A DNA stretch of 32,000 bases from Acaryochloris marina MBIC11017 (GTDB taxonomy: Bacteria > Cyanobacteriota > Cyanobacteriia > Thermosynechococcales > Thermosynechococcaceae), in assembly GCF_000018105.1 (NCBI RefSeq), contig NC_009925.1, forward strand, positions 3,240,001-3,272,000, in the 5' to 3' direction. Below the pieces are notes generated by a model. That model made no database searches, was not told where the DNA came from, and was given only the letters and a program-made list of their open reading frames with translations. Below are positions 1 through 32,000 of the stretch, piece by piece. The position numbers and the translations under genes are program-made. How positions within the stretch are numbered: position 1 is the first letter of the stretch; each line of letters opens with the position of its first letter.

Positions 1-393
1 GCTGGGTTTGCCTCTAAGGCATTAACCCTAAAAAGTCTGCTGCCTTGGCAAATGCTCGCCCTCAATATTGCCACCGTAGGCACCGTGGCCACCTTTGCCA
101 AATTTATCTTTTTGCCCCATCAAAGGGGCTCCAAGTCGATTCGAACTGGATTTTGGGTGGCGGTGCTGCTGCTGTTGGGGGGCTTACTGGCGGCCAATGG
201 TGCTTATTACCAGGCCTATACCGTGGCCAATATCGGTAAAGCTTTAGCGAAGGTGGCAATTGGCTGGTTGGTCTATTGGCTAGTGATTCGACGGGTAGTG
301 CTGAAACTGCCACGGGTGCAGGAGCAGCTCGAACATTTAATTGGGGGGATGAGCTTAATGTTGGTTCTATTGTTCTGGATGGTGTTGGCATGA
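1..393 (+). CDS. mrpD: Mrp-type cation/proton antiporter subunit D, C-terminal fragment (5' end outside window)
   Basis: Frame 1 is open from nt 1 (AGFASKALTLKS...). Hydrophobic helices fit a NuoN/MrpD-like C-terminus. TGA 391-393 overlaps the ATG at 390 of the next mrp gene. Confidence 0.7.
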   Translation, partial: AGFASKALTLKSLLPWQMLALNIATVGTVATFAKFIFLPHQRGSKSIRTGFWVAVLLLLGGLLAANGAYYQAYTVANIGKALAKVAIGWLVYWLVIRRVVLKLPRVQEQLEHLIGGMSLMLVLLFWMVLA

Positions 394-776
394 CTGGATA
401 TCTGAATATTCTGCTGCGTTTAGCCATCTGGTTTTTGCTAACCGCCGATTTTGGTATTGCCAATACCATCATTGGCGTCTGTGTGGCTTTACTGTTGCCC
501 CGTCGTGCCAATCCGGGGGCCTTAAAAGATTGGCTGCATGCGATCGGGGAAATTATTATTGCCATTCCCCAAGCCTTTATTGAAGCGATTGAAATTATGG
601 TCCGTCCCCACCGTTATGAAGCGATGACGATGGAACATGTCAAACCGCAGCGCACTCCTGGACTGATTTTTCTCGATATTTTCGTGATTACCTTTACCCC
701 GAAAACCATTGTATTGAAGTACCACGAGGAAGGGTTGTACGAAGTCCACCGGATTCAGCGGAGGAAGCAGTCATGA
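390..776 (+). CDS. mrpE: Mrp antiporter subunit E
   Basis: Internal ATG (390) of the 276..776 ORF forms an ATGA overlap with the mrpD stop. The MTGYLNILLRLAIWFLLT... N-terminal TM pair plus soluble tail looks MnhE-like. Position in the operon fits. Confidence 0.75.
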   Translation: MTGYLNILLRLAIWFLLTADFGIANTIIGVCVALLLPRRANPGALKDWLHAIGEIIIAIPQAFIEAIEIMVRPHRYEAMTMEHVKPQRTPGLIFLDIFVITFTPKTIVLKYHEEGLYEVHRIQRRKQS

Positions 777-1024
777 ATATCATCCTGATTGCGATGATTC
801 TGGCCCTGGCCATTCCCATTTATGAAGCCTGTCAGGACGAGGATGTGTGGCAGAAAATGCTGGCCTTTGCCAGTATCGCCAGCAAAACGTCGATCATGAT
901 TTTGGTGATTTCAGTCCTGCGGGATGACTGGATGATTGGCGTTGTCGGGGTGCTGATTCTCAGCGTTGGTAATGCTGCCCTGATGCTGTTGGCCCATATT
1001 ATTAAACGGATTAGTGACGGATGA
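773..1024 (+). CDS. mrpF: Mrp antiporter subunit F
   Basis: 83-aa three-helix membrane protein. GGAGGAAG Shine-Dalgarno at 760-767. ATGA overlaps on both sides. Confidence 0.75.
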   Translation: MNIILIAMILALAIPIYEACQDEDVWQKMLAFASIASKTSIMILVISVLRDDWMIGVVGVLILSVGNAALMLLAHIIKRISDG

Positions 1025-1302
1025 TTAACGTAATTAGTTATGTCTGTATGGGCATGGGGATGGTCTTTTGGTTTTGGGGCACCTGGCCCTTAGTGGGTCA
1101 CCGCTCGGTGCTGTATAAGCTCCATAGCCTCTCTGTGGCCGATACCTTGGGTTCCATGTTAATTGTCGTCGGTTTGCTGCTGAAAATCCCCCGAGAGTGG
1201 CCCTTGCTGGTGCTGGCCATTCTATCCCTGGCGATTTGGAATACGGTGCTGGGATATGTGTTGGCCTATTGCTCAAGTAGTCCCAAGGAGGCAGAGACGT
1301 AA
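1021..1302 (+). CDS. mrpG: Mrp antiporter subunit G
   Basis: 93 aa. The LYKLHSLSVADTLGSMLIVVGLLL segment matches the MnhG-type R/H..K..TLG motif region. ATGA overlap with mrpF. Confidence 0.8.
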   Translation: MINVISYVCMGMGMVFWFWGTWPLVGHRSVLYKLHSLSVADTLGSMLIVVGLLLKIPREWPLLVLAILSLAIWNTVLGYVLAYCSSSPKEAET

Positions 1303-1844
1303 TGGAAGATAGCTATGTTTACATCATTATTGCCCTGCTGCCTTTGACCGCAACGATGGTGGTGCTGCAGGTCAATCCCTACCATGCTCTGATTATTCGG
1401 GGGATTTTGGGTGCGGTAGCCGCTCTGGTCTATGCCGTCTTGGGGGCAGCAGACGTAGCTTTAACAGAAGCGCTCGTCGGAACCATGTTGGCGATAACCC
1501 TCTATGCGGTGGCGGTCCGATCCTCTCTAGTGGTGCGCTTGGGTGTGCTCCAGGCCGTTGAACCCCAAGGGTTTCAATCCTGGATTGAAGGATGTCGGAC
1601 GGTATTCTCTAAGCACTATATGCGCTTGGAACTGGTCAATTACCCCAATGACCAAGACCTCCGCCAAGCCTTGAATGAAAAGGAAGTGCATGCCATTTAT
1701 CTGCCTCAACAGCCTGCTGAAGCCCAGGATCAAGCCCTAATCCGCGTCCCTCGCTTATACGAAATTATGGAAGCAGAATTGACATCACCCGATACAACTC
1801 TGACCTGTGTAACGGTGGCTGAGTCAGCGGAGGTGAAGGTATGA
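1302..1844 (+). CDS. mrpA: DUF4040 / MrpA C-terminal-domain-like membrane protein (short cyanobacterial MrpA) with hydrophilic tail
   Basis: N-terminal ~75 aa form two or three TM helices (LLPLTATMVVLQ..., ILGAVAALVYAVLGAADVALTEALVG) typical of the MbhD/DUF4040 fold. AAGGAGG SD at 1284-1290. TAATG overlap with mrpG and ATGA overlap with mrpB. Confidence 0.6.
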   Translation: MEDSYVYIIIALLPLTATMVVLQVNPYHALIIRGILGAVAALVYAVLGAADVALTEALVGTMLAITLYAVAVRSSLVVRLGVLQAVEPQGFQSWIEGCRTVFSKHYMRLELVNYPNDQDLRQALNEKEVHAIYLPQQPAEAQDQALIRVPRLYEIMEAELTSPDTTLTCVTVAESAEVKV

Positions 1845-2503
1845 AGTGGCTGTATATCCTTGCAGGCCTCGCCCTCTATGTCAAAATTTTGGTGATGCCC
1901 AATCCAGAATTGGATGTTGCTGATTTGTCGATGGTGCAGGCTGTCGTTGATGATAGTGGCGTTCCCAATGCCTTAGCAGGCATTATTTTCAGGAATCGCC
2001 TCTACGACACCATTTTCGAAGTGGTGGTGTTTACCATCGCCATTATGGGTGTCCGTTTTCTGTTGGCGGATGAGCAGCCCTCTAAAAAGGTGCATCGATT
2101 TACGGATCAACCTTCGATTGTCCTCGCCAGACTAGGGGCAACCATTGCCTCATTGGTCAGTATCGAGTTGGCGATTCGCGGCCATTTAAGTCCTGGCGGT
2201 GGGTTTGCGGCGGGTGTGGCAGGCGGCACAGCCATTGGTCTAATCGCAATTACCTCGTCTTCCAAGTGGATGCAAGGGATCTATCAGCGCTGGCGAGCAG
2301 CTATGTGGGAGAAGATCTCTGTTCTAGTGTTTTTGGTCTTAGCTGCAATCACATTGGTTGGTTTTGAATTACCCCACGGTGAACTGGGTGCTTTGGTCAG
2401 TGGGGGTGTGATTCCCATTCTTAATGTATTGGTAGCGATTAAGGTGGCCCTCGGTTCTTGGGCGGTGATTTTGGTGTTTATTCGATATCGGGGCTTGCTG
2501 TAA
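1841..2503 (+). CDS. mrpB: Mrp antiporter subunit B
   Basis: 220-aa polytopic protein. NALAGIIFRNRLYDTIFEVVVFTIAIMGV matches the MnhB signature (R.YDT.GE). It is the last gene of the overlapping chain. Confidence 0.8.
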   Translation: MKWLYILAGLALYVKILVMPNPELDVADLSMVQAVVDDSGVPNALAGIIFRNRLYDTIFEVVVFTIAIMGVRFLLADEQPSKKVHRFTDQPSIVLARLGATIASLVSIELAIRGHLSPGGGFAAGVAGGTAIGLIAITSSSKWMQGIYQRWRAAMWEKISVLVFLVLAAITLVGFELPHGELGALVSGGVIPILNVLVAIKVALGSWAVILVFIRYRGLL

Positions 2504-2546
2504 GGGGTTGGATACAATAGAGACACCCCACATCTAAAGCAGAGTT

Positions 2547-3206
2547 ATGGTTGCAACGGTTTTACCTGTTGAGCGTCAAGCCCTTGGAGAAAAACGCGTC
2601 AGTGTTAGTGGTTTGACCTGGGAAGCCTATCAGAAAATTCTGCATGCCTTACCTAACAGTCGAGCGATTAGACTCACCTATGACCAAGGAACTTTAGAAA
2701 TTGCGATGCCTCTGGAAGATCATGAATTTGCCCTGCGATTAATTGAGCGATTCATTGTGATCTTGGTGACAGCTATGGGAATGAAGATCAAAACCATGGG
2801 GTCCACAACCATGGATCGTCCAGATTTAGATCGGGGATCTGAACCTGATTGTGCCTATTACATTCAAAATCAAGCGGTGGTGGCAGGCCGTAAGGTTGAT
2901 TTCTCGCAAGATCCACCGCCAGATTTGGTAGTAGAAGTGGACATTACCAACACGGATATTGCTAAAGATCGGCTGTATGCATCGATGGGAGTGCCTGAGT
3001 TCTGGCGCTATAACGGGCAGGTGTGGCGGATTTTTCAACTGCAAGGAGAAGCGTATCAGGAATGCGATCGCAGTCCCACTTTCGATTGGGTCAACAAAGA
3101 AAACCTATACCACTTCCTAGAACAAGCTCAACAGGATGAAATTGCTGCGGAGCAAGCGTTCCGAGCATGGGCACAAGAGCAATGCCAGCAAAAGTTACAG
3201 CAGTGA
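2547..3206 (+). CDS. Uma2-family (DUF820) endonuclease
   Basis: Motifs of the PD-(D/E)xK Uma2 family that is abundant in cyanobacteria: LTYDQGTLEIAMP, EPDCAYY, PDLVVEVDITNTD, YASMGVPEFWRY. Confidence 0.85.
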   Translation: MVATVLPVERQALGEKRVSVSGLTWEAYQKILHALPNSRAIRLTYDQGTLEIAMPLEDHEFALRLIERFIVILVTAMGMKIKTMGSTTMDRPDLDRGSEPDCAYYIQNQAVVAGRKVDFSQDPPPDLVVEVDITNTDIAKDRLYASMGVPEFWRYNGQVWRIFQLQGEAYQECDRSPTFDWVNKENLYHFLEQAQQDEIAAEQAFRAWAQEQCQQKLQQ

Positions 3207-3357
3207 AACTGGCTGGGTTAGAGCCTGTTTGAGTACACATCTGCACAAGAATATTAGGGTGCCAGATAAAACACTTTATGGGAAAAATAAATAGGCTTTA
3301 ACCCACGTTGACTGCCAGCGTATTCAAATCACCGCCTTGGGATAAACTATTAAAGTT

Positions 3358-4840
3358 CAATGGCACTGACTTAAGCTCAATCAAACAGCTAGCTTAGCTT
3401 TGAGAGCAGAGCGAGGTTGTCGCATTCGCGGGAAAGATTTGGGTCTGCGTTTGACGACTCTCGGTTCGTGCCGATTCGGTCGAGAGGGTAATAGATCGGC
3501 TGCCATGGTCTCAAGTAGATGAGTAAACAACCGCTTTCTGGTCGCACGGTTGGCTGTCGCCAACAAAGCAAGCATCTGATTGAAGTGTTGTCGTGCTCCT
3601 TGCACAGACAGTTGAGTTCTAGCATTATCTGCTAGCGGTGCCGCAAGTTCCATGAGACTTCTGAGTAGGTTATAGCCCAACAAATGTACCCAAATGTCCT
3701 TGCGCACCATATCCGGAGTTTTGGCACTGAGCATCTCCATTTTTAAGGTGGTTTTGAGATGGCGCAGATTGACTTCCGCCACTGGCCAACGCCAGCCATA
3801 CAAGCGAGTCAGTTGCCCAGCGCTGTAGCGTTGAGCATCCAGCAGCGTCGTCACCACAATAATGTGCTGGTCGCGAAAGCCCTTAAGGGATAAGCGCAAA
3901 CACACCTCTCTAACGACCAATGTTTGAGGAATCAGGGCAAAATCTTGCTCACTCATGTGCTCAGGCCGTTGGGCTGGCTTATGCCATGTCACCTGATGAT
4001 CACCAATGCCATGCTTGTTGCCTTTGCGGAAATCAGTCTTGCGAGCATGATGTTTACGCAACACTCCATCAGCCCTGTGTTGTTGAATGATGGCTAGATC
4101 AACATAGCTGCCATAAGCTTGGTCCGCCATGACCACATCACCGACCTCAAGGTCTTGATAGAGCAAACGACTCATGACAATTTCACTGGTGTCCCAGGAG
4201 GCAATACAAGCTGACGCCACTGCACCGGTAACCAAACAGAAGAACACTACCAAGCGAGCGATGGGAAAACCACAGCCTGCTGTTTGATTGCCATGTTGTG
4301 GATATGATGCTTGGTTGGCCGCACTATCAGCCATCAACACGGTGGTTCCGTCGTAGACCTTGACGGGCCGACCACACCAGAGGTGCTCTGGGGAGAGGGG
4401 TTGCGCTAAGCACTCAGCGCTTTCGGGAATTAAACGTTGCAACAGTGACTCTGGAAAGCGACTTCTGGCTTTGCTGTAGGCTCCGGTATCAGATGAGGGC
4501 GGTTGGATGCCAGCCGCTGTGAGCCAAGTCGTGATGCATTTGACTGTGTTACGAAGGCTTTTATCGGCTGATAGCACTTGGTAAAGCATGGCCCACAGCG
4601 TAACGATGGGGCTATATATCCGGTTGCGATAGGAGAATGCTTCTTCTTTCAGGAGTTCCTCTAACCTTGAGGCTAGAAGGATATCTGTCCACGGTAAACC
4701 CAGGCTTTGGGAAAATTGCTGCTTGAGAATTTCGGCTGACTCAGACATAGTGAAAGGCAGAAGTTTATGGCGTGCAAGTCTTGATCCTATATCTATCAAG
4801 ACTTGTAGCCTTTTCCTGACTTCTTAAGTCAGTGCCATTG
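3358..4840 (-). mobile_element. Intact IS4-family insertion sequence (1483 bp)
   Basis: Perfect 18-bp terminal inverted repeats CAATGGCACTGACTTAAG at 3358-3375 and 4823-4840 (reverse complement). They are flanked by a perfect 10-bp direct repeat TATTAAAGTT (3348-3357 and 4841-4850). A single DDE transposase ORF lies inside. Confidence 0.9.
3381..4748 (-). CDS. IS4-family DDE transposase
   Basis: Long ORF with IS4 N-terminal-type region (YRNRIYSPIVTLWAMLYQVL), VMADQAYGSY (second D region) and YGWRWPVAEVNLRHLKTTLKM (Y-RW-E-K region). ATG at 4748 is preferred over the upstream TTG at 4799. Confidence 0.85.
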   Translation of the reverse strand: MSESAEILKQQFSQSLGLPWTDILLASRLEELLKEEAFSYRNRIYSPIVTLWAMLYQVLSADKSLRNTVKCITTWLTAAGIQPPSSDTGAYSKARSRFPESLLQRLIPESAECLAQPLSPEHLWCGRPVKVYDGTTVLMADSAANQASYPQHGNQTAGCGFPIARLVVFFCLVTGAVASACIASWDTSEIVMSRLLYQDLEVGDVVMADQAYGSYVDLAIIQQHRADGVLRKHHARKTDFRKGNKHGIGDHQVTWHKPAQRPEHMSEQDFALIPQTLVVREVCLRLSLKGFRDQHIIVVTTLLDAQRYSAGQLTRLYGWRWPVAEVNLRHLKTTLKMEMLSAKTPDMVRKDIWVHLLGYNLLRSLMELAAPLADNARTQLSVQGARQHFNQMLALLATANRATRKRLFTHLLETMAADLLPSRPNRHEPRVVKRRPKSFPRMRQPRSALKAKLAV

Positions 4841-4926
4841 TATTAAAGTTGGCTTGACCTGAATCGGGCATGTCAAACGCATGGGAAGACGAGCAGTTGA
4901 TGAGCTATTGAGGTGAGGGTGTCAAG

Positions 4927-5355
4927 TTACTCAACTGTTTGTACCTGCACCTGACCATCAACCACCCGAGCCGGATAGACCGCAAGCTTGACAGCATCAT
5001 TATCTAAGCAGTCTCCTGTTTGTAGATTAAAATTCTGTTTATAAATCGGAGAGGCCACTTTCAAGACGCCTTTGCGATCGCCAATTAGACCCCGCGACAT
5101 CACAAACGACTTGCTAAAGGGATCAAAGTTATCTAAGGCATAGACTTCATCGGTTTCACCAATGCGAAAAATAGCCACCTGATTGTCTCCTACCAGAGCA
5201 TTAACACCCGTGTTAGGTGCGATCGCATCTAATGAACAAACGGTGATCCAACGGTTGGCTGTAATCATCGGGGCCGGGGTAGATACGGATTGTTCCATGA
5301 CAGCTTGGGTAATAAGGATCAAGAAAAAACAAGGGGATACAGCTGTGGTCGTCAT
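4927..5355 (-). CDS. nirD: Nitrite reductase (NAD(P)H) small subunit NirD
   Basis: Rieske-like NirD core (WITVCSLDAIAPNTGVNALVGDNQVAIFRI...SPIYKQNFNLQTGDCL). ATG 5355 has AGGGA 9 nt upstream. Internal ATGs at 5298 and 5268 would give a more typical ~113-aa protein, so the start is uncertain. Confidence 0.8.
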   Translation of the reverse strand: MTTTAVSPCFFLILITQAVMEQSVSTPAPMITANRWITVCSLDAIAPNTGVNALVGDNQVAIFRIGETDEVYALDNFDPFSKSFVMSRGLIGDRKGVLKVASPIYKQNFNLQTGDCLDNDAVKLAVYPARVVDGQVQVQTVE

Positions 5356-5384
5356 GTCTGCATCCCTGTCGCAAGGTTGAGAGA

Positions 5385-7946
5385 CTAGCCGGGTGTGACC
5401 AAGGCCTCTCCCTGTTTTAAGATGGCTCGCTCTGCCTCTGTGGCCGGACGCTTTTGGCCCCGCTCCTGTACATAAACCAAAGACGGGTCTGTGGCATCGG
5501 CATTCACAAAGTGACGGAAACGCTGCATATGTTGCGGACTCTCAAGAGTGGCGGCCCACTCACACTGATAGGTGTCCACATGGTGCTGCATCTGGGCTTC
5601 CAGCTCCGCTGCAATGCCAAGGGAGTCCCCAATAATTACCTGTTTGAGATAGGCGAGTCCCCCTTCTAGCTTGTTAAACCATGTAGAAGTACGCTCCAGC
5701 TTATCCGCCGTACGAATGTAAAACATCAAGAACCGGTCGAGATAACGAATTAGGGTTTCTTTATCGATATCCGTCGCCAGCAGAGTGGCATGTTGGGGCT
5801 TGGTGCCACCGTTGCCACAGACATATAGGTTCCAACCATTTTCCGTGGCAATAATGCCAAAGTCTTTACCCTGGGCTTCGGCACATTCCCGTGTACAGCC
5901 TGAAACCGCCGACTTGAGTTTGTGGGGCGATCGCAATCCCCGATAGCGCAGCTCCAAATCAATCGCCAGGCTGGTAGAATCCTGCACACCAAATCGGCAC
6001 CAAGTACTGCCCACACAGGACTTCACCGTGCGCAGCGCCTTACCATAGGCATGGCCTGACTCAAACCCAGCGTCCACCAATCGCTTCCAGATCAGGGGCA
6101 GTTGATCCAGCCGCGCTCCAAATAAGTCCACCCGCTGGGCTCCGGTAATTTTGGTGTACAGGTCAAATTCTTGGGCCACTTGACCCAACACAATGAGCTT
6201 CTCGGGGGTGATTTCTCCCCCCGGTATTCTGGGGATCACAGAATAGGTGCCGTCTTTTTGAATATTGGCCAAAAACGAATCGTTAGTATCTTGGAGGCCC
6301 ACATGGGGACGATCCAGCACATACTCATTCCAGGTGGAGGCTAGCATCGACGCCACTGCTGGTTTACAAATCTCGCAGCCATGGCCCGAACCATGCTGGG
6401 CGAGCAGCGCATCAAATGATTTAATCTGTCCCACCCGTAACAGGTGATATAGCTCCTGACGAGAATAGGGAAAATGTTCGCACAGGTGGTTATTAACCTC
6501 GATACCCGCCTTTTTCAGCTCTGACTGCATCAGGTCTTTCACTAGCGGTACACAACCACCACAGCCAGTGCCTGCATTAGTGCATTTCTTCAGGCCAGGC
6601 AAATCGGTGATATGGTCGTCTCGCACCGCAGAACAAATTTGCCCTTTAGATACATTGTTACAAGAACAAATCTGGGCCGTATCTGGTAGATTCTCCACAC
6701 TCAAGGATGGGGTCTGCCCTTCAACCGCTGGCGCCATTAGGCTTAAAGGGTTGGCTGACAGTTTGACCTGGTTTTGAGTCAGTTGCGAAAATGTCCCATA
6801 GTCCGAGGCATCGCCGATCAGTATGCCTCCTAGCAGTAGCGACCCGTCGCTGTTGACCACTAGCTTTTTGTAAGTGCCTGCGATCGCATCGGTCACTACC
6901 AGCTCTTTAGACCCCGGTGTTTTGGCAAAGTTGTCACCAAAGCTGGCCACATCCACCCCTAGCAGCTTCAGCTTGGTGGACATATCTGCCCCAGTAAACT
7001 GTTGCGGTTTCACTACCTCCATCAGCGTATCGCTGACCACCTCCGCCATATGGTATCCCGGTGCCACTAGGCCAAAGGTACGGTCCTGATAGGCGGCGCA
7101 TTCACCAATGGCATACACCTTGGGATCTGAAGTTTGGCAAGCTTCATTGATGACGATGCCACCTCGGTTGCCAATGTCCAGGTCGCAGTTTCGGGCTAAC
7201 TCATCCCTGGCCCGAATCCCCGCTGAGAAGACAATCATATCCGTCTGTAGTGCTTCGCCATCAGCAAATTCCATTCTCACCAGCTTGCCGTTTTCGCTGA
7301 CAATATCGGTGGTGGCTTTGCTGGTATGTACCTGTACCCCTAGGGCCTCAATTTTGTCTTTCAGTACGGCACCGCCTGCCTCATCGATTTGCACGGGCAT
7401 CAGCCGGGGGGCAAACTCCACTACATGGGTGTCTAAACCCAGGGATTTTAGCGCGTTGGCACATTCCAGACCCAGTAGTCCACCGCCTACGACCACGCCG
7501 GTTTTTACCTGGGAACCGTAGTCTTTAATGGCGTCTAAATCTTCAATGGTGCGATAGACAAAGGTGCCGGTGGCGTCATTGCCTTTGATGGGCGGGACAA
7601 AGGGGTAGGAGCCGGTGGCGATGACCAGCCGATCGTAAGCAATTTCAAGGCCGTTGGCAGACTTGACGATCTGGTGTTTGCGGTCAATCTCCACAACCTG
7701 GTCGCCAATGTAGGTGGTAATGCCATGCTCTTGGTAAAAACCAGGCTCTACCATAGTGAGGTCTGCGGCGGTTTTACCTTCAAAGTACTGACTCAGGTGT
7801 ACACGGTCGTAAGCGACACGGGGTTCTTCTCCAAAGGTGACTAGGTGCCAGCGATCGCCACCTCCTTTCTCTACCATTAGCTGGAGAAACCGATGTCCCA
7901 CCATGCCGTTGCCAACAATGACGAGAGTTTGCTTATGGTTCGGCAT
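5385..7946 (-). CDS. nirB: Nitrite reductase (NAD(P)H) large subunit NirB
   Basis: 853 aa. N-terminal FAD/NAD Rossmann (VIVGNGMVGHRF), BFD-like 2Fe-2S cysteines (CSCNNVSKGQICSAV, CGGCVPLV), and sirohaem/4Fe-4S cysteines (VKSCVGSTWCRFG, SGCTRECAEAQ). Confidence 0.9.
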   Translation of the reverse strand: MPNHKQTLVIVGNGMVGHRFLQLMVEKGGGDRWHLVTFGEEPRVAYDRVHLSQYFEGKTAADLTMVEPGFYQEHGITTYIGDQVVEIDRKHQIVKSANGLEIAYDRLVIATGSYPFVPPIKGNDATGTFVYRTIEDLDAIKDYGSQVKTGVVVGGGLLGLECANALKSLGLDTHVVEFAPRLMPVQIDEAGGAVLKDKIEALGVQVHTSKATTDIVSENGKLVRMEFADGEALQTDMIVFSAGIRARDELARNCDLDIGNRGGIVINEACQTSDPKVYAIGECAAYQDRTFGLVAPGYHMAEVVSDTLMEVVKPQQFTGADMSTKLKLLGVDVASFGDNFAKTPGSKELVVTDAIAGTYKKLVVNSDGSLLLGGILIGDASDYGTFSQLTQNQVKLSANPLSLMAPAVEGQTPSLSVENLPDTAQICSCNNVSKGQICSAVRDDHITDLPGLKKCTNAGTGCGGCVPLVKDLMQSELKKAGIEVNNHLCEHFPYSRQELYHLLRVGQIKSFDALLAQHGSGHGCEICKPAVASMLASTWNEYVLDRPHVGLQDTNDSFLANIQKDGTYSVIPRIPGGEITPEKLIVLGQVAQEFDLYTKITGAQRVDLFGARLDQLPLIWKRLVDAGFESGHAYGKALRTVKSCVGSTWCRFGVQDSTSLAIDLELRYRGLRSPHKLKSAVSGCTRECAEAQGKDFGIIATENGWNLYVCGNGGTKPQHATLLATDIDKETLIRYLDRFLMFYIRTADKLERTSTWFNKLEGGLAYLKQVIIGDSLGIAAELEAQMQHHVDTYQCEWAATLESPQHMQRFRHFVNADATDPSLVYVQERGQKRPATEAERAILKQGEALVTPG

Positions 7947-8107
7947 ATGTTTAGTTTTTGAGCAACATACTGAGCACCAGGGTGATCGATCCCTGGCGAA
8001 AAAAACAGCCCCTGTATGCGCTAATTGATTTAGATCGATGCAATAAACGCGTTTAGAGGTGCATTATTAACAGTTATTTTCAAAAGTAAAAAAAACAATG
8101 CTGGAAC

Positions 8108-8122
8108 ATAACAAGTTGTTAT
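8108..8122. promoter_or_regulatory. Perfect 7-1-7 palindrome ATAACAAgTTGTTAT upstream of nirB (candidate operator)
   Basis: Read directly. It lies ~160 nt upstream of the nirB ATG in an AT-rich intergenic region. No regulator is assigned. Confidence 0.25.
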
Positions 8123-8231
8123 TGAACGGTAATCTTTTGCAAAGCATTTTGTGACAGTGGATTGGTTTCTAGTTCTCAAAAAAAATCTGCAGAATGAATT
8201 CAGTTGCGTCTATTTCCGGATGGTGACGACT

Positions 8232-8351
8232 GGCTTCGATTGGGTCAACCAAGAAGACCTGTACCACTTCCTTGAACAAGCCCAACAAGATGAAATTGCT
8301 GCCGAGCAAAATTTTCGAGCATTGGTGCAACACAAACTTCAGCAGCAATAA
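8232..8351 (+). pseudogene. 3' remnant of a second Uma2-family gene
   Basis: GFDWVNQEDLYHFLEQAQQDEIAAEQNFRA... parallels the C-terminus of the intact Uma2 gene (TFDWVNKENLYHFLEQAQQDEIAAEQAFRA). There is no homology upstream of ~8232. Confidence 0.6.
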
Positions 8352-8356
8352 TCCAC

Positions 8357-10186
8357 TTATGGTCTGTACATCACCCAGCCTCTAGAGGTGAGAAACTGAC
8401 TGTTGGAGTTTGAATTGCCATAACTGAGCATTTCATGTTTGGCCGACTTGGGGCAGCCATCGGTACTCTGTTCACCAATACAGAGCAGCTTCCAGCCAGA
8501 AAAGGTAGTGGAACTACCGGGAGAAATCGGCTCAATACCAGGATTGACTGATTGAAATTGGTTAAATAATTGATTCAGTGCTAAAAATTGGGACTGACTG
8601 AGAGATGCAATGTTGGCACTGTAAGCGGGAATGGGTTGATTAGGATTTTGGATCACTTGATCAACAATAGAAATCTCAGGCTGCCTTGCTGGTGGGGGCG
8701 TACTCCCAAGATCTTGCACATCAGGCTTGGCCCATTGGGGTTTGAGAGATATGCGACAGCGTGGATTGTCTAAGTTGCAGTACAACTCTTGACACTGAAG
8801 CTGTTGCCAAAGGGCTGCCTCGTCACTATAAAAGAAATCACTGCCAATTCCTGGACCTCTGGGTAAAAGAACATTACAGGCATGTTGTCGAGTGCCCGTA
8901 ATTTTTAATACGCCAGCCGTATAAGTCTGAATTTCGTCATTATTGCTATTGGCAACATTGACTGTTTTGGTAATGGTAGGGTTGGGGGGCGTGTCATGAC
9001 TGAGGGGGGCAGCCGAAATGGCTTCCTCATCTGGATCATTGAAGCTATCAGCAGGGGCGGCTGCCTCATCCTCAGCATCTTGCTCTGCAGCATTGGTAGA
9101 AATGATGGGATTCACTTCCTGAACGGGCGGTTTTAAGATCATGGCTGCTCCCATAATGCTGGCGGCAATTACACTAGTGCCTGCAATGACAGGAACCAAC
9201 CAGTTCTTACTCGGCTTTACCTCTGCTTGGTTAGACACTGGTGCAGCAGGTTGTGAAGTCATGGGTGTTGGCACGACATACTCAGTCGTTGCCAAGGTGT
9301 CTGAAGTTTGCGGAGTAGGTGGTATGGGTGGCGTATCCCTAATGGGAGTCGAAGGGTTGACGACGGTGGATTTTGCTTGTTGTAAGGCCTGAATGGCTTC
9401 TCCAGCGGTTTGATAGCGCTCTTTGAAGTGGTAGCGCACCATTTTGGTGAGAAATTGAGCAAAGCCACTGCTAACGTCGGCTTGGCCGATCCAAACTAGT
9501 TCGCCTTCGTCATCTTCTGGGAGTTGGGCAGGGGAGAGTCCGGTGAGGGCTTGAATACCAATAATGCCAACGGCATAAAGGTCGCTGCTAAATCGAGGTT
9601 TGCCACGGGTTTGTTCAGTGGGCATGTATCCTGGGGTGCCAATCGCGACAGTTTGGCTGACTTGTCCTGATATAACAGTTTGTTGGGCACGCACTTCTTT
9701 AACCGCTCCAAAGTCAATCAGAACCAGTTGGTTGTCCTGTTGGCGGCGAAGAATATTGTCTGGCTTAATGTCTCGATGAATCACCTTTTGGTCATGGACA
9801 AACGTAAGAATATTGAGAATTTCCTCCATTAGCTGGATAACCTGGGGTTCACTCCAACACTGGCCGAGAGGTAGCTCCTGAGTAAGCGGATGCCCTTCAA
9901 TAAATTCTTGTACCAGATAAAATTCAGCACTTTGCTCAAAGTAAGCTAACAGCTGGGGAATCTGAGAGTGCTTCCCCAGTTTTTGGAGAGTTTCTGCTTC
10001 GCTAAAAAATAAACGCTTAATCGTAGTGAGAAAGTCAGAATCTGCCTTGGCCGCATGGAGGCGCTTAACCACGCATTGGGGCTGACCTGGTAAGTGGGTG
10101 TCTTTGGCGATAAACGTTTGTCCCATCCCTCCAGCAGCGAGTGGTTGGATGATCTGGTAATGCCCAGCAAGAATTTGTTCAGTCAT
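8357..10186 (-). CDS. Hanks-type Ser/Thr protein kinase with one TM helix and a Cys-containing extracytoplasmic domain
   Basis: Gly-rich loop LAAGGMGQTF, VVKRL lysine, HRDIKPDN, DFG, GTPGYMPTE. Pro-rich linker. TM WLVPVIAGTSVIAASIMGAAMIL (res 329-351). ~258-aa C-terminal domain with 6 Cys. Confidence 0.9.
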   Translation of the reverse strand: MTEQILAGHYQIIQPLAAGGMGQTFIAKDTHLPGQPQCVVKRLHAAKADSDFLTTIKRLFFSEAETLQKLGKHSQIPQLLAYFEQSAEFYLVQEFIEGHPLTQELPLGQCWSEPQVIQLMEEILNILTFVHDQKVIHRDIKPDNILRRQQDNQLVLIDFGAVKEVRAQQTVISGQVSQTVAIGTPGYMPTEQTRGKPRFSSDLYAVGIIGIQALTGLSPAQLPEDDEGELVWIGQADVSSGFAQFLTKMVRYHFKERYQTAGEAIQALQQAKSTVVNPSTPIRDTPPIPPTPQTSDTLATTEYVVPTPMTSQPAAPVSNQAEVKPSKNWLVPVIAGTSVIAASIMGAAMILKPPVQEVNPIISTNAAEQDAEDEAAAPADSFNDPDEEAISAAPLSHDTPPNPTITKTVNVANSNNDEIQTYTAGVLKITGTRQHACNVLLPRGPGIGSDFFYSDEAALWQQLQCQELYCNLDNPRCRISLKPQWAKPDVQDLGSTPPPARQPEISIVDQVIQNPNQPIPAYSANIASLSQSQFLALNQLFNQFQSVNPGIEPISPGSSTTFSGWKLLCIGEQSTDGCPKSAKHEMLSYGNSNSNSQFLTSRGWVMYRP

Positions 10187-10520
10187 AATATCCCCTCTCT
10201 GTAATCAGCATTCCCTGTCAGAGCCGTGGATTTTTCATATAGGCAAGTCAATGCCTTTCAGGCTTTTGGGTAGTCATAGTAGGGGTTTCTAGAATGCACA
10301 AACCTAATCGTAAGGTGGAGTTTGCTAACCCTCCCCTATCAAACAAATGGCAGTATCGTGCTGGCATCTCGGTTGACGATGCCCATTTTAGAGTCTGAAA
10401 TATGAACTGTGCTGTGATAGCTGGTGGACGATACCAGGCTGTTCTAAAGATAACCAGCATTAAGACCCGCAATATCATGATTTGCTGTATGGTCTGAGCA
10501 ACTTACTGGCAACCGAATTT

Positions 10521-11105
10521 ATGACTGCTGACCATCCTTTATCGGCTCAACAACAAGAGCTTAGCCATCTCAATTTCCGTGTTTTGGAAGTGACGCCAGA
10601 TACGATTATTGGGGCTCGGCGGACGTTTAATTGGGAATGCCTGTTGACTTGGGTGAACTATACCGTCTTTGTTCGCCGCGTTCCTCTCCTCAATGCTCAA
10701 GTCATGGAAACCGATCAACAGAACTTAATGCAAAAGGCTCAGCAGGCGAATCAGTCACCATTGCCTAGAGGATTTCAATCGGGCAATGCGGTTTTGGTTG
10801 CCTATATTGCCGACCAAGTAGATTTAGAGGCGCGCCAACTCTGTCAGCGAAAAACTAAAATTCGCTTTGCTCAGTTTTATGTACCTGCTGCCTCGGATCA
10901 TGAAGGGCAAACGTATCTGATTCAAAAAACGCCCCTGTGGGGATTTATCTATTACGTCAAATTTCGCTACATTCTCAACCGTCTCTTAAAACCGACAGGA
11001 ACGCCGAATCAGGAACCCCGATCAACAGCTGGCCTGATCCTTACAGGAGTCTTTGTTCTGTACATGCTGTTCTTGGTCGTGATTCTGGCTACGATCTTTA
11101 ATTAG
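10521..11105 (+). CDS. Hypothetical protein with C-terminal TM anchor
   Basis: ORF with a first ATG at 10521 (the track start at 10482 is TTG). C-terminal hydrophobic helix LILTGVFVLYMLFLVVILATIF. No family recognised. Confidence 0.45.
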   Translation: MTADHPLSAQQQELSHLNFRVLEVTPDTIIGARRTFNWECLLTWVNYTVFVRRVPLLNAQVMETDQQNLMQKAQQANQSPLPRGFQSGNAVLVAYIADQVDLEARQLCQRKTKIRFAQFYVPAASDHEGQTYLIQKTPLWGFIYYVKFRYILNRLLKPTGTPNQEPRSTAGLILTGVFVLYMLFLVVILATIFN

Positions 11106-11271
11106 CAGTGAATGCTTAGATTGCGAAGGTGCCCCATCGGTTTGCTAGAGCTAGCGCTCTCCTCTCAGCAAATCCTCAAGTTTATTTATGAACCTCTCAG
11201 GGGCGGATCAAATCCCTCTCAAAATGTCCCGGCATTATTAGAGATAAGTTCAGTCTTACAGGGAATTTGTT

Positions 11272-11730
11272 ATGAAACGTCTTGCTTTTGGCACCTTATC
11301 CGCTTTTCTGCTCGCAACTAGTGTGATTCAGCCCAGTCTAGCTATTGAATCGGTTCTCCAAGGGAATGCCAATGAATCGTCTTTTCTCGTAGCTAAGAAA
11401 TCGGTTGTTGCATCTGGACAGTTTGTCACCGTCAAAAAACAATCCACAGGGTCTGCTCAAATTATTTCGAAAGGCGGCAAGCGCTATTTAGAATTAAGCA
11501 CTGACTTTAGTACTGCCAAAGGTCCTGATGTAAAAGTGGTCTTGTCTCGACAAGCTCAGGTTCCAGGCTCCATTGAAGAAGGAACTTATGTAACCCTAGC
11601 TCCTCTACAAAAGTTTCAGGGTAAGCAACTCTATGAACTTCCTAGCGATATTGATTTAGACGATTATGCATCAGTGGCTCTATGGTGCAGACAGTTTAAT
11701 GTCACGTTTGGGTATGCTCCCCTTAGTTAG
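11272..11730 (+). CDS. Secreted DM13-domain protein
   Basis: Signal peptide MKRLAFGTLSAFLLATSVIQPSLA. DM13-like core (GQFVTV...GSAQIISKGGKRYLELSTDFSTAKGPDVKVVLS...VALWCRQFNVTFGYAPL). Confidence 0.7.
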   Translation: MKRLAFGTLSAFLLATSVIQPSLAIESVLQGNANESSFLVAKKSVVASGQFVTVKKQSTGSAQIISKGGKRYLELSTDFSTAKGPDVKVVLSRQAQVPGSIEEGTYVTLAPLQKFQGKQLYELPSDIDLDDYASVALWCRQFNVTFGYAPLS

Positions 11731-11849
11731 TTTCATGATGGGGAGATGAGTGGTCTAATCCTCTGGACTGGAGTAGACTATCTCAGATTTGCTCTCAATC
11801 CTTGTCATGTGAATAGTGTTCGCCCGAGTCTCTTGTACCGATGGGGTAA

Positions 11850-11978
11850 TCTTCCAAGCGCTTCTATGAAGATTGCTCCATTTTTTATAGGGGCCGGTTG
11901 ATAGCTACAAATAAGGGTAAGGGTCTGGGTCTGACCTACAGTATCGTCAAGCGGGTCAATGGTGAACTTGAAGATTAG
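11850..11978 (+). pseudogene. Possible remnant of a histidine-kinase HATPase_c C-terminus
   Basis: A 42-codon open frame reads ...IFYRGRLIATNKGKGLGLTYSIVKRVNGELED*, resembling the F-box/G2-box end of sensor kinases (F.R....G.GLGL.IVK.IV). No start codon and no upstream kinase sequence. Confidence 0.3.
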
Positions 11979-12195
11979 GGTCTATGACACCTCGCAAGTG
12001 CTTGCTCACAATTGAGAAAAATGGCTGACTTGCTCGATGGGGTAATTGGTTGGCACGACTCAAGACAGAATGACAAGGGAAAAGCCCTAATGAAGGTTGA
12101 TCCTCGGGGTTGCGTTTGTCCATACCAAGAAGTTCGGTTATCTGGACAATAACCCGATATTTTAGTTCGGGCCTTGAAGCTACAATGGGTTAGCT

Positions 12196-12222
12196 TTAGC
12201 ACTCTCCTCTTGAGAGTGCTAG
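12196..12222 (+). promoter_or_regulatory. CIRCE operator (HrcA binding site) of groEL
   Basis: TTAGCACTC-N9-GAGTGCTAG against consensus TTAGCACTC-N9-GAGTGCTAA (one mismatch). A TACAAT -10-like hexamer lies at 12181-12186. The element ends 67 nt upstream of the groEL ATG. Confidence 0.85.
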
Positions 12223-12261
12223 TGTGCTGACAAACATGAAACGTTGTGTGTAATTCACTGA

Positions 12262-13965
<1,704 letters not shown>

Positions 13966-14016
13966 GCCCAAGCACCTATGACTCGTCAGCACTAAGTTAG
14001 CTCTGAGTCTTGCAAA

Positions 14017-14046
14017 ACAGCTTGTCATCTGACAGGCTGTTTTTTG
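14017..14046 (+). terminator. Rho-independent terminator of groEL
   Basis: Stem acagcttgtca / tgacaggctgt (one G-U) followed by TTTTT. Confidence 0.7.
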
Positions 14047-14385
14047 GTGTATGAGCAGTCATGCTAGAGAAAAGCAGCAGTTCCTAGTGTCAACCGCCGT
14101 TAGAGCCAGAATTTCAGGTTTGTTGAAGTCTTGAAATCAATATTCTCAAGGCAAAAAAGTGTCAGAGAATACAAAAAAACTATATTTAATCAAAATTTAA
14201 TTTTTTATCGGGTTTTGTAGGCCGATCTTTAATTTGAAAAGGGTATTATTAGATACAGAAATGAATCGTTCATCTTGCATCGCTTGTCTGTTTGATTCCT
14301 GATCAAAGGTGAGTCAGCAAGACGGAAGTAAGGCATTTACCTGAAGGAACGCGCCTCATCCCATCTATTCGGTCGGAGGCCAACC

Positions 14386-14832
14386 GTGAAATATTCCTAT
14401 CGTGGTGTCGAGTACACCCCTGTTTCTCCCTCAGTAGAAGTCACAGAAACTGAAATTATTGGCCACTATCGTGGCACTCCCTGCCGCCGCCGGCAGTATG
14501 CAACTACGGATCTTCATCAACCCACTCACGTTATGACCTATCGTGGCGTTGAGTATGGACAAGGAGTGAACAACTCTACAACTCGCCAAGAGTCTACCTT
14601 GCCTCAAACACCCAAGATTCCTGATGTTGTGCCTCAATCTATCTCTGTCGGAACAGCCATGAATTATTCCAGACCCTCTGGGCGTTTGGGTATTCGGGAT
14701 GTATCCGATTTGGAAAAAGTTCATAACACTTTTATTCGTCAGACCTTGGAGCATCGTCTTGCCGTTGCCAAACGTAAAGGTGATCAAGGACTGGTTCAAA
14801 TGCTAGAGCAAGAGCAGCATCAGCTGAATTAA
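14386..14832 (+). CDS. DUF4278-like protein
   Basis: GTG start preceded by GGAGG (14373-14377). Repeated YRGVEY motif (SYRGVEYTP, TYRGVEYGQ), characteristic of cyanobacterial DUF4278 proteins. Confidence 0.65.
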   Translation: MKYSYRGVEYTPVSPSVEVTETEIIGHYRGTPCRRRQYATTDLHQPTHVMTYRGVEYGQGVNNSTTRQESTLPQTPKIPDVVPQSISVGTAMNYSRPSGRLGIRDVSDLEKVHNTFIRQTLEHRLAVAKRKGDQGLVQMLEQEQHQLN

Positions 14833-14865
14833 CGCTAGCATCAGTCACTGAGTTACTTAAAAAGC

Positions 14866-14900
14866 AATGCCCTCGATTTAGCTAATCGAGGGCATTTTTG
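14866..14900. terminator. Bidirectional rho-independent terminator
   Basis: Perfect 13-bp stem aatgccctcgatt/aatcgagggcatt with a 5-nt loop. A-tract upstream and T-tract downstream. Confidence 0.75.
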
Positions 14901-15007
14901 TGATGGATAGACTAACCATGGCAGACATTAGCGAACAAAATACAATCCTCTGAACAGATATTCCAGCAAACTAATGACTTCTGGGGTATGGGTGTATAGT
15001 GGGCAGT

Positions 15008-15226
15008 CTAATCTATCGCTTTCAACAACTGTGAACGCTCTAAAGTCGCTTGTCCAAAGCCAGGAATCCATGCAATCCAGCGATCTCGATCTCCTGGGCA
15101 CAGCAGCAAAGCGGCATCTTCACTGTAGTCAGACAAGGGATTGCGGAGCTGCACCCATTGATGTGCTCTAGGAATAAAAACGTCGGCTGCTATGGATTGC
15201 TGAGGCTTTTTAGTAGAAATACTCAT
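15008..15226 (-). CDS. Small conserved-looking hypothetical protein (72 aa)
   Basis: ATG start. Sequence ...WVQLRNPLSDYSEDAALLLCPGDRDRWIAWIPGFGQATL... resembles a small cyanobacterial protein family as far as I recall. Two overlapping + strand ORFs look spurious. Confidence 0.45.
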   Translation of the reverse strand: MSISTKKPQQSIAADVFIPRAHQWVQLRNPLSDYSEDAALLLCPGDRDRWIAWIPGFGQATLERSQLLKAID

Positions 15227-15508
15227 TGCTAAGCTAAAATCCGTATCTTTTGATACAGAAATTTTATAGCTTTTTTGAAATTTTTTTGTCGTTGATGGTG
15301 AAACTTAACTTGGTGTCTAGACAGGCGATATGTCTCCCAATCCCTTACCTAGCCCCCATCTCCATAAAAGATGAAAAAGAGGGATGGATGGGCGATGTTA
15401 CGTAAAAGGCATAAAACCACATATTTGTATGGGTTTCTATAGGATTTGAGGCTTGTTTAATCAATTTTTTTATGGTCTAATCTGGCAAAATTTGCACCTG
15501 CGTTTTCC

Positions 15509-15616
15509 ATGATTACCTTCAATCCTGTGCTGCTTATTCTGACGATTGCTTCAGGATATTTATTTACGATCTATATGGTCTTAGGGCTGATAAAGCAAAG
15601 TGATCAGCTCCATTAA
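15509..15616 (+). CDS. Candidate 35-aa single-TM micropeptide
   Basis: ATG...TAA reads MITFNPVLLILTIASGYLFTIYMVLGLIKQSDQLH. It is below the ORF-track cutoff, has no clear SD, and is followed immediately by a strong hairpin. Confidence 0.25.
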   Translation: MITFNPVLLILTIASGYLFTIYMVLGLIKQSDQLH

Positions 15617-15619
15617 AAG

Positions 15620-15647
15620 CCCCCCAAAAGACCAGCCTTTTGGGGGG
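15620..15647 (-). terminator. Perfect 11-bp G/C+A/T hairpin, probable terminator of the CsgG-like gene
   Basis: ccccccaaaag-accagc-cttttgggggg. On the minus strand it is followed by CTTTTAA. It lies 75 nt downstream of the stop at 15722. Confidence 0.55.
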
Positions 15648-15721
15648 GATCGGTAGCTTGATTGGCCATGCGTCTGAGGAGCAATTGCTAGGACTGTCCT
15701 AGACAGTATACAGCTGTGAAT

Positions 15722-16732
15722 TTACTCAACGGCTTTGGCTACGTCTCCAACCTTAAAACCTGTGCCGGTCAGAATCTTGCCGACAGAGGATTGGGCATCG
15801 ACTTCGGTGAGTTGAATGCGACCCACAGACTGAGTCTGGCGACGTAATAATTTACCCGTTGTCGGATCCTTAATATCTTTGATCACTCGTTCGACAGAGA
15901 CAACCATACCAGGGCGAAAGCCATGAACGCCCCCCTTGTTGAGAACGATTTGATTGCCAGTGACATCGGCAACCACCATTTCTTCTACAGGGAGAGTGGC
16001 GGGCTTGGCCGCGAGCTTAGGAGCTACTGCTGCAAGTTGGGATACAATTTTATCCACGGCTTGACCTGAAGCTTCACCCAAGAGGCGCTCGCTACTGTCA
16101 GAGTTGCTATCAACACCAATACCAAAAATACGACCACGACCCCCACTTTTATCTGCTTGGCCGGTGCCTTCAGCAGCGGTGAGAATTTCTCCTGTGGCTG
16201 TACTGACGAGGCGGGTAGAGAGTTGAACCGTTGCAAGCTGGGTTTTTTGTTTGCCTCCTAGACCAAAGAATCCTCCAATAGAACCGCCTTTGGATTGTTC
16301 TTCGATATGAAACTGAGTAATGGAACCAATCAGGACTGCATCGACTCCAAGGACTCGACCAATTTGAGCAGCAGTGGTGGGCTCAATCCGACCTGATGCG
16401 CCTAGGTTCTGTTCAGCTAGGATGGTGTCAATTTTGCTGCGTTCCACCAGGACGTAGGTGCCATCTTTGACGAGTTCATTGGTCAGCAGATTACTGATAC
16501 CTCGGGATGCGCCGTTTTTGCCGTATAACCCATAGCTAATCCCAGTTTTGCTAACGTTGGCATAATCGAAGTCGAGAACGGCGATGCGTCGGCTTTCTTT
16601 GACTTTGATTTGCTCAACCCCAATGCCTGGAGCGCTGAAGGGGTTGGCATAGACTGAACCCGGAACGCAAAAAGCGGTTAGAACCGTGAGGGCAATAGAA
16701 AGTTTCGCAATGGGTAAAACTGTATGTTTCAT
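15722..16732 (-). CDS. CsgG/HfaB-family (curli-type secretion channel-like) protein
   Basis: Signal peptide, then IAVLDFDYANVS...GISNLLTNELVKDGTYVLVERSKIDTILAEQNL, typical of the CsgG fold. Extra C-terminal ~90-aa beta-rich domain. Confidence 0.75.
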   Translation of the reverse strand: MKHTVLPIAKLSIALTVLTAFCVPGSVYANPFSAPGIGVEQIKVKESRRIAVLDFDYANVSKTGISYGLYGKNGASRGISNLLTNELVKDGTYVLVERSKIDTILAEQNLGASGRIEPTTAAQIGRVLGVDAVLIGSITQFHIEEQSKGGSIGGFFGLGGKQKTQLATVQLSTRLVSTATGEILTAAEGTGQADKSGGRGRIFGIGVDSNSDSSERLLGEASGQAVDKIVSQLAAVAPKLAAKPATLPVEEMVVADVTGNQIVLNKGGVHGFRPGMVVSVERVIKDIKDPTTGKLLRRQTQSVGRIQLTEVDAQSSVGKILTGTGFKVGDVAKAVE

Positions 16733-16828
16733 GAAAGTAGCGTCCAGTACATCCTTAAAGGTTTTGACGGTAGTGAGAAAGATTCAGTTTCCAGATCTTA
16801 AGAAATAGAATCTGGAAGGAGAAAAAAG

Positions 16829-18085
16829 TTAACGATCACAAATGGTATGAATCGACTGTCGGCAGTTCTTGGAGGCAATATTGATCGCTTCTAAGGCTCG
16901 CTGATAATCAGCTTGGTTGTTGTCTTTAAGCGCTAGATCGGCGGCGGTGCGTAAGTCGGTGAGGGCGGCCCCTTGTTGACCTTGGTTGAGATATACAATC
17001 CCTCGGTTGTAGTAGAGAATGGCGTGGTCTCCCTGGAGCTGAATGGCCTGGGAGTAATCTGCGATCGCACCCCTCGTATCCCCTAGAGACGATTGCACCA
17101 AAGCCCGACCAATATAGGCTTGCAGCAGATTTTTGTCCAACTGAATCGCCTGATTAAAATCCTGTAAGGCTCCCGTCTGATCTTGTTTGACGAGGCGAAT
17201 GCTGCCTCGCAGGGCATAGGCTGGGGCAAATTGAGAATTTTGGCTAATAGCCTGGGTGGTATTGCGTAACGCTCCGGCCATATTCCCCAGACGATATTGA
17301 TCTAAGGCTTGCACGTAGAAGTCAGAGGCACTGGAAGGTGCAGAGGGGATAGAGGTAATGGGTTTAATGGGGGTAGTGACGGTATTGGCCGGGGCCATCT
17401 TCAAGAAAGTATGAATCGGAATCCCGAGGTTAAACCCCGTTTTGATAAAGATATCGGGGTTGATATTTTGATTTTGAACCGTAGTGGTGGTGTCTGCACG
17501 GCCATGAATGCCTAGTAGTTTGCCGTCCTTATCTAGAACGGGTCCACCACTCATGCCGGGGAGAGTGTTGTTGGTATAAACCAGGGCATAGCCATCACTT
17601 AAGGGACGAGTGGCATTGGCCGTAATCGTGCCTGTGGTGAAGTTGTAGATAATATCTGTCAACGCCTGAGTTCGGCTGGGAAACCCGGCGACGTAGCTTT
17701 CGCTGCCTTCTGAGAGCTGTTGAGAGTCGCCAATTTTGACCACCGTATAGGGGCGGTCACTGGTAAATTCCAGTAAGGCTAAGTCAACCCCAGGAAATTT
17801 GGTAATCGTTTGCACATTGACGGGATATTCCTGGCCATCATTGGTGATCACGACGTATTCATCGACGGTGGCCACAACGTGGGCTGCGGTCAAAACGGTA
17901 TAGCGATTGCCATTGCGTTTGATAATTACGCCAGAGCCGGGGGCTTGGCTATCGACCCGCACAGTGATTTGTTTGGCGACTTTGTTAATTTCAGCGGGGC
18001 TAAGGGCGAGGGTGACTTGCGGTGCCAAGACCATGGCGGCAACCGTTCCTAGGAGCAGGGTGGAAAATTTTTGGGGAATGTTCAT
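16829..18085 (-). CDS. Secreted trypsin-like (S1) serine protease fused to TPR repeats
   Basis: Signal peptide. Catalytic triad contexts TAAHVV, DLALLEF, GMSGGPV. C-terminal ~170 aa form TPR-like repeats (AYALRGSIRL..., AYIGRALVQS..., LYYNRGIVYL...). Confidence 0.85.
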   Translation of the reverse strand: MNIPQKFSTLLLGTVAAMVLAPQVTLALSPAEINKVAKQITVRVDSQAPGSGVIIKRNGNRYTVLTAAHVVATVDEYVVITNDGQEYPVNVQTITKFPGVDLALLEFTSDRPYTVVKIGDSQQLSEGSESYVAGFPSRTQALTDIIYNFTTGTITANATRPLSDGYALVYTNNTLPGMSGGPVLDKDGKLLGIHGRADTTTTVQNQNINPDIFIKTGFNLGIPIHTFLKMAPANTVTTPIKPITSIPSAPSSASDFYVQALDQYRLGNMAGALRNTTQAISQNSQFAPAYALRGSIRLVKQDQTGALQDFNQAIQLDKNLLQAYIGRALVQSSLGDTRGAIADYSQAIQLQGDHAILYYNRGIVYLNQGQQGAALTDLRTAADLALKDNNQADYQRALEAINIASKNCRQSIHTICDR

Positions 18086-18099
18086 GCAGTGTCCTAAAA

Positions 18100-18116
18100 A
18101 TATGCCATTGGCATAT
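18100..18116. promoter_or_regulatory. Perfect 8-1-8 palindrome ATATGCCAtTGGCATAT just upstream of the protease start
   Basis: Read directly. It lies 15-31 nt upstream of the ATG at 18085 (minus strand). Candidate operator or 5'-UTR hairpin. Confidence 0.3.
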
Positions 18117-18369
18117 AAACCGATGCTTGGATGTCTTACCTAGTTAGCATATGACTCTGGTTCGAGGATACCCTAACCCTGTTTGAGGTTAGACAAGGTT
18201 TTATTCACCAGAATAAAAACCAGCATCTGTTTTAATCTTAACGACTTAATTTTAGGAGACTAAGACTTGGATCACGGCTAGGGAGTGATCTTGGAAGGGT
18301 CTTGGCCGCTTTTGGTGATGCCAATTATGAGGTAGAGGATAGAGAAGTAAACCCTTGCCAGATCTGGTT

Positions 18370-19469
18370 ATGGAACTCCTCCAGCAATTCCTTCCGTGCC
18401 AAGACACCCTCCATCTAGAAAGTTGGGATCTTGAATTCTAACCATCAAATAACCTTCCATGTTTCTTCAACCCAAGTCTTTGCATGTTGTCCAGTCTGCA
18501 ATCAAATCACCCACCGCGTCCACAGTCGTTATGAGCGAACCCTGAGAGACCTTCCCTGTGTGGATTTCTGCCTGACCATTCTGCTTCAAGTTTGCAAGTT
18601 CTTTTGCCGTAACGAGGCTTGCAAACGCTGCATCTTTACTGAGCGATTGCCCAAGGTTGCTGTTCCTTGGGCCAGAAAGACTATTCGGTTTGCTGAACAC
18701 CTTACCTCGATTGGCCTAGCCCTTGGGGGTGCCGCAGCAGCGAGGCTGAGCTATCAGATCAATTATGGGAGTAGTCGCAATACGATGTTACGCTCTATTG
18801 CCAAGCTAGAGCCTCCCCCTGCCCCAACCCCTAAGATTCTAGGGGTAGATGATTTTGCCTTTCAGCGTGGCCATCACTATGGCACGATTCTGGTGGACTT
18901 AGAACACCATCGGACTATTGCCCTCCTACCAGATCGTGATGCAAAAACTTTAGTCGCTTGGTTGGAAGAACACCCTGGTGTTGAAATCCTTTCTCGTGAC
19001 CGCTCCAAGACCTACAAGTCTGCCATAAGTGAAGGTGCGCCCAATGCCATTCAGGTCGCAGATCGCTTCCACCTGCTGAAGAACTTACAAGAAGTATTGG
19101 AAAAGGTATTTCACTCTAACTATCCTGCGCTGAAAAGTGTTGATGCAGCCCTCTTGAAATCTGAAGTACCTGAGCCACATGCACCAGAGAGTAACGAGAA
19201 AAGCAAGGTGCCTCCCGATGAGCAAGGTCCTCGGAGTCGTGCTCATCGATTGAACAACTATCAACAAACTCATGCCTTGAAGCAGCAGGGGTATTGAGTG
19301 ACTGACATTGCTCATCATCTAGGTATTGCCAAAAGGACTGCTTACCAGTATTTGTCCCACCCATTCTTTCCTGAACATCAGCCCTATACCCGTAAAGTGC
19401 CTACTGTTATCGAGCCTTACAAAGACTATCTTTACCAAGAGTGGATGGCTGGGCGACAGAATAGCTATT
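18370..19469 (+). pseudogene. ISL3-family transposase, inactivated (frameshift, in-frame TGA, missing C-terminal catalytic region)
   Basis: MELLQQFLPCQDTLHLESWDL (ATG 18370) is in a different frame from the main ORF (18431..), so there is an indel between 18419 and 18441. zf-ISL3 CPVC...HSRYERTLRDLP...FFCRNEAC. DDE parts GVDDFAF, LSRDRSKTY, ADRFHLLKN. TGA at 19295-19297. The HTH part DIAHHLGIAKRTAYQYL continues to ~19469. No SNG-VEG-type E region appears in any frame. Confidence 0.75.
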
Positions 19470-20236
19470 GTACGAAGTACCGTGACGCCTTGATTGGGCA
19501 CAAATCGATCAAGTGTGTTAAGACGAACGATCTCGATGCTGAGACCGTGGCCGTTCTTGAAACTCTCCCCCGCCTTGAGCAACTTCAGATCTCACATCGC
19601 CGGATACCGTCATCCCTCAACCTGGCTGGTCTTTCGAGTTGCCGCTATGTGATGCTAAACGATGTGCGTCAATTAGAGAGTCTTGACATTGTCGCTAACA
19701 TGCCGTCGCTTGAGTGCTTGTTCGTGCGTGGTCCCAAAACGCTAGATCTGGAGGCGTTGTCAACTCTCAATTTGCGCGAGTTGGCCATGTGGTGCTTTTT
19801 CCCCTGGACGGAAATGGATCCACTTTTTTCAAATACAAAGCTTGAGTATTTGTGTCTTGGAGGAATTAAACCTGCGCCGGAAGATTGTGGTCGATTTCGA
19901 GATCTTAAGCACCTGGAGCAGATCGAATTCAACAGCAGTTCTCATCCCTTTGATTTTTACGCCAGAATGGATAGCGTTCTTTCCCAACGAGTTGACCGCA
20001 ATTGGAGACTACTTGTGCGACTTGCAGAGGAATGCAGCGTACACCCTGGCCACCCTCTCCTTCAGGCGTCGGGTTCGCGACAACGACCATTCTGTGAATT
20101 GTGTTCCCCGAAACGCCTAGAAAAACTCGCTGTTTGTTATGCCTCTCTTACCGGAGTTCCGCTGCCTGTCCCGAAGGTGGAATCAGAGCAATTTGGAATG
20201 TCAAAAGACGGCAAGCACTATCGCTTTTTTACATGA
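19298..20236 (+). CDS. Chimeric ORF: ISL3 transposase HTH segment fused in frame to a leucine-rich-repeat-like region
   Basis: It is in the same frame as 18431..19297, separated only by one TGA. Residues ~1-57 are transposase-like. Residues ~80-215 show irregular LxxLxL repeats (LPRLEQLQISH, LESLDIVANMPSLECLFV, LNLRELAMW, KLEYLCLGG, LKHLEQIEFN). Expression is uncertain. Confidence 0.45.
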   Translation: MTDIAHHLGIAKRTAYQYLSHPFFPEHQPYTRKVPTVIEPYKDYLYQEWMAGRQNSYCTKYRDALIGHKSIKCVKTNDLDAETVAVLETLPRLEQLQISHRRIPSSLNLAGLSSCRYVMLNDVRQLESLDIVANMPSLECLFVRGPKTLDLEALSTLNLRELAMWCFFPWTEMDPLFSNTKLEYLCLGGIKPAPEDCGRFRDLKHLEQIEFNSSSHPFDFYARMDSVLSQRVDRNWRLLVRLAEECSVHPGHPLLQASGSRQRPFCELCSPKRLEKLAVCYASLTGVPLPVPKVESEQFGMSKDGKHYRFFT

Positions 20237-20472
20237 CCAGATGTTGGCATTTTTAATGGGACTGATGACCAAGCCGTGCACAGGACAACGGCATTTTAAT
20301 ATTTACATCATTCCGTAGTTGCTGGGGACACAGATAACCATGGTATGAACGCGGAGCCAGCGAACTCGCGTTTTGAAGATGGAAGGATTTCTGCGCCAGC
20401 CCGTTTATGCCAAACGTTACCCTACCTTCTCAGATCACCAAAAGCGGCCAAGACCCTCTTGGGTTGAAAATT

Positions 20473-22674
20473 CTACCGAACACTGGCTTGAGTCACTTCC
20501 TTGGTCTGTTCTTGACTTGGTATTGCTATATTGTCAGGATCTTGCCTGCAGTATTGCTCTTTAAAGTGTTCCTGAACGTAGTAATGAACAAATTGATAAT
20601 GCCCCGCAACACACAGAATGAAGCGATAATTTTCAGCTTGTTGCAAGAATTTTGCGAAGTTCCAAGGGGCAACACCGGACTGAAAAAGAACAAAGCGTAA
20701 ACAGATGTGTTTAATTACTTCTTCAAGTCCGCTAGTTAGCATAACGATAAGTCCGATAGTTAATCCGCAAATACATCCTCCAATCAGCCAGCTTGTTGAA
20801 TTGAAAAGTACTACAATCACTAGCCCTCCAAGTACCCCTCCAATCACCCCTCCAATTAGTCCAAGACTTATGGAAGTTGCGATTGATTCTTTGATTCCTT
20901 GATTGGGACTTGGATGGTGAGTTCTCTTTGATTCTTTAACTATACCAGCGCTTAATCCTTCAATTAGCCCTACAACTAGTCCAAAAATAAGCCCTCCAAT
21001 ATGCCCTTCAGTCTGTCCAAAAGTTTGCCTAAAAATTAGTCCTCCAAATAGTCCTCCAAATAGTCCTCCTATTAACCAGAACATCAGCTTTTGTCTGAAA
21101 TTGGTCCAAGAGAACTTAGTTTTTCCTGTTACTTTAATATCAGTGTTCCATTTTTCATGCCCTCGTTTTAATCCACAGCTTAGACCAATTATTAGACCTC
21201 CAATTAGCCCTCTGTTTAACTTGAATATTGGTCCTCCAATTAGGCTATCTAAAAGCCTTCCAATGAAGCCACCAACTAATCCTCCGGTTAGTGAAAAAAT
21301 TAGTATAGTTATCTGTCTAAAAAATTTTTTTTGGTCTGGTTTTAACCAAGATGGCTGTAAACCCTCAATCCAAAAACAGGTTGGTGTTTTATGGGTATCT
21401 TTGCTTTTGCTAAGGTTCTTGGCTAGCCAACCTAGGTAATCTAAAATCTTATCTGATGTTGGCAATTTTTTTGATCTATGAATGCTATTTTGATCATCTT
21501 TACTGAGTTGATAATGTATATATTTATCGATAATCTCATCACGACAGAGTGGCATGGTAAGTGAATCAATATCTTCATCTTGATAAGCAGCTACCAACAT
21601 AGAGAGGAAAAAAGGTAAATAAGTTATGTCTTCCTCTTCATGAGTAAAATTCTTGCTTAATACACTTTTGAGTGATCCCTTACCTAAGTTATGAAAATAA
21701 CTTTGAATTTGAAGTGTATCAGGTTTCTTTAAGTTAATGACTCCGTTCAAATATTTAAATATTTGAGTGTTGCTTTCTGGGTTTTCATTTCCTTCACTTC
21801 TACAGCAAATTAGACATTTAGTTAATGGATTCTGTTCTAAGAAGCCATTTATAGATTGAATACATAACCTCTGACTTTTTGTGTATGAAGATTTGATACT
21901 ATCTAACTCATCTATTTCTCTTAGATCATCTAATCCATCTAGAAATAGAAAAATATGATTTTGATCAATTAATATTTTGGTGTCTGATTTTGGAACGCCA
22001 TATTTGTTTTTAATCTGAGTAAATAGCCATTTCTCAAACTCTTGTTCTTCATAAGAATATTGAGATAGGTCTAAAGGTATTGGGATAGGATTGTCAGATA
22101 GTGTTTTATGTTTTTGTAGAAAAACTATCTCTTCTAAAAGAAGTTGTTTAGCTGTTTCTAGCAACTCATCAGTTTTTCCTGACCCATGTTCTCCAAGCAT
22201 GAGGCATCTACCTTTTATATAGTCATGCTCTAAAAAAGAAACTGTTGTTGGGTGATCTGCATAATTTAGGATTCGTGGTGTTTTCTTGTCTGAAAAATTT
22301 TCATTAGGTGGTATGACTGTGAGAAGAGCTGTCTTATGCTGAAGACCAATACGAAATTTGGATTCATATCGTGAGTCTTTAAGTTTTAAAATGACTTCTT
22401 TCCAAACTTTTTTGAGTAAGGTTTGACGAGTAAATAAGATTTCTTGATCTTTGATTTTTGCTTGTCTAGGGAATAAATTATGAATGGTTTTTTGTATGCC
22501 TTCAATAACTGTAGGAGCGTTCTCAGTAATCTTTGCTAGTGCTGTAATTATTGAAGACGTACCTAATGTATTTAGAATGTTTTGCCAACTGCTAGCCACT
22601 TCAATGGCATCAGATGGGTTGGCTTTGCTACTGGTTGCAATGGTAGACACCCACGATATAATGTCATGAATCAT
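20473..22674 (-). CDS. NACHT/STAND-type P-loop NTPase with an embedded six-helix glycine-zipper membrane module
   Basis: 733 aa. Walker A GEHGSGKT (res 161-168, nt 22171-22194). Walker B IFLFLDGLDD (res 241-250). LICCRSE (TSR-like) at 288-294. Residues ~452-650 form six hydrophobic GxxxG-rich helices (GGLVGGFIG, LIGGLIIGL, LIGGLFGGLFGGL, IGGLIFGLVVGL, LIGGVIGGVLGGL, LIGGCICGLTIGL) separated by basic loops. The tail ...GHYQFVHYYVQEHF resembles C-termini of cyanobacterial NACHT proteins. The gene is very AT-rich. Confidence 0.8.
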   Translation of the reverse strand: MIHDIISWVSTIATSSKANPSDAIEVASSWQNILNTLGTSSIITALAKITENAPTVIEGIQKTIHNLFPRQAKIKDQEILFTRQTLLKKVWKEVILKLKDSRYESKFRIGLQHKTALLTVIPPNENFSDKKTPRILNYADHPTTVSFLEHDYIKGRCLMLGEHGSGKTDELLETAKQLLLEEIVFLQKHKTLSDNPIPIPLDLSQYSYEEQEFEKWLFTQIKNKYGVPKSDTKILIDQNHIFLFLDGLDDLREIDELDSIKSSYTKSQRLCIQSINGFLEQNPLTKCLICCRSEGNENPESNTQIFKYLNGVINLKKPDTLQIQSYFHNLGKGSLKSVLSKNFTHEEEDITYLPFFLSMLVAAYQDEDIDSLTMPLCRDEIIDKYIHYQLSKDDQNSIHRSKKLPTSDKILDYLGWLAKNLSKSKDTHKTPTCFWIEGLQPSWLKPDQKKFFRQITILIFSLTGGLVGGFIGRLLDSLIGGPIFKLNRGLIGGLIIGLSCGLKRGHEKWNTDIKVTGKTKFSWTNFRQKLMFWLIGGLFGGLFGGLIFRQTFGQTEGHIGGLIFGLVVGLIEGLSAGIVKESKRTHHPSPNQGIKESIATSISLGLIGGVIGGVLGGLVIVVLFNSTSWLIGGCICGLTIGLIVMLTSGLEEVIKHICLRFVLFQSGVAPWNFAKFLQQAENYRFILCVAGHYQFVHYYVQEHFKEQYCRQDPDNIAIPSQEQTKEVTQASVR

Positions 22675-23172
22675 AATTTTTACCGATTTATAGAGATTCT
22701 TTTGGAATGACTCTCTTAATGCAGATAAAATATTTTCGATTTATAGATAGTATTATAAGACAGGTGATTATGTGAATGGAGGTTCTTGACCAACTTGCTT
22801 GGTTCAACGAATGTCACCTTGAATTTATAGCGATCTGATGATCGATGCTATGGCTTGATGACGGTATTTTCAGTGGTTTACAATTACATAAACTGAAAAA
22901 TTCATTTTCGAGATGAGCATATGTCGAAAATAGTATGTGTTATTTTATTTGGCAACAATAAGTCTTTGGCATAGCCGGTCCTACTCTATATCTGTTGAAG
23001 CGTGATTAGTGTGTAAGACTTTTTTTCAGTAAGGAATTCTAGAATTTCTTTAGCAAGCACTCTTGAAAATCTTTCTAGTTTTAAGTTTGATATCTCTATC
23101 ATGATTGAATAAAAATAGTGCTAAATAGACTAGTACAATTATCCCTACTTATTTTGTATGGATTAGAGCATT

Positions 23173-24456
23173 ATGCCTCGTTTCCTCCATGTTGCTGATG
23201 TACATTTGGGCTACACCAAATATGACTCACCAGAGCGTACCAAAGATTTTTTTCACGCTTTTAGTGATGCGCTTGAACGCTATGCCATTGAACCCCAGGT
23301 CGACTTTGTCCTGATTGTTGGGGACTTGTTTGAGCATCGCCAAGTGCTACCTGCGATCCTCAATCAAGCGCAGCTCTGCCTGAGACGATTACAAGAAGTC
23401 GGTATACCCGTCTTAGCGATTGAAGGAAATCATGATTATTGCCTCTATGGAACGAATACCAGTTGGTTGCGATATCTAGCGAGTTGGGATCTTCTAATGC
23501 TGTTGGAACCGGATGAGAATGAGCAGTTGATGCCTTGGGATCCGGATACTAAACGTGGAGGCTATATTGATCTTGACTGTGGTGTGCGAGTGATTGGGTC
23601 TCGGTGGTATGGAGCGGCTGCGCCTCAGGCAATTCAATCCTTAGCCCCTTTGATAGAAAAACTCCCTTCTGGCCCTGATCATACGGTGATGATGTTCCAT
23701 CATGGGTTAGAAGGACATGTCTCTCGCTACAGTGGTGCATTGCGCTATCAAGACTTTGCTCCCTTGCTAACCGCAGGTGTAGATTATTTAGCCCTTGGCC
23801 ATATCCACCGCAGCTACTCTGCCGAAAGCTGGATTTTTAACCCTGGCTCCATCGAAGCGAATAGCGTGATTGAAAACCAAGACCAGAATCCTCGGGGGGT
23901 GTTCTTGGTCAACCTAACCAAAAAAGGAATCAAAGCTGATCTCAAATCCGATTATTATCAACGCCATATTGAGCGCTTAAACCTAAAAGCAGATCCGAAG
24001 CAAACGGCTGCAGAATTGGAAGCAGCGGCAATTACTACGATTGAAACGGCCTACAAAAACGGCAAAACAGAAGATGCCATCGTAGAACTAAAAATTCAGG
24101 GCACAATTGGATTTGAGCGTTCTGATTTGAATGTGAAAGAGCTGAGGACTCAACTCCATACCCTCAGTAAAGCTTTAATCATGCTGATTAAATATGAAGT
24201 CACTGGGGTTGAATATCACAGCTATATCAGCGATCAAGAAGAACTCCCCTCTCGCCACGATATTGAGCGATTGGTTTTTACCGATCTTTTAGCTGCGAAT
24301 GCTCATTACCGAGACCAGGCAGAATCCCTTTCTTCAGGCCTTATGGATCTAAAAGATCGCCTACTTAAACAGCAAACTGAACCTGAACTCTATCAATATG
24401 CTCAGGAACTGCTGTCTGCAAAGTCTTCAGAAGCGGATAAGCCAGTGCAAGATTAG
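23173..24456 (+). CDS. sbcD: SbcD/Mre11-family metallophosphoesterase (DNA repair exonuclease-like)
   Basis: All calcineurin-like motifs are present: ADVHLG, VGDLFE, GNHD, MFHHG, GHIH. ~160-aa C-terminal capping/dimerisation-like region. No sbcC-like ATPase gene is adjacent. Confidence 0.8.
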   Translation: MPRFLHVADVHLGYTKYDSPERTKDFFHAFSDALERYAIEPQVDFVLIVGDLFEHRQVLPAILNQAQLCLRRLQEVGIPVLAIEGNHDYCLYGTNTSWLRYLASWDLLMLLEPDENEQLMPWDPDTKRGGYIDLDCGVRVIGSRWYGAAAPQAIQSLAPLIEKLPSGPDHTVMMFHHGLEGHVSRYSGALRYQDFAPLLTAGVDYLALGHIHRSYSAESWIFNPGSIEANSVIENQDQNPRGVFLVNLTKKGIKADLKSDYYQRHIERLNLKADPKQTAAELEAAAITTIETAYKNGKTEDAIVELKIQGTIGFERSDLNVKELRTQLHTLSKALIMLIKYEVTGVEYHSYISDQEELPSRHDIERLVFTDLLAANAHYRDQAESLSSGLMDLKDRLLKQQTEPELYQYAQELLSAKSSEADKPVQD

Positions 24457-24465
24457 ACCAAAAGT

Positions 24466-24960
24466 CTATTCCACAGGAATCTTGCACCGATCTGTAGAGC
24501 AATCAATTTGCCGTTGTCGTTCAGCTAGGATTGTTGCTAAATCTGCTCTGCCTGTCAACTTCAACCGCCAGTTTGCCCAGATATCATAGATAAAGTCGGC
24601 AATAGGACCGATGATAGGCAACTTGGTGATGGCATAAACCCAACCCATCCCCAAGACTTCATAGACTTTGCGAAAAACGGGGACGCCCACCATTACCGTG
24701 CCATCAGGCAATAACGCATGAATCGTTCCCATCGCCGTTTCAAAGTCAATGTTGCCATTCTCTTCTGGGGCATAATTCAAGTCTGCAATATCGACAAAGG
24801 CTACCAACCCTTGACCTGCATCCCGGTTCTGTAAAAAGTTGACTTCTCTCAAACAGAGAGGGCAAGCGCTATCGTAAAGCAGCTTAATTTGCCAAGAAGG
24901 GTTTAAATCAGATACAGCGGCTGCAGTCGTACTGGGAGATGAGGTGGTTTCAGTGGTCAT
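24466..24960 (-). CDS. DCC-family thiol-disulfide oxidoreductase (DUF393)
   Basis: LLYDSACPLCLREVNFL (DxxCxxC motif) and typical size. Confidence 0.8.
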   Translation of the reverse strand: MTTETTSSPSTTAAAVSDLNPSWQIKLLYDSACPLCLREVNFLQNRDAGQGLVAFVDIADLNYAPEENGNIDFETAMGTIHALLPDGTVMVGVPVFRKVYEVLGMGWVYAITKLPIIGPIADFIYDIWANWRLKLTGRADLATILAERQRQIDCSTDRCKIPVE

Positions 24961-25045
24961 AAAGGCTAGGTAGGAGCTTCTTTTTTGACTATAACCTTAT
25001 CTTTATGAGCAATGGGGCTTATTCAAGTCTCCCTAGCAGGTCCAC

Positions 25046-26461
25046 CTAATTTGACATGGTTGTTCTCAGCATGTCATGGGTCTGAGCAGGTAGCGGTTGG
25101 TTCCTAAAGTTAGGATGCTGGGCGTCAATTTGATGGGCTTTTTGAGTAATGGAGCTAAATTGACGGTCGGTTTGTTCTAAGTCACTAAAAATTTGCTGTG
25201 GATCGAATAGATGGGTCGTTGGCAGTGTTTTACCGAGGGTTTTGAGTACTAACCCGATGGGCACATTAATTGTTTCTTGTAGCTTAAGATAGCGTGCCAA
25301 AACAGGGGCAAATGCACTAATAATCGAACCAATGCCGCCCCGAGGCTGATACCAACCTACAAAATAGAGACCCTTGTAATCATCCAGAAATGCACCGTCA
25401 TAGCATTTAACCACTGAGCCTTGAACGCGTTGCAGCTCTGGCGCTAAAAACGGGTAAGCCACATAGTAGCCCGTGGCGCAAACGATCAGGTCGAAGTCTT
25501 CGCGGCTGCCATCTTCAAATTCCACTGAGTCTCCATCTAGCTTGCGGATGCCCGGCTTAGGAGTAATGCGACCATGCTTGATGTAGTAGGGAACTTCACT
25601 ATTGATGGTGGGGTGTTTCTCAAAAATTCGATGCTTGGGTGTCGGTAGACCGTAACTTTCATGTTTGCCAAAGGTCAGACGGATCAGTAGATACACCATC
25701 AGCCGTTGATACCAGAGAGGGCTGGGGCCTTTACTGTTTTTGCTGAGGTCGGCTACGGGAACACCGGCAAAGGTTTTGGGAATAAACCAAGGGGTATCCC
25801 GCATACTCAAGACACATTTAGCCCCCACCCGGGCGGCTTCGGCGGCCAAGTCACAGGCTGAATTACCCGCACCGATCACTAAAATGCGTTTGCCAATGAG
25901 CTGTTGAGGGCGTTTGTAGTCCTTGGAGTGAATGATTTCTCCGTTAAAATGCCCTTCAAATTTTGGCAGTCGCTTGCACCAGTGATGGCCATTACAGAGC
26001 ACAACCCCTTGATAGAGTCGCTGTTCATCATTGGCAAAGCTAACTTCCCAGAGATTATCTTCGACAGGGCGAACAAAGGTGATTTCGCGGTTGAGTTCAA
26101 TGGTGTCTCGTAATCCAAAATGATCGGTAAAGGCGTTAATGTAATCCCGCATATTTTGGGCGCTGGGAAAGTCAGGATACGTTTCCGGCATAGGGAAGTT
26201 CGTAAACTGAGTGATGTTACGAGAAGAGATGATATGCGCCGTTTCGTAAACGCCATGGTACCAATTCCCGCCGATATCATCGCTGGCATCCACCTGATCG
26301 TAGGGAATCCCTGCTTCTTTTAGAGCCTGAGCCATTCCCAAGCCTGCGTAGCCAGCACCAATAATTAGATATTTTTCGGAGGTTGTTTGCACGGATTTTC
26401 GAGTGAATAACTGCGTTAAGACGGTTTTTGGTATTGTCGTTTGATCTGGTTCGTGGTCCAT
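25046..26461 (-). CDS. Class B flavin-containing monooxygenase (FMO-like)
   Basis: FAD GxGxxG IIGAGYAGLG, NADPH GxGxxG VIGAGNSACD, and FMO-identifying FxGxxxHxxxY as FNGEIIHSKDY. ATG at 26461 is preferred over TTG at 26479. It overlaps the upstream SDR gene by 46 nt. Confidence 0.85.
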   Translation of the reverse strand: MDHEPDQTTIPKTVLTQLFTRKSVQTTSEKYLIIGAGYAGLGMAQALKEAGIPYDQVDASDDIGGNWYHGVYETAHIISSRNITQFTNFPMPETYPDFPSAQNMRDYINAFTDHFGLRDTIELNREITFVRPVEDNLWEVSFANDEQRLYQGVVLCNGHHWCKRLPKFEGHFNGEIIHSKDYKRPQQLIGKRILVIGAGNSACDLAAEAARVGAKCVLSMRDTPWFIPKTFAGVPVADLSKNSKGPSPLWYQRLMVYLLIRLTFGKHESYGLPTPKHRIFEKHPTINSEVPYYIKHGRITPKPGIRKLDGDSVEFEDGSREDFDLIVCATGYYVAYPFLAPELQRVQGSVVKCYDGAFLDDYKGLYFVGWYQPRGGIGSIISAFAPVLARYLKLQETINVPIGLVLKTLGKTLPTTHLFDPQQIFSDLEQTDRQFSSITQKAHQIDAQHPNFRNQPLPAQTHDMLRTTMSN

Positions 26462-27234
26462 TGGAGCAGGCCCGGACAATATCGTTTGATCCGGGTTAGG
26501 ACTCGGGCAGGCAGATCCGGAAAGACTTCTGGTTTGTTCTGCTGAATGCCCTGAAGGGTGGCTTGCATGATTTTATGGGGATCTGTGGTCATCCAGTGGG
26601 GCAGTTCCGATTTCCCCTGAGCGAGGGAGCCAAAGCTATCTGAGTTGAGAATCGGCGTCCGGCTAAAAAAGGGGTAGACCGTGGTGACTTTGATGTTGAA
26701 GTCTTTCACCTCGCTGCGGACCCCATCACTGTACCCCCGTAGCCCAAATTTACTGGCGGCATAGCCGGTTAACCCGGTTGGAGCAATCCAGCCAGCGACG
26801 GATGAAATATTCACGATATGGCCCTGGCGGCGGGTAATCATATCTGCTACAAACCGGTTACTCAAGCGCATGGGAGCCAAGAGATTGAGCTGCATCATTA
26901 GTTCCCAGCGTTCGGTTGGGGTCTCATCCATGCGTCCATAGAGGGCAATGCCAGCATTGTTAATCAAAATATCAACAGGATGATTGAGGGCTTGAACGTT
27001 CTGATAAAGATCCTCACACCCGTCTGCCGTGCCCAAGTTGGCCACAAAACTGGGCAGTAGTTCTCCGGGGTGGCGGTCTGGATTGAGTTTTTCGGCCTGC
27101 TGTTCCAGCAAGGCCCCATCGATATCCGTGCGGATCACTCGACTGCCTGCCTCTAACAACAGTTGAGTCAGCTCGTGGCCAAATCCCCCGGTTGCTCCGG
27201 TTAAGAGAACGACGGCATTATTTAACTCGGTCAT
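26416..27234 (-). CDS. Short-chain dehydrogenase/reductase (SDR)
   Basis: TGATGGFG cofactor motif, NNAG, S...YAASK catalytic motif. ATG at 27234 is preferred over TTG at 27261. Confidence 0.9.
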   Translation of the reverse strand: MTELNNAVVLLTGATGGFGHELTQLLLEAGSRVIRTDIDGALLEQQAEKLNPDRHPGELLPSFVANLGTADGCEDLYQNVQALNHPVDILINNAGIALYGRMDETPTERWELMMQLNLLAPMRLSNRFVADMITRRQGHIVNISSVAGWIAPTGLTGYAASKFGLRGYSDGVRSEVKDFNIKVTTVYPFFSRTPILNSDSFGSLAQGKSELPHWMTTDPHKIMQATLQGIQQNKPEVFPDLPARVLTRIKRYCPGLLQWTTNQIKRQYQKPS

Positions 27235-27350
27235 GGCTAGACCTTCGGTTACTGTGATCAAATTGTAAAAGATGTATGGATGTCAGGGACCTCTTGTCTA
27301 TTCACTTTTATGATCGGGGGGCCTACCCCTACTCACCCCTGAGGCAATGA

Positions 27351-28187
27351 ATGGACTTCCAAATCCGGCCGGCTCAACAAACAGATCTCCCTAGGATTCG
27401 GGCTTGGGCTGTACAAGAATCCTGGAATCCGGGCCGGTATGACTTGGAAGTGTATTGGCGACAAAATAGTCTGCTGGTGGGTTGGTTAGGGGATCAGCCC
27501 GTGGGCTGTATTTCTGCGGCTGCTTATGATGCAGACTTTGGGTTTTTAGGCTGTTATTTGGTCGATCATCGCCATCGAGGCCATGGCTATGGTCGATTTT
27601 TATGGGAGAAAGCGATTGCTTCACTTCCGGCTCGCTGTATTGGCCTAGAAGGGGCGGTGGCTCTGCAGGATACCTATCTCCGCCATGGATTTGTCAAATC
27701 TTGTTTGCATGTTCGCCATCAACTGCAGTCTGGTAATGGCGATCCAGTTGCGTCGTTGTTGCAGGCCATTCATGCCATACCGTTTGAGCAAGTGCTGGAC
27801 TACGATACGCGTCATTTTGTGGGGATGCGATCGCAATTCTTGCAGCATTGGCTAGGAAGCCCAGAAATGCAGGGCTGGGGATTCGTTCAGGCGGATCAGC
27901 TGCTCGGCTATGGCCTGATTCGTCCGGCAGATATGGGGTACCGGATTGGACCCCTCTTTGCCGATAGGGCTGAGGTGGCTCAGCAGCTGTTGGCCGCTCT
28001 TTTGCAGATACCGCCCCCTGATCAGCCCGTTTATATGGATGTGCCGAAAAGTAATGAACAGGCGAATCAGCTGATGAAAAACGTTCAGGCTATTCCTTTG
28101 TTTAGTAATTGCCGCATGTATAAGGGGGAGTTTCCAGAGCTACCCTTAGATGAAATTTATGGAGTGACCACTCTAGAAATGGGCTAG
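27351..28187 (+). CDS. GNAT-family N-acetyltransferase (two-domain, YitH-like)
   Basis: IRPAQQTDLPRI..., VDHRHRGHGYGRFLWEKA (acetyl-CoA binding R/Q-x-x-G-x-G/A region), plus a C-terminal second domain. Confidence 0.75.
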   Translation: MDFQIRPAQQTDLPRIRAWAVQESWNPGRYDLEVYWRQNSLLVGWLGDQPVGCISAAAYDADFGFLGCYLVDHRHRGHGYGRFLWEKAIASLPARCIGLEGAVALQDTYLRHGFVKSCLHVRHQLQSGNGDPVASLLQAIHAIPFEQVLDYDTRHFVGMRSQFLQHWLGSPEMQGWGFVQADQLLGYGLIRPADMGYRIGPLFADRAEVAQQLLAALLQIPPPDQPVYMDVPKSNEQANQLMKNVQAIPLFSNCRMYKGEFPELPLDEIYGVTTLEMG

Positions 28188-29476
28188 GGGCTTGGTGTGC
28201 GGAGGATAGTACCCGAGAGGGGATGGGCCGTAGGGGTATAAGACTTAAGGCCATATTCGGCACCGTAATCCGTGCCTAGGCCGAAATACCATTGGTTTTG
28301 GTATTGGGTGAGCGATCGCGCAAAGGTATCGGCTTCAAACCGCAGAATTTCACACCAGTGCTGAGGGTGATTGGCTTGCCTGACACGATTGATAAATCGG
28401 AGTTTGCCCGCGCCCCGCTGTCGCTCACTGGTCAAAACAAATAGGCCTTTCGGGGTTGTAATCACATCCCAAGGGACTTCCTGGGGCTTCAATTGGACGC
28501 GCTGCACCTGGGTGTTGTTGGAGGCTAGGGAGGTAGCGATAAATAAACCGGGGGGTTGAAGATGAGGATCTGCACTGTTGAGCACTCGGATGGCTTGCGA
28601 GGTATGAGAGATATACCGGGAGCCTTTGCTGATATAAGCCAGCTGGGATTGGAAAACCGCCGTTTTCCTGACCTGAGTGGCTTGCGAGTGATTGGGGAAT
28701 AGAGTGGTTCGATCTAAATCTTGCCGTTGAATCGGCTTGAGGGTTGACCCAACCTGCCAAGGACGTCCGCCGACAAAGATATACAGGGACTTTTCAAACC
28801 GGGCCATATGGGCAGGACTGGTGTTCAAGGTTTGGATATCTTGCCAGGTCTGTCCTTTATCCCTGGAGGTGATTAAATAGCCCCGGTTGTCTGACCTGCG
28901 GATCACGGACCATAATTGGTCTGCGAATTTTGCAATGGACCAGACATGCACTCCCCCGGGCAAGGTGCGAATTTTTTGCCACTCCTGCTGTTGAAGACGG
29001 TAGATATTGCCCAAGTCCCAGCTCTCTCGGGCATCAATCCCAGGGGTATATAATTCCGAGTCAATGGTCTGAAAGCTGCGAATCTCTTCTTCTGGGGCAA
29101 CGAACTTGAACTGAAACTGGTTGGCATTGGGGTCGAAAAACCACAAAGGAATTGGCCCTTGATTGGCATTGCTATCGCCATGGCCTAGATAGATTTGATT
29201 TTGAAAGGGCACCATGACCCACACATTGCGAGCATAGGGTTGAGACTTGGCATACTGGCCGGTTGTAAAAGGCGAACCCAAATTCTCTAGGCGTGAGGTG
29301 ACATCAGTGGTGGGAACCTGGGAACAGACCTGGACAGCTGAAGAAGACCCTAAAGGCCATTGCACAAACTGAGAGGCGATGGCACCTGTTCCTGCGATCA
29401 CACCGATCAGAATTAGCGCCCAGCGCCCATAGTGGGGGTGTTTAGGGAGTGAAGGTCTGAGGTTCACAAGTGACAA
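28184..29476 (-). CDS. Membrane-anchored or secreted beta-propeller protein with BNR/Asp-box motif
   Basis: TTG start. N-terminal TM or signal WALILIGVIAGTGAIASQF. Asp-box SRDKGQTW. W/Y-rich repetitive beta-strand pattern. Function unknown. Confidence 0.55.
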   Translation of the reverse strand: MSLVNLRPSLPKHPHYGRWALILIGVIAGTGAIASQFVQWPLGSSSAVQVCSQVPTTDVTSRLENLGSPFTTGQYAKSQPYARNVWVMVPFQNQIYLGHGDSNANQGPIPLWFFDPNANQFQFKFVAPEEEIRSFQTIDSELYTPGIDARESWDLGNIYRLQQQEWQKIRTLPGGVHVWSIAKFADQLWSVIRRSDNRGYLITSRDKGQTWQDIQTLNTSPAHMARFEKSLYIFVGGRPWQVGSTLKPIQRQDLDRTTLFPNHSQATQVRKTAVFQSQLAYISKGSRYISHTSQAIRVLNSADPHLQPPGLFIATSLASNNTQVQRVQLKPQEVPWDVITTPKGLFVLTSERQRGAGKLRFINRVRQANHPQHWCEILRFEADTFARSLTQYQNQWYFGLGTDYGAEYGLKSYTPTAHPLSGTILRTPSP

Positions 29477-29622
29477 GGGCTAGGGATGTAAAACGGCTTG
29501 GGTCTAGAGCACTGGGTCCAGAATATAGCGGATTTATAAGCTGGCTCAACTGGATAACAATGCATAACGTTTGGAATAGATCAGAGATTCGCAATGTTTC
29601 TTTACAAAAATTGCTTGCTTGT

Positions 29623-29640
29623 GTTACATTTATTTACATA
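29623..29640 (+). promoter_or_regulatory. HLR1 box (RpaB binding-site consensus) upstream of hli copy 1
   Basis: GTTACATT-TA-TTTACATA fits (G/T)TTACA(T/A)(T/A)-N2-(G/T)TTACA(T/A)(T/A) exactly. Further TTACA/TTACG half-sites start at 29602, 29645 and 29655, in ~10-11 nt phase. Confidence 0.8.
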
Positions 29641-29662
29641 ATCAATTACGGAGCTTACACAC

Positions 29663-29875
29663 ATGACATCTAGCGGATATACCTCTGACGATCGCGGTCG
29701 CGTTAATCGTTTTGCAGTAGAGCCTAAGACTGCTGCTAAAGCCGAACCTGTATTTGGTTTTAATAAGGATGCTGAAAGATATAGTGGCCGTCTAGCTATG
29801 ATCGGCTTCTTCGGAATTTTATTAATTGAACTGGCCACCAATCTCACCTTTGTCCAGATTGTGACCGGCGCATAG
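29663..29875 (+). CDS. hli: High-light-inducible protein (HLIP, CAB/ELIP/HLIP family), 70 aa
   Basis: Chlorophyll-binding motif ERYSGRLAMIGFFGILLIE. CGGAG SD 9 nt before the ATG. Confidence 0.9.
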   Translation: MTSSGYTSDDRGRVNRFAVEPKTAAKAEPVFGFNKDAERYSGRLAMIGFFGILLIELATNLTFVQIVTGA

Positions 29876-29898
29876 TTGCGAACACCATCATCCATGCC

Positions 29899-29931
29899 AA
29901 GCTGAGGTACTGCCTCAGCTTTTTGCTTTTT
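29899..29931 (+). terminator. Rho-independent terminator after hli copy 1
   Basis: 9-bp stem aagctgagg/cctcagctt with a 5-nt loop, then TTTGCTTTTT. Confidence 0.7.
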
Positions 29932-29957
29932 AAAGCGTCAAGGAACCAGAGATAGCC

Positions 29958-30671
29958 TTAATCACCCCGTTGGATGGCATAGCCTACGCCTCGTACAGAC
30001 AAGATCAAGTCGGGTTCTTCCGTATCTTCTTTCAGCTTGTTCCGGAGGCGCGACATATGAACATCGACGACACGGGTATCAATCTTGCCGTCAGGGCTAT
30101 AGCCCCAAACCTTTTGTAAAAATTCAACTCTAGAGATGGGTTCTCCGGGGCGGCTAACCAGCAGCTCTAGTAGATTAAATTCGAGATGAGTGAGCTGAAT
30201 GCGTTCTTTATCTTTATAGACTTGGCGTTTATTGGTATCAATTTCTAGATGGCCGACCTGAATCACTCCGGCTGATTTATGGTGAGAAGAGTGGGATTTT
30301 GTAATCCGTCGAAGAATACAGCGAATGCGTGACTCTAGTTCTTTGGGAGAAAACGGCTTGACCATATAGTCGTCTGCGCCCATTTCCAGACCCGTAATCC
30401 GATCGGCGACGTCTGAAAGAGCCGTCAACATAATGATGGGGACATCTGATTCTTGCCGTAGGGATTGGCAGACCTGATACCCGTTCAGCTTGGGCATCAT
30501 GACATCCAAAATAATCAAATCTGGTTCTTGATGCTGAAACACTTGCAGGGCTTCCTCGCCATCAGCGGCAGTGATGACAACGAACCCCATCATGGAGAGA
30601 CGAGTTTCTAGGATCCGACGAATGCTAGCTTCATCATCAGCGACTAGAATTTTTTGCTGCTGATCTTTCAA
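29958..30671 (-). CDS. rpaB: OmpR-family response regulator, RpaB (Ycf27)-like
   Basis: ILVADDEASIRRILETRLSMMGF..., PDLIILDVMMPKLNGYQVC, DVPIIMLTALSDVADRITGLEMGADDYMVKPFSPKELESRI, IDTNKRQVYK, VDTRVVDVHMSRLRNKL. These are near-identical in pattern to RpaB as I remember it. Several substitutions leave open that it is a paralogue. Confidence 0.75.
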   Translation of the reverse strand: MKDQQQKILVADDEASIRRILETRLSMMGFVVITAADGEEALQVFQHQEPDLIILDVMMPKLNGYQVCQSLRQESDVPIIMLTALSDVADRITGLEMGADDYMVKPFSPKELESRIRCILRRITKSHSSHHKSAGVIQVGHLEIDTNKRQVYKDKERIQLTHLEFNLLELLVSRPGEPISRVEFLQKVWGYSPDGKIDTRVVDVHMSRLRNKLKEDTEEPDLILSVRGVGYAIQRGD

Positions 30672-30818
30672 ACTACTTTAGTATCCAAAGACAGACAACG
30701 TTGAAGAGACTAATACTCTTTGAACCATGAATAAAAAGCCCAATAAAGTATGAATATGAAGTTTTTTTACATATTCTTAGAGGCTTCTAGAACTTGAGTT
30801 TAGCAGTTGGTAGTCGGT

Positions 30819-30998
30819 TCACTGCATTGTTGTGTCAAAGTTTGCGCTTTCGGTGACAGAGACGCCACTGGAGACAGACAACAATTGCTCTTTGATGGGC
30901 AAGGGACAGATGCAGTTCAACCCAGGATTAGGGTTGTGTGGACAACGATAGACCTGGATGTCAGTAGGCTCAAACCTTACAAGATCTTGAATATCCAT
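30819..30998 (-). CDS. Candidate 59-aa ORF upstream of and co-oriented with rpaB-like gene
   Basis: ATG...TGA reads MDIQDLVRFEPTDIQVYRCPHNPNPGLNCICPLPIKEQLLSVSSGVSVTESANFDTTMQ. It is one codon below the track cutoff. It competes with a TTG-started + strand ORF of odd composition. Confidence 0.3.
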   Translation of the reverse strand: MDIQDLVRFEPTDIQVYRCPHNPNPGLNCICPLPIKEQLLSVSSGVSVTESANFDTTMQ

Positions 30999-31034
30999 AG
31001 TTTGAACAAAAAGCCCTTAATTGTTTGACATGTC

Positions 31035-31073
31035 TTTACATTTCTGTTACATTTATTTACATAAAGTTACGAC
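31035..31073 (+). promoter_or_regulatory. Double HLR1 array (four phased half-sites) upstream of hli copy 2
   Basis: TTTACATT (31035), GTTACATT (31046), TTTACATA (31056), GTTACGAC (31066). The central 18-mer is identical to 29623-29640. Confidence 0.8.
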
Positions 31074-31101
31074 ACACATGCATTAATCGGAGTCTACTCA
31101 C

Positions 31102-31245
31102 ATGAATACATCTAATAATTTCTTTGGATTTAACCCCTTTGCTGAAGCTTGGAGCGGTCGCTTAGCTATGGTGGGTTTCTACGCCGCTATCGTGATTGAA
31201 CTGGTGACAGGCAAAGGCGTGTTGCATTTCTGGGGTTTGATGTAA
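31102..31245 (+). CDS. hli: High-light-inducible protein (HLIP), 47 aa (not in ORF track)
   Basis: [48 protein letters not shown]..(S/N)GRLAM.GF motif. CGGAG 9 nt before the ATG. Confidence 0.88.
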
Positions 31246-31512
31246 GCACTCAGGTTGATGGGCCAATCATATCTAGCTCAACCTGAAAGAGATGAAATAG
31301 CCCTCATGCCTTGCCTGCACTGCATTGATAGAGGCTAAAAATCACTATCTTGCAGTGCTCTGGAGCCTACACCAGCTGACTTAGTGCAGCCCCAAAAAGT
31401 TCAATCCTTCTCTGTTAGTAGCCAGCCAAACTGCAAAAATGCCTTTAATCCTCGCCAGATAAAGGCTTGCCGTTGGTAAAGCCCAGCAGCTTAATTCTCA
31501 TTATCAAACTGA

Positions 31513-31541
31513 CCTCAGCTACATAGCTGGGGTTTTCTTTT
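31513..31541 (+). terminator. Terminator-like hairpin in the hli2-hli3 spacer
   Basis: cctcagct-acat-agctgggg (8 bp with one G-U) followed by TTTTCTTTT. It lies ~270 nt downstream of the hli2 stop. Confidence 0.5.
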
Positions 31542-31647
31542 GGGGGTATGTAACAACATGTCTCCTCAATATGAGAAGTCCAAACCCTTGTGAAATCCTC
31601 ATTTCGAGCATATGAAGGAAGCGATGTTTTCATATTCTTGACAAAAC

Positions 31648-31677
31648 GTTACACATTAAGTTACATTTATTTACATA
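31648..31677 (+). promoter_or_regulatory. HLR1 box plus extra half-site upstream of hli copy 3
   Basis: GTTACACA (31648) and GTTACATT-TA-TTTACATA (31660-31677). This 18-mer is identical to the other two loci. Confidence 0.8.
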
Positions 31678-31709
31678 AGATTCATTTCTCGTTTACGGAG
31701 TCCAACGCT

Positions 31710-31862
31710 ATGAGTACACAAAATCCAATCTGGGGTTTCACCGACTTTGCAGAAACCTTTGGTGGTCGCTTGGCCATGATGGGATTCTTTCTTGCCCTGG
31801 TGACTGAAGTGCTGACCGGTCAAGGAATTGTCGGTCAGATTGCCGCCTTACTAAACTTCTAA
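31710..31862 (+). CDS. hli: High-light-inducible protein (HLIP), 50 aa
   Basis: Internal ATG of the 31590..31862 ORF gives MSTQNPIWGFTDFAETFGGRLAMMGFFLALVTEVLTGQGIVGQIAALLNF. CGGAG 9 nt before the ATG. Confidence 0.88.
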   Translation: MSTQNPIWGFTDFAETFGGRLAMMGFFLALVTEVLTGQGIVGQIAALLNF

Positions 31863-31911
31863 ACCAGTGTTTTGGGTTTAGAACGACTCTAGTTCATCTT
31901 TAATATTTTTT

Positions 31912-31940
31912 CCCCGGCATGTGCCGGGGAGTTTTATTTA
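31912..31940 (+). terminator. Rho-independent terminator after hli copy 3
   Basis: GC stem ccccggc/gccgggg with loop atgt, followed by a T-rich tract (agttttattta). Confidence 0.7.
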
Positions 31941-32000
31941 TCAGTTATCTGTGTTTACCCAAACATTGCCATTATGAAAAATTCATTTGTTAGTAAAGAT

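Follow-up and report, generated by a model that had tools for sequence, protein, structure and literature searches.

Genes and features of the locus

The window analyzed here is a stretch of 32,000 nucleotides from the chromosome of Acaryochloris marina MBIC11017. The window is chromosomal, and as a whole it returned no match when searched against the PLSDB plasmids. Positions 18297-20456 hold the remnant of an ISL3-family transposase gene that reads without a change of frame into a leucine-rich-repeat (LRR)-like coding segment, followed by a repeat that resembles the attC site of an integron gene cassette. The insertion site is flanked by two genes, one of the trypsin-TPR type and one for a P-loop NTPase. 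In the sequence of the NTPase gene (20473-22674), the motifs GEHGSGKT (Walker A) and LFLDGLDD (Walker B-like) can be recognized. The NACHT label given to it earlier rests on a Pfam match (PF05729; E = 0.0029) that scores 17.9 bits, short of the gathering score of 26.7. Its stop codon at 20473-20475 lies 15 nt from position 20457, as noted originally. The same gene accompanies the empty site of a related strain (see below), so its proximity to the element is incidental. The features of the unit are as follows.

18289-18296, no strand: target-site duplication, left copy, 8 bp, TCTTGGAA, from the CCMEE 5410 empty site
18297-18319, + strand: left inverted repeat (IRL), GGGTCTTGGCCGCTTTTGGTGAT, 23 bp, perfect complement of 20434-20456
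18370-18437, + strand: first 22 codons of the transposase (MELLQQFLPCQDTLHLESWDLE), cut off by a frame-shifting 2-nt deletion, from translation and alignment with four relatives
18438-19294, + strand: N-terminal two thirds of the transposase, comprising the Zn-ribbon and the start of the DDE domain with its two D residues, from NCBIfam and Pfam profiles
19295-19297, + strand: in-frame TGA nonsense codon, CGA (Arg) being the probable ancestral state
19298-19465, + strand: internal helix-turn-helix (HTH) segment of the transposase (...EWMAGRQNS), up to the deletion junction
19463-19465, + strand: AGC microhomology at the internal-deletion junction (~1.0 kb lost), from a three-way alignment of the window, L004, and L001
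19466-20236, + strand: LRR gene codons 49-304 and stop, the first 47 codons being deleted; 99.6% nucleotide identity to L001
20334-20422, + strand: putative attC-type site, full-length match to a Pirellulaceae covariance model
20417-20433, + strand: subterminal 17 nt of the insertion sequence (IS), TTACCCTACCTTCTCAG, between the cassette crossover point and the right inverted repeat
20434-20456, - strand: right inverted repeat (IRR), 23 bp, complement of IRL; homology to L001 ends at 20456
20457-20462, no strand: target-site duplication, right copy, TCTTGG with the final AA lost, from the empty site (L043)

Boundaries and insertion site

The original prediction described a 2,162-bp unit delimited by perfect 24-bp inverted repeats. 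The complementarity is real, as the 24 nt at 18296-18319 and 20434-20457 realign at 100%, and no chance match of this kind arose in 100 shuffled sequences. The functional size is smaller. Similarity with other copies of the element stops at 18297 and 20456, and thus the functional repeats measure 23 bp and the unit 2,160 bp; the outermost (24th) A/T pair of the match belongs to the flank. With one to four mismatches, the same repeat bounds two relatives (L006 and L004), each of which carries other cargo and is flanked by perfect 8-bp duplications. The ...CTTCTCAG motif directly precedes IRR in L005, L006, and ISAcma23 as well. An exact search for the repeat yielded no matches in the GTDB representative genomes, a set that does not include the source strain.

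The flanks of the unit read TCTTGGAA on the left and TCTTGGGT on the right, and had been taken for a decayed 8-bp duplication. This proposal is confirmed by Acaryochloris sp. CCMEE 5410 (L043), a related strain that has the empty site as GTGA-TCTTGGAA-GTTGAAAA. From this sequence it follows that the duplication is the 8-bp TCTTGGAA, whose right copy has lost its AA, and that the “GT” after the right copy is simply the target sequence that follows. The two strains are collinear at this site except for one 2,160-bp insert and the duplicated TCTTGG(AA).

The transposase remnant and its lesions

Assignment to the ISL3 family is based on several observations. The NCBIfam transpos_ISL3 model scores 248 bits (cut-off 180) over profile positions 2-223 of 370, and the Pfam families PF14690 (Zn_ribbon_ISL3) and PF01610 (DDE_Tnp_ISL3, positions 1-103 of 240) are matched above their gathering thresholds. 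Nucleotide identity to L004 is 90% and amino acid identity to P0006, the closest full-length relative, is 74-78%. Moreover, the 23-bp perfect inverted repeats begin with GG (GGGTCTTGG...) and fall within the range of about 15-39 bp applied to the family, and the 8-bp target-site duplication recurs in perfect form in L004, L006, and ISAcma23. The earlier description of an ISL3 derivative that is bounded by inverted repeats, and is more than a simple truncation, is correct in both respects.

The gene is heavily damaged. Alignment against four relatives places the previously noted 5′ frameshift at a 2-nt deletion between 18437 and 18438, and the in-frame TGA at 19295 occupies a position at which P0006 has R. 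The last ~200 transposase residues, including the SNGxxEG motif and the catalytic E, are deleted, such that the window copy has neither the complete DDE triad nor the intact open reading frame (ORF) of an autonomous element. Given the −2 frameshift, the CGA-to-TGA change, and the loss of the catalytic E, this element is dead and non-autonomous. We regard the unit, judged from its sequence, as an ISL3 derivative and not as an active member of the family, which could in principle still be mobilized in trans by a related transposase acting on the intact ends.

An apparent fusion that is probably a deletion scar

Around position 19470, the C-terminal catalytic part of the transposase was thought to have been replaced by foreign LRR-like sequence. 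The foreign nature of this sequence is supported by the full-length relatives (550-568 aa), which have an ordinary ISL3 C terminus ending in ...SNGPVEGLNNKLKMLKRQMYGRA.... The position was also well chosen: similarity to the transposase genes of L004, L005, and L006 stops at 19463-19465, and homology to the passenger begins at 19463. Likewise, 18431-20236 forms a single frame of 1806 nt broken only by the TGA at 19295. The idea of a replacement, however, is not supported by another copy of the element, which instead suggests that ~1.0 kb between two genes was lost at a shared AGC.

This copy (L001) is a 1.6-kb contig that lacks the 5′ part of the transposase gene and is 99.6% identical to the window over 994 nt (L001 594-1587). 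It encodes a transposase C terminus with the SNGPVEGLNNKLK motif that is 90% identical to L004, as is the N-terminal part in the window. The LRR segment is present as a separate and complete gene of 304 codons, set 280 nt beyond the stop codon of the transposase gene. In addition, a relic of an inverted repeat (IRR*) is found 38 nt after that stop codon, the spacing also seen for the IRR of ISAcma23. The relic matches at 15 of 23 positions, a result equaled by 7 of 2,000 shuffles. The layout of the parent can thus be read from L001: the transposase gene is followed by the relic inner IRR*, a spacer of 183 nt, the intact LRR gene, the 91-nt repeat, a further 17 nt, and the outer IRR, beyond which the flank is unrelated to that of the window copy.

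L004, which represents the transposase lineage, and L001, which represents the passenger lineage, both contain the AGC of 19463-19465. We propose that the apparent transposase-LRR fusion is the scar of an internal deletion of ~1 kb that joined transposase codon ~365 to LRR codon 48 in frame. Because no complete parent copy was recovered, the length of the parent and the size of the deletion (~1015 nt) are estimates made with the help of L004. Overall, we assign a probability of roughly 85% to the reading of 18297-20456 as a dead ISL3 copy with an internal deletion, derived from an element that at full length measured ~3.2 kb and carried an integron-type cassette as its passenger.

The passenger LRR gene

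Evidence for the LRR nature of the passenger comes mostly from its fold and from profile searches. All Pfam LRR matches (LRR_4 and related) remain under the gathering score, with E values of 2.5e-4 to 0.04. A profile search nevertheless matched hundreds of LRR proteins over residues 60-205, and the AlphaFold (AF2) model is an LRR solenoid (pLDDT 71, pTM 0.75) with strand/helix repeats over residues ~60-205. Its best Foldseek matches in the PDB are SDS22, the internalins InlA and InlB, and the Roco LRR domain (E = 1e-5 to 1e-3). These results uphold the LRR-like character suggested originally. Membership in the NCBIfam STM4015 family was considered and rejected (15.9 bits against a cut-off of 275).

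Intact homologs of 304 aa are known (P0001-P0005), and dN/dS in the family is 0.12-0.21. The cargo is a conserved but very rare cytoplasmic LRR protein. A tblastn search of plasmids found no copy of the gene, and no LRR homolog is present in the Pirellulaceae loci described below, which have the attC-like site alone in common with the window. Separate from any IS, the passenger module occurs in L002, L007, and L045, where its 5′ boundary is always G|TTAT.

Cassette-like anatomy of the passenger

The attC-like site at 20334-20422 did not figure in the first reading of the cargo. It was detected with a covariance model built solely from Pirellulaceae copies that stand in same-strand repeat arrays. 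On the window, this model gives a single match, over its full length, at 83.1 bits (E = 5e-23). The repeat family is found in 14 contigs of Pirellulaceae/Planctomycetaceae genomes. Five loci (L018, L019, L021, L030, and L015) hold arrays of two to four copies each, in the same orientation, spaced 0.6-2.3 kb apart, and situated 3′ of successive unrelated ORFs.

At the level of the family, the repeats display the imperfect R′′/R′ and L′′/L′ hairpin with extrahelical bases that is typical of attC. Across 24 members of the family, pairing holds for 88% of cells, compared to 27-40% in slid controls, and compensatory changes affect 15 of 24 pairs, values that none of 500 shuffles attained. The hairpin includes three bulged bases, and covariation is strong in the L and central stems. 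For an intact family copy, the minimum free energy structure is the proposed one (z = −2.5). The window copy has 4 of its 24 stem pairs broken, and as single-stranded DNA this copy and those of L002 and L007 fold no better than shuffled sequences (z of −1.2 to +0.8). This poor folding was initially counted as evidence against an attC site, an argument overturned by the covariation among the 24 members and by the fold of the intact copy.

The boundaries of the module also resemble those of a cassette. On the 5′ side, it is bounded by G|TTAT(C/T)C in L001, L002, and L007, whose sequences upstream of this point are unrelated, and its 3′ end is ...AAACG|TTACCC in both the window and L001. The boxes R′′ AGATAAC (20332-20338) and R′ GTTACCC (20416-20422) place the end of the cassette at G20416; in L007, the R′ end has no GTT. 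A different 3′ boundary, CCCG|TTTATG, where the homology of L001 and L007 fades, was set aside because the family alignment gives R′ as GTTACCC at 20416-22. The passenger thus follows the plan of a cassette, one promoterless ORF with an attC-like repeat behind it and boundaries at the G|TT crossover point. We conclude that it is built like an integron gene cassette, and the term “attC” is used here on the basis of that anatomy.

Alternative explanations

It might be argued that the LRR gene and its 3′ repeat are ordinary cargo, and that the repeat is a REP- or MITE-like sequence or a terminator of Pirellulaceae instead of an attC site. In keeping with this, no integron integrase gene was identified in the fetched loci (up to 8 kb each, covered by a crude motif scan and a few Pfam scans). 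The motif scan yielded no tyrosine-recombinase motif, and the Pfam matches among long ORFs of the array loci were to a Mutator transposase and a sulfatase, none being to an integrase. Furthermore, the core boxes read ATAAC...GTTAT, which departs from the textbook RYYYAAC/GTTRRRY, and the inability of three copies to fold better than shuffles, as noted above, points the same way. However, terminators or dispersed repeats would not readily account for same-strand arrays behind successive unrelated ORFs, for the complete divergence of family members outside ATAAC...GTTA, or for a bulged, imperfect hairpin with strongly covarying stems. The module also ends at G|TT in three independent contexts, and in L002 a second, divergent copy of the repeat stands behind the preceding ORF. 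Taxon-specific attC families are known, and Planctomycetes are a documented source of one (PMC8352920). We therefore view a non-attC repeat as unlikely.

Two other explanations concern the fused frame itself. The fusion could be functional now, or could once have been, either as a domesticated DNA-binding/LRR protein or as an HTH-LRR protein made from the GTG-initiated ORF 19298-20236. This ORF (312 aa) starts directly after the TGA with a G-rich stretch before it, and gene calls in Logan assemblies include it; the in-frame junction and the one stop within 18431-20236 are also compatible with a protein product. Nevertheless, two ORFs will be joined in frame by chance in one of three cases, and the fused ORF is present at only one genomic locus in one lineage. 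In the transposase part, the frame is shifted once and interrupted by a nonsense codon; the product would be devoid of the first 47 residues, which are conserved in the LRR family; and the three coding changes between the window and L001, two of them non-synonymous, give no sign of selection on the fusion. The further suggestion that the fusion once encoded a zf/DDE-LRR chimera is likewise not supported, as the parent represented by L001 has two separate genes and the catalytic E is missing. A functional fusion is thus very improbable. Even harder to credit is an origin from two unrelated fragments, the left part of an ISL3 element and a cassette with a solo IRR, that recombined in situ and never transposed as one unit. 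The imperfect right duplication (TCTTGG compared to TCTTGGAA) could be cited in its favor, whereas the empty site reveals exactly one 2,160-bp insert with duplicated TCTTGG(AA), the inverted repeats match at 23 of 23 positions, and L001 carries the same cassette and IRR behind a C terminus closely related to L004.

A proposed history of the element

Several events would have given rise to the internally deleted, cassette-bearing ISL3 copy that we favor. An integron integrase may have recombined the cassette into the IS at a G|TT that is not part of an attC site and lies 17 nt inward of the outer IRR. This outer IRR probably took over from the decayed inner IRR, a process that might represent the cargo route of this IS clade. 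The element inserted at TCTTGGAA between the trypsin-TPR and P-loop NTPase genes. Before or after this insertion, a ~1.0-kb deletion between two AGC triplets removed the last ~200 transposase codons with the catalytic E, IRR*, the spacer, and LRR codons 1-47, and joined the two ORFs in frame, most likely without giving the fusion a function. The −2 frameshift, the nonsense mutation, and the loss of 2 bp from the duplication could have come before or after this deletion.

A junction relevant to cassette entry is present on plasmid pREC2 of strain MBIC10699, which has a cassette-free left junction where homology stops at AATAG|TTA. There, the 183-nt segment is followed, from the identical G|TTA onward, by a different ORF, which has only an attC-like 5′ half with no covariance model match and no hairpin. 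Past TTAC, the right side of the cassette insertion site has no homology to pREC2, and thus a simple one-step insertion at a secondary site is not proven. Within ±20 kb on pREC2, no second location of the 183-nt segment turned up.

It is tempting to speculate that an ISL3 element has turned into a vehicle for integron cassettes, with the 183-nt segment between IRR* and the cassette acting as a traveling attI-like acceptor or hot secondary site. We consider this idea rather doubtful. It draws on the G|TTA junction of pREC2 and on the transfer of a cassette with a Pirellulaceae-type attC into a cyanobacterium and its transposition there without an integron.

Implications

For annotation, the 312-aa “HTH-LRR” ORF and the 170- and 288-aa transposase fragments are best treated as parts of a single pseudogenized mobile element and not as a new fusion protein. 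Beyond this, the locus appears to document, with before-and-after states at the sequence level, how an ISL3 element gains cargo when its inner inverted repeat decays and a distal one takes over, how the cargo can be a complete integron cassette including its recombination site, and how the element dies via a microhomology-mediated deletion. If the attC identity and planctomycete origin of the cassette are true, then ISs may ferry single cassettes across phyla and leave them parked outside integrons, which would add a source for orphan attC sites and CALINs. If the cassette-vehicle reading is right, it would constitute a cross-phylum route for cassettes that integron-centered surveys overlook.

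Comparison with known systems

Like MITE-like elements or “mini-ISs,” the unit has intact inverted repeats, has lost its transposase to a deletion at a short microhomology, and would depend on a transposase supplied in trans. In contrast to them, it is 2.2 kb long, exists as a single copy, and still holds the larger part of its passenger gene; nothing points to amplification of the unit, the fused ORF being found at one genomic locus.

The closest named relative is ISAcma23, an ISL3 element of Acaryochloris marina found on pREC1 of MBIC10699, with ~65% amino acid identity. By the ISfinder convention, this value makes it a different IS. Both belong to the same clade, with a Zn-ribbon, DDE domain, internal HTH, and C-terminal SNGxxEG. 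The IRLs agree at 20 of 23 positions, the first 821 nt are 78% identical, and ISAcma23 likewise generates an 8-bp target duplication (TAACCTCG in L008). However, ISAcma23 has no passenger and its IRR follows 38 nt after the stop codon, whereas the window copy is deleted, inactivated, and cassette-bearing.

Passenger genes have been reported for ISL3 members such as ISPst2, an element of 2,985 bp with two passenger genes and 8-bp direct repeats (PMC6305408). As in such “transporter” ISs, one ISL3 transposase gene and genes unrelated to transposition are enclosed as one unit between inverted repeats. The lineage of the window copy differs in that one integron-type cassette, complete with a recombination site, makes up the whole passenger, and in that the relic IRR* places the cargo between an old and a new end.

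Finally, ISs are frequent neighbors of CALIN-type cassettes (Cury et al. 2016, PMC4889954). The passenger described here resembles cassettes at secondary (non-attI) sites and in CALINs, which are attC clusters without an integrase, in consisting of an ORF and an attC-like hairpin with G|TT bounds, away from an integrase. Unlike these, it lies inside the IS itself, 17 nt from IRR, and can consequently be moved by transposition. Its attC-like site also appears to be of the type seen in planctomycete arrays, whereas both the host and the IS are cyanobacterial.

Element ends and transposase remnant

The arms at 18296-18319 and 20434-20457 are perfectly complementary over 24 nt, as originally predicted, and an inverted-repeat match of this quality was reached in 0 of 100 dinucleotide-preserving shuffles. 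However, homology with independent copies of the element ends at 18297 on the left and at 20456 on the right. These limits indicate that the true ends of the insertion sequence (IS) are 23-bp inverted repeats (GGGTCTTGGCCGCTTTTGGTGAT) bounding a unit of 2160 bp, and the 24th complementary pair is a chance feature of the flanks.

Features of the window discussed here
3381-4799, minus strand: DDE_Tnp_1 (IS4/IS5-like) transposase gene between the Uma2 and Rieske genes
12289-13965, plus strand: GroEL gene with a C-terminal GGM repeat
16829-18085, minus strand: trypsin-TPR gene; the insertion lies 211 nt upstream
18431-19297: N-terminal part of the ISL3 transposase, by NCBIfam transpos_ISL3 (248 bits, profile positions 2-223 of 370), Pfam Zn_ribbon_ISL3, and Pfam DDE_Tnp_ISL3 (first 103 of 240 profile positions)
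20334-20422: attC-like repeat
20473-22674, minus strand: P-loop protein gene (733 aa, Walker A/B motifs)

Both proposed lesions of the transposase gene are borne out. Alignment with four relatives resolves the 5′ frameshift as a loss of 2 nt between 18437 and 18438, and the in-frame TGA at 19295 occupies a position that encodes Arg in the closest full-length relative; apart from this codon, the frame 18431-20236 is open. Among the ISL3 transposases found intact on plasmids of strain MBIC10699, that of ISAcma23 is the nearest (~65% amino acid identity), and the inverted repeats of ISAcma23 match at 20 of 23 positions.

A passenger gene joined to the transposase by deletion

It was originally proposed that leucine-rich-repeat (LRR) sequence foreign to the transposase had replaced its catalytic C-terminus, and that the fusion once encoded a chimeric protein. 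The foreign nature of the segment is upheld, since full-length relatives (550-568 aa) end with their own C-terminal motif (FAKGLIDDYAAVKAGLTLEVSNGPVEGLNNKLKMLKRQMYGRAGLDLLNRRMVLTD), but replacement is not. L001, the contig of the passenger's 99% protein relative (Logan SRR17348483), matches window 19463-20456 with 99.6% identity (4 mismatches in 994 nt). Its order is the ISL3 transposase C-terminus, ending in the same motif and a stop codon, then 280 nt, an intact 304-codon gene, ~200 nt, the same right inverted repeat (IRR), and an unrelated flank. Given this separate gene and the normal C-terminus of full-length relatives, the LRR sequence neither belongs natively to the transposase nor stands in for one of its domains; it is a separate passenger gene.

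In a three-way alignment, homology with the transposase lineage (the related element L004, 90% nucleotide identity) runs to 19465, and passenger homology begins at 19463. The AGC triplet common to both lineages at this junction is the Ser codon in ...RQNS↓QQLF... and ...GQRS↓YCTK.... The deleted stretch is estimated at ~1015 nt, comprising 591 nt of the transposase gene (a share estimated by analogy with L004), 421 nt corresponding to L001 positions 173-593, and one AGC. Because this deletion removed the catalytic E, the fusion can at no time have worked as a transposase, and an in-frame join is expected by chance in one of three cases. The apparent chimera is thus what an internal deletion left behind in a dead IS. 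The fused ORF was found only at the locus in the window, and there is no indication that the deletion derivative has been mobilized.

When the residues encoded by 19472-20233 were used to query 5.8 billion proteins, only five relatives of the passenger were recovered (99, 87, 87, 65, and 59% identity), four of 304 aa and one called as 380 aa. All five carry ~47 conserved N-terminal residues absent from the window version. Among 1.84 billion representatives, profile searching yielded about ten full-length relatives (~290 aa), beyond which lie generic LRR proteins. Pairwise dN/dS values of 0.12-0.21 among five orthologue-like genes indicate that the passenger is a real gene. The AlphaFold2 model of the intact homologue P0001 (pLDDT 71, pTM 0.75) has an LRR solenoid over residues ~60-205, and the top matches to it in the PDB are SDS22, internalins A/B, and a Roco LRR domain (E 1e-5 to 1e-3, TM about 0.3-0.4). 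The product has no signal peptide and is probably a protein-binding LRR protein.

Insertion site and neighboring genes

The window matches the chromosome of A. marina MBIC10699 (AP026075.1) at 99.995% identity, and its identity to Logan contigs of SRR29694083 and SRR29694091 is 100%. The GroEL protein, identical in MBIC10699 and Acaryochloris sp. CCMEE 5410, led to an empty site in the latter strain, which is collinear (about 96% identity) and lacks the element. This site reads GTGA-TCTTGGAA-GTTGAAAATT, compared with TCTTGGAA[IS]TCTTGG-GTTGAAAATT in the window. The suspected decayed duplication is therefore real, and this comparison identifies it as a standard 8-bp ISL3 duplication with AA lost from the right copy.

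In the ancestral sequence, the insertion point lay 10 nt past the stop codon of the gene for the 733-aa P-loop protein. This neighbor had been called a NACHT gene; the Walker A/B motifs are there, but the Pfam NACHT match is below threshold (E = 0.0029). Because the gene is present in both MBIC10699 and, at the empty site, CCMEE 5410, its closeness to the element is incidental. Its GC content (0.28-0.35, versus about 0.48 in the surroundings) suggests a foreign origin. The long C-terminal half of the protein is glycine-zipper-rich and probably membrane-embedded. Elsewhere in the window, the DDE_Tnp_1 gene is absent from a syntenic contig (SRR12447955), making it a second insertion polymorphism.

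The passenger as an integron-type cassette

The LRR gene is found without any IS in three contigs (L002, L007, and L045). In L001, L002, and L007, homology starts at the identical point, G↓TTAT(C/T)CGAA, and the upstream sequences are unrelated. Downstream of the passenger ORF lies a ~90-nt repeat, which occurs a second time in L002 after a GNAT acetyltransferase gene. When GTDB representative genomes were scanned for its pattern, the repeat turned up in 14 contigs belonging to Pirellulaceae/Planctomycetaceae MAGs, and a single MAG accounts for 11 of these contigs. Within contigs, two to four copies lie on the same strand, spaced 0.6-2.3 kb apart, and every copy follows an unrelated ORF, mostly without a Pfam match. 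Aligned repeats are conserved only from ...ATAAC to GTTAT... and diverge completely outside.

Proposed imperfect hairpin of the repeat
R''/R' boxes: ATAAC·GTTAT
L''/L' boxes: e.g. TGGCAT·ATGCCA, co-varying with AACGAT·ATCGTT, GGCGT·ACGCC, and GGGTT·AACCC
Center: GC-rich stem
Bulged bases: three

Across 24 copies, 88% of cells are paired, versus 27-40% when partners are slid, and 15 of 24 pairs have compensatory changes; 0 of 500 shuffles did as well. Folding of an intact copy gives exactly this hairpin, with z of -2.4 for one strand and -2.5 for the other. A covariance model trained on Pirellulaceae copies only finds a single site in the window, at 20334-20422 (83.1 bits, E = 5e-23), as well as sites in L001, L002 (two), L007, and L045. 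In its anatomy the repeat corresponds to an attC site, and the succession of repeats and ORFs to a cassette array. Motif and Pfam scans of the Pirellulaceae array loci (8 kb or less) found no linked intI. Four stem pairs are broken in the window copy, which fits decay outside an integron.

The IS-free contig L007 carries an attC (2524-2612) with a decayed R' end lacking GTT, followed by rhodanese and NPCBM-domain genes rather than another cassette; its LRR cassette looks like the last of an array. The most distant homologue (L003 1-1469, 59% identity) lies 9 nt behind another LRR-protein gene and itself has no detectable attC of this family, indicating that the LRR gene family is not always cassette-borne.

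Acquisition of the cargo

Cargo-free relatives (ISAcma23 and L006) have their IRR about 40 nt past the stop codon. At this spacing, L001 retains a decayed IRR* (ATTACCAAAAGAGGTAAAGGAAA) matching 15 of 23 positions, a score also reached in 7 of 2000 shuffles. A stretch of 183 nt separates this relic from the cassette, and a further 17 nt, of IS-type subterminal sequence (...CTTCTCAG), separate the cassette from the perfect outer IRR. Passengers also occur in related elements:

L006 138-3119: perfect 8-bp duplication AGGTAATG; response-regulator gene on the left side of the transposase gene, enclosed by the outer IRL and a relic IRL* (72 nt ahead of the ATG)
L004 914-5892: perfect 8-bp duplication AAACAAAT; small ORFs and a nested DDE_Tnp_1 transposase
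L005 4534-9525: 455-aa ORF and MauJ-like ORF; inner partial IRR

From the relic inner ends in L001 and related elements, we infer that this ISL3 clade acquires cargo by switching to a distal inverted repeat.

A counterpart of the 183-nt segment, with 79% identity, adjoins IS relics on plasmid pREC2 of MBIC10699 (L046 3970-4800, NZ_AP026077.1 ~36640-37470). Homology stops at AATAG↓TTA, the 5′ crossover point of the cassette, and an unrelated 190-aa ORF follows; on the right side of the insertion site, sequence past TTAC shows no homology to pREC2. Because both cassette ends lie at G↓TT, entry was presumably integrase-mediated, a single cassette having been inserted into the IS at a non-attC site. 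On the plasmid, an IRL-like sequence (18 of 23) nearly abuts an IRR* relic with no transposase between, and the sequence that begins exactly at G↓TTA holds the 190-aa ORF (WP_261891895.1), with only an attC-like 5′ half downstream. The junction may have received a second "cassette" here, which would make it an attI-like acceptor or a hot secondary site.

Relation to known systems

The locus is in one respect more ordinary than first proposed, in that the "chimera" is a deletion scar of a dead IS. In another it is a little more interesting, since the cargo inside this cyanobacterial ISL3 element is a cassette of integron type whose attC site is of planctomycete type. The relic inverted repeats, the cassette-free junction, and the empty chromosomal site together document the steps of the element, among which cassette insertion is deduced. 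Passenger genes are already known in ISL3 members such as ISPst2 (PMC6305408), and attC families specific to particular taxa, one of them for Planctomycetes, have been described (PMC8352920). The locus thus combines two known kinds of arrangement, a transporter IS and a cassette outside an integron.

Follow-up and report, generated by a model that had tools for sequence, protein, structure and literature searches.

A NACHT-type STAND protein of Acaryochloris marina MBIC11017 with a glycine-zipper hairpin array that appears to lie inside its winged-helix domain

Results

The locus

The gene under study, AM1_3222 of Acaryochloris marina MBIC11017, corresponds with 100% identity to an open reading frame of 733 aa on the reverse strand of the window, by which we mean the whole 32,000-nucleotide stretch of DNA that was analysed. 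At this DNA composition an open frame of such length has a chance probability of about 10^-24.5, and the longest open frame in shuffled sequences (n=300) was 166 codons. The features of the gene and its flanks are as follows, with their basis in brackets.

18296..20457, + strand: ISL3-type insertion sequence of 2,162 bp, flanking and outside the gene (perfect 24-nt inverted repeat)
20473..22674, - strand: AM1_3222, NACHT protein with membrane insert, whole ORF; TAG stop at 20473-20475
20542..20724, - strand: second part of the putative winged-helix domain (WHD), residues 651-711 (AF2, conservation and profile)
20725..21339, - strand: predicted Gly-zipper hairpin array, six long hydrophobic helices in three hairpins, residues 446-650 (hydrophobicity and AF2)
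20896..20907, - strand: P590-N-Q-G593, NACHT-side loop between hairpins 2 and 3 (best-conserved loop of the module)
21340..21474, - strand: first part of the putative WHD, residues 401-445, with helix 407-423 and strand 433-434 (AF2 and conservation)
21475..22449, - strand: conserved pre-NACHT helix (76-102), P-loop NBD and helical domain 1 (HD1) ending with the 'PFFLSML' helix, residues 76-400
21793..21807, - strand: CCRSE strand, residues 290-294, with sensor-1 Arg R292 (motif and conservation)
21925..21951, - strand: Walker B FLFLDGLDD, residues 242-250, with D246 (matches the NACHT signature D[GAS]hD[DE])
22171..22194, - strand: Walker A GEHGSGKT, residues 161-168, with K167 (motif and alignments)
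22450..22674, - strand: orphan N-terminal region, residues 1-75, presumed output or adaptor (four short helices, AF2 pLDDT 51-63)
22675..23172, no strand assigned: divergent AT-rich intergenic region of 498 bp, presumed promoter (composition)

A preliminary description of this DNA, made from the letters and translations, had called the gene monocistronic, far more AT-rich than its surroundings and adjacent to an IS element, and each of these points was confirmed. The GC content of AM1_3222 is 0.355 (about 35%; GC3 0.26) against 0.472 (47%) for the 32-kb window, and in orientation AM1_3222 converges with the IS ORFs and diverges from its neighbour at 23173. The terminal repeats of the IS (18296-18319 and 20434-20457) are perfect over 24 nt, and 15 nt separate its right end from the TAG stop codon; no terminator-like site is present. 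The intergenic region carries a 27-nt direct repeat (22675-22701 and 22728-22754). A 312-aa LRR-like ORF was considered as a gene of its own and rejected, since it is an in-frame continuation of the IS transposase past a TGA. The lack of HIP1, offered as a sign of foreign origin, proved uninformative: the 32 kb hold only 10 sites, which gives an expectation of about 0.7 for a stretch of 2.2 kb.

The proposal of an acquired accessory or defence locus holds in so far as an isolated low-GC gene lies beside an IS, but the window cannot be recognised as a defence island. Around AM1_3222 it contains ordinary genes of metabolism and repair, PADLOC gave no matches for the immediate ones, and kinase and protease matches in the window were rejected as defence genes, being generic domain matches. 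The accessory nature of AM1_3222 is seen in its low GC, the IS, the nearest homologue being only 34% identical, and the variable and mobile contexts of its relatives. It is a divergent and isolated member of its family, probably horizontally acquired, with an orphan N-terminus.

The NACHT NTPase

The STAND/NACHT NTPase that had been read from the translation was borne out, and all the motifs claimed for it lie at their residues (Walker A with K167, Walker B with D246, CCRSE, and HYQFVH at 692-697). In Walker A, the residues G161, G164, G166, K167 and T168 are invariant in alignments of 19 and of 59 sequences. In the portion of Kibby et al. consulted (bioRxiv 10.1101/2022.07.19.500537), the NACHT signature is a Walker B motif followed by D[GAS]hDE, with a small residue after the Mg-binding Asp and two acidic residues. 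The stretch D246-G-L-D-D250 conforms to this signature, its second acidic residue being Asp and not Glu; among 128 relatives, DGLDE is found in 117 and DGLDD in 2. The sensor-1 arginine is R292 of LICCRSE, with the strand modelled by AF2 at 286-292. Both C290 and R292 are at least 90% conserved in the alignments, and C290 is invariant in alignment A1.

Structure and profile searches point the same way. The 12 best Foldseek matches in the PDB are all animal NLRs (NOD2 at 6e-7, NLRC4, NLRP3, NLRP14), and a family profile from which the insert was removed matched NLRC4 best among PDB sequences (3e-4), with NOD2 also matched; the full-length family profile returned P-loop fragments only. Pfam NACHT (PF05729) was found in 41 of 45 long relatives. 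For AM1_3222 alone it scores 17.9 bits, under the cut-off of 26.7, and a Pfam scan at E <= 1 gave nothing besides this weak NACHT match. At the same E-value no family of PADLOC-DB v2 (Avs, bNACHT and others) matched the protein, and its sole NCBIfam match is a 12-bit P-loop match to HyoA. Judged by its motifs and the model, AM1_3222 is a NACHT-type STAND with an intact NACHT NTPase.

The membrane module

The hydrophobic Gly-zipper block is real and conserved. Residues 452-650 contain 24 GxxxG and 15 GxxxGxxxG motifs and the rest of AM1_3222 contains none; Gly makes up 20.6% of this segment vs 3.4% elsewhere in the protein, and the underlying DNA is built of 12-nt (4-codon) repeat units. In the AF2 model (pLDDT 79.9, pTM 0.76) the helices span residues 446-479, 486-508, 523-552, 554-576, 592-624 and 628-665 and are paired into three hairpins. 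The preliminary description had six membrane helices. The model agrees with six Gly-zipper helices in three hairpins, but a naive Hessa dG scan predicts autonomous insertion (dG < 0) for three of them only (530-548, 606-624 and 629-647), with two marginal (about +2) and helix 2 poor (+6.8). The Lys/Arg-rich loops are there as claimed, with 16 K/R in the NACHT-side loops and 2 in the hairpin turns. This charge distribution fits an in-in topology, in which the array would enter and leave the membrane on the NACHT side. The membrane-embedded location of AM1_3222 is well supported by sequence and model. As the extracytoplasmic turns are of 4-12 residues only, a periplasmic ligand is unlikely, and a sensed cue would then, speculatively, have to be intramembrane.

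Across the family the module can be defined in order as IEGLQP, variable hairpins, PNQG, a fixed hairpin, H..LR, and then Y-x-F-x-H. Anchor-to-anchor distances in the relatives show that the part before PNQG varies between 78 and 701 aa and that the terminal hairpin is constant (IQR 63-72), a length pattern that resembles that of expandable repeat sensors. Conservation is highest in the NACHT-side loops (I513, P590-N-Q-G593, S597) and in the flanking IEGLQP and H..LR segments, and the helices retain only a GLxx periodicity in the alignments. The PNQG loop is also the site at which WD40 propellers are nested in relatives.

Position within the winged-helix domain

The membrane block had been thought to stand in place of a C-terminal sensor and to be followed by a separate short cytosolic tail. 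Both parts of this layout have to be revised, since the AF2 topology and family conservation indicate an insertion into the WHD, and the model and two-piece profile matches make the tail the second half of that domain. In the AF2 model the insert falls after HD1 and the first WHD helix, outside the NBD. The first part bears the conserved residues F434, E437, Q440 and P441 of 'FWIEGLQPSWL'. The second consists of the helix 'EEVIKHICLRFVL', G667..P670, a helix at 673-682, a beta-hairpin at 686-695 and a helix at 698-711, with the motif Y693-x-F695-x-H697; the tail is modelled at pLDDT 88-95, and it and H697 are at least 90% conserved in the alignments of the relatives. The insert-free profile matches every relative, the Streptomyces versions included, in two segments separated by 200-760 residues.

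The basis of the WHD assignment is the order of secondary structure in the AF2 model together with a motif resemblance, and the profiles align no solved NLR WHD to the tail: alignments of the insert-free profile to NLRC4 and NOD2 end before the WHD, and a profile of the split WHD only gave noise against solved structures (TRAP1 at E = 0.04). Among the ORFs of the fetched loci there was no insert-free relative. Three candidates were rejected: a plasmid match (H17) that seemed contiguous at first but is an ordinary family member, a 114-aa fragment (H28) that covers the tail only, and the Streptomyces NBD relatives, in which a hydrophobic insert is present. On model and sequence, the membrane block thus appears to sit inside the NACHT WHD, with the Y693-x-F-x-H697 tail as the remainder of that domain. 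By analogy, H697 is a candidate counterpart of the NLR WHD histidine and a candidate hyperactivating site.

The family and its N-termini

At 50% identity the NACHT-TM family forms at least 4,100 clusters. Its main hosts are filamentous cyanobacteria and Chloroflexota, and in Streptomyces there are cousins that have the insert but no Gly zippers. The contexts of homologues are variable and have no conserved housekeeping operon. They are often STAND/caspase clusters or integrative islands, and many copies are on plasmids. The literature searched held no experimental function for a layout of NACHT and membrane module, as the preliminary description had supposed, but the layout is already catalogued in the consulted part of Kibby et al., and the family is very large.

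The N-termini of the relatives are diverse. Among 45 long relatives, Pfam finds CHAT in 6, TIR_2 in 5, DUF4062 in 3, HTH in 3 and Pkinase in 2, and TIR_2, EAD1 and HTH were also seen at N-termini in the homologue search; in the HTH-NACHT-TM members something besides the HTH has to provide the input. In about 63% of the full-length relatives (80/128) and in AM1_3222 too, the N-terminus is short and has no enzymatic domain. Short G/N/Q-rich N-terminal motifs of the relatives match a neighbouring Bell-like or CHAT protein and sister STANDs at four loci (L001, L002, L003, L007). At L003 one motif is common to a Bell-like protein and five downstream proteins, namely two NB-ARC-TPR proteins, a NACHT-TM, an nSTAND1-WD40 and a 1169-aa protein. 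At L002 this motif is common to a CHAT protein, a NACHT-TM and an nSTAND1-WD40, and at L007 another is common to four STANDs. A motif common to NACHT-TM and TPR/WD40 STANDs suggests that NACHT-TM fills the same slot as the TPR/WD40 receptors.

The N-terminal region of AM1_3222 has no homologue among 270 relatives, and a search of 5.8e9 proteins gave one match only, to the same locus with an assembly frameshift. Its 75 residues include 2 Gly, it is not rich in G/N/Q, and none of the relatives' motifs occurs in it. Compared with all ORFs of the window it found no partner (best E = 1.8). In AM1_3222 neither an effector domain nor a BASS-like motif can be recognised, and the window holds no partner gene for it; the membrane module is the sole obvious candidate for causing damage.

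Discussion

A membrane-embedded switch

We give about even chances to the reading that AM1_3222 is a membrane-embedded NLR-like (NACHT/STAND) switch with the hairpin array as its receptor part and an N-terminal output. In the resting, ADP-bound state the halves of the WHD would be held together, with the Gly-zipper hairpins packed and H697 directed, like its counterpart in other NLRs, towards the nucleotide. A change within the bilayer would make the hairpins repack and draw the halves of the WHD apart; candidate triggers are phage-encoded membrane proteins, loss of membrane potential, and envelope or lipid damage. Once this lock was released, nucleotide could be exchanged and the protein could oligomerise within the membrane plane, and the output would pass through the clustered N-terminal regions. 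The relatives have TIR, CHAT, DUF4062, kinase or HTH domains there, or short G/N/Q-rich motifs that match those of a neighbouring Bell-like or CHAT protein as executioner, and in AM1_3222 the corresponding region would be the orphan helical segment of about 75 residues. For AM1_3222 we infer a role that is likely in abortive-infection-type or stress-triggered immunity. The narrower claim, that the array spliced into the WHD senses directly within the membrane and passes a bilayer disturbance mechanically to the nucleotide switch, is tentative and somewhat unlikely. The array might, in minimal members like AM1_3222, double as a lesion-forming output.

Alternative readings

The preliminary description favoured a pore-forming effector and gave a membrane-embedded sensor as the alternative; the relatives fit the first less well and the second better, because variable N-termini carry the effectors or recruiting motifs and the constant module occupies the sensor slot of TPR and WD40. 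In an effector, NACHT oligomerisation would make 6 x n helices reorganise by way of their glycine faces to form a pore or lesion, with depolarisation and abortive infection, and the sensing would fall to another part, be it the conserved cytosolic loops, a nested domain or the N-terminus. In the sources as consulted, GxxxGxxxG helices are the toxic element of several membrane-depolarising bacterial toxins (TelE, EsxX, CDI ionophores), and STANDs fused to TM effectors are a known category. Helices inserted into the mobile WHD would be linked by mechanical coupling to the nucleotide state, the N-terminus is short and without an enzyme in AM1_3222 as in those 63% of the relatives, and P0010-type relatives pair a WD40 sensor nested inside the module with no N-terminal enzyme or other effector, so that there the membrane module need not be the sensor. 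But many relatives already have TIR, CHAT, a kinase or effector-recruiting motifs at the N-terminus, HTH-fused members imply a transcriptional, non-lytic output, and at L002 and L003 the NACHT-TM protein is one of several receptors per executioner. The sensor of STAND families is, in the part of Kibby et al. consulted, usually the constant domain next to the NOD and the effector the variable end; the best-conserved residues here are in cytosolic loops and not at pore-lining positions, and the Streptomyces cousins do with an insert that lacks Gly zippers. We regard the effector as unlikely.

Quite unlikely, in our judgement, is an array that merely tethers and orients the NOD at the plasma or thylakoid membrane, concentrating protomers in two dimensions, with the conserved juxtamembrane loops (IxxVExxxWSW, KxxPNQGI), or else nested or N-terminal domains, binding and sensing a cytosolic or peripheral ligand. 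The concentration of conservation in the NACHT-side loops and flanks, with helices of GLxx periodicity only, would suit such an anchor, as would the very short turns on the trans side and the WD40 propellers that relatives carry precisely in the PNQG loop; the shortness and polarity of helix 2 leave its span in doubt, and the hairpins could therefore be re-entrant. Six helices are superfluous for a plain anchor, however, which would have no need to keep strictly to one place in the WHD from phylum to phylum, or to expand its hairpins in a repeat-like manner, and an insertion within the switch domain suggests mechanical coupling and not a passive tether. Least probable, and indeed very unlikely, is a housekeeping membrane-associated STAND, or a divergent horizontally acquired copy that is non-functional in this strain. 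The ordinary neighbours without PADLOC matches, the strong divergence (34% to the nearest relative, Pfam NACHT sub-threshold), the orphan N-terminus and an IS 15 nt from a stop codon with no terminator-like site would agree with it. Against it, a 733-codon frame is intact in AT-rich DNA, the invariant catalytic and family residues are all kept (K167, D246, R292, P354, N591-G593, H697), and the homologues lie without a housekeeping operon, often in STAND/caspase clusters, in integrative islands or on plasmids.

Significance

To our knowledge, the mechanistically understood NLR-type receptors, bacterial and eukaryotic, are all soluble, and they detect ligands of the cytosol with repeat domains or with short C-terminal ones. 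The NACHT-TM family, common on cyanobacterial plasmids and in multi-STAND clusters, puts the switch itself in the membrane, and if the array is a direct intramembrane sensor its members would be the first NLR-type receptors to survey the membrane from within. The sharp definition of the module, the proposed split of the WHD with H697 as candidate, and the natural clusters of NACHT-TM and executioner, in which the signalling motif of the receptor is common to the Bell-like or CHAT executioner and to TPR/WD40 sister receptors, are handles for experiment that together make the cue of TM-type bacterial NLRs a directly testable question. The value of AM1_3222 alone is more modest.

Comparison with known systems

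The best structural matches of AM1_3222 in the Foldseek and profile searches are characterised NACHT/NLR switches. Like NLRC4, NOD2, NLRP3, bNACHT01 and bNACHT25, it has a P-loop, a Walker B of the D[GAS]hDE type, a sensor-1 Arg, HD1 and a His-bearing WHD, the last as assigned from AF2; mutation of this His in NLRC4 (H443) and in bNACHT25 leads to hyperactivity. Unlike in NLRC4, NOD2, NLRP3 and bNACHT proteins, the WHD of AM1_3222 would be broken by about 200 hydrophobic residues, and no LRR, TPR, WD40 or short C-terminal sensor follows the NOD.

A precedent of another kind is found in the KAP P-loop NTPases. PifA of the F plasmid is a membrane-associated phage-exclusion protein, and in KAP proteins it is the P-loop domain itself, not the WHD, that is split by TM helices. 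In the consulted part of the literature these NTPases, PifA included, are a precedent for TM segments within an NTPase module; they are reportedly the subject of Aravind et al. 2004 (Genome Biol 5:R30). AM1_3222 differs in having no Pfam KAP_NTPase match at E <= 1 and its insert outside the NBD, and the KAP NTPases are without the NACHT Walker B signature. With the Gly-zipper toxins TelE, EsxX and CdiA-CT ionophores, as described in the sources consulted, AM1_3222 has in common hydrophobic helices with reiterated GxxxG/GxxxGxxxG. No sequence homology to these toxins was detected; they are small, secreted and of one or two helices, whereas AM1_3222 has six hairpin-packed helices inside a cytoplasmic switch protein.

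Signalling from NLRs to executioners through shared amyloid-signalling (BASS) motif pairs has been described (Dyrka et al. 2020, bioRxiv 10.1101/2020.01.06.895854), and for the Bab/Agp pair phage defence by Abi has been demonstrated (Ibarlosa et al. 2024, bioRxiv 10.1101/2024.11.07.622273). The relatives at L001, L002, L003 and L007 match the published BASS gene-pair architecture, and AM1_3222, which lacks a motif of this kind and has no partner within the window, does not. The BASS papers treat NB-ARC/NACHT proteins with TPR or WD40, and the word 'transmembrane' occurs 0 times in the text of Dyrka 2020.

The closest correspondence is with the 'TM regions' class of bacterial NACHT sensors in Supplementary Discussion item 4 of Kibby et al. 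(bioRxiv 10.1101/2022.07.19.500537), for which the consulted part of that work gives predicted intramembrane or periplasmic sensing, enrichment in cyanobacteria and variable N-terminal effectors. There the class is a computational category of one sentence, without a module definition, Gly zippers, PNQG, a WHD insertion point or an experiment on a member, and the part of the bNACHT supplementary tables examined holds no TM-architecture strings and no AM1_3222. With six hydrophobic helices between what appear to be the parts of its WHD and an in-in charge pattern, AM1_3222 is a further member of this already catalogued class of predicted sensors.

Gene, reading frame and genomic context

The gene under study and the insertion sequence (IS) next to it are located in the window as follows.

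20473-22674, minus strand: AM1_3222, an open reading frame of 733 aa, 100% identical to AM1_3222 of Acaryochloris marina MBIC11017 and named 'NACHT domain-containing protein' in UniRef
18296-20457: ISL3-type IS of 2,162 bp, complete-looking, with a perfect 24-nt inverted repeat at 18296-18319 and 20434-20457 (AGGGTCTTGGCCGCTTTTGGTGAT)

AM1_3222 is not a chance frame, because the probability of 733 open codons at the same base composition is approximately 10^-24.5 and open frames in 300 shuffled sequences reached 166 codons at most. The GC content of the gene is 35.5% (26% at third codon positions) versus 47% in the window, and the right end of the IS lies 15 nt past its TAG stop codon; both the low GC and the adjoining IS had been noticed in the preliminary description. 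The absence of HIP1, also taken there as a sign of foreign origin, is uninformative. The nearest relative has an identity of only 34%, and AM1_3222 can fairly be described as an acquired accessory gene specific to the strain. The divergent intergenic region upstream (498 bp) is also AT-rich; the low-GC segment therefore consists of AM1_3222 together with its promoter region. No credible small ORF was found in this intergenic region, nor any terminator-like site at the locus. Directly upstream of the start codon there is a 27-nt imperfect direct repeat (22675-22701 and 22728-22754, 74% identity), which may be a regulatory element.

The IS ORFs 18431-19297 and 19298-20236 form a single frame broken by one TGA at 19295-19297. 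The match to the ISL3 DDE profile is confined to its first ~100 positions, the C-terminal half having only a weak LRR_4 match, and the target duplication is ambiguous (CTTGGA vs CTTGGG).

The neighbours of AM1_3222 comprise an SbcD-like phosphoesterase, a DCC1-like protein, an FMO, an SDR and a trypsin-TPR and CsgG pair. Since the immediate neighbours had no match in PADLOC, the surroundings are not a defence island, and the proposal of a defence locus does not hold for the window. The phosphoesterase (23173-24456, 427 aa, calcineurin-type) is divergent from AM1_3222 and has neither an adjacent SbcC-like partner nor a PADLOC match. The trypsin-like protease (16829-18085, minus strand) is secreted, has its TPRs at the C-terminus and adjoins the CsgG-family protein (15722-16732, minus strand); its protease domain gives generic PADLOC matches to LmuA and RT-protease, and the pair is unlikely to be related to the NACHT gene. 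A 609-aa Ser/Thr-kinase-like protein at 8357-10186, 10 kb from AM1_3222, matches PADLOC PD-T4-6 kinase models (E = 5e-100, residues 2-276), probably through generic kinase-domain similarity.

Assignment to the NACHT clade

The motifs read from the translation are all present at their residues, namely Walker A GEHGSGKT at 161-168 (K167), Walker B FLFLDGLDD at 242-250 (D246), CCRSE at 290-294 and HYQFVH at 692-697. With AM1_3222 alone, the Pfam NACHT score is 17.9 bits, under the cut-off of 26.7; the NCBIfam search gave a match at the P-loop level only and the PADLOC search none. Walker B of AM1_3222 (D-G-L-D-D) fits the signature D[GAS]hD[DE], which is clade-defining for NACHT according to Kibby et al. 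(bioRxiv 10.1101/2022.07.19.500537). DGLDE is present in 117 of 128 relatives, and the family alignments show little or no variation at Walker A, D246, C290/R292 and P354. The AlphaFold2 model, calculated from a 59-sequence alignment, is confident (pLDDT 79.9, pTM 0.76). A Foldseek search of the PDB with this model placed NACHT modules of animal NLRs in all 12 top ranks (NOD2 at 6e-7; NLRC4, NLRP3, NLRP14 and others). The family profile without the hydrophobic block matches NLRC4 (3e-4) and NOD2 over a stretch that begins at Walker A and ends with the 'PLxLsI' helix, and 41 of the 45 long relatives pass Pfam NACHT. These profile and fold results bear out the NACHT/STAND assignment, and AM1_3222 is filed as a NACHT-clade STAND NTPase with a putative winged helix.

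Residues 1-75 are predicted to be helical at low confidence and are not G/N/Q-rich. No homologue of this N-terminus was found among 5.8 billion proteins, with the exception of one from an assembly of its own locus that carries a frameshift, and the window yielded no partner for it. The exception, a 95-aa protein (P0271, L010:3702-3989), was considered as a free-standing N-terminal domain and rejected: it consists of AM1_3222 residues 1-61 followed by a frameshift, in the same DCC1/Metallophos context. The entry, which stems from read set SRR059204, is an artefact of assembly or sequencing at the AM1_3222 locus.

The membrane block and its placement

The six-helix glycine-zipper block in three hairpins is reproduced by the model. 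Residues 452-650 hold 24 GxxxG and 15 GxxxGxxxG units, with none elsewhere in AM1_3222, and 20.6% glycine; six long helices (446-479, 486-508, 523-552, 554-576, 592-624 and 628-665) pair into three hairpins. Lys and Arg number 16 on the NACHT-side loops versus 2 at the hairpin turns, so that both ends of each hairpin would face the cytoplasm, the in-in topology shown by charge. In a naive Hessa dG scan autonomous insertion is predicted for three helices, with two others marginal and helix 2 poor (only 14 apolar residues); AM1_3222 is thus very probably membrane-embedded, and some hairpins may be re-entrant rather than full spans. The DNA encoding the glycine zippers (20809-21288) is made of 12-nt, four-codon units, of which 16 copies occur in register in three clusters with 60-75% identity. 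This periodicity suggests that the hairpins grow via slippage or duplication of 'GGLI'-type units.

It had been expected that the block takes the place of a C-terminal sensor. This appears not to be the case, as a conserved helix and strand precede the block and conserved helices and a beta-hairpin succeed it. Upstream, the conserved 'LxWLA...FLIEGLQPSWL' segment contains helix 407-423 and a short strand (433-434); downstream are the conserved 'IKHxxLRLxL' helix, 'GxxPWNY', helix 673-682, beta-hairpin 686-695 and a helix starting with the near-invariant Y693-x-F695-x-H697. When the insert is removed, the order is helix-strand-helix-helix-wing, as in a winged-helix domain (WHD), followed by F-x-H at the end, a motif typical of NLR WHDs. 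The profile lacking the insert aligns to every relative examined in two pieces, 200-760 residues apart, and no insert-free relative was found among the loci, plasmid and Streptomyces relatives checked. We consider it likely that the membrane block is inserted within the WHD region of AM1_3222.

Two NACHT proteins of Streptomyces plasmids, related via the P-loop nucleotide-binding part (L014:3389-5167 and L015:3524-5878, 32-37% identity), have hydrophobic, Ala/Leu-rich helices without glycine zippers at the same position, after the first WHD helix and ahead of a tail recognisable as 'GxGYxFxH..L.EHLA' ('RFLAYADDRALMRRAGDGYQYLHATMLEHLA'). The design of a membrane insert in a WHD therefore spans phyla. 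A 114-aa annotated protein on a Streptomyces akebiae plasmid (L013:2896-3240) consists of the family WHD tail only ('YYWTVRFVLARDRAVPYRYGHFLGDAERRILMRRSGSGFRFPHRLIQEHI') and is probably a gene remnant.

The family and the loci of relatives

With a profile of residues 405-706, the number of 50%-identity cluster representatives retrieved was 4,106 for E <= 1e-30 and 8,656 for E <= 1e-10. Those with a name are 'NACHT domain-containing proteins' from Moorena, Okeania, Symplocastrum, Leptolyngbya and Chloroflexota. Plasmid copies are frequent (Nostoc 16 records, Acaryochloris 4). No model in Pfam, NCBIfam or PADLOC covers the membrane module. The spacing from the conserved IEGLQP segment to the PNQG loop between hairpins 2 and 3 is variable (median 165 aa, range 78-701), and that from PNQG to H..LR is near-constant (median 65 aa, IQR 63-72). 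In one relative (P0010) and a tandem paralogue, a WD40 propeller is nested directly before PNQG. The short N-terminus of AM1_3222 is usual in the family: of 128 full-length members, 80 have Walker A at residues 100-199. N-terminal additions among the 45 members of at least 790 aa include CHAT (6), TIR_2 (5), DUF4062 (3), HTH_3 (3) and protein kinase (2); TIR, EAD1 and HTH were also seen among the homologue matches of AM1_3222.

Gene contexts of relatives, that is, of family proteins with NACHT and the membrane hairpin module (NACHT-TM), by fetched locus.

L002: CHAT gene upstream and nSTAND1-WD40 gene downstream of NACHT-TM
L003: NB-ARC-TPR, NACHT-TM and nSTAND1-WD40 genes in a row, beside an integrase
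L006: integrase/excisionase island with a TIR version
L007: three tandem family paralogues adjoining a TCAD9-caspase gene
L012: Nostoc plasmid with integrase and VapC toxin gene
L001, L008, L009: transposases only

None of the contexts examined is a conserved housekeeping operon, a setting that the preliminary description had counted against its own proposal. A G/N/Q-rich motif of ~20 residues, 'V[TWK]G[DN].NQ.I[GA]...GG', is common to six consecutive genes of L003 (1702-17358). It forms the C-terminus ('...VTGNQNQVIGQVTGGNVFGNV') of a 180-aa helical, Bell-like protein and recurs in the N-terminal regions of the proteins from the five surrounding genes: two NB-ARC-TPR proteins, the NACHT-TM protein ('VTGDRNQVIGQMLGGIVINQL'), nSTAND1-WD40 and a 1169-aa protein without Pfam domain. 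By its motifs, the cluster resembles an arrangement in which five alternative receptors are wired to a single executioner. The same motif is common to three proteins of L002 (6702-12630): in the caspase-like CHAT protein it lies between the protease domain and an N-terminal helical domain homologous to the small L003 protein, and it is N-terminal in the NACHT-TM and nSTAND1-WD40 proteins, whose genes succeed the CHAT gene. In L007 (496-13389) an N-terminal motif 'GVTIGDVEGGIHD..IAGRDV' is common to four STANDs; the tandem NACHT-TM paralogues are 786, 1217 and 1184 aa long, two with WD40 propellers inside the module directly before PNQG, with a TCAD9-Peptidase_C14 gene opposite. The first 40 residues of the NACHT-TM protein of L001 recur, at 52% identity, as the first 40 of a 131-aa protein of that locus.

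Proposed mechanism and alternatives

An intact NACHT, a conserved hairpin array in the WHD region and the variable N-termini of relatives, with effectors or effector-matching motifs, are the basis for reading the protein as a switch in which the hairpin array is the receptor element and output runs via the N-termini. We give this reading about an even chance of being right. An intramembrane cue (phage membrane proteins, depolarisation or envelope damage) would repack the glycine-zipper hairpins, and the repacking would part the two WHD halves and free the ADP-locked state. Nucleotide exchange and then in-plane oligomerisation would follow, with output from the clustered N-termini; in AM1_3222 the output end would be the orphan region of ~75 residues.

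The preliminary description had favoured the membrane module itself as the killing device. This is viable for the minimal and WD40-nested members, but it ranks below the receptor reading given the effectors or matching motifs at the N-termini of relatives, and we hold it to be unlikely. That the array serves as an anchor or scaffold would agree with the concentration of conservation in the cytosolic loops and is, in our estimate, quite improbable. A non-immune or decaying gene appears very improbable, as the frame is intact and the invariant residues are retained.

Comparison with known systems

In Kibby et al. (bioRxiv 10.1101/2022.07.19.500537), a 'TM regions' class of bacterial NACHT proteins is listed computationally, as predicted sensors. 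The layout of AM1_3222 falls within that class as described there, and AM1_3222 is a divergent member of a class already catalogued. Our literature search returned no experimental work on any family member. The present analysis adds the definition of the module and its insertion point in the WHD, the family size, plasmid spread and nested-WD40 variants, and the actinobacterial cousins without glycine zippers. The family matters more than this gene, as what membrane-embedded NLRs sense can now be addressed with concrete constructs. The shared-motif wiring, also added here, assigns NACHT-TM proteins a place as receptors within multi-STAND conflict clusters. The shared motifs of relatives correspond to a published layout, in which effectors of the Bell, CHAT or TIR type are paired with NLR-associated amyloid-signalling motifs (Dyrka et al., bioRxiv 10.1101/2020.01.06.895854), and for one such pair, Bab/Agp, abortive-infection defence against phage has been demonstrated (Ibarlosa et al. 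2024, bioRxiv 10.1101/2024.11.07.622273). In the shared-motif clusters, the NACHT-TM protein stands in the position that TPR- and WD40-type receptors hold.

Follow-up and report, generated by a model that had tools for sequence, protein, structure and literature searches.

RpaB and its DNA element HLR1 form a switch that is central to how cyanobacteria respond to light and redox state. RpaB is the partner of the kinase Hik33/NblS, and the switch is hard to study since rpaB is essential in model strains. HLR1 is defined as two direct 8-nt repeats, (G/T)TTACA(T/A)(T/A), separated by a 2-nt gap. In Synechocystis, motifs centered at –5 are found at promoters that RpaB represses in low light and that high light switches on; the repressed targets predicted there include HLIP, pgr5 and ftsH genes (PMC6525291). 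For Acaryochloris marina MBIC11017, Ulrich et al. (mBio 2024; PMC11633204) noted seven rpaB homologs and reported an HLR1 close to the start site of an HLIP gene that high light induces. Their example, AM1_3193 (ABW28189), is a different hli gene from those analyzed here, and a term search of the text and supplements of that paper gave no mention of the AM1_3229–3234 cluster or of the hli linkage or divergence of AM1_3230. Elsewhere in Acaryochloris, the plasmid ycf27/rpaB paralogs AM1_C0086 and AM1_C0101 are co-transcribed with cpcL (PMC11086944). The RpaB/HLR1/hli circuit is already known, then, including an HLR1 at an Acaryochloris HLIP gene, and what follows describes no new mechanism.

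We analyzed a window of 32,000 nt from the MBIC11017 chromosome (NC_009925.1, positions 3,240,001 to 3,272,000). Near its end lie three hli genes, whose operators are of the same two-repeat type that covers the core promoter in Synechocystis PCC 6803 (hliB) and Synechococcus elongatus PCC 7942 (hliA, rpoD3). The kinds of target (HLIPs, a group-2 sigma factor, pgr5 and ftsH) and the regulator family are also common to these systems (PMC6525291). The arrangement differs. At canonical rpaB, an HLIP gene was the immediate neighbor in 0 of 15 loci, whereas this RpaB-family gene is flanked by its presumed targets. As the best explanation of the locus as a whole, we think it reasonably likely that A. 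marina has a high-light regulon island here, of which this region forms part. The genes and intergenic features are as follows.

29663–29875, + strand: hli70, a 70-aa HLIP with an N-terminal extension, identical to MBIC11017 AM1_3229
29899–29921, + strand: terminator-like hairpin and T-run where hli70 and the regulator gene converge
29958–30671, – strand: RpaB-family OmpR-type response regulator, 237 aa, TTG start, identical to AM1_3230 / WP_012163638
31102–31245, + strand: hli47, a 47-aa HLIP with a weak Pfam match, identical to MBIC11017 AM1_3232
31511–31534, + strand: terminator-like hairpin between hli47 and hli50
31710–31862, + strand: hli50, a 50-aa HLIP with a weak Pfam match, identical to MBIC11017 AM1_3233
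31910–31931, + strand: GC-rich terminator-like hairpin and T-run 3' of hli50
31974–32000, + strand: 5' end of the gene for a SigD-like group-2 sigma factor of 318 aa, ortholog of AM1_3234, extending past the window

All three hli proteins scored just under the PF00504 cutoff of 22.3 bits (17.4–21.6); the highest value (21.6 bits against this Chloroa_b-bind model) belongs to hli70, which we take to be of the HliA/HliB type and whose N-terminus is weakly Psb34-like. hli47 is presumably of the HliC type. With respect to the HLIP signature (a single helix with E-x-x-N-G-R-x-A-M-x-G-F), each protein has GRLAM(I/V/M)GF and the Glu, with Ser (hli70, hli47) or Gly (hli50) in place of the Asn. Public records annotate all three, under the names high-light-inducible or CAB/ELIP/HLIP. 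As an earlier reading of the sequence alone had pointed out, two of them are missing or mis-started in the mechanical list of open reading frames: hli47 falls under the default 60-aa cut, and hli50 is nested in a 90-aa ORF with a GTG start. Sister species and the paralogous block have one more hli gene, of 49–51 aa, between hli47 and hli50; no remnant of the missing 49-aa gene was detected in this interval by tblastn. A search of 29300–32000 against Rfam gave no credible RNA family.

HLR1 boxes and promoters of the three hli genes

The 18-mer GTTACATTTATTTACATA occurs exactly three times in the window, at 29623–29640, 31046–31063 and 31660–31677, always on the + strand and 22, 38 and 32 nt upstream of the ATG of hli70, hli47 and hli50, respectively. 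These counts and spacings reproduce those of the sequence-only reading. The window contains no other match when up to three mismatches are allowed; the chance expectation for the 18-mer is 0.03, and three matches were reached in 0 of 100 shuffles. Each box fits the HLR1 pattern KTTACAWWNNKTTACAWW with 0 mismatches, so the proposed match to the consensus is exact. At ≤2 mismatches, this pattern has 8 matches in the window versus 0.70 expected, and 7 of the 8 fall within the three cassettes. The extra matches sit in overlapping registers of 10–12 nt (31025, 31056, 31638, 31650), bearing out the earlier observation that phased half-sites flank the cores. The leader geometry, CGGAG + 9 nt + ATG, is indeed common to all three genes.

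Across the three cassettes, columns are identical at 100% of the core, 25% of the upstream flank and 10% of the downstream flank. Because identity is limited to the box, the cassettes did not arise by recent copying from one another, contrary to the suggestion of a duplicated promoter–leader–gene family. Among 14 related promoters from six genomes, 16 of 16 specified HLR1 positions are ≥90% conserved, and what varies is almost exclusively the NN spacer (TA, TG or AA). The same core recurs in paralogous cassettes of only 76–84% overall identity. On these comparisons, the three boxes are perfect HLR1 sites under purifying selection.

The elements of the three promoters, identified by promoter scan and alignment, are these.

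29601–29606, + strand: –35-like hexamer TTTACA of the hli70 promoter (promoter scan), doubling as an upstream HLR1-type half-site (TTTACAAA)
29623–29640, + strand: HLR1 core box 1 (GTTACATT-TA-TTTACATA), overlapping the predicted –10 TACATT at 29625–29630; predicted TSS ∼29637
31025–31030, + strand: –35 hexamer TTGACA of the hli47 promoter (promoter scan), kept in orthologs and paralogs
31035–31073, + strand: four phased half-sites, TTTACATT, GTTACATT, TTTACATA and GTTACGAC, with core box 2 at 31046–31063
31638–31677, + strand: hli50 promoter, with –35 TTGACA at 31638–31643, half-site GTTACACA at 31648–31655 and core box 3 at 31660–31677

For hli70, the scan returned TTTACA, 18 nt, TACATT. The position of TTTACA is kept in orthologous hli70 promoters although the spacer sequence differs, and box 1 orthologs differ at one spacer base only (TG for TA). 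For hli47, it returned TTGACA, 17 nt, TACATT (10 of 12 matches), with a predicted TSS at ∼31060. The –10 of hli50, again TACATT, lies inside core box 3, with a predicted TSS at ∼31674. Scan and ortholog alignment together define a conserved architecture of TTGACA/TTTACA, 17–18 nt, TACATT, with the –10 within the 5' half-site. The sequence-only reading had instead placed the –10 at the end of the 3' half-site, in CATAA(T/A/G). We rejected this candidate: unlike TACATT, CATAAT/A/G is without a conserved –35 hexamer 17 nt upstream. The predicted promoters place the HLR1 center at about –5.5.

Are the 18-mers transcription factor sites at all, or overlapping sigma-70 hexamers or leftovers of cassette duplication? 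The half-sites do resemble –35 (TTTACA) and –10 (TACATT/TACATA) hexamers, parts of the repeats are used as both by the scan, and promoter-like matches in the region show no excess over shuffles (5 versus 4.8). Yet conservation covers all 16 specified positions of the two repeats, beyond what two hexamers comprise, with changes at the free spacer bases. Since the flanks have diverged, duplication relics are excluded as the cause of box identity. Motif and position, moreover, fit an experimentally established operator class (PMC6525291), and the same type of array precedes pgr5. We regard the hexamer or relic explanation as highly improbable.

In the mechanism that we propose, each hli gene would have its own sigma-70-type promoter, with the –10 and predicted start site within the HLR1 operator and one to three further half-sites, in 10–12-nt phase, extending to the –35 and into the leader. 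In low light, a phosphorylated RpaB-family regulator bound to these arrays would block RNA polymerase, by analogy with Synechocystis and Synechococcus; in high light or under redox stress, its release would allow hli induction. Low-light repression and high-light release would then be shared with PCC 6803 and PCC 7942. RpaB-type repression very probably operates at the three boxes. In published RNA-seq data on the identical MBIC11017 genes, the three hli genes show log2 fold changes of +0.64 to +1.10 for high white versus low far-red light, a modest rise, and the regulator gene changes by –0.55 in the same comparison. Induction of the three is weak relative to that of AM1_3193 (+4.2) or AM1_4584 (+3.15). 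The light response of these hli genes is, to this extent, a modest rise in a steady-state comparison.

The regulator and its RpaB relatives

The regulator has Response_reg and Trans_reg_C domains (Pfam) and scored 392.5 bits against NCBIfam NF045944, the RpaB equivalog model (cutoff 330); canonical RpaBs score ∼399 and the other Acaryochloris paralogs 343–369. Its gene is the only one between hli70 and hli47, so that an RpaB-like regulator is interleaved with hli genes, as had been read from the sequence. The phospho-acceptor Asp, the acidic pocket, the conserved Thr and Lys and a conserved Cys (D12, D13, D56, T83, K105 and C68) are the same as in 44 of 44 canonical RpaBs, and the recognition helix reads DTRVVDVHMSRLR versus DTRVVDVHISRLR in the canonical proteins. 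Because the receiver residues are intact and the recognition helix is essentially unchanged, the regulator should recognize HLR1. No solved structure of RpaB was found, the closest solved proteins being MtrA and RpaA. By Pfam annotation, no gene within 10 kb on either side encodes a histidine kinase domain, which is uninformative because canonical rpaB is likewise an orphan.

The protein is nonetheless diverged. It is 69–71% identical to the canonical RpaBs compared, whereas these are 86–90% identical to one another, and it has diverged at well-kept sites too. In a set of 44 canonical RpaBs spanning Gloeobacter to Halothece, 187 positions are ≥95% conserved; the regulator departs from the set at 42 of these, and the changes are mostly clade-fixed. 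Receiver and dimer-face residues are also changed (L97M, V103M, A114S, S118C and V119I). This level of identity, and coexistence with several paralogs, sets the regulator apart from the situation in PCC 6803 and PCC 7942.

Genomic position also distinguishes it. We compared 15 canonical rpaB loci, 12 of them with a usable upstream flank; a metagenome scan with canonical RpaB added at least 10 usable cyanobacterial loci to this synteny count. Of the 12, 7 have radA upstream of rpaB in divergent orientation; the window and the locus surrounding the regulator lack radA. In MBIC11017, RadA (AM1_5662) adjoins AM1_5663 (ABW30610), a regulator annotated as RpaB with KO K11329. By KO label and radA neighbor, AM1_5663 is a candidate canonical ortholog, and a candidate for the second rpaB that the sequence-only reading suggested looking for. 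Another chromosomal paralog, P0277, was considered as a possible equivalent of AM1_5663 and rejected, its neighbors being pilin and FHA genes, not radA. Besides the regulator and the radA-linked RpaB, there are at least six other RpaB paralogs. Taken together, ∼70% identity, a location away from the radA–rpaB position and the presence of AM1_5663 beside radA make the regulator a probable hli-linked paralog of rpaB, which had been raised as a possibility on the basis of its substitutions.

Alternatively, the regulator may be the organism's single true RpaB, fast-evolved, perhaps after phycobilisome loss, with its hli adjacency reflecting ordinary regulon membership. It has the highest RpaB-model score among the Acaryochloris proteins examined, NCBI names it RpaB, and a neighbor-joining tree groups it beside the canonical RpaB clade. 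Protein searches showed no Acaryochloris RpaB of canonical type: none was present among the best 120 relatives of canonical RpaB, a list that covers a fraction of canonical RpaBs. Moreover, seven homologs can be listed for MBIC11017/NIES-2412 leaving AM1_5663 aside (AM1_3230, P0277, P0254, P0255, P0288, P0241 and P0283), which fits the 'seven rpaB homologs' of PMC11633204. Because its score is near-canonical, its tree position is next to RpaB and it is the most RpaB-like Acaryochloris protein seen, the regulator could still be a functional RpaB. On the other hand, AM1_5663 combines K11329 with the neighbor that is commonest at canonical rpaB, its context differs from that of P0277, and change at so many conserved positions would be unusual in an essential single-copy regulator. 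Of the two readings, we judge the single-RpaB one unlikely, and that of a diverged paralog probable.

The upstream region of the regulator gene has one conserved feature.

30795–30810, – strand: invariant 16-mer CCAACTGCTAAACTCA, ∼125 nt upstream of the regulator start codon, holding a TAAACT –10-like hexamer

The 16-mer is invariant in six aligned species, family-level relatives included, and was found exclusively upstream of regulators of the window type (11 of 185 loci). It is a candidate promoter or 5'-UTR element. No HLR1 that might serve autoregulation was found in this upstream region at ≤2 mismatches; a lone TTTACATA half-site lies near 30766–30773. RNAalifold predicts pairing between two invariant blocks in the regulator 5' region, with zero covariation, which is evidence neither way.

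Linkage to hli genes and occupancy of the boxes

A head-to-head pair of the regulator gene and hli47 or hli50 is present in A. marina strains, in four other Acaryochloris species-level genomes and in Acaryochloridaceae SU_2_1, a MAG. Flanking genes vary, with CSD, an 82-aa ORF or hli70 on one side and DUF1499, sigD or an esterase on the other. No other RpaB-family gene among those examined has an hli gene as immediate neighbor. A scan of genome contigs with the regulator returned at least two Acaryochloris MAG loci, along with Oscillatoriales paralogs and unrelated OmpR regulators. The notion of a co-inherited regulator–hli module is upheld by this linkage across Acaryochloris species and the family-level MAG. 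As for its compactness, regulator and hli genes are linked as proposed, but the module is larger than claimed. Just beyond the window, sigD is followed by pgr5, with an HLR1 array upstream of it, and then by ftsH; NCBIfam assigns the three products to the SigD subfamily, PGR5 (127 bits versus a cutoff of 50) and FtsH. The block hli47–hli50–sigD–pgr5 is also present at a second chromosomal site, where it runs on into ftsH, and on plasmid pMB06. Both of these copies retain HLR1 boxes and have no regulator gene.

Which member of the family binds at the boxes? The recognition helix differs little across all RpaB-family paralogs, so adjacency is a poor guide to the protein that binds. We lean slightly towards the neighboring regulator binding these three boxes in vivo. 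A less likely possibility is that the radA-linked RpaB alone works the boxes, the paralog controlling other genes or being partly redundant and its adjacency being a persisting accident. A plasmid rpaB homolog, for instance, has been proposed to regulate phycocyanin genes. The shared helix would allow this, the regulator-less blocks keep their boxes, and AM1_3193 and other HLR1-bearing hli genes are unlinked to any regulator gene. Against it, the head-to-head arrangement has survived family-level divergence despite changing flanks, and an hli gene next door is unique to this regulator within the family as sampled. In the arrangement that we favor, the regulator would be a diverged paralog linked to hli47/hli50 throughout Acaryochloridaceae, with the positional rpaB ortholog located elsewhere, beside radA. 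More speculatively, the regulator could be an insulated second RpaB, retaining the HLR1 helix but, through the five receiver and dimer-face changes noted above, answering to another kinase or signal and competing or cooperating with the radA-linked RpaB; this we consider rather doubtful.

Relation to plasmid-borne Acaryochloris paralogs, and significance

Like AM1_C0086 and AM1_C0101, the regulator is probably an RpaB-family paralog, and lies beside light-harvesting or light-stress genes that it possibly regulates. Those two proteins form a separate, more diverged clade (54–64% identical to canonical RpaB and 60–69% to the window protein), and they are strain-specific and plasmid-borne, whereas the window regulator is chromosomal and conserved across the family.

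The value of the locus is as a comparative and experimental handle. It offers clean natural operators, with identical cores in diverged promoters, and an arrangement that is rare, an RpaB-family regulator located among several classic members of the regulon. The analysis also corrects an annotation in which every Acaryochloris copy is named 'RpaB', and, in a lineage with multiplied RpaB, it provides a way into how paralogs of the same specificity stay apart. If the regulator copy is dispensable, genetics would become possible for a type of regulator that is essential in model strains. And should it prove to be an insulated second RpaB, a co-inherited photoprotection island (hli, sigD, pgr5, ftsH) would be under two-input control in Acaryochloridaceae.

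HLR1 boxes and promoters of the hli genes

The cluster comprises three hli genes and one regulator gene:

29663-29875 (+), hli70
29958-30671 (-), RpaB-family response regulator gene, TTG start (AM1_3230; "window regulator")
31102-31245 (+), hli47
31710-31862 (+), hli50
Near 29637, 31060 and 31674 (+), hli start sites predicted by promoter scan, giving predicted leaders of 26, 42 and 36 nt

The window holds exactly three copies of the 18-mer GTTACATTTATTTACATA, at 29623, 31046 and 31660, and no further copy was found there even with three mismatches allowed (0.03 matches expected). As the sequence-only reading had noted, the three copies lie upstream of the hli start codons, by 22 nt (hli70), 38 nt (hli47) and 32 nt (hli50), and match the HLR1 consensus for RpaB binding (KTTACAWWNNKTTACAWW) perfectly. 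The shared leader, CGGAG-N9-ATG, was likewise found in all three genes. A scan of the window for HLR1 with two mismatches allowed returned eight sites versus 0.70 expected. Seven of these fall in the three hli promoters in overlapping registers of 10-12 nt, which confirms the flanking phased half-sites proposed earlier. The hli47 promoter, for example, carries four half-sites in succession: TTTACATT tct GTTACATT ta TTTACATA aa GTTACGAC. A weak HLR1-like site with two mismatches (TTTTCAGTGGTTTACAAT, 22867-22884, +) lies in the spacer between two divergent genes, one encoding 733 aa and the other a metallophosphoesterase, and may be a chance match.

When the three cassettes were aligned on the box, identical columns made up 25% of the upstream flank, 100% of the box and 10% of the downstream flank. 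With so little identity in the flanks, the cassettes are not recent copies of one another. We also compared 14 promoters, drawn from orthologues (four other Acaryochloris species-level genomes and an Acaryochloridaceae MAG) and a paralogous block on the same chromosome. Conservation is 90% or higher at every one of the 16 positions that HLR1 specifies, and changes (TA to TG or AA) are almost entirely confined to the two consensus-free spacer bases. A plasmid-borne cassette, just 76% identical overall, still has the exact 18-mer. Judged from these alignments, the conservation of the box is the signature of a selected protein-binding site.

A consensus promoter scan identified TTGACA-17-TACATT for hli47, TTGACA-18-TACATT for hli50 and TTTACA-18-TACATT for hli70. 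Both hexamers are conserved in orthologous hli promoters, with variable spacers between them, which places the predicted -10 within the 5' half-site of the box. This arrangement replaces the -10 originally assigned to CATAA(T/A/G) of the 3' half-site. Relative to the predicted start sites, the box centres lie near -5.5. In Synechocystis, HLR1 centred at -5 marks promoters that are repressed by RpaB in low light and induced in high light, and HLR1 centred at -51 marks activated promoters (PMC6525291). Predicted repressed targets in that organism include HLIP, pgr5 and ftsH genes (PMC6525291). The mechanism at the hli genes would be that of the established RpaB/HLR1 repression model.

Each of the four cluster proteins has an identical counterpart in MBIC11017: ABW28225, ABW28226, ABW28228 and ABW28229 (AM1_3229, AM1_3230, AM1_3232 and AM1_3233, respectively). 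The exact sequence of the regulator protein is also encoded on the A. marina MBIC10699 chromosome (AP026075.1) and recurs in many A. marina assemblies. The HLIP helix motif GRLAM(I/V/M)GF is found in all three small proteins, which public records annotate as HLIPs; their scores against PF00504 (Pfam) are slightly below cutoff. In a published steady-state comparison of MBIC11017 in high white light versus low far-red light, the three hli genes showed log2 fold changes of +1.10, +0.64 and +0.75, the regulator -0.55 and the downstream sigma factor +0.46. All of these changes were significant and modest.

In the HLIP motif ExxNGRxAMxGF, hli70 and hli47 have Ser, and hli50 has Gly, in place of the chlorophyll-ligand Asn; the 49-aa hli of sister loci (L097:4209-4358, in the paralogous block) retains the Asn. 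The replacement may matter for how pigment is bound in an organism that uses chlorophyll d. In sister species and the paralogous block, an extra hli of 49-51 aa lies directly 3' of hli47, lacks its own HLR1 and is probably co-transcribed. It is absent from the window locus (31246-31709), with no detectable remnant. The hli47 leader (31070-31101) contains ACACACATG, identical to the string before and including the hli70 start codon, here followed by CAT TAA to give a two-codon uORF. The corresponding leader ATG of the paralogous copy shares the reading frame of the main ORF. It looks as though an old start site was displaced by a short insertion bringing a new SD and ATG.

The regulator: family, ancestry and linkage to hli genes

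The window regulator has receiver and winged-helix domains and scores 392.5 bits against the NCBI RpaB equivalog model (cutoff 330), compared with ∼399 for canonical RpaBs and 343-369 for other Acaryochloris paralogues. Canonical RpaBs (from Gloeobacter, Thermosynechococcus, Synechococcus PCC 7336 and others) share 86-90% mutual identity; the window regulator is 69-71% identical to every one compared. In 44 canonical RpaBs, 187 positions show conservation of at least 95%; the window regulator is altered at 42 of them, and most of these changes are fixed in its clade. Residues D12, D13, D56, T83, K105 and C68 are kept, and the recognition helix carries one conservative change (DTRVVDVHMSRLR), so phosphorylation and recognition of HLR1-type DNA are both expected of the protein.

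Upstream of the gene (30672-30830, -), we noted an invariant 16-mer, CCAACTGCTAAACTCA, at 30795-30810, and a conserved block, GTTGTCTGTYTYTGGATACTRAAG, directly ahead of the TTG start codon. Both persist throughout the genus, and the family-level MAG SU_2_1 keeps the 16-mer and the core TTGTCTGT. RNAalifold predicts pairing of the 16-mer with the block that would bury the start codon, with no covariation. Of the loci compared, only those of window-type regulators have this element.

RpaB-family genes are numerous in Acaryochloris, on plasmids and chromosomes; for MBIC11017, a published report counts seven rpaB homologues (PMC11633204). A neighbour-joining tree places the window clade (A. marina, three other Acaryochloris genomes and SU_2_1) beside the canonical group and gathers the other Acaryochloris copies in a clade of their own that is more diverged. 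Among canonical rpaB loci with usable flank, 7 of 12 have radA divergently upstream (L101, L104, L106, L107, L108, L110 and L115). The radA-rpaB pairing looks ancestral and is useful for separating rpaB orthologues from paralogues. There is no radA in the window, and in MBIC11017 RadA (AM1_5662) adjoins the response regulator AM1_5663, so gene order speaks against an ancestral rpaB position for the window gene. AM1_5663 is assigned the RpaB orthology number K11329; AM1_3230, unlike AM1_5663, is assigned none. That the window regulator is an RpaB paralogue, as suggested earlier, is probable, with the radA-linked AM1_5663 known here by K11329 and its RadA neighbour.

Chromosomes of Lyngbya, Limnoraphis, Planktothrix and Capilliphycus (L014-L020) and many Nostoc plasmids likewise carry diverged RpaB-family paralogues (60-67% identity), the plasmid copies being mostly annotated as RpaB by NCBI. 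RpaB paralogy seems common among large-genome cyanobacteria.

The proposal that the module is co-inherited was borne out. In every A. marina assembly seen, as well as in Acaryochloris bins 137, 148 and 176, RU_4_1 and Acaryochloridaceae SU_2_1, the regulator is head-to-head with hli47 (or with hli50 where hli47 is absent). What flanks the pair on the outside varies among these genomes. None of 15 canonical rpaB loci has an hli gene as immediate neighbour (two have an HLIP-like ORF about 3 kb off), nor do the plasmid paralogues, the Oscillatoriales paralogues or an intermediate Tara Oceans form.

The larger island and its copies

Directly past the 3' end of the window are genes for a SigD-like sigma factor, pgr5 and ftsH. 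Features of this island and its chromosomal copy are as follows (L001 is the window cluster with its 3' continuation; L097 is the paralogous block):

From 31974, running beyond the window, SigD-like sigma factor gene
Past the window 3' end, pgr5, 65 aa (NF049860, 127 bits)
L001:7370-7418 (-), about 1.3 kb past the window 3' end, pgr5 array of five phased HLR1-type half-sites, ending 14 nt before the ATG
L097:3900-8144 (AP026075.1, about 1.475-1.483 Mb), segmental duplicate block

The pgr5 array reads TTGACATT at GTTACAAA tta GTTAAAAT at TTAACATA ac GTTACACA. Lying between hli50 and pgr5, the SigD-like gene lacks its own HLR1; its expression may depend on read-through past the hli50 hairpin.

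The duplicate, hli47-hli49-hli50-sigD-pgr5-(DUF2949)-ftsH, lies on the same chromosome with 84-89% DNA identity, and its sigma factor is identical to that of the window cluster at 302 of 318 residues. It corresponds to AM1_4583-4588, a block whose hli49 and pgr5 genes rank with those most strongly induced in high white light. A shorter copy, hli47-hli-sigD-pgr5, is carried by the conjugative plasmid pMB06 of Acaryochloris sp. 'Moss Beach'. Both copies keep the HLR1 boxes and lack the regulator gene.

The core interpretation holds: predicted HLR1 operators at three hli genes surround an RpaB-family regulator and are inherited together with it. For other loci, both an HLR1 at an Acaryochloris HLIP gene and the existence of multiple rpaB homologues have already been published. 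What is new is the finding that one diverged RpaB-family gene is linked across the family to the genes it presumably controls, the evidence that the window regulator is probably not the positional orthologue, and a corrected promoter model for the hli genes.
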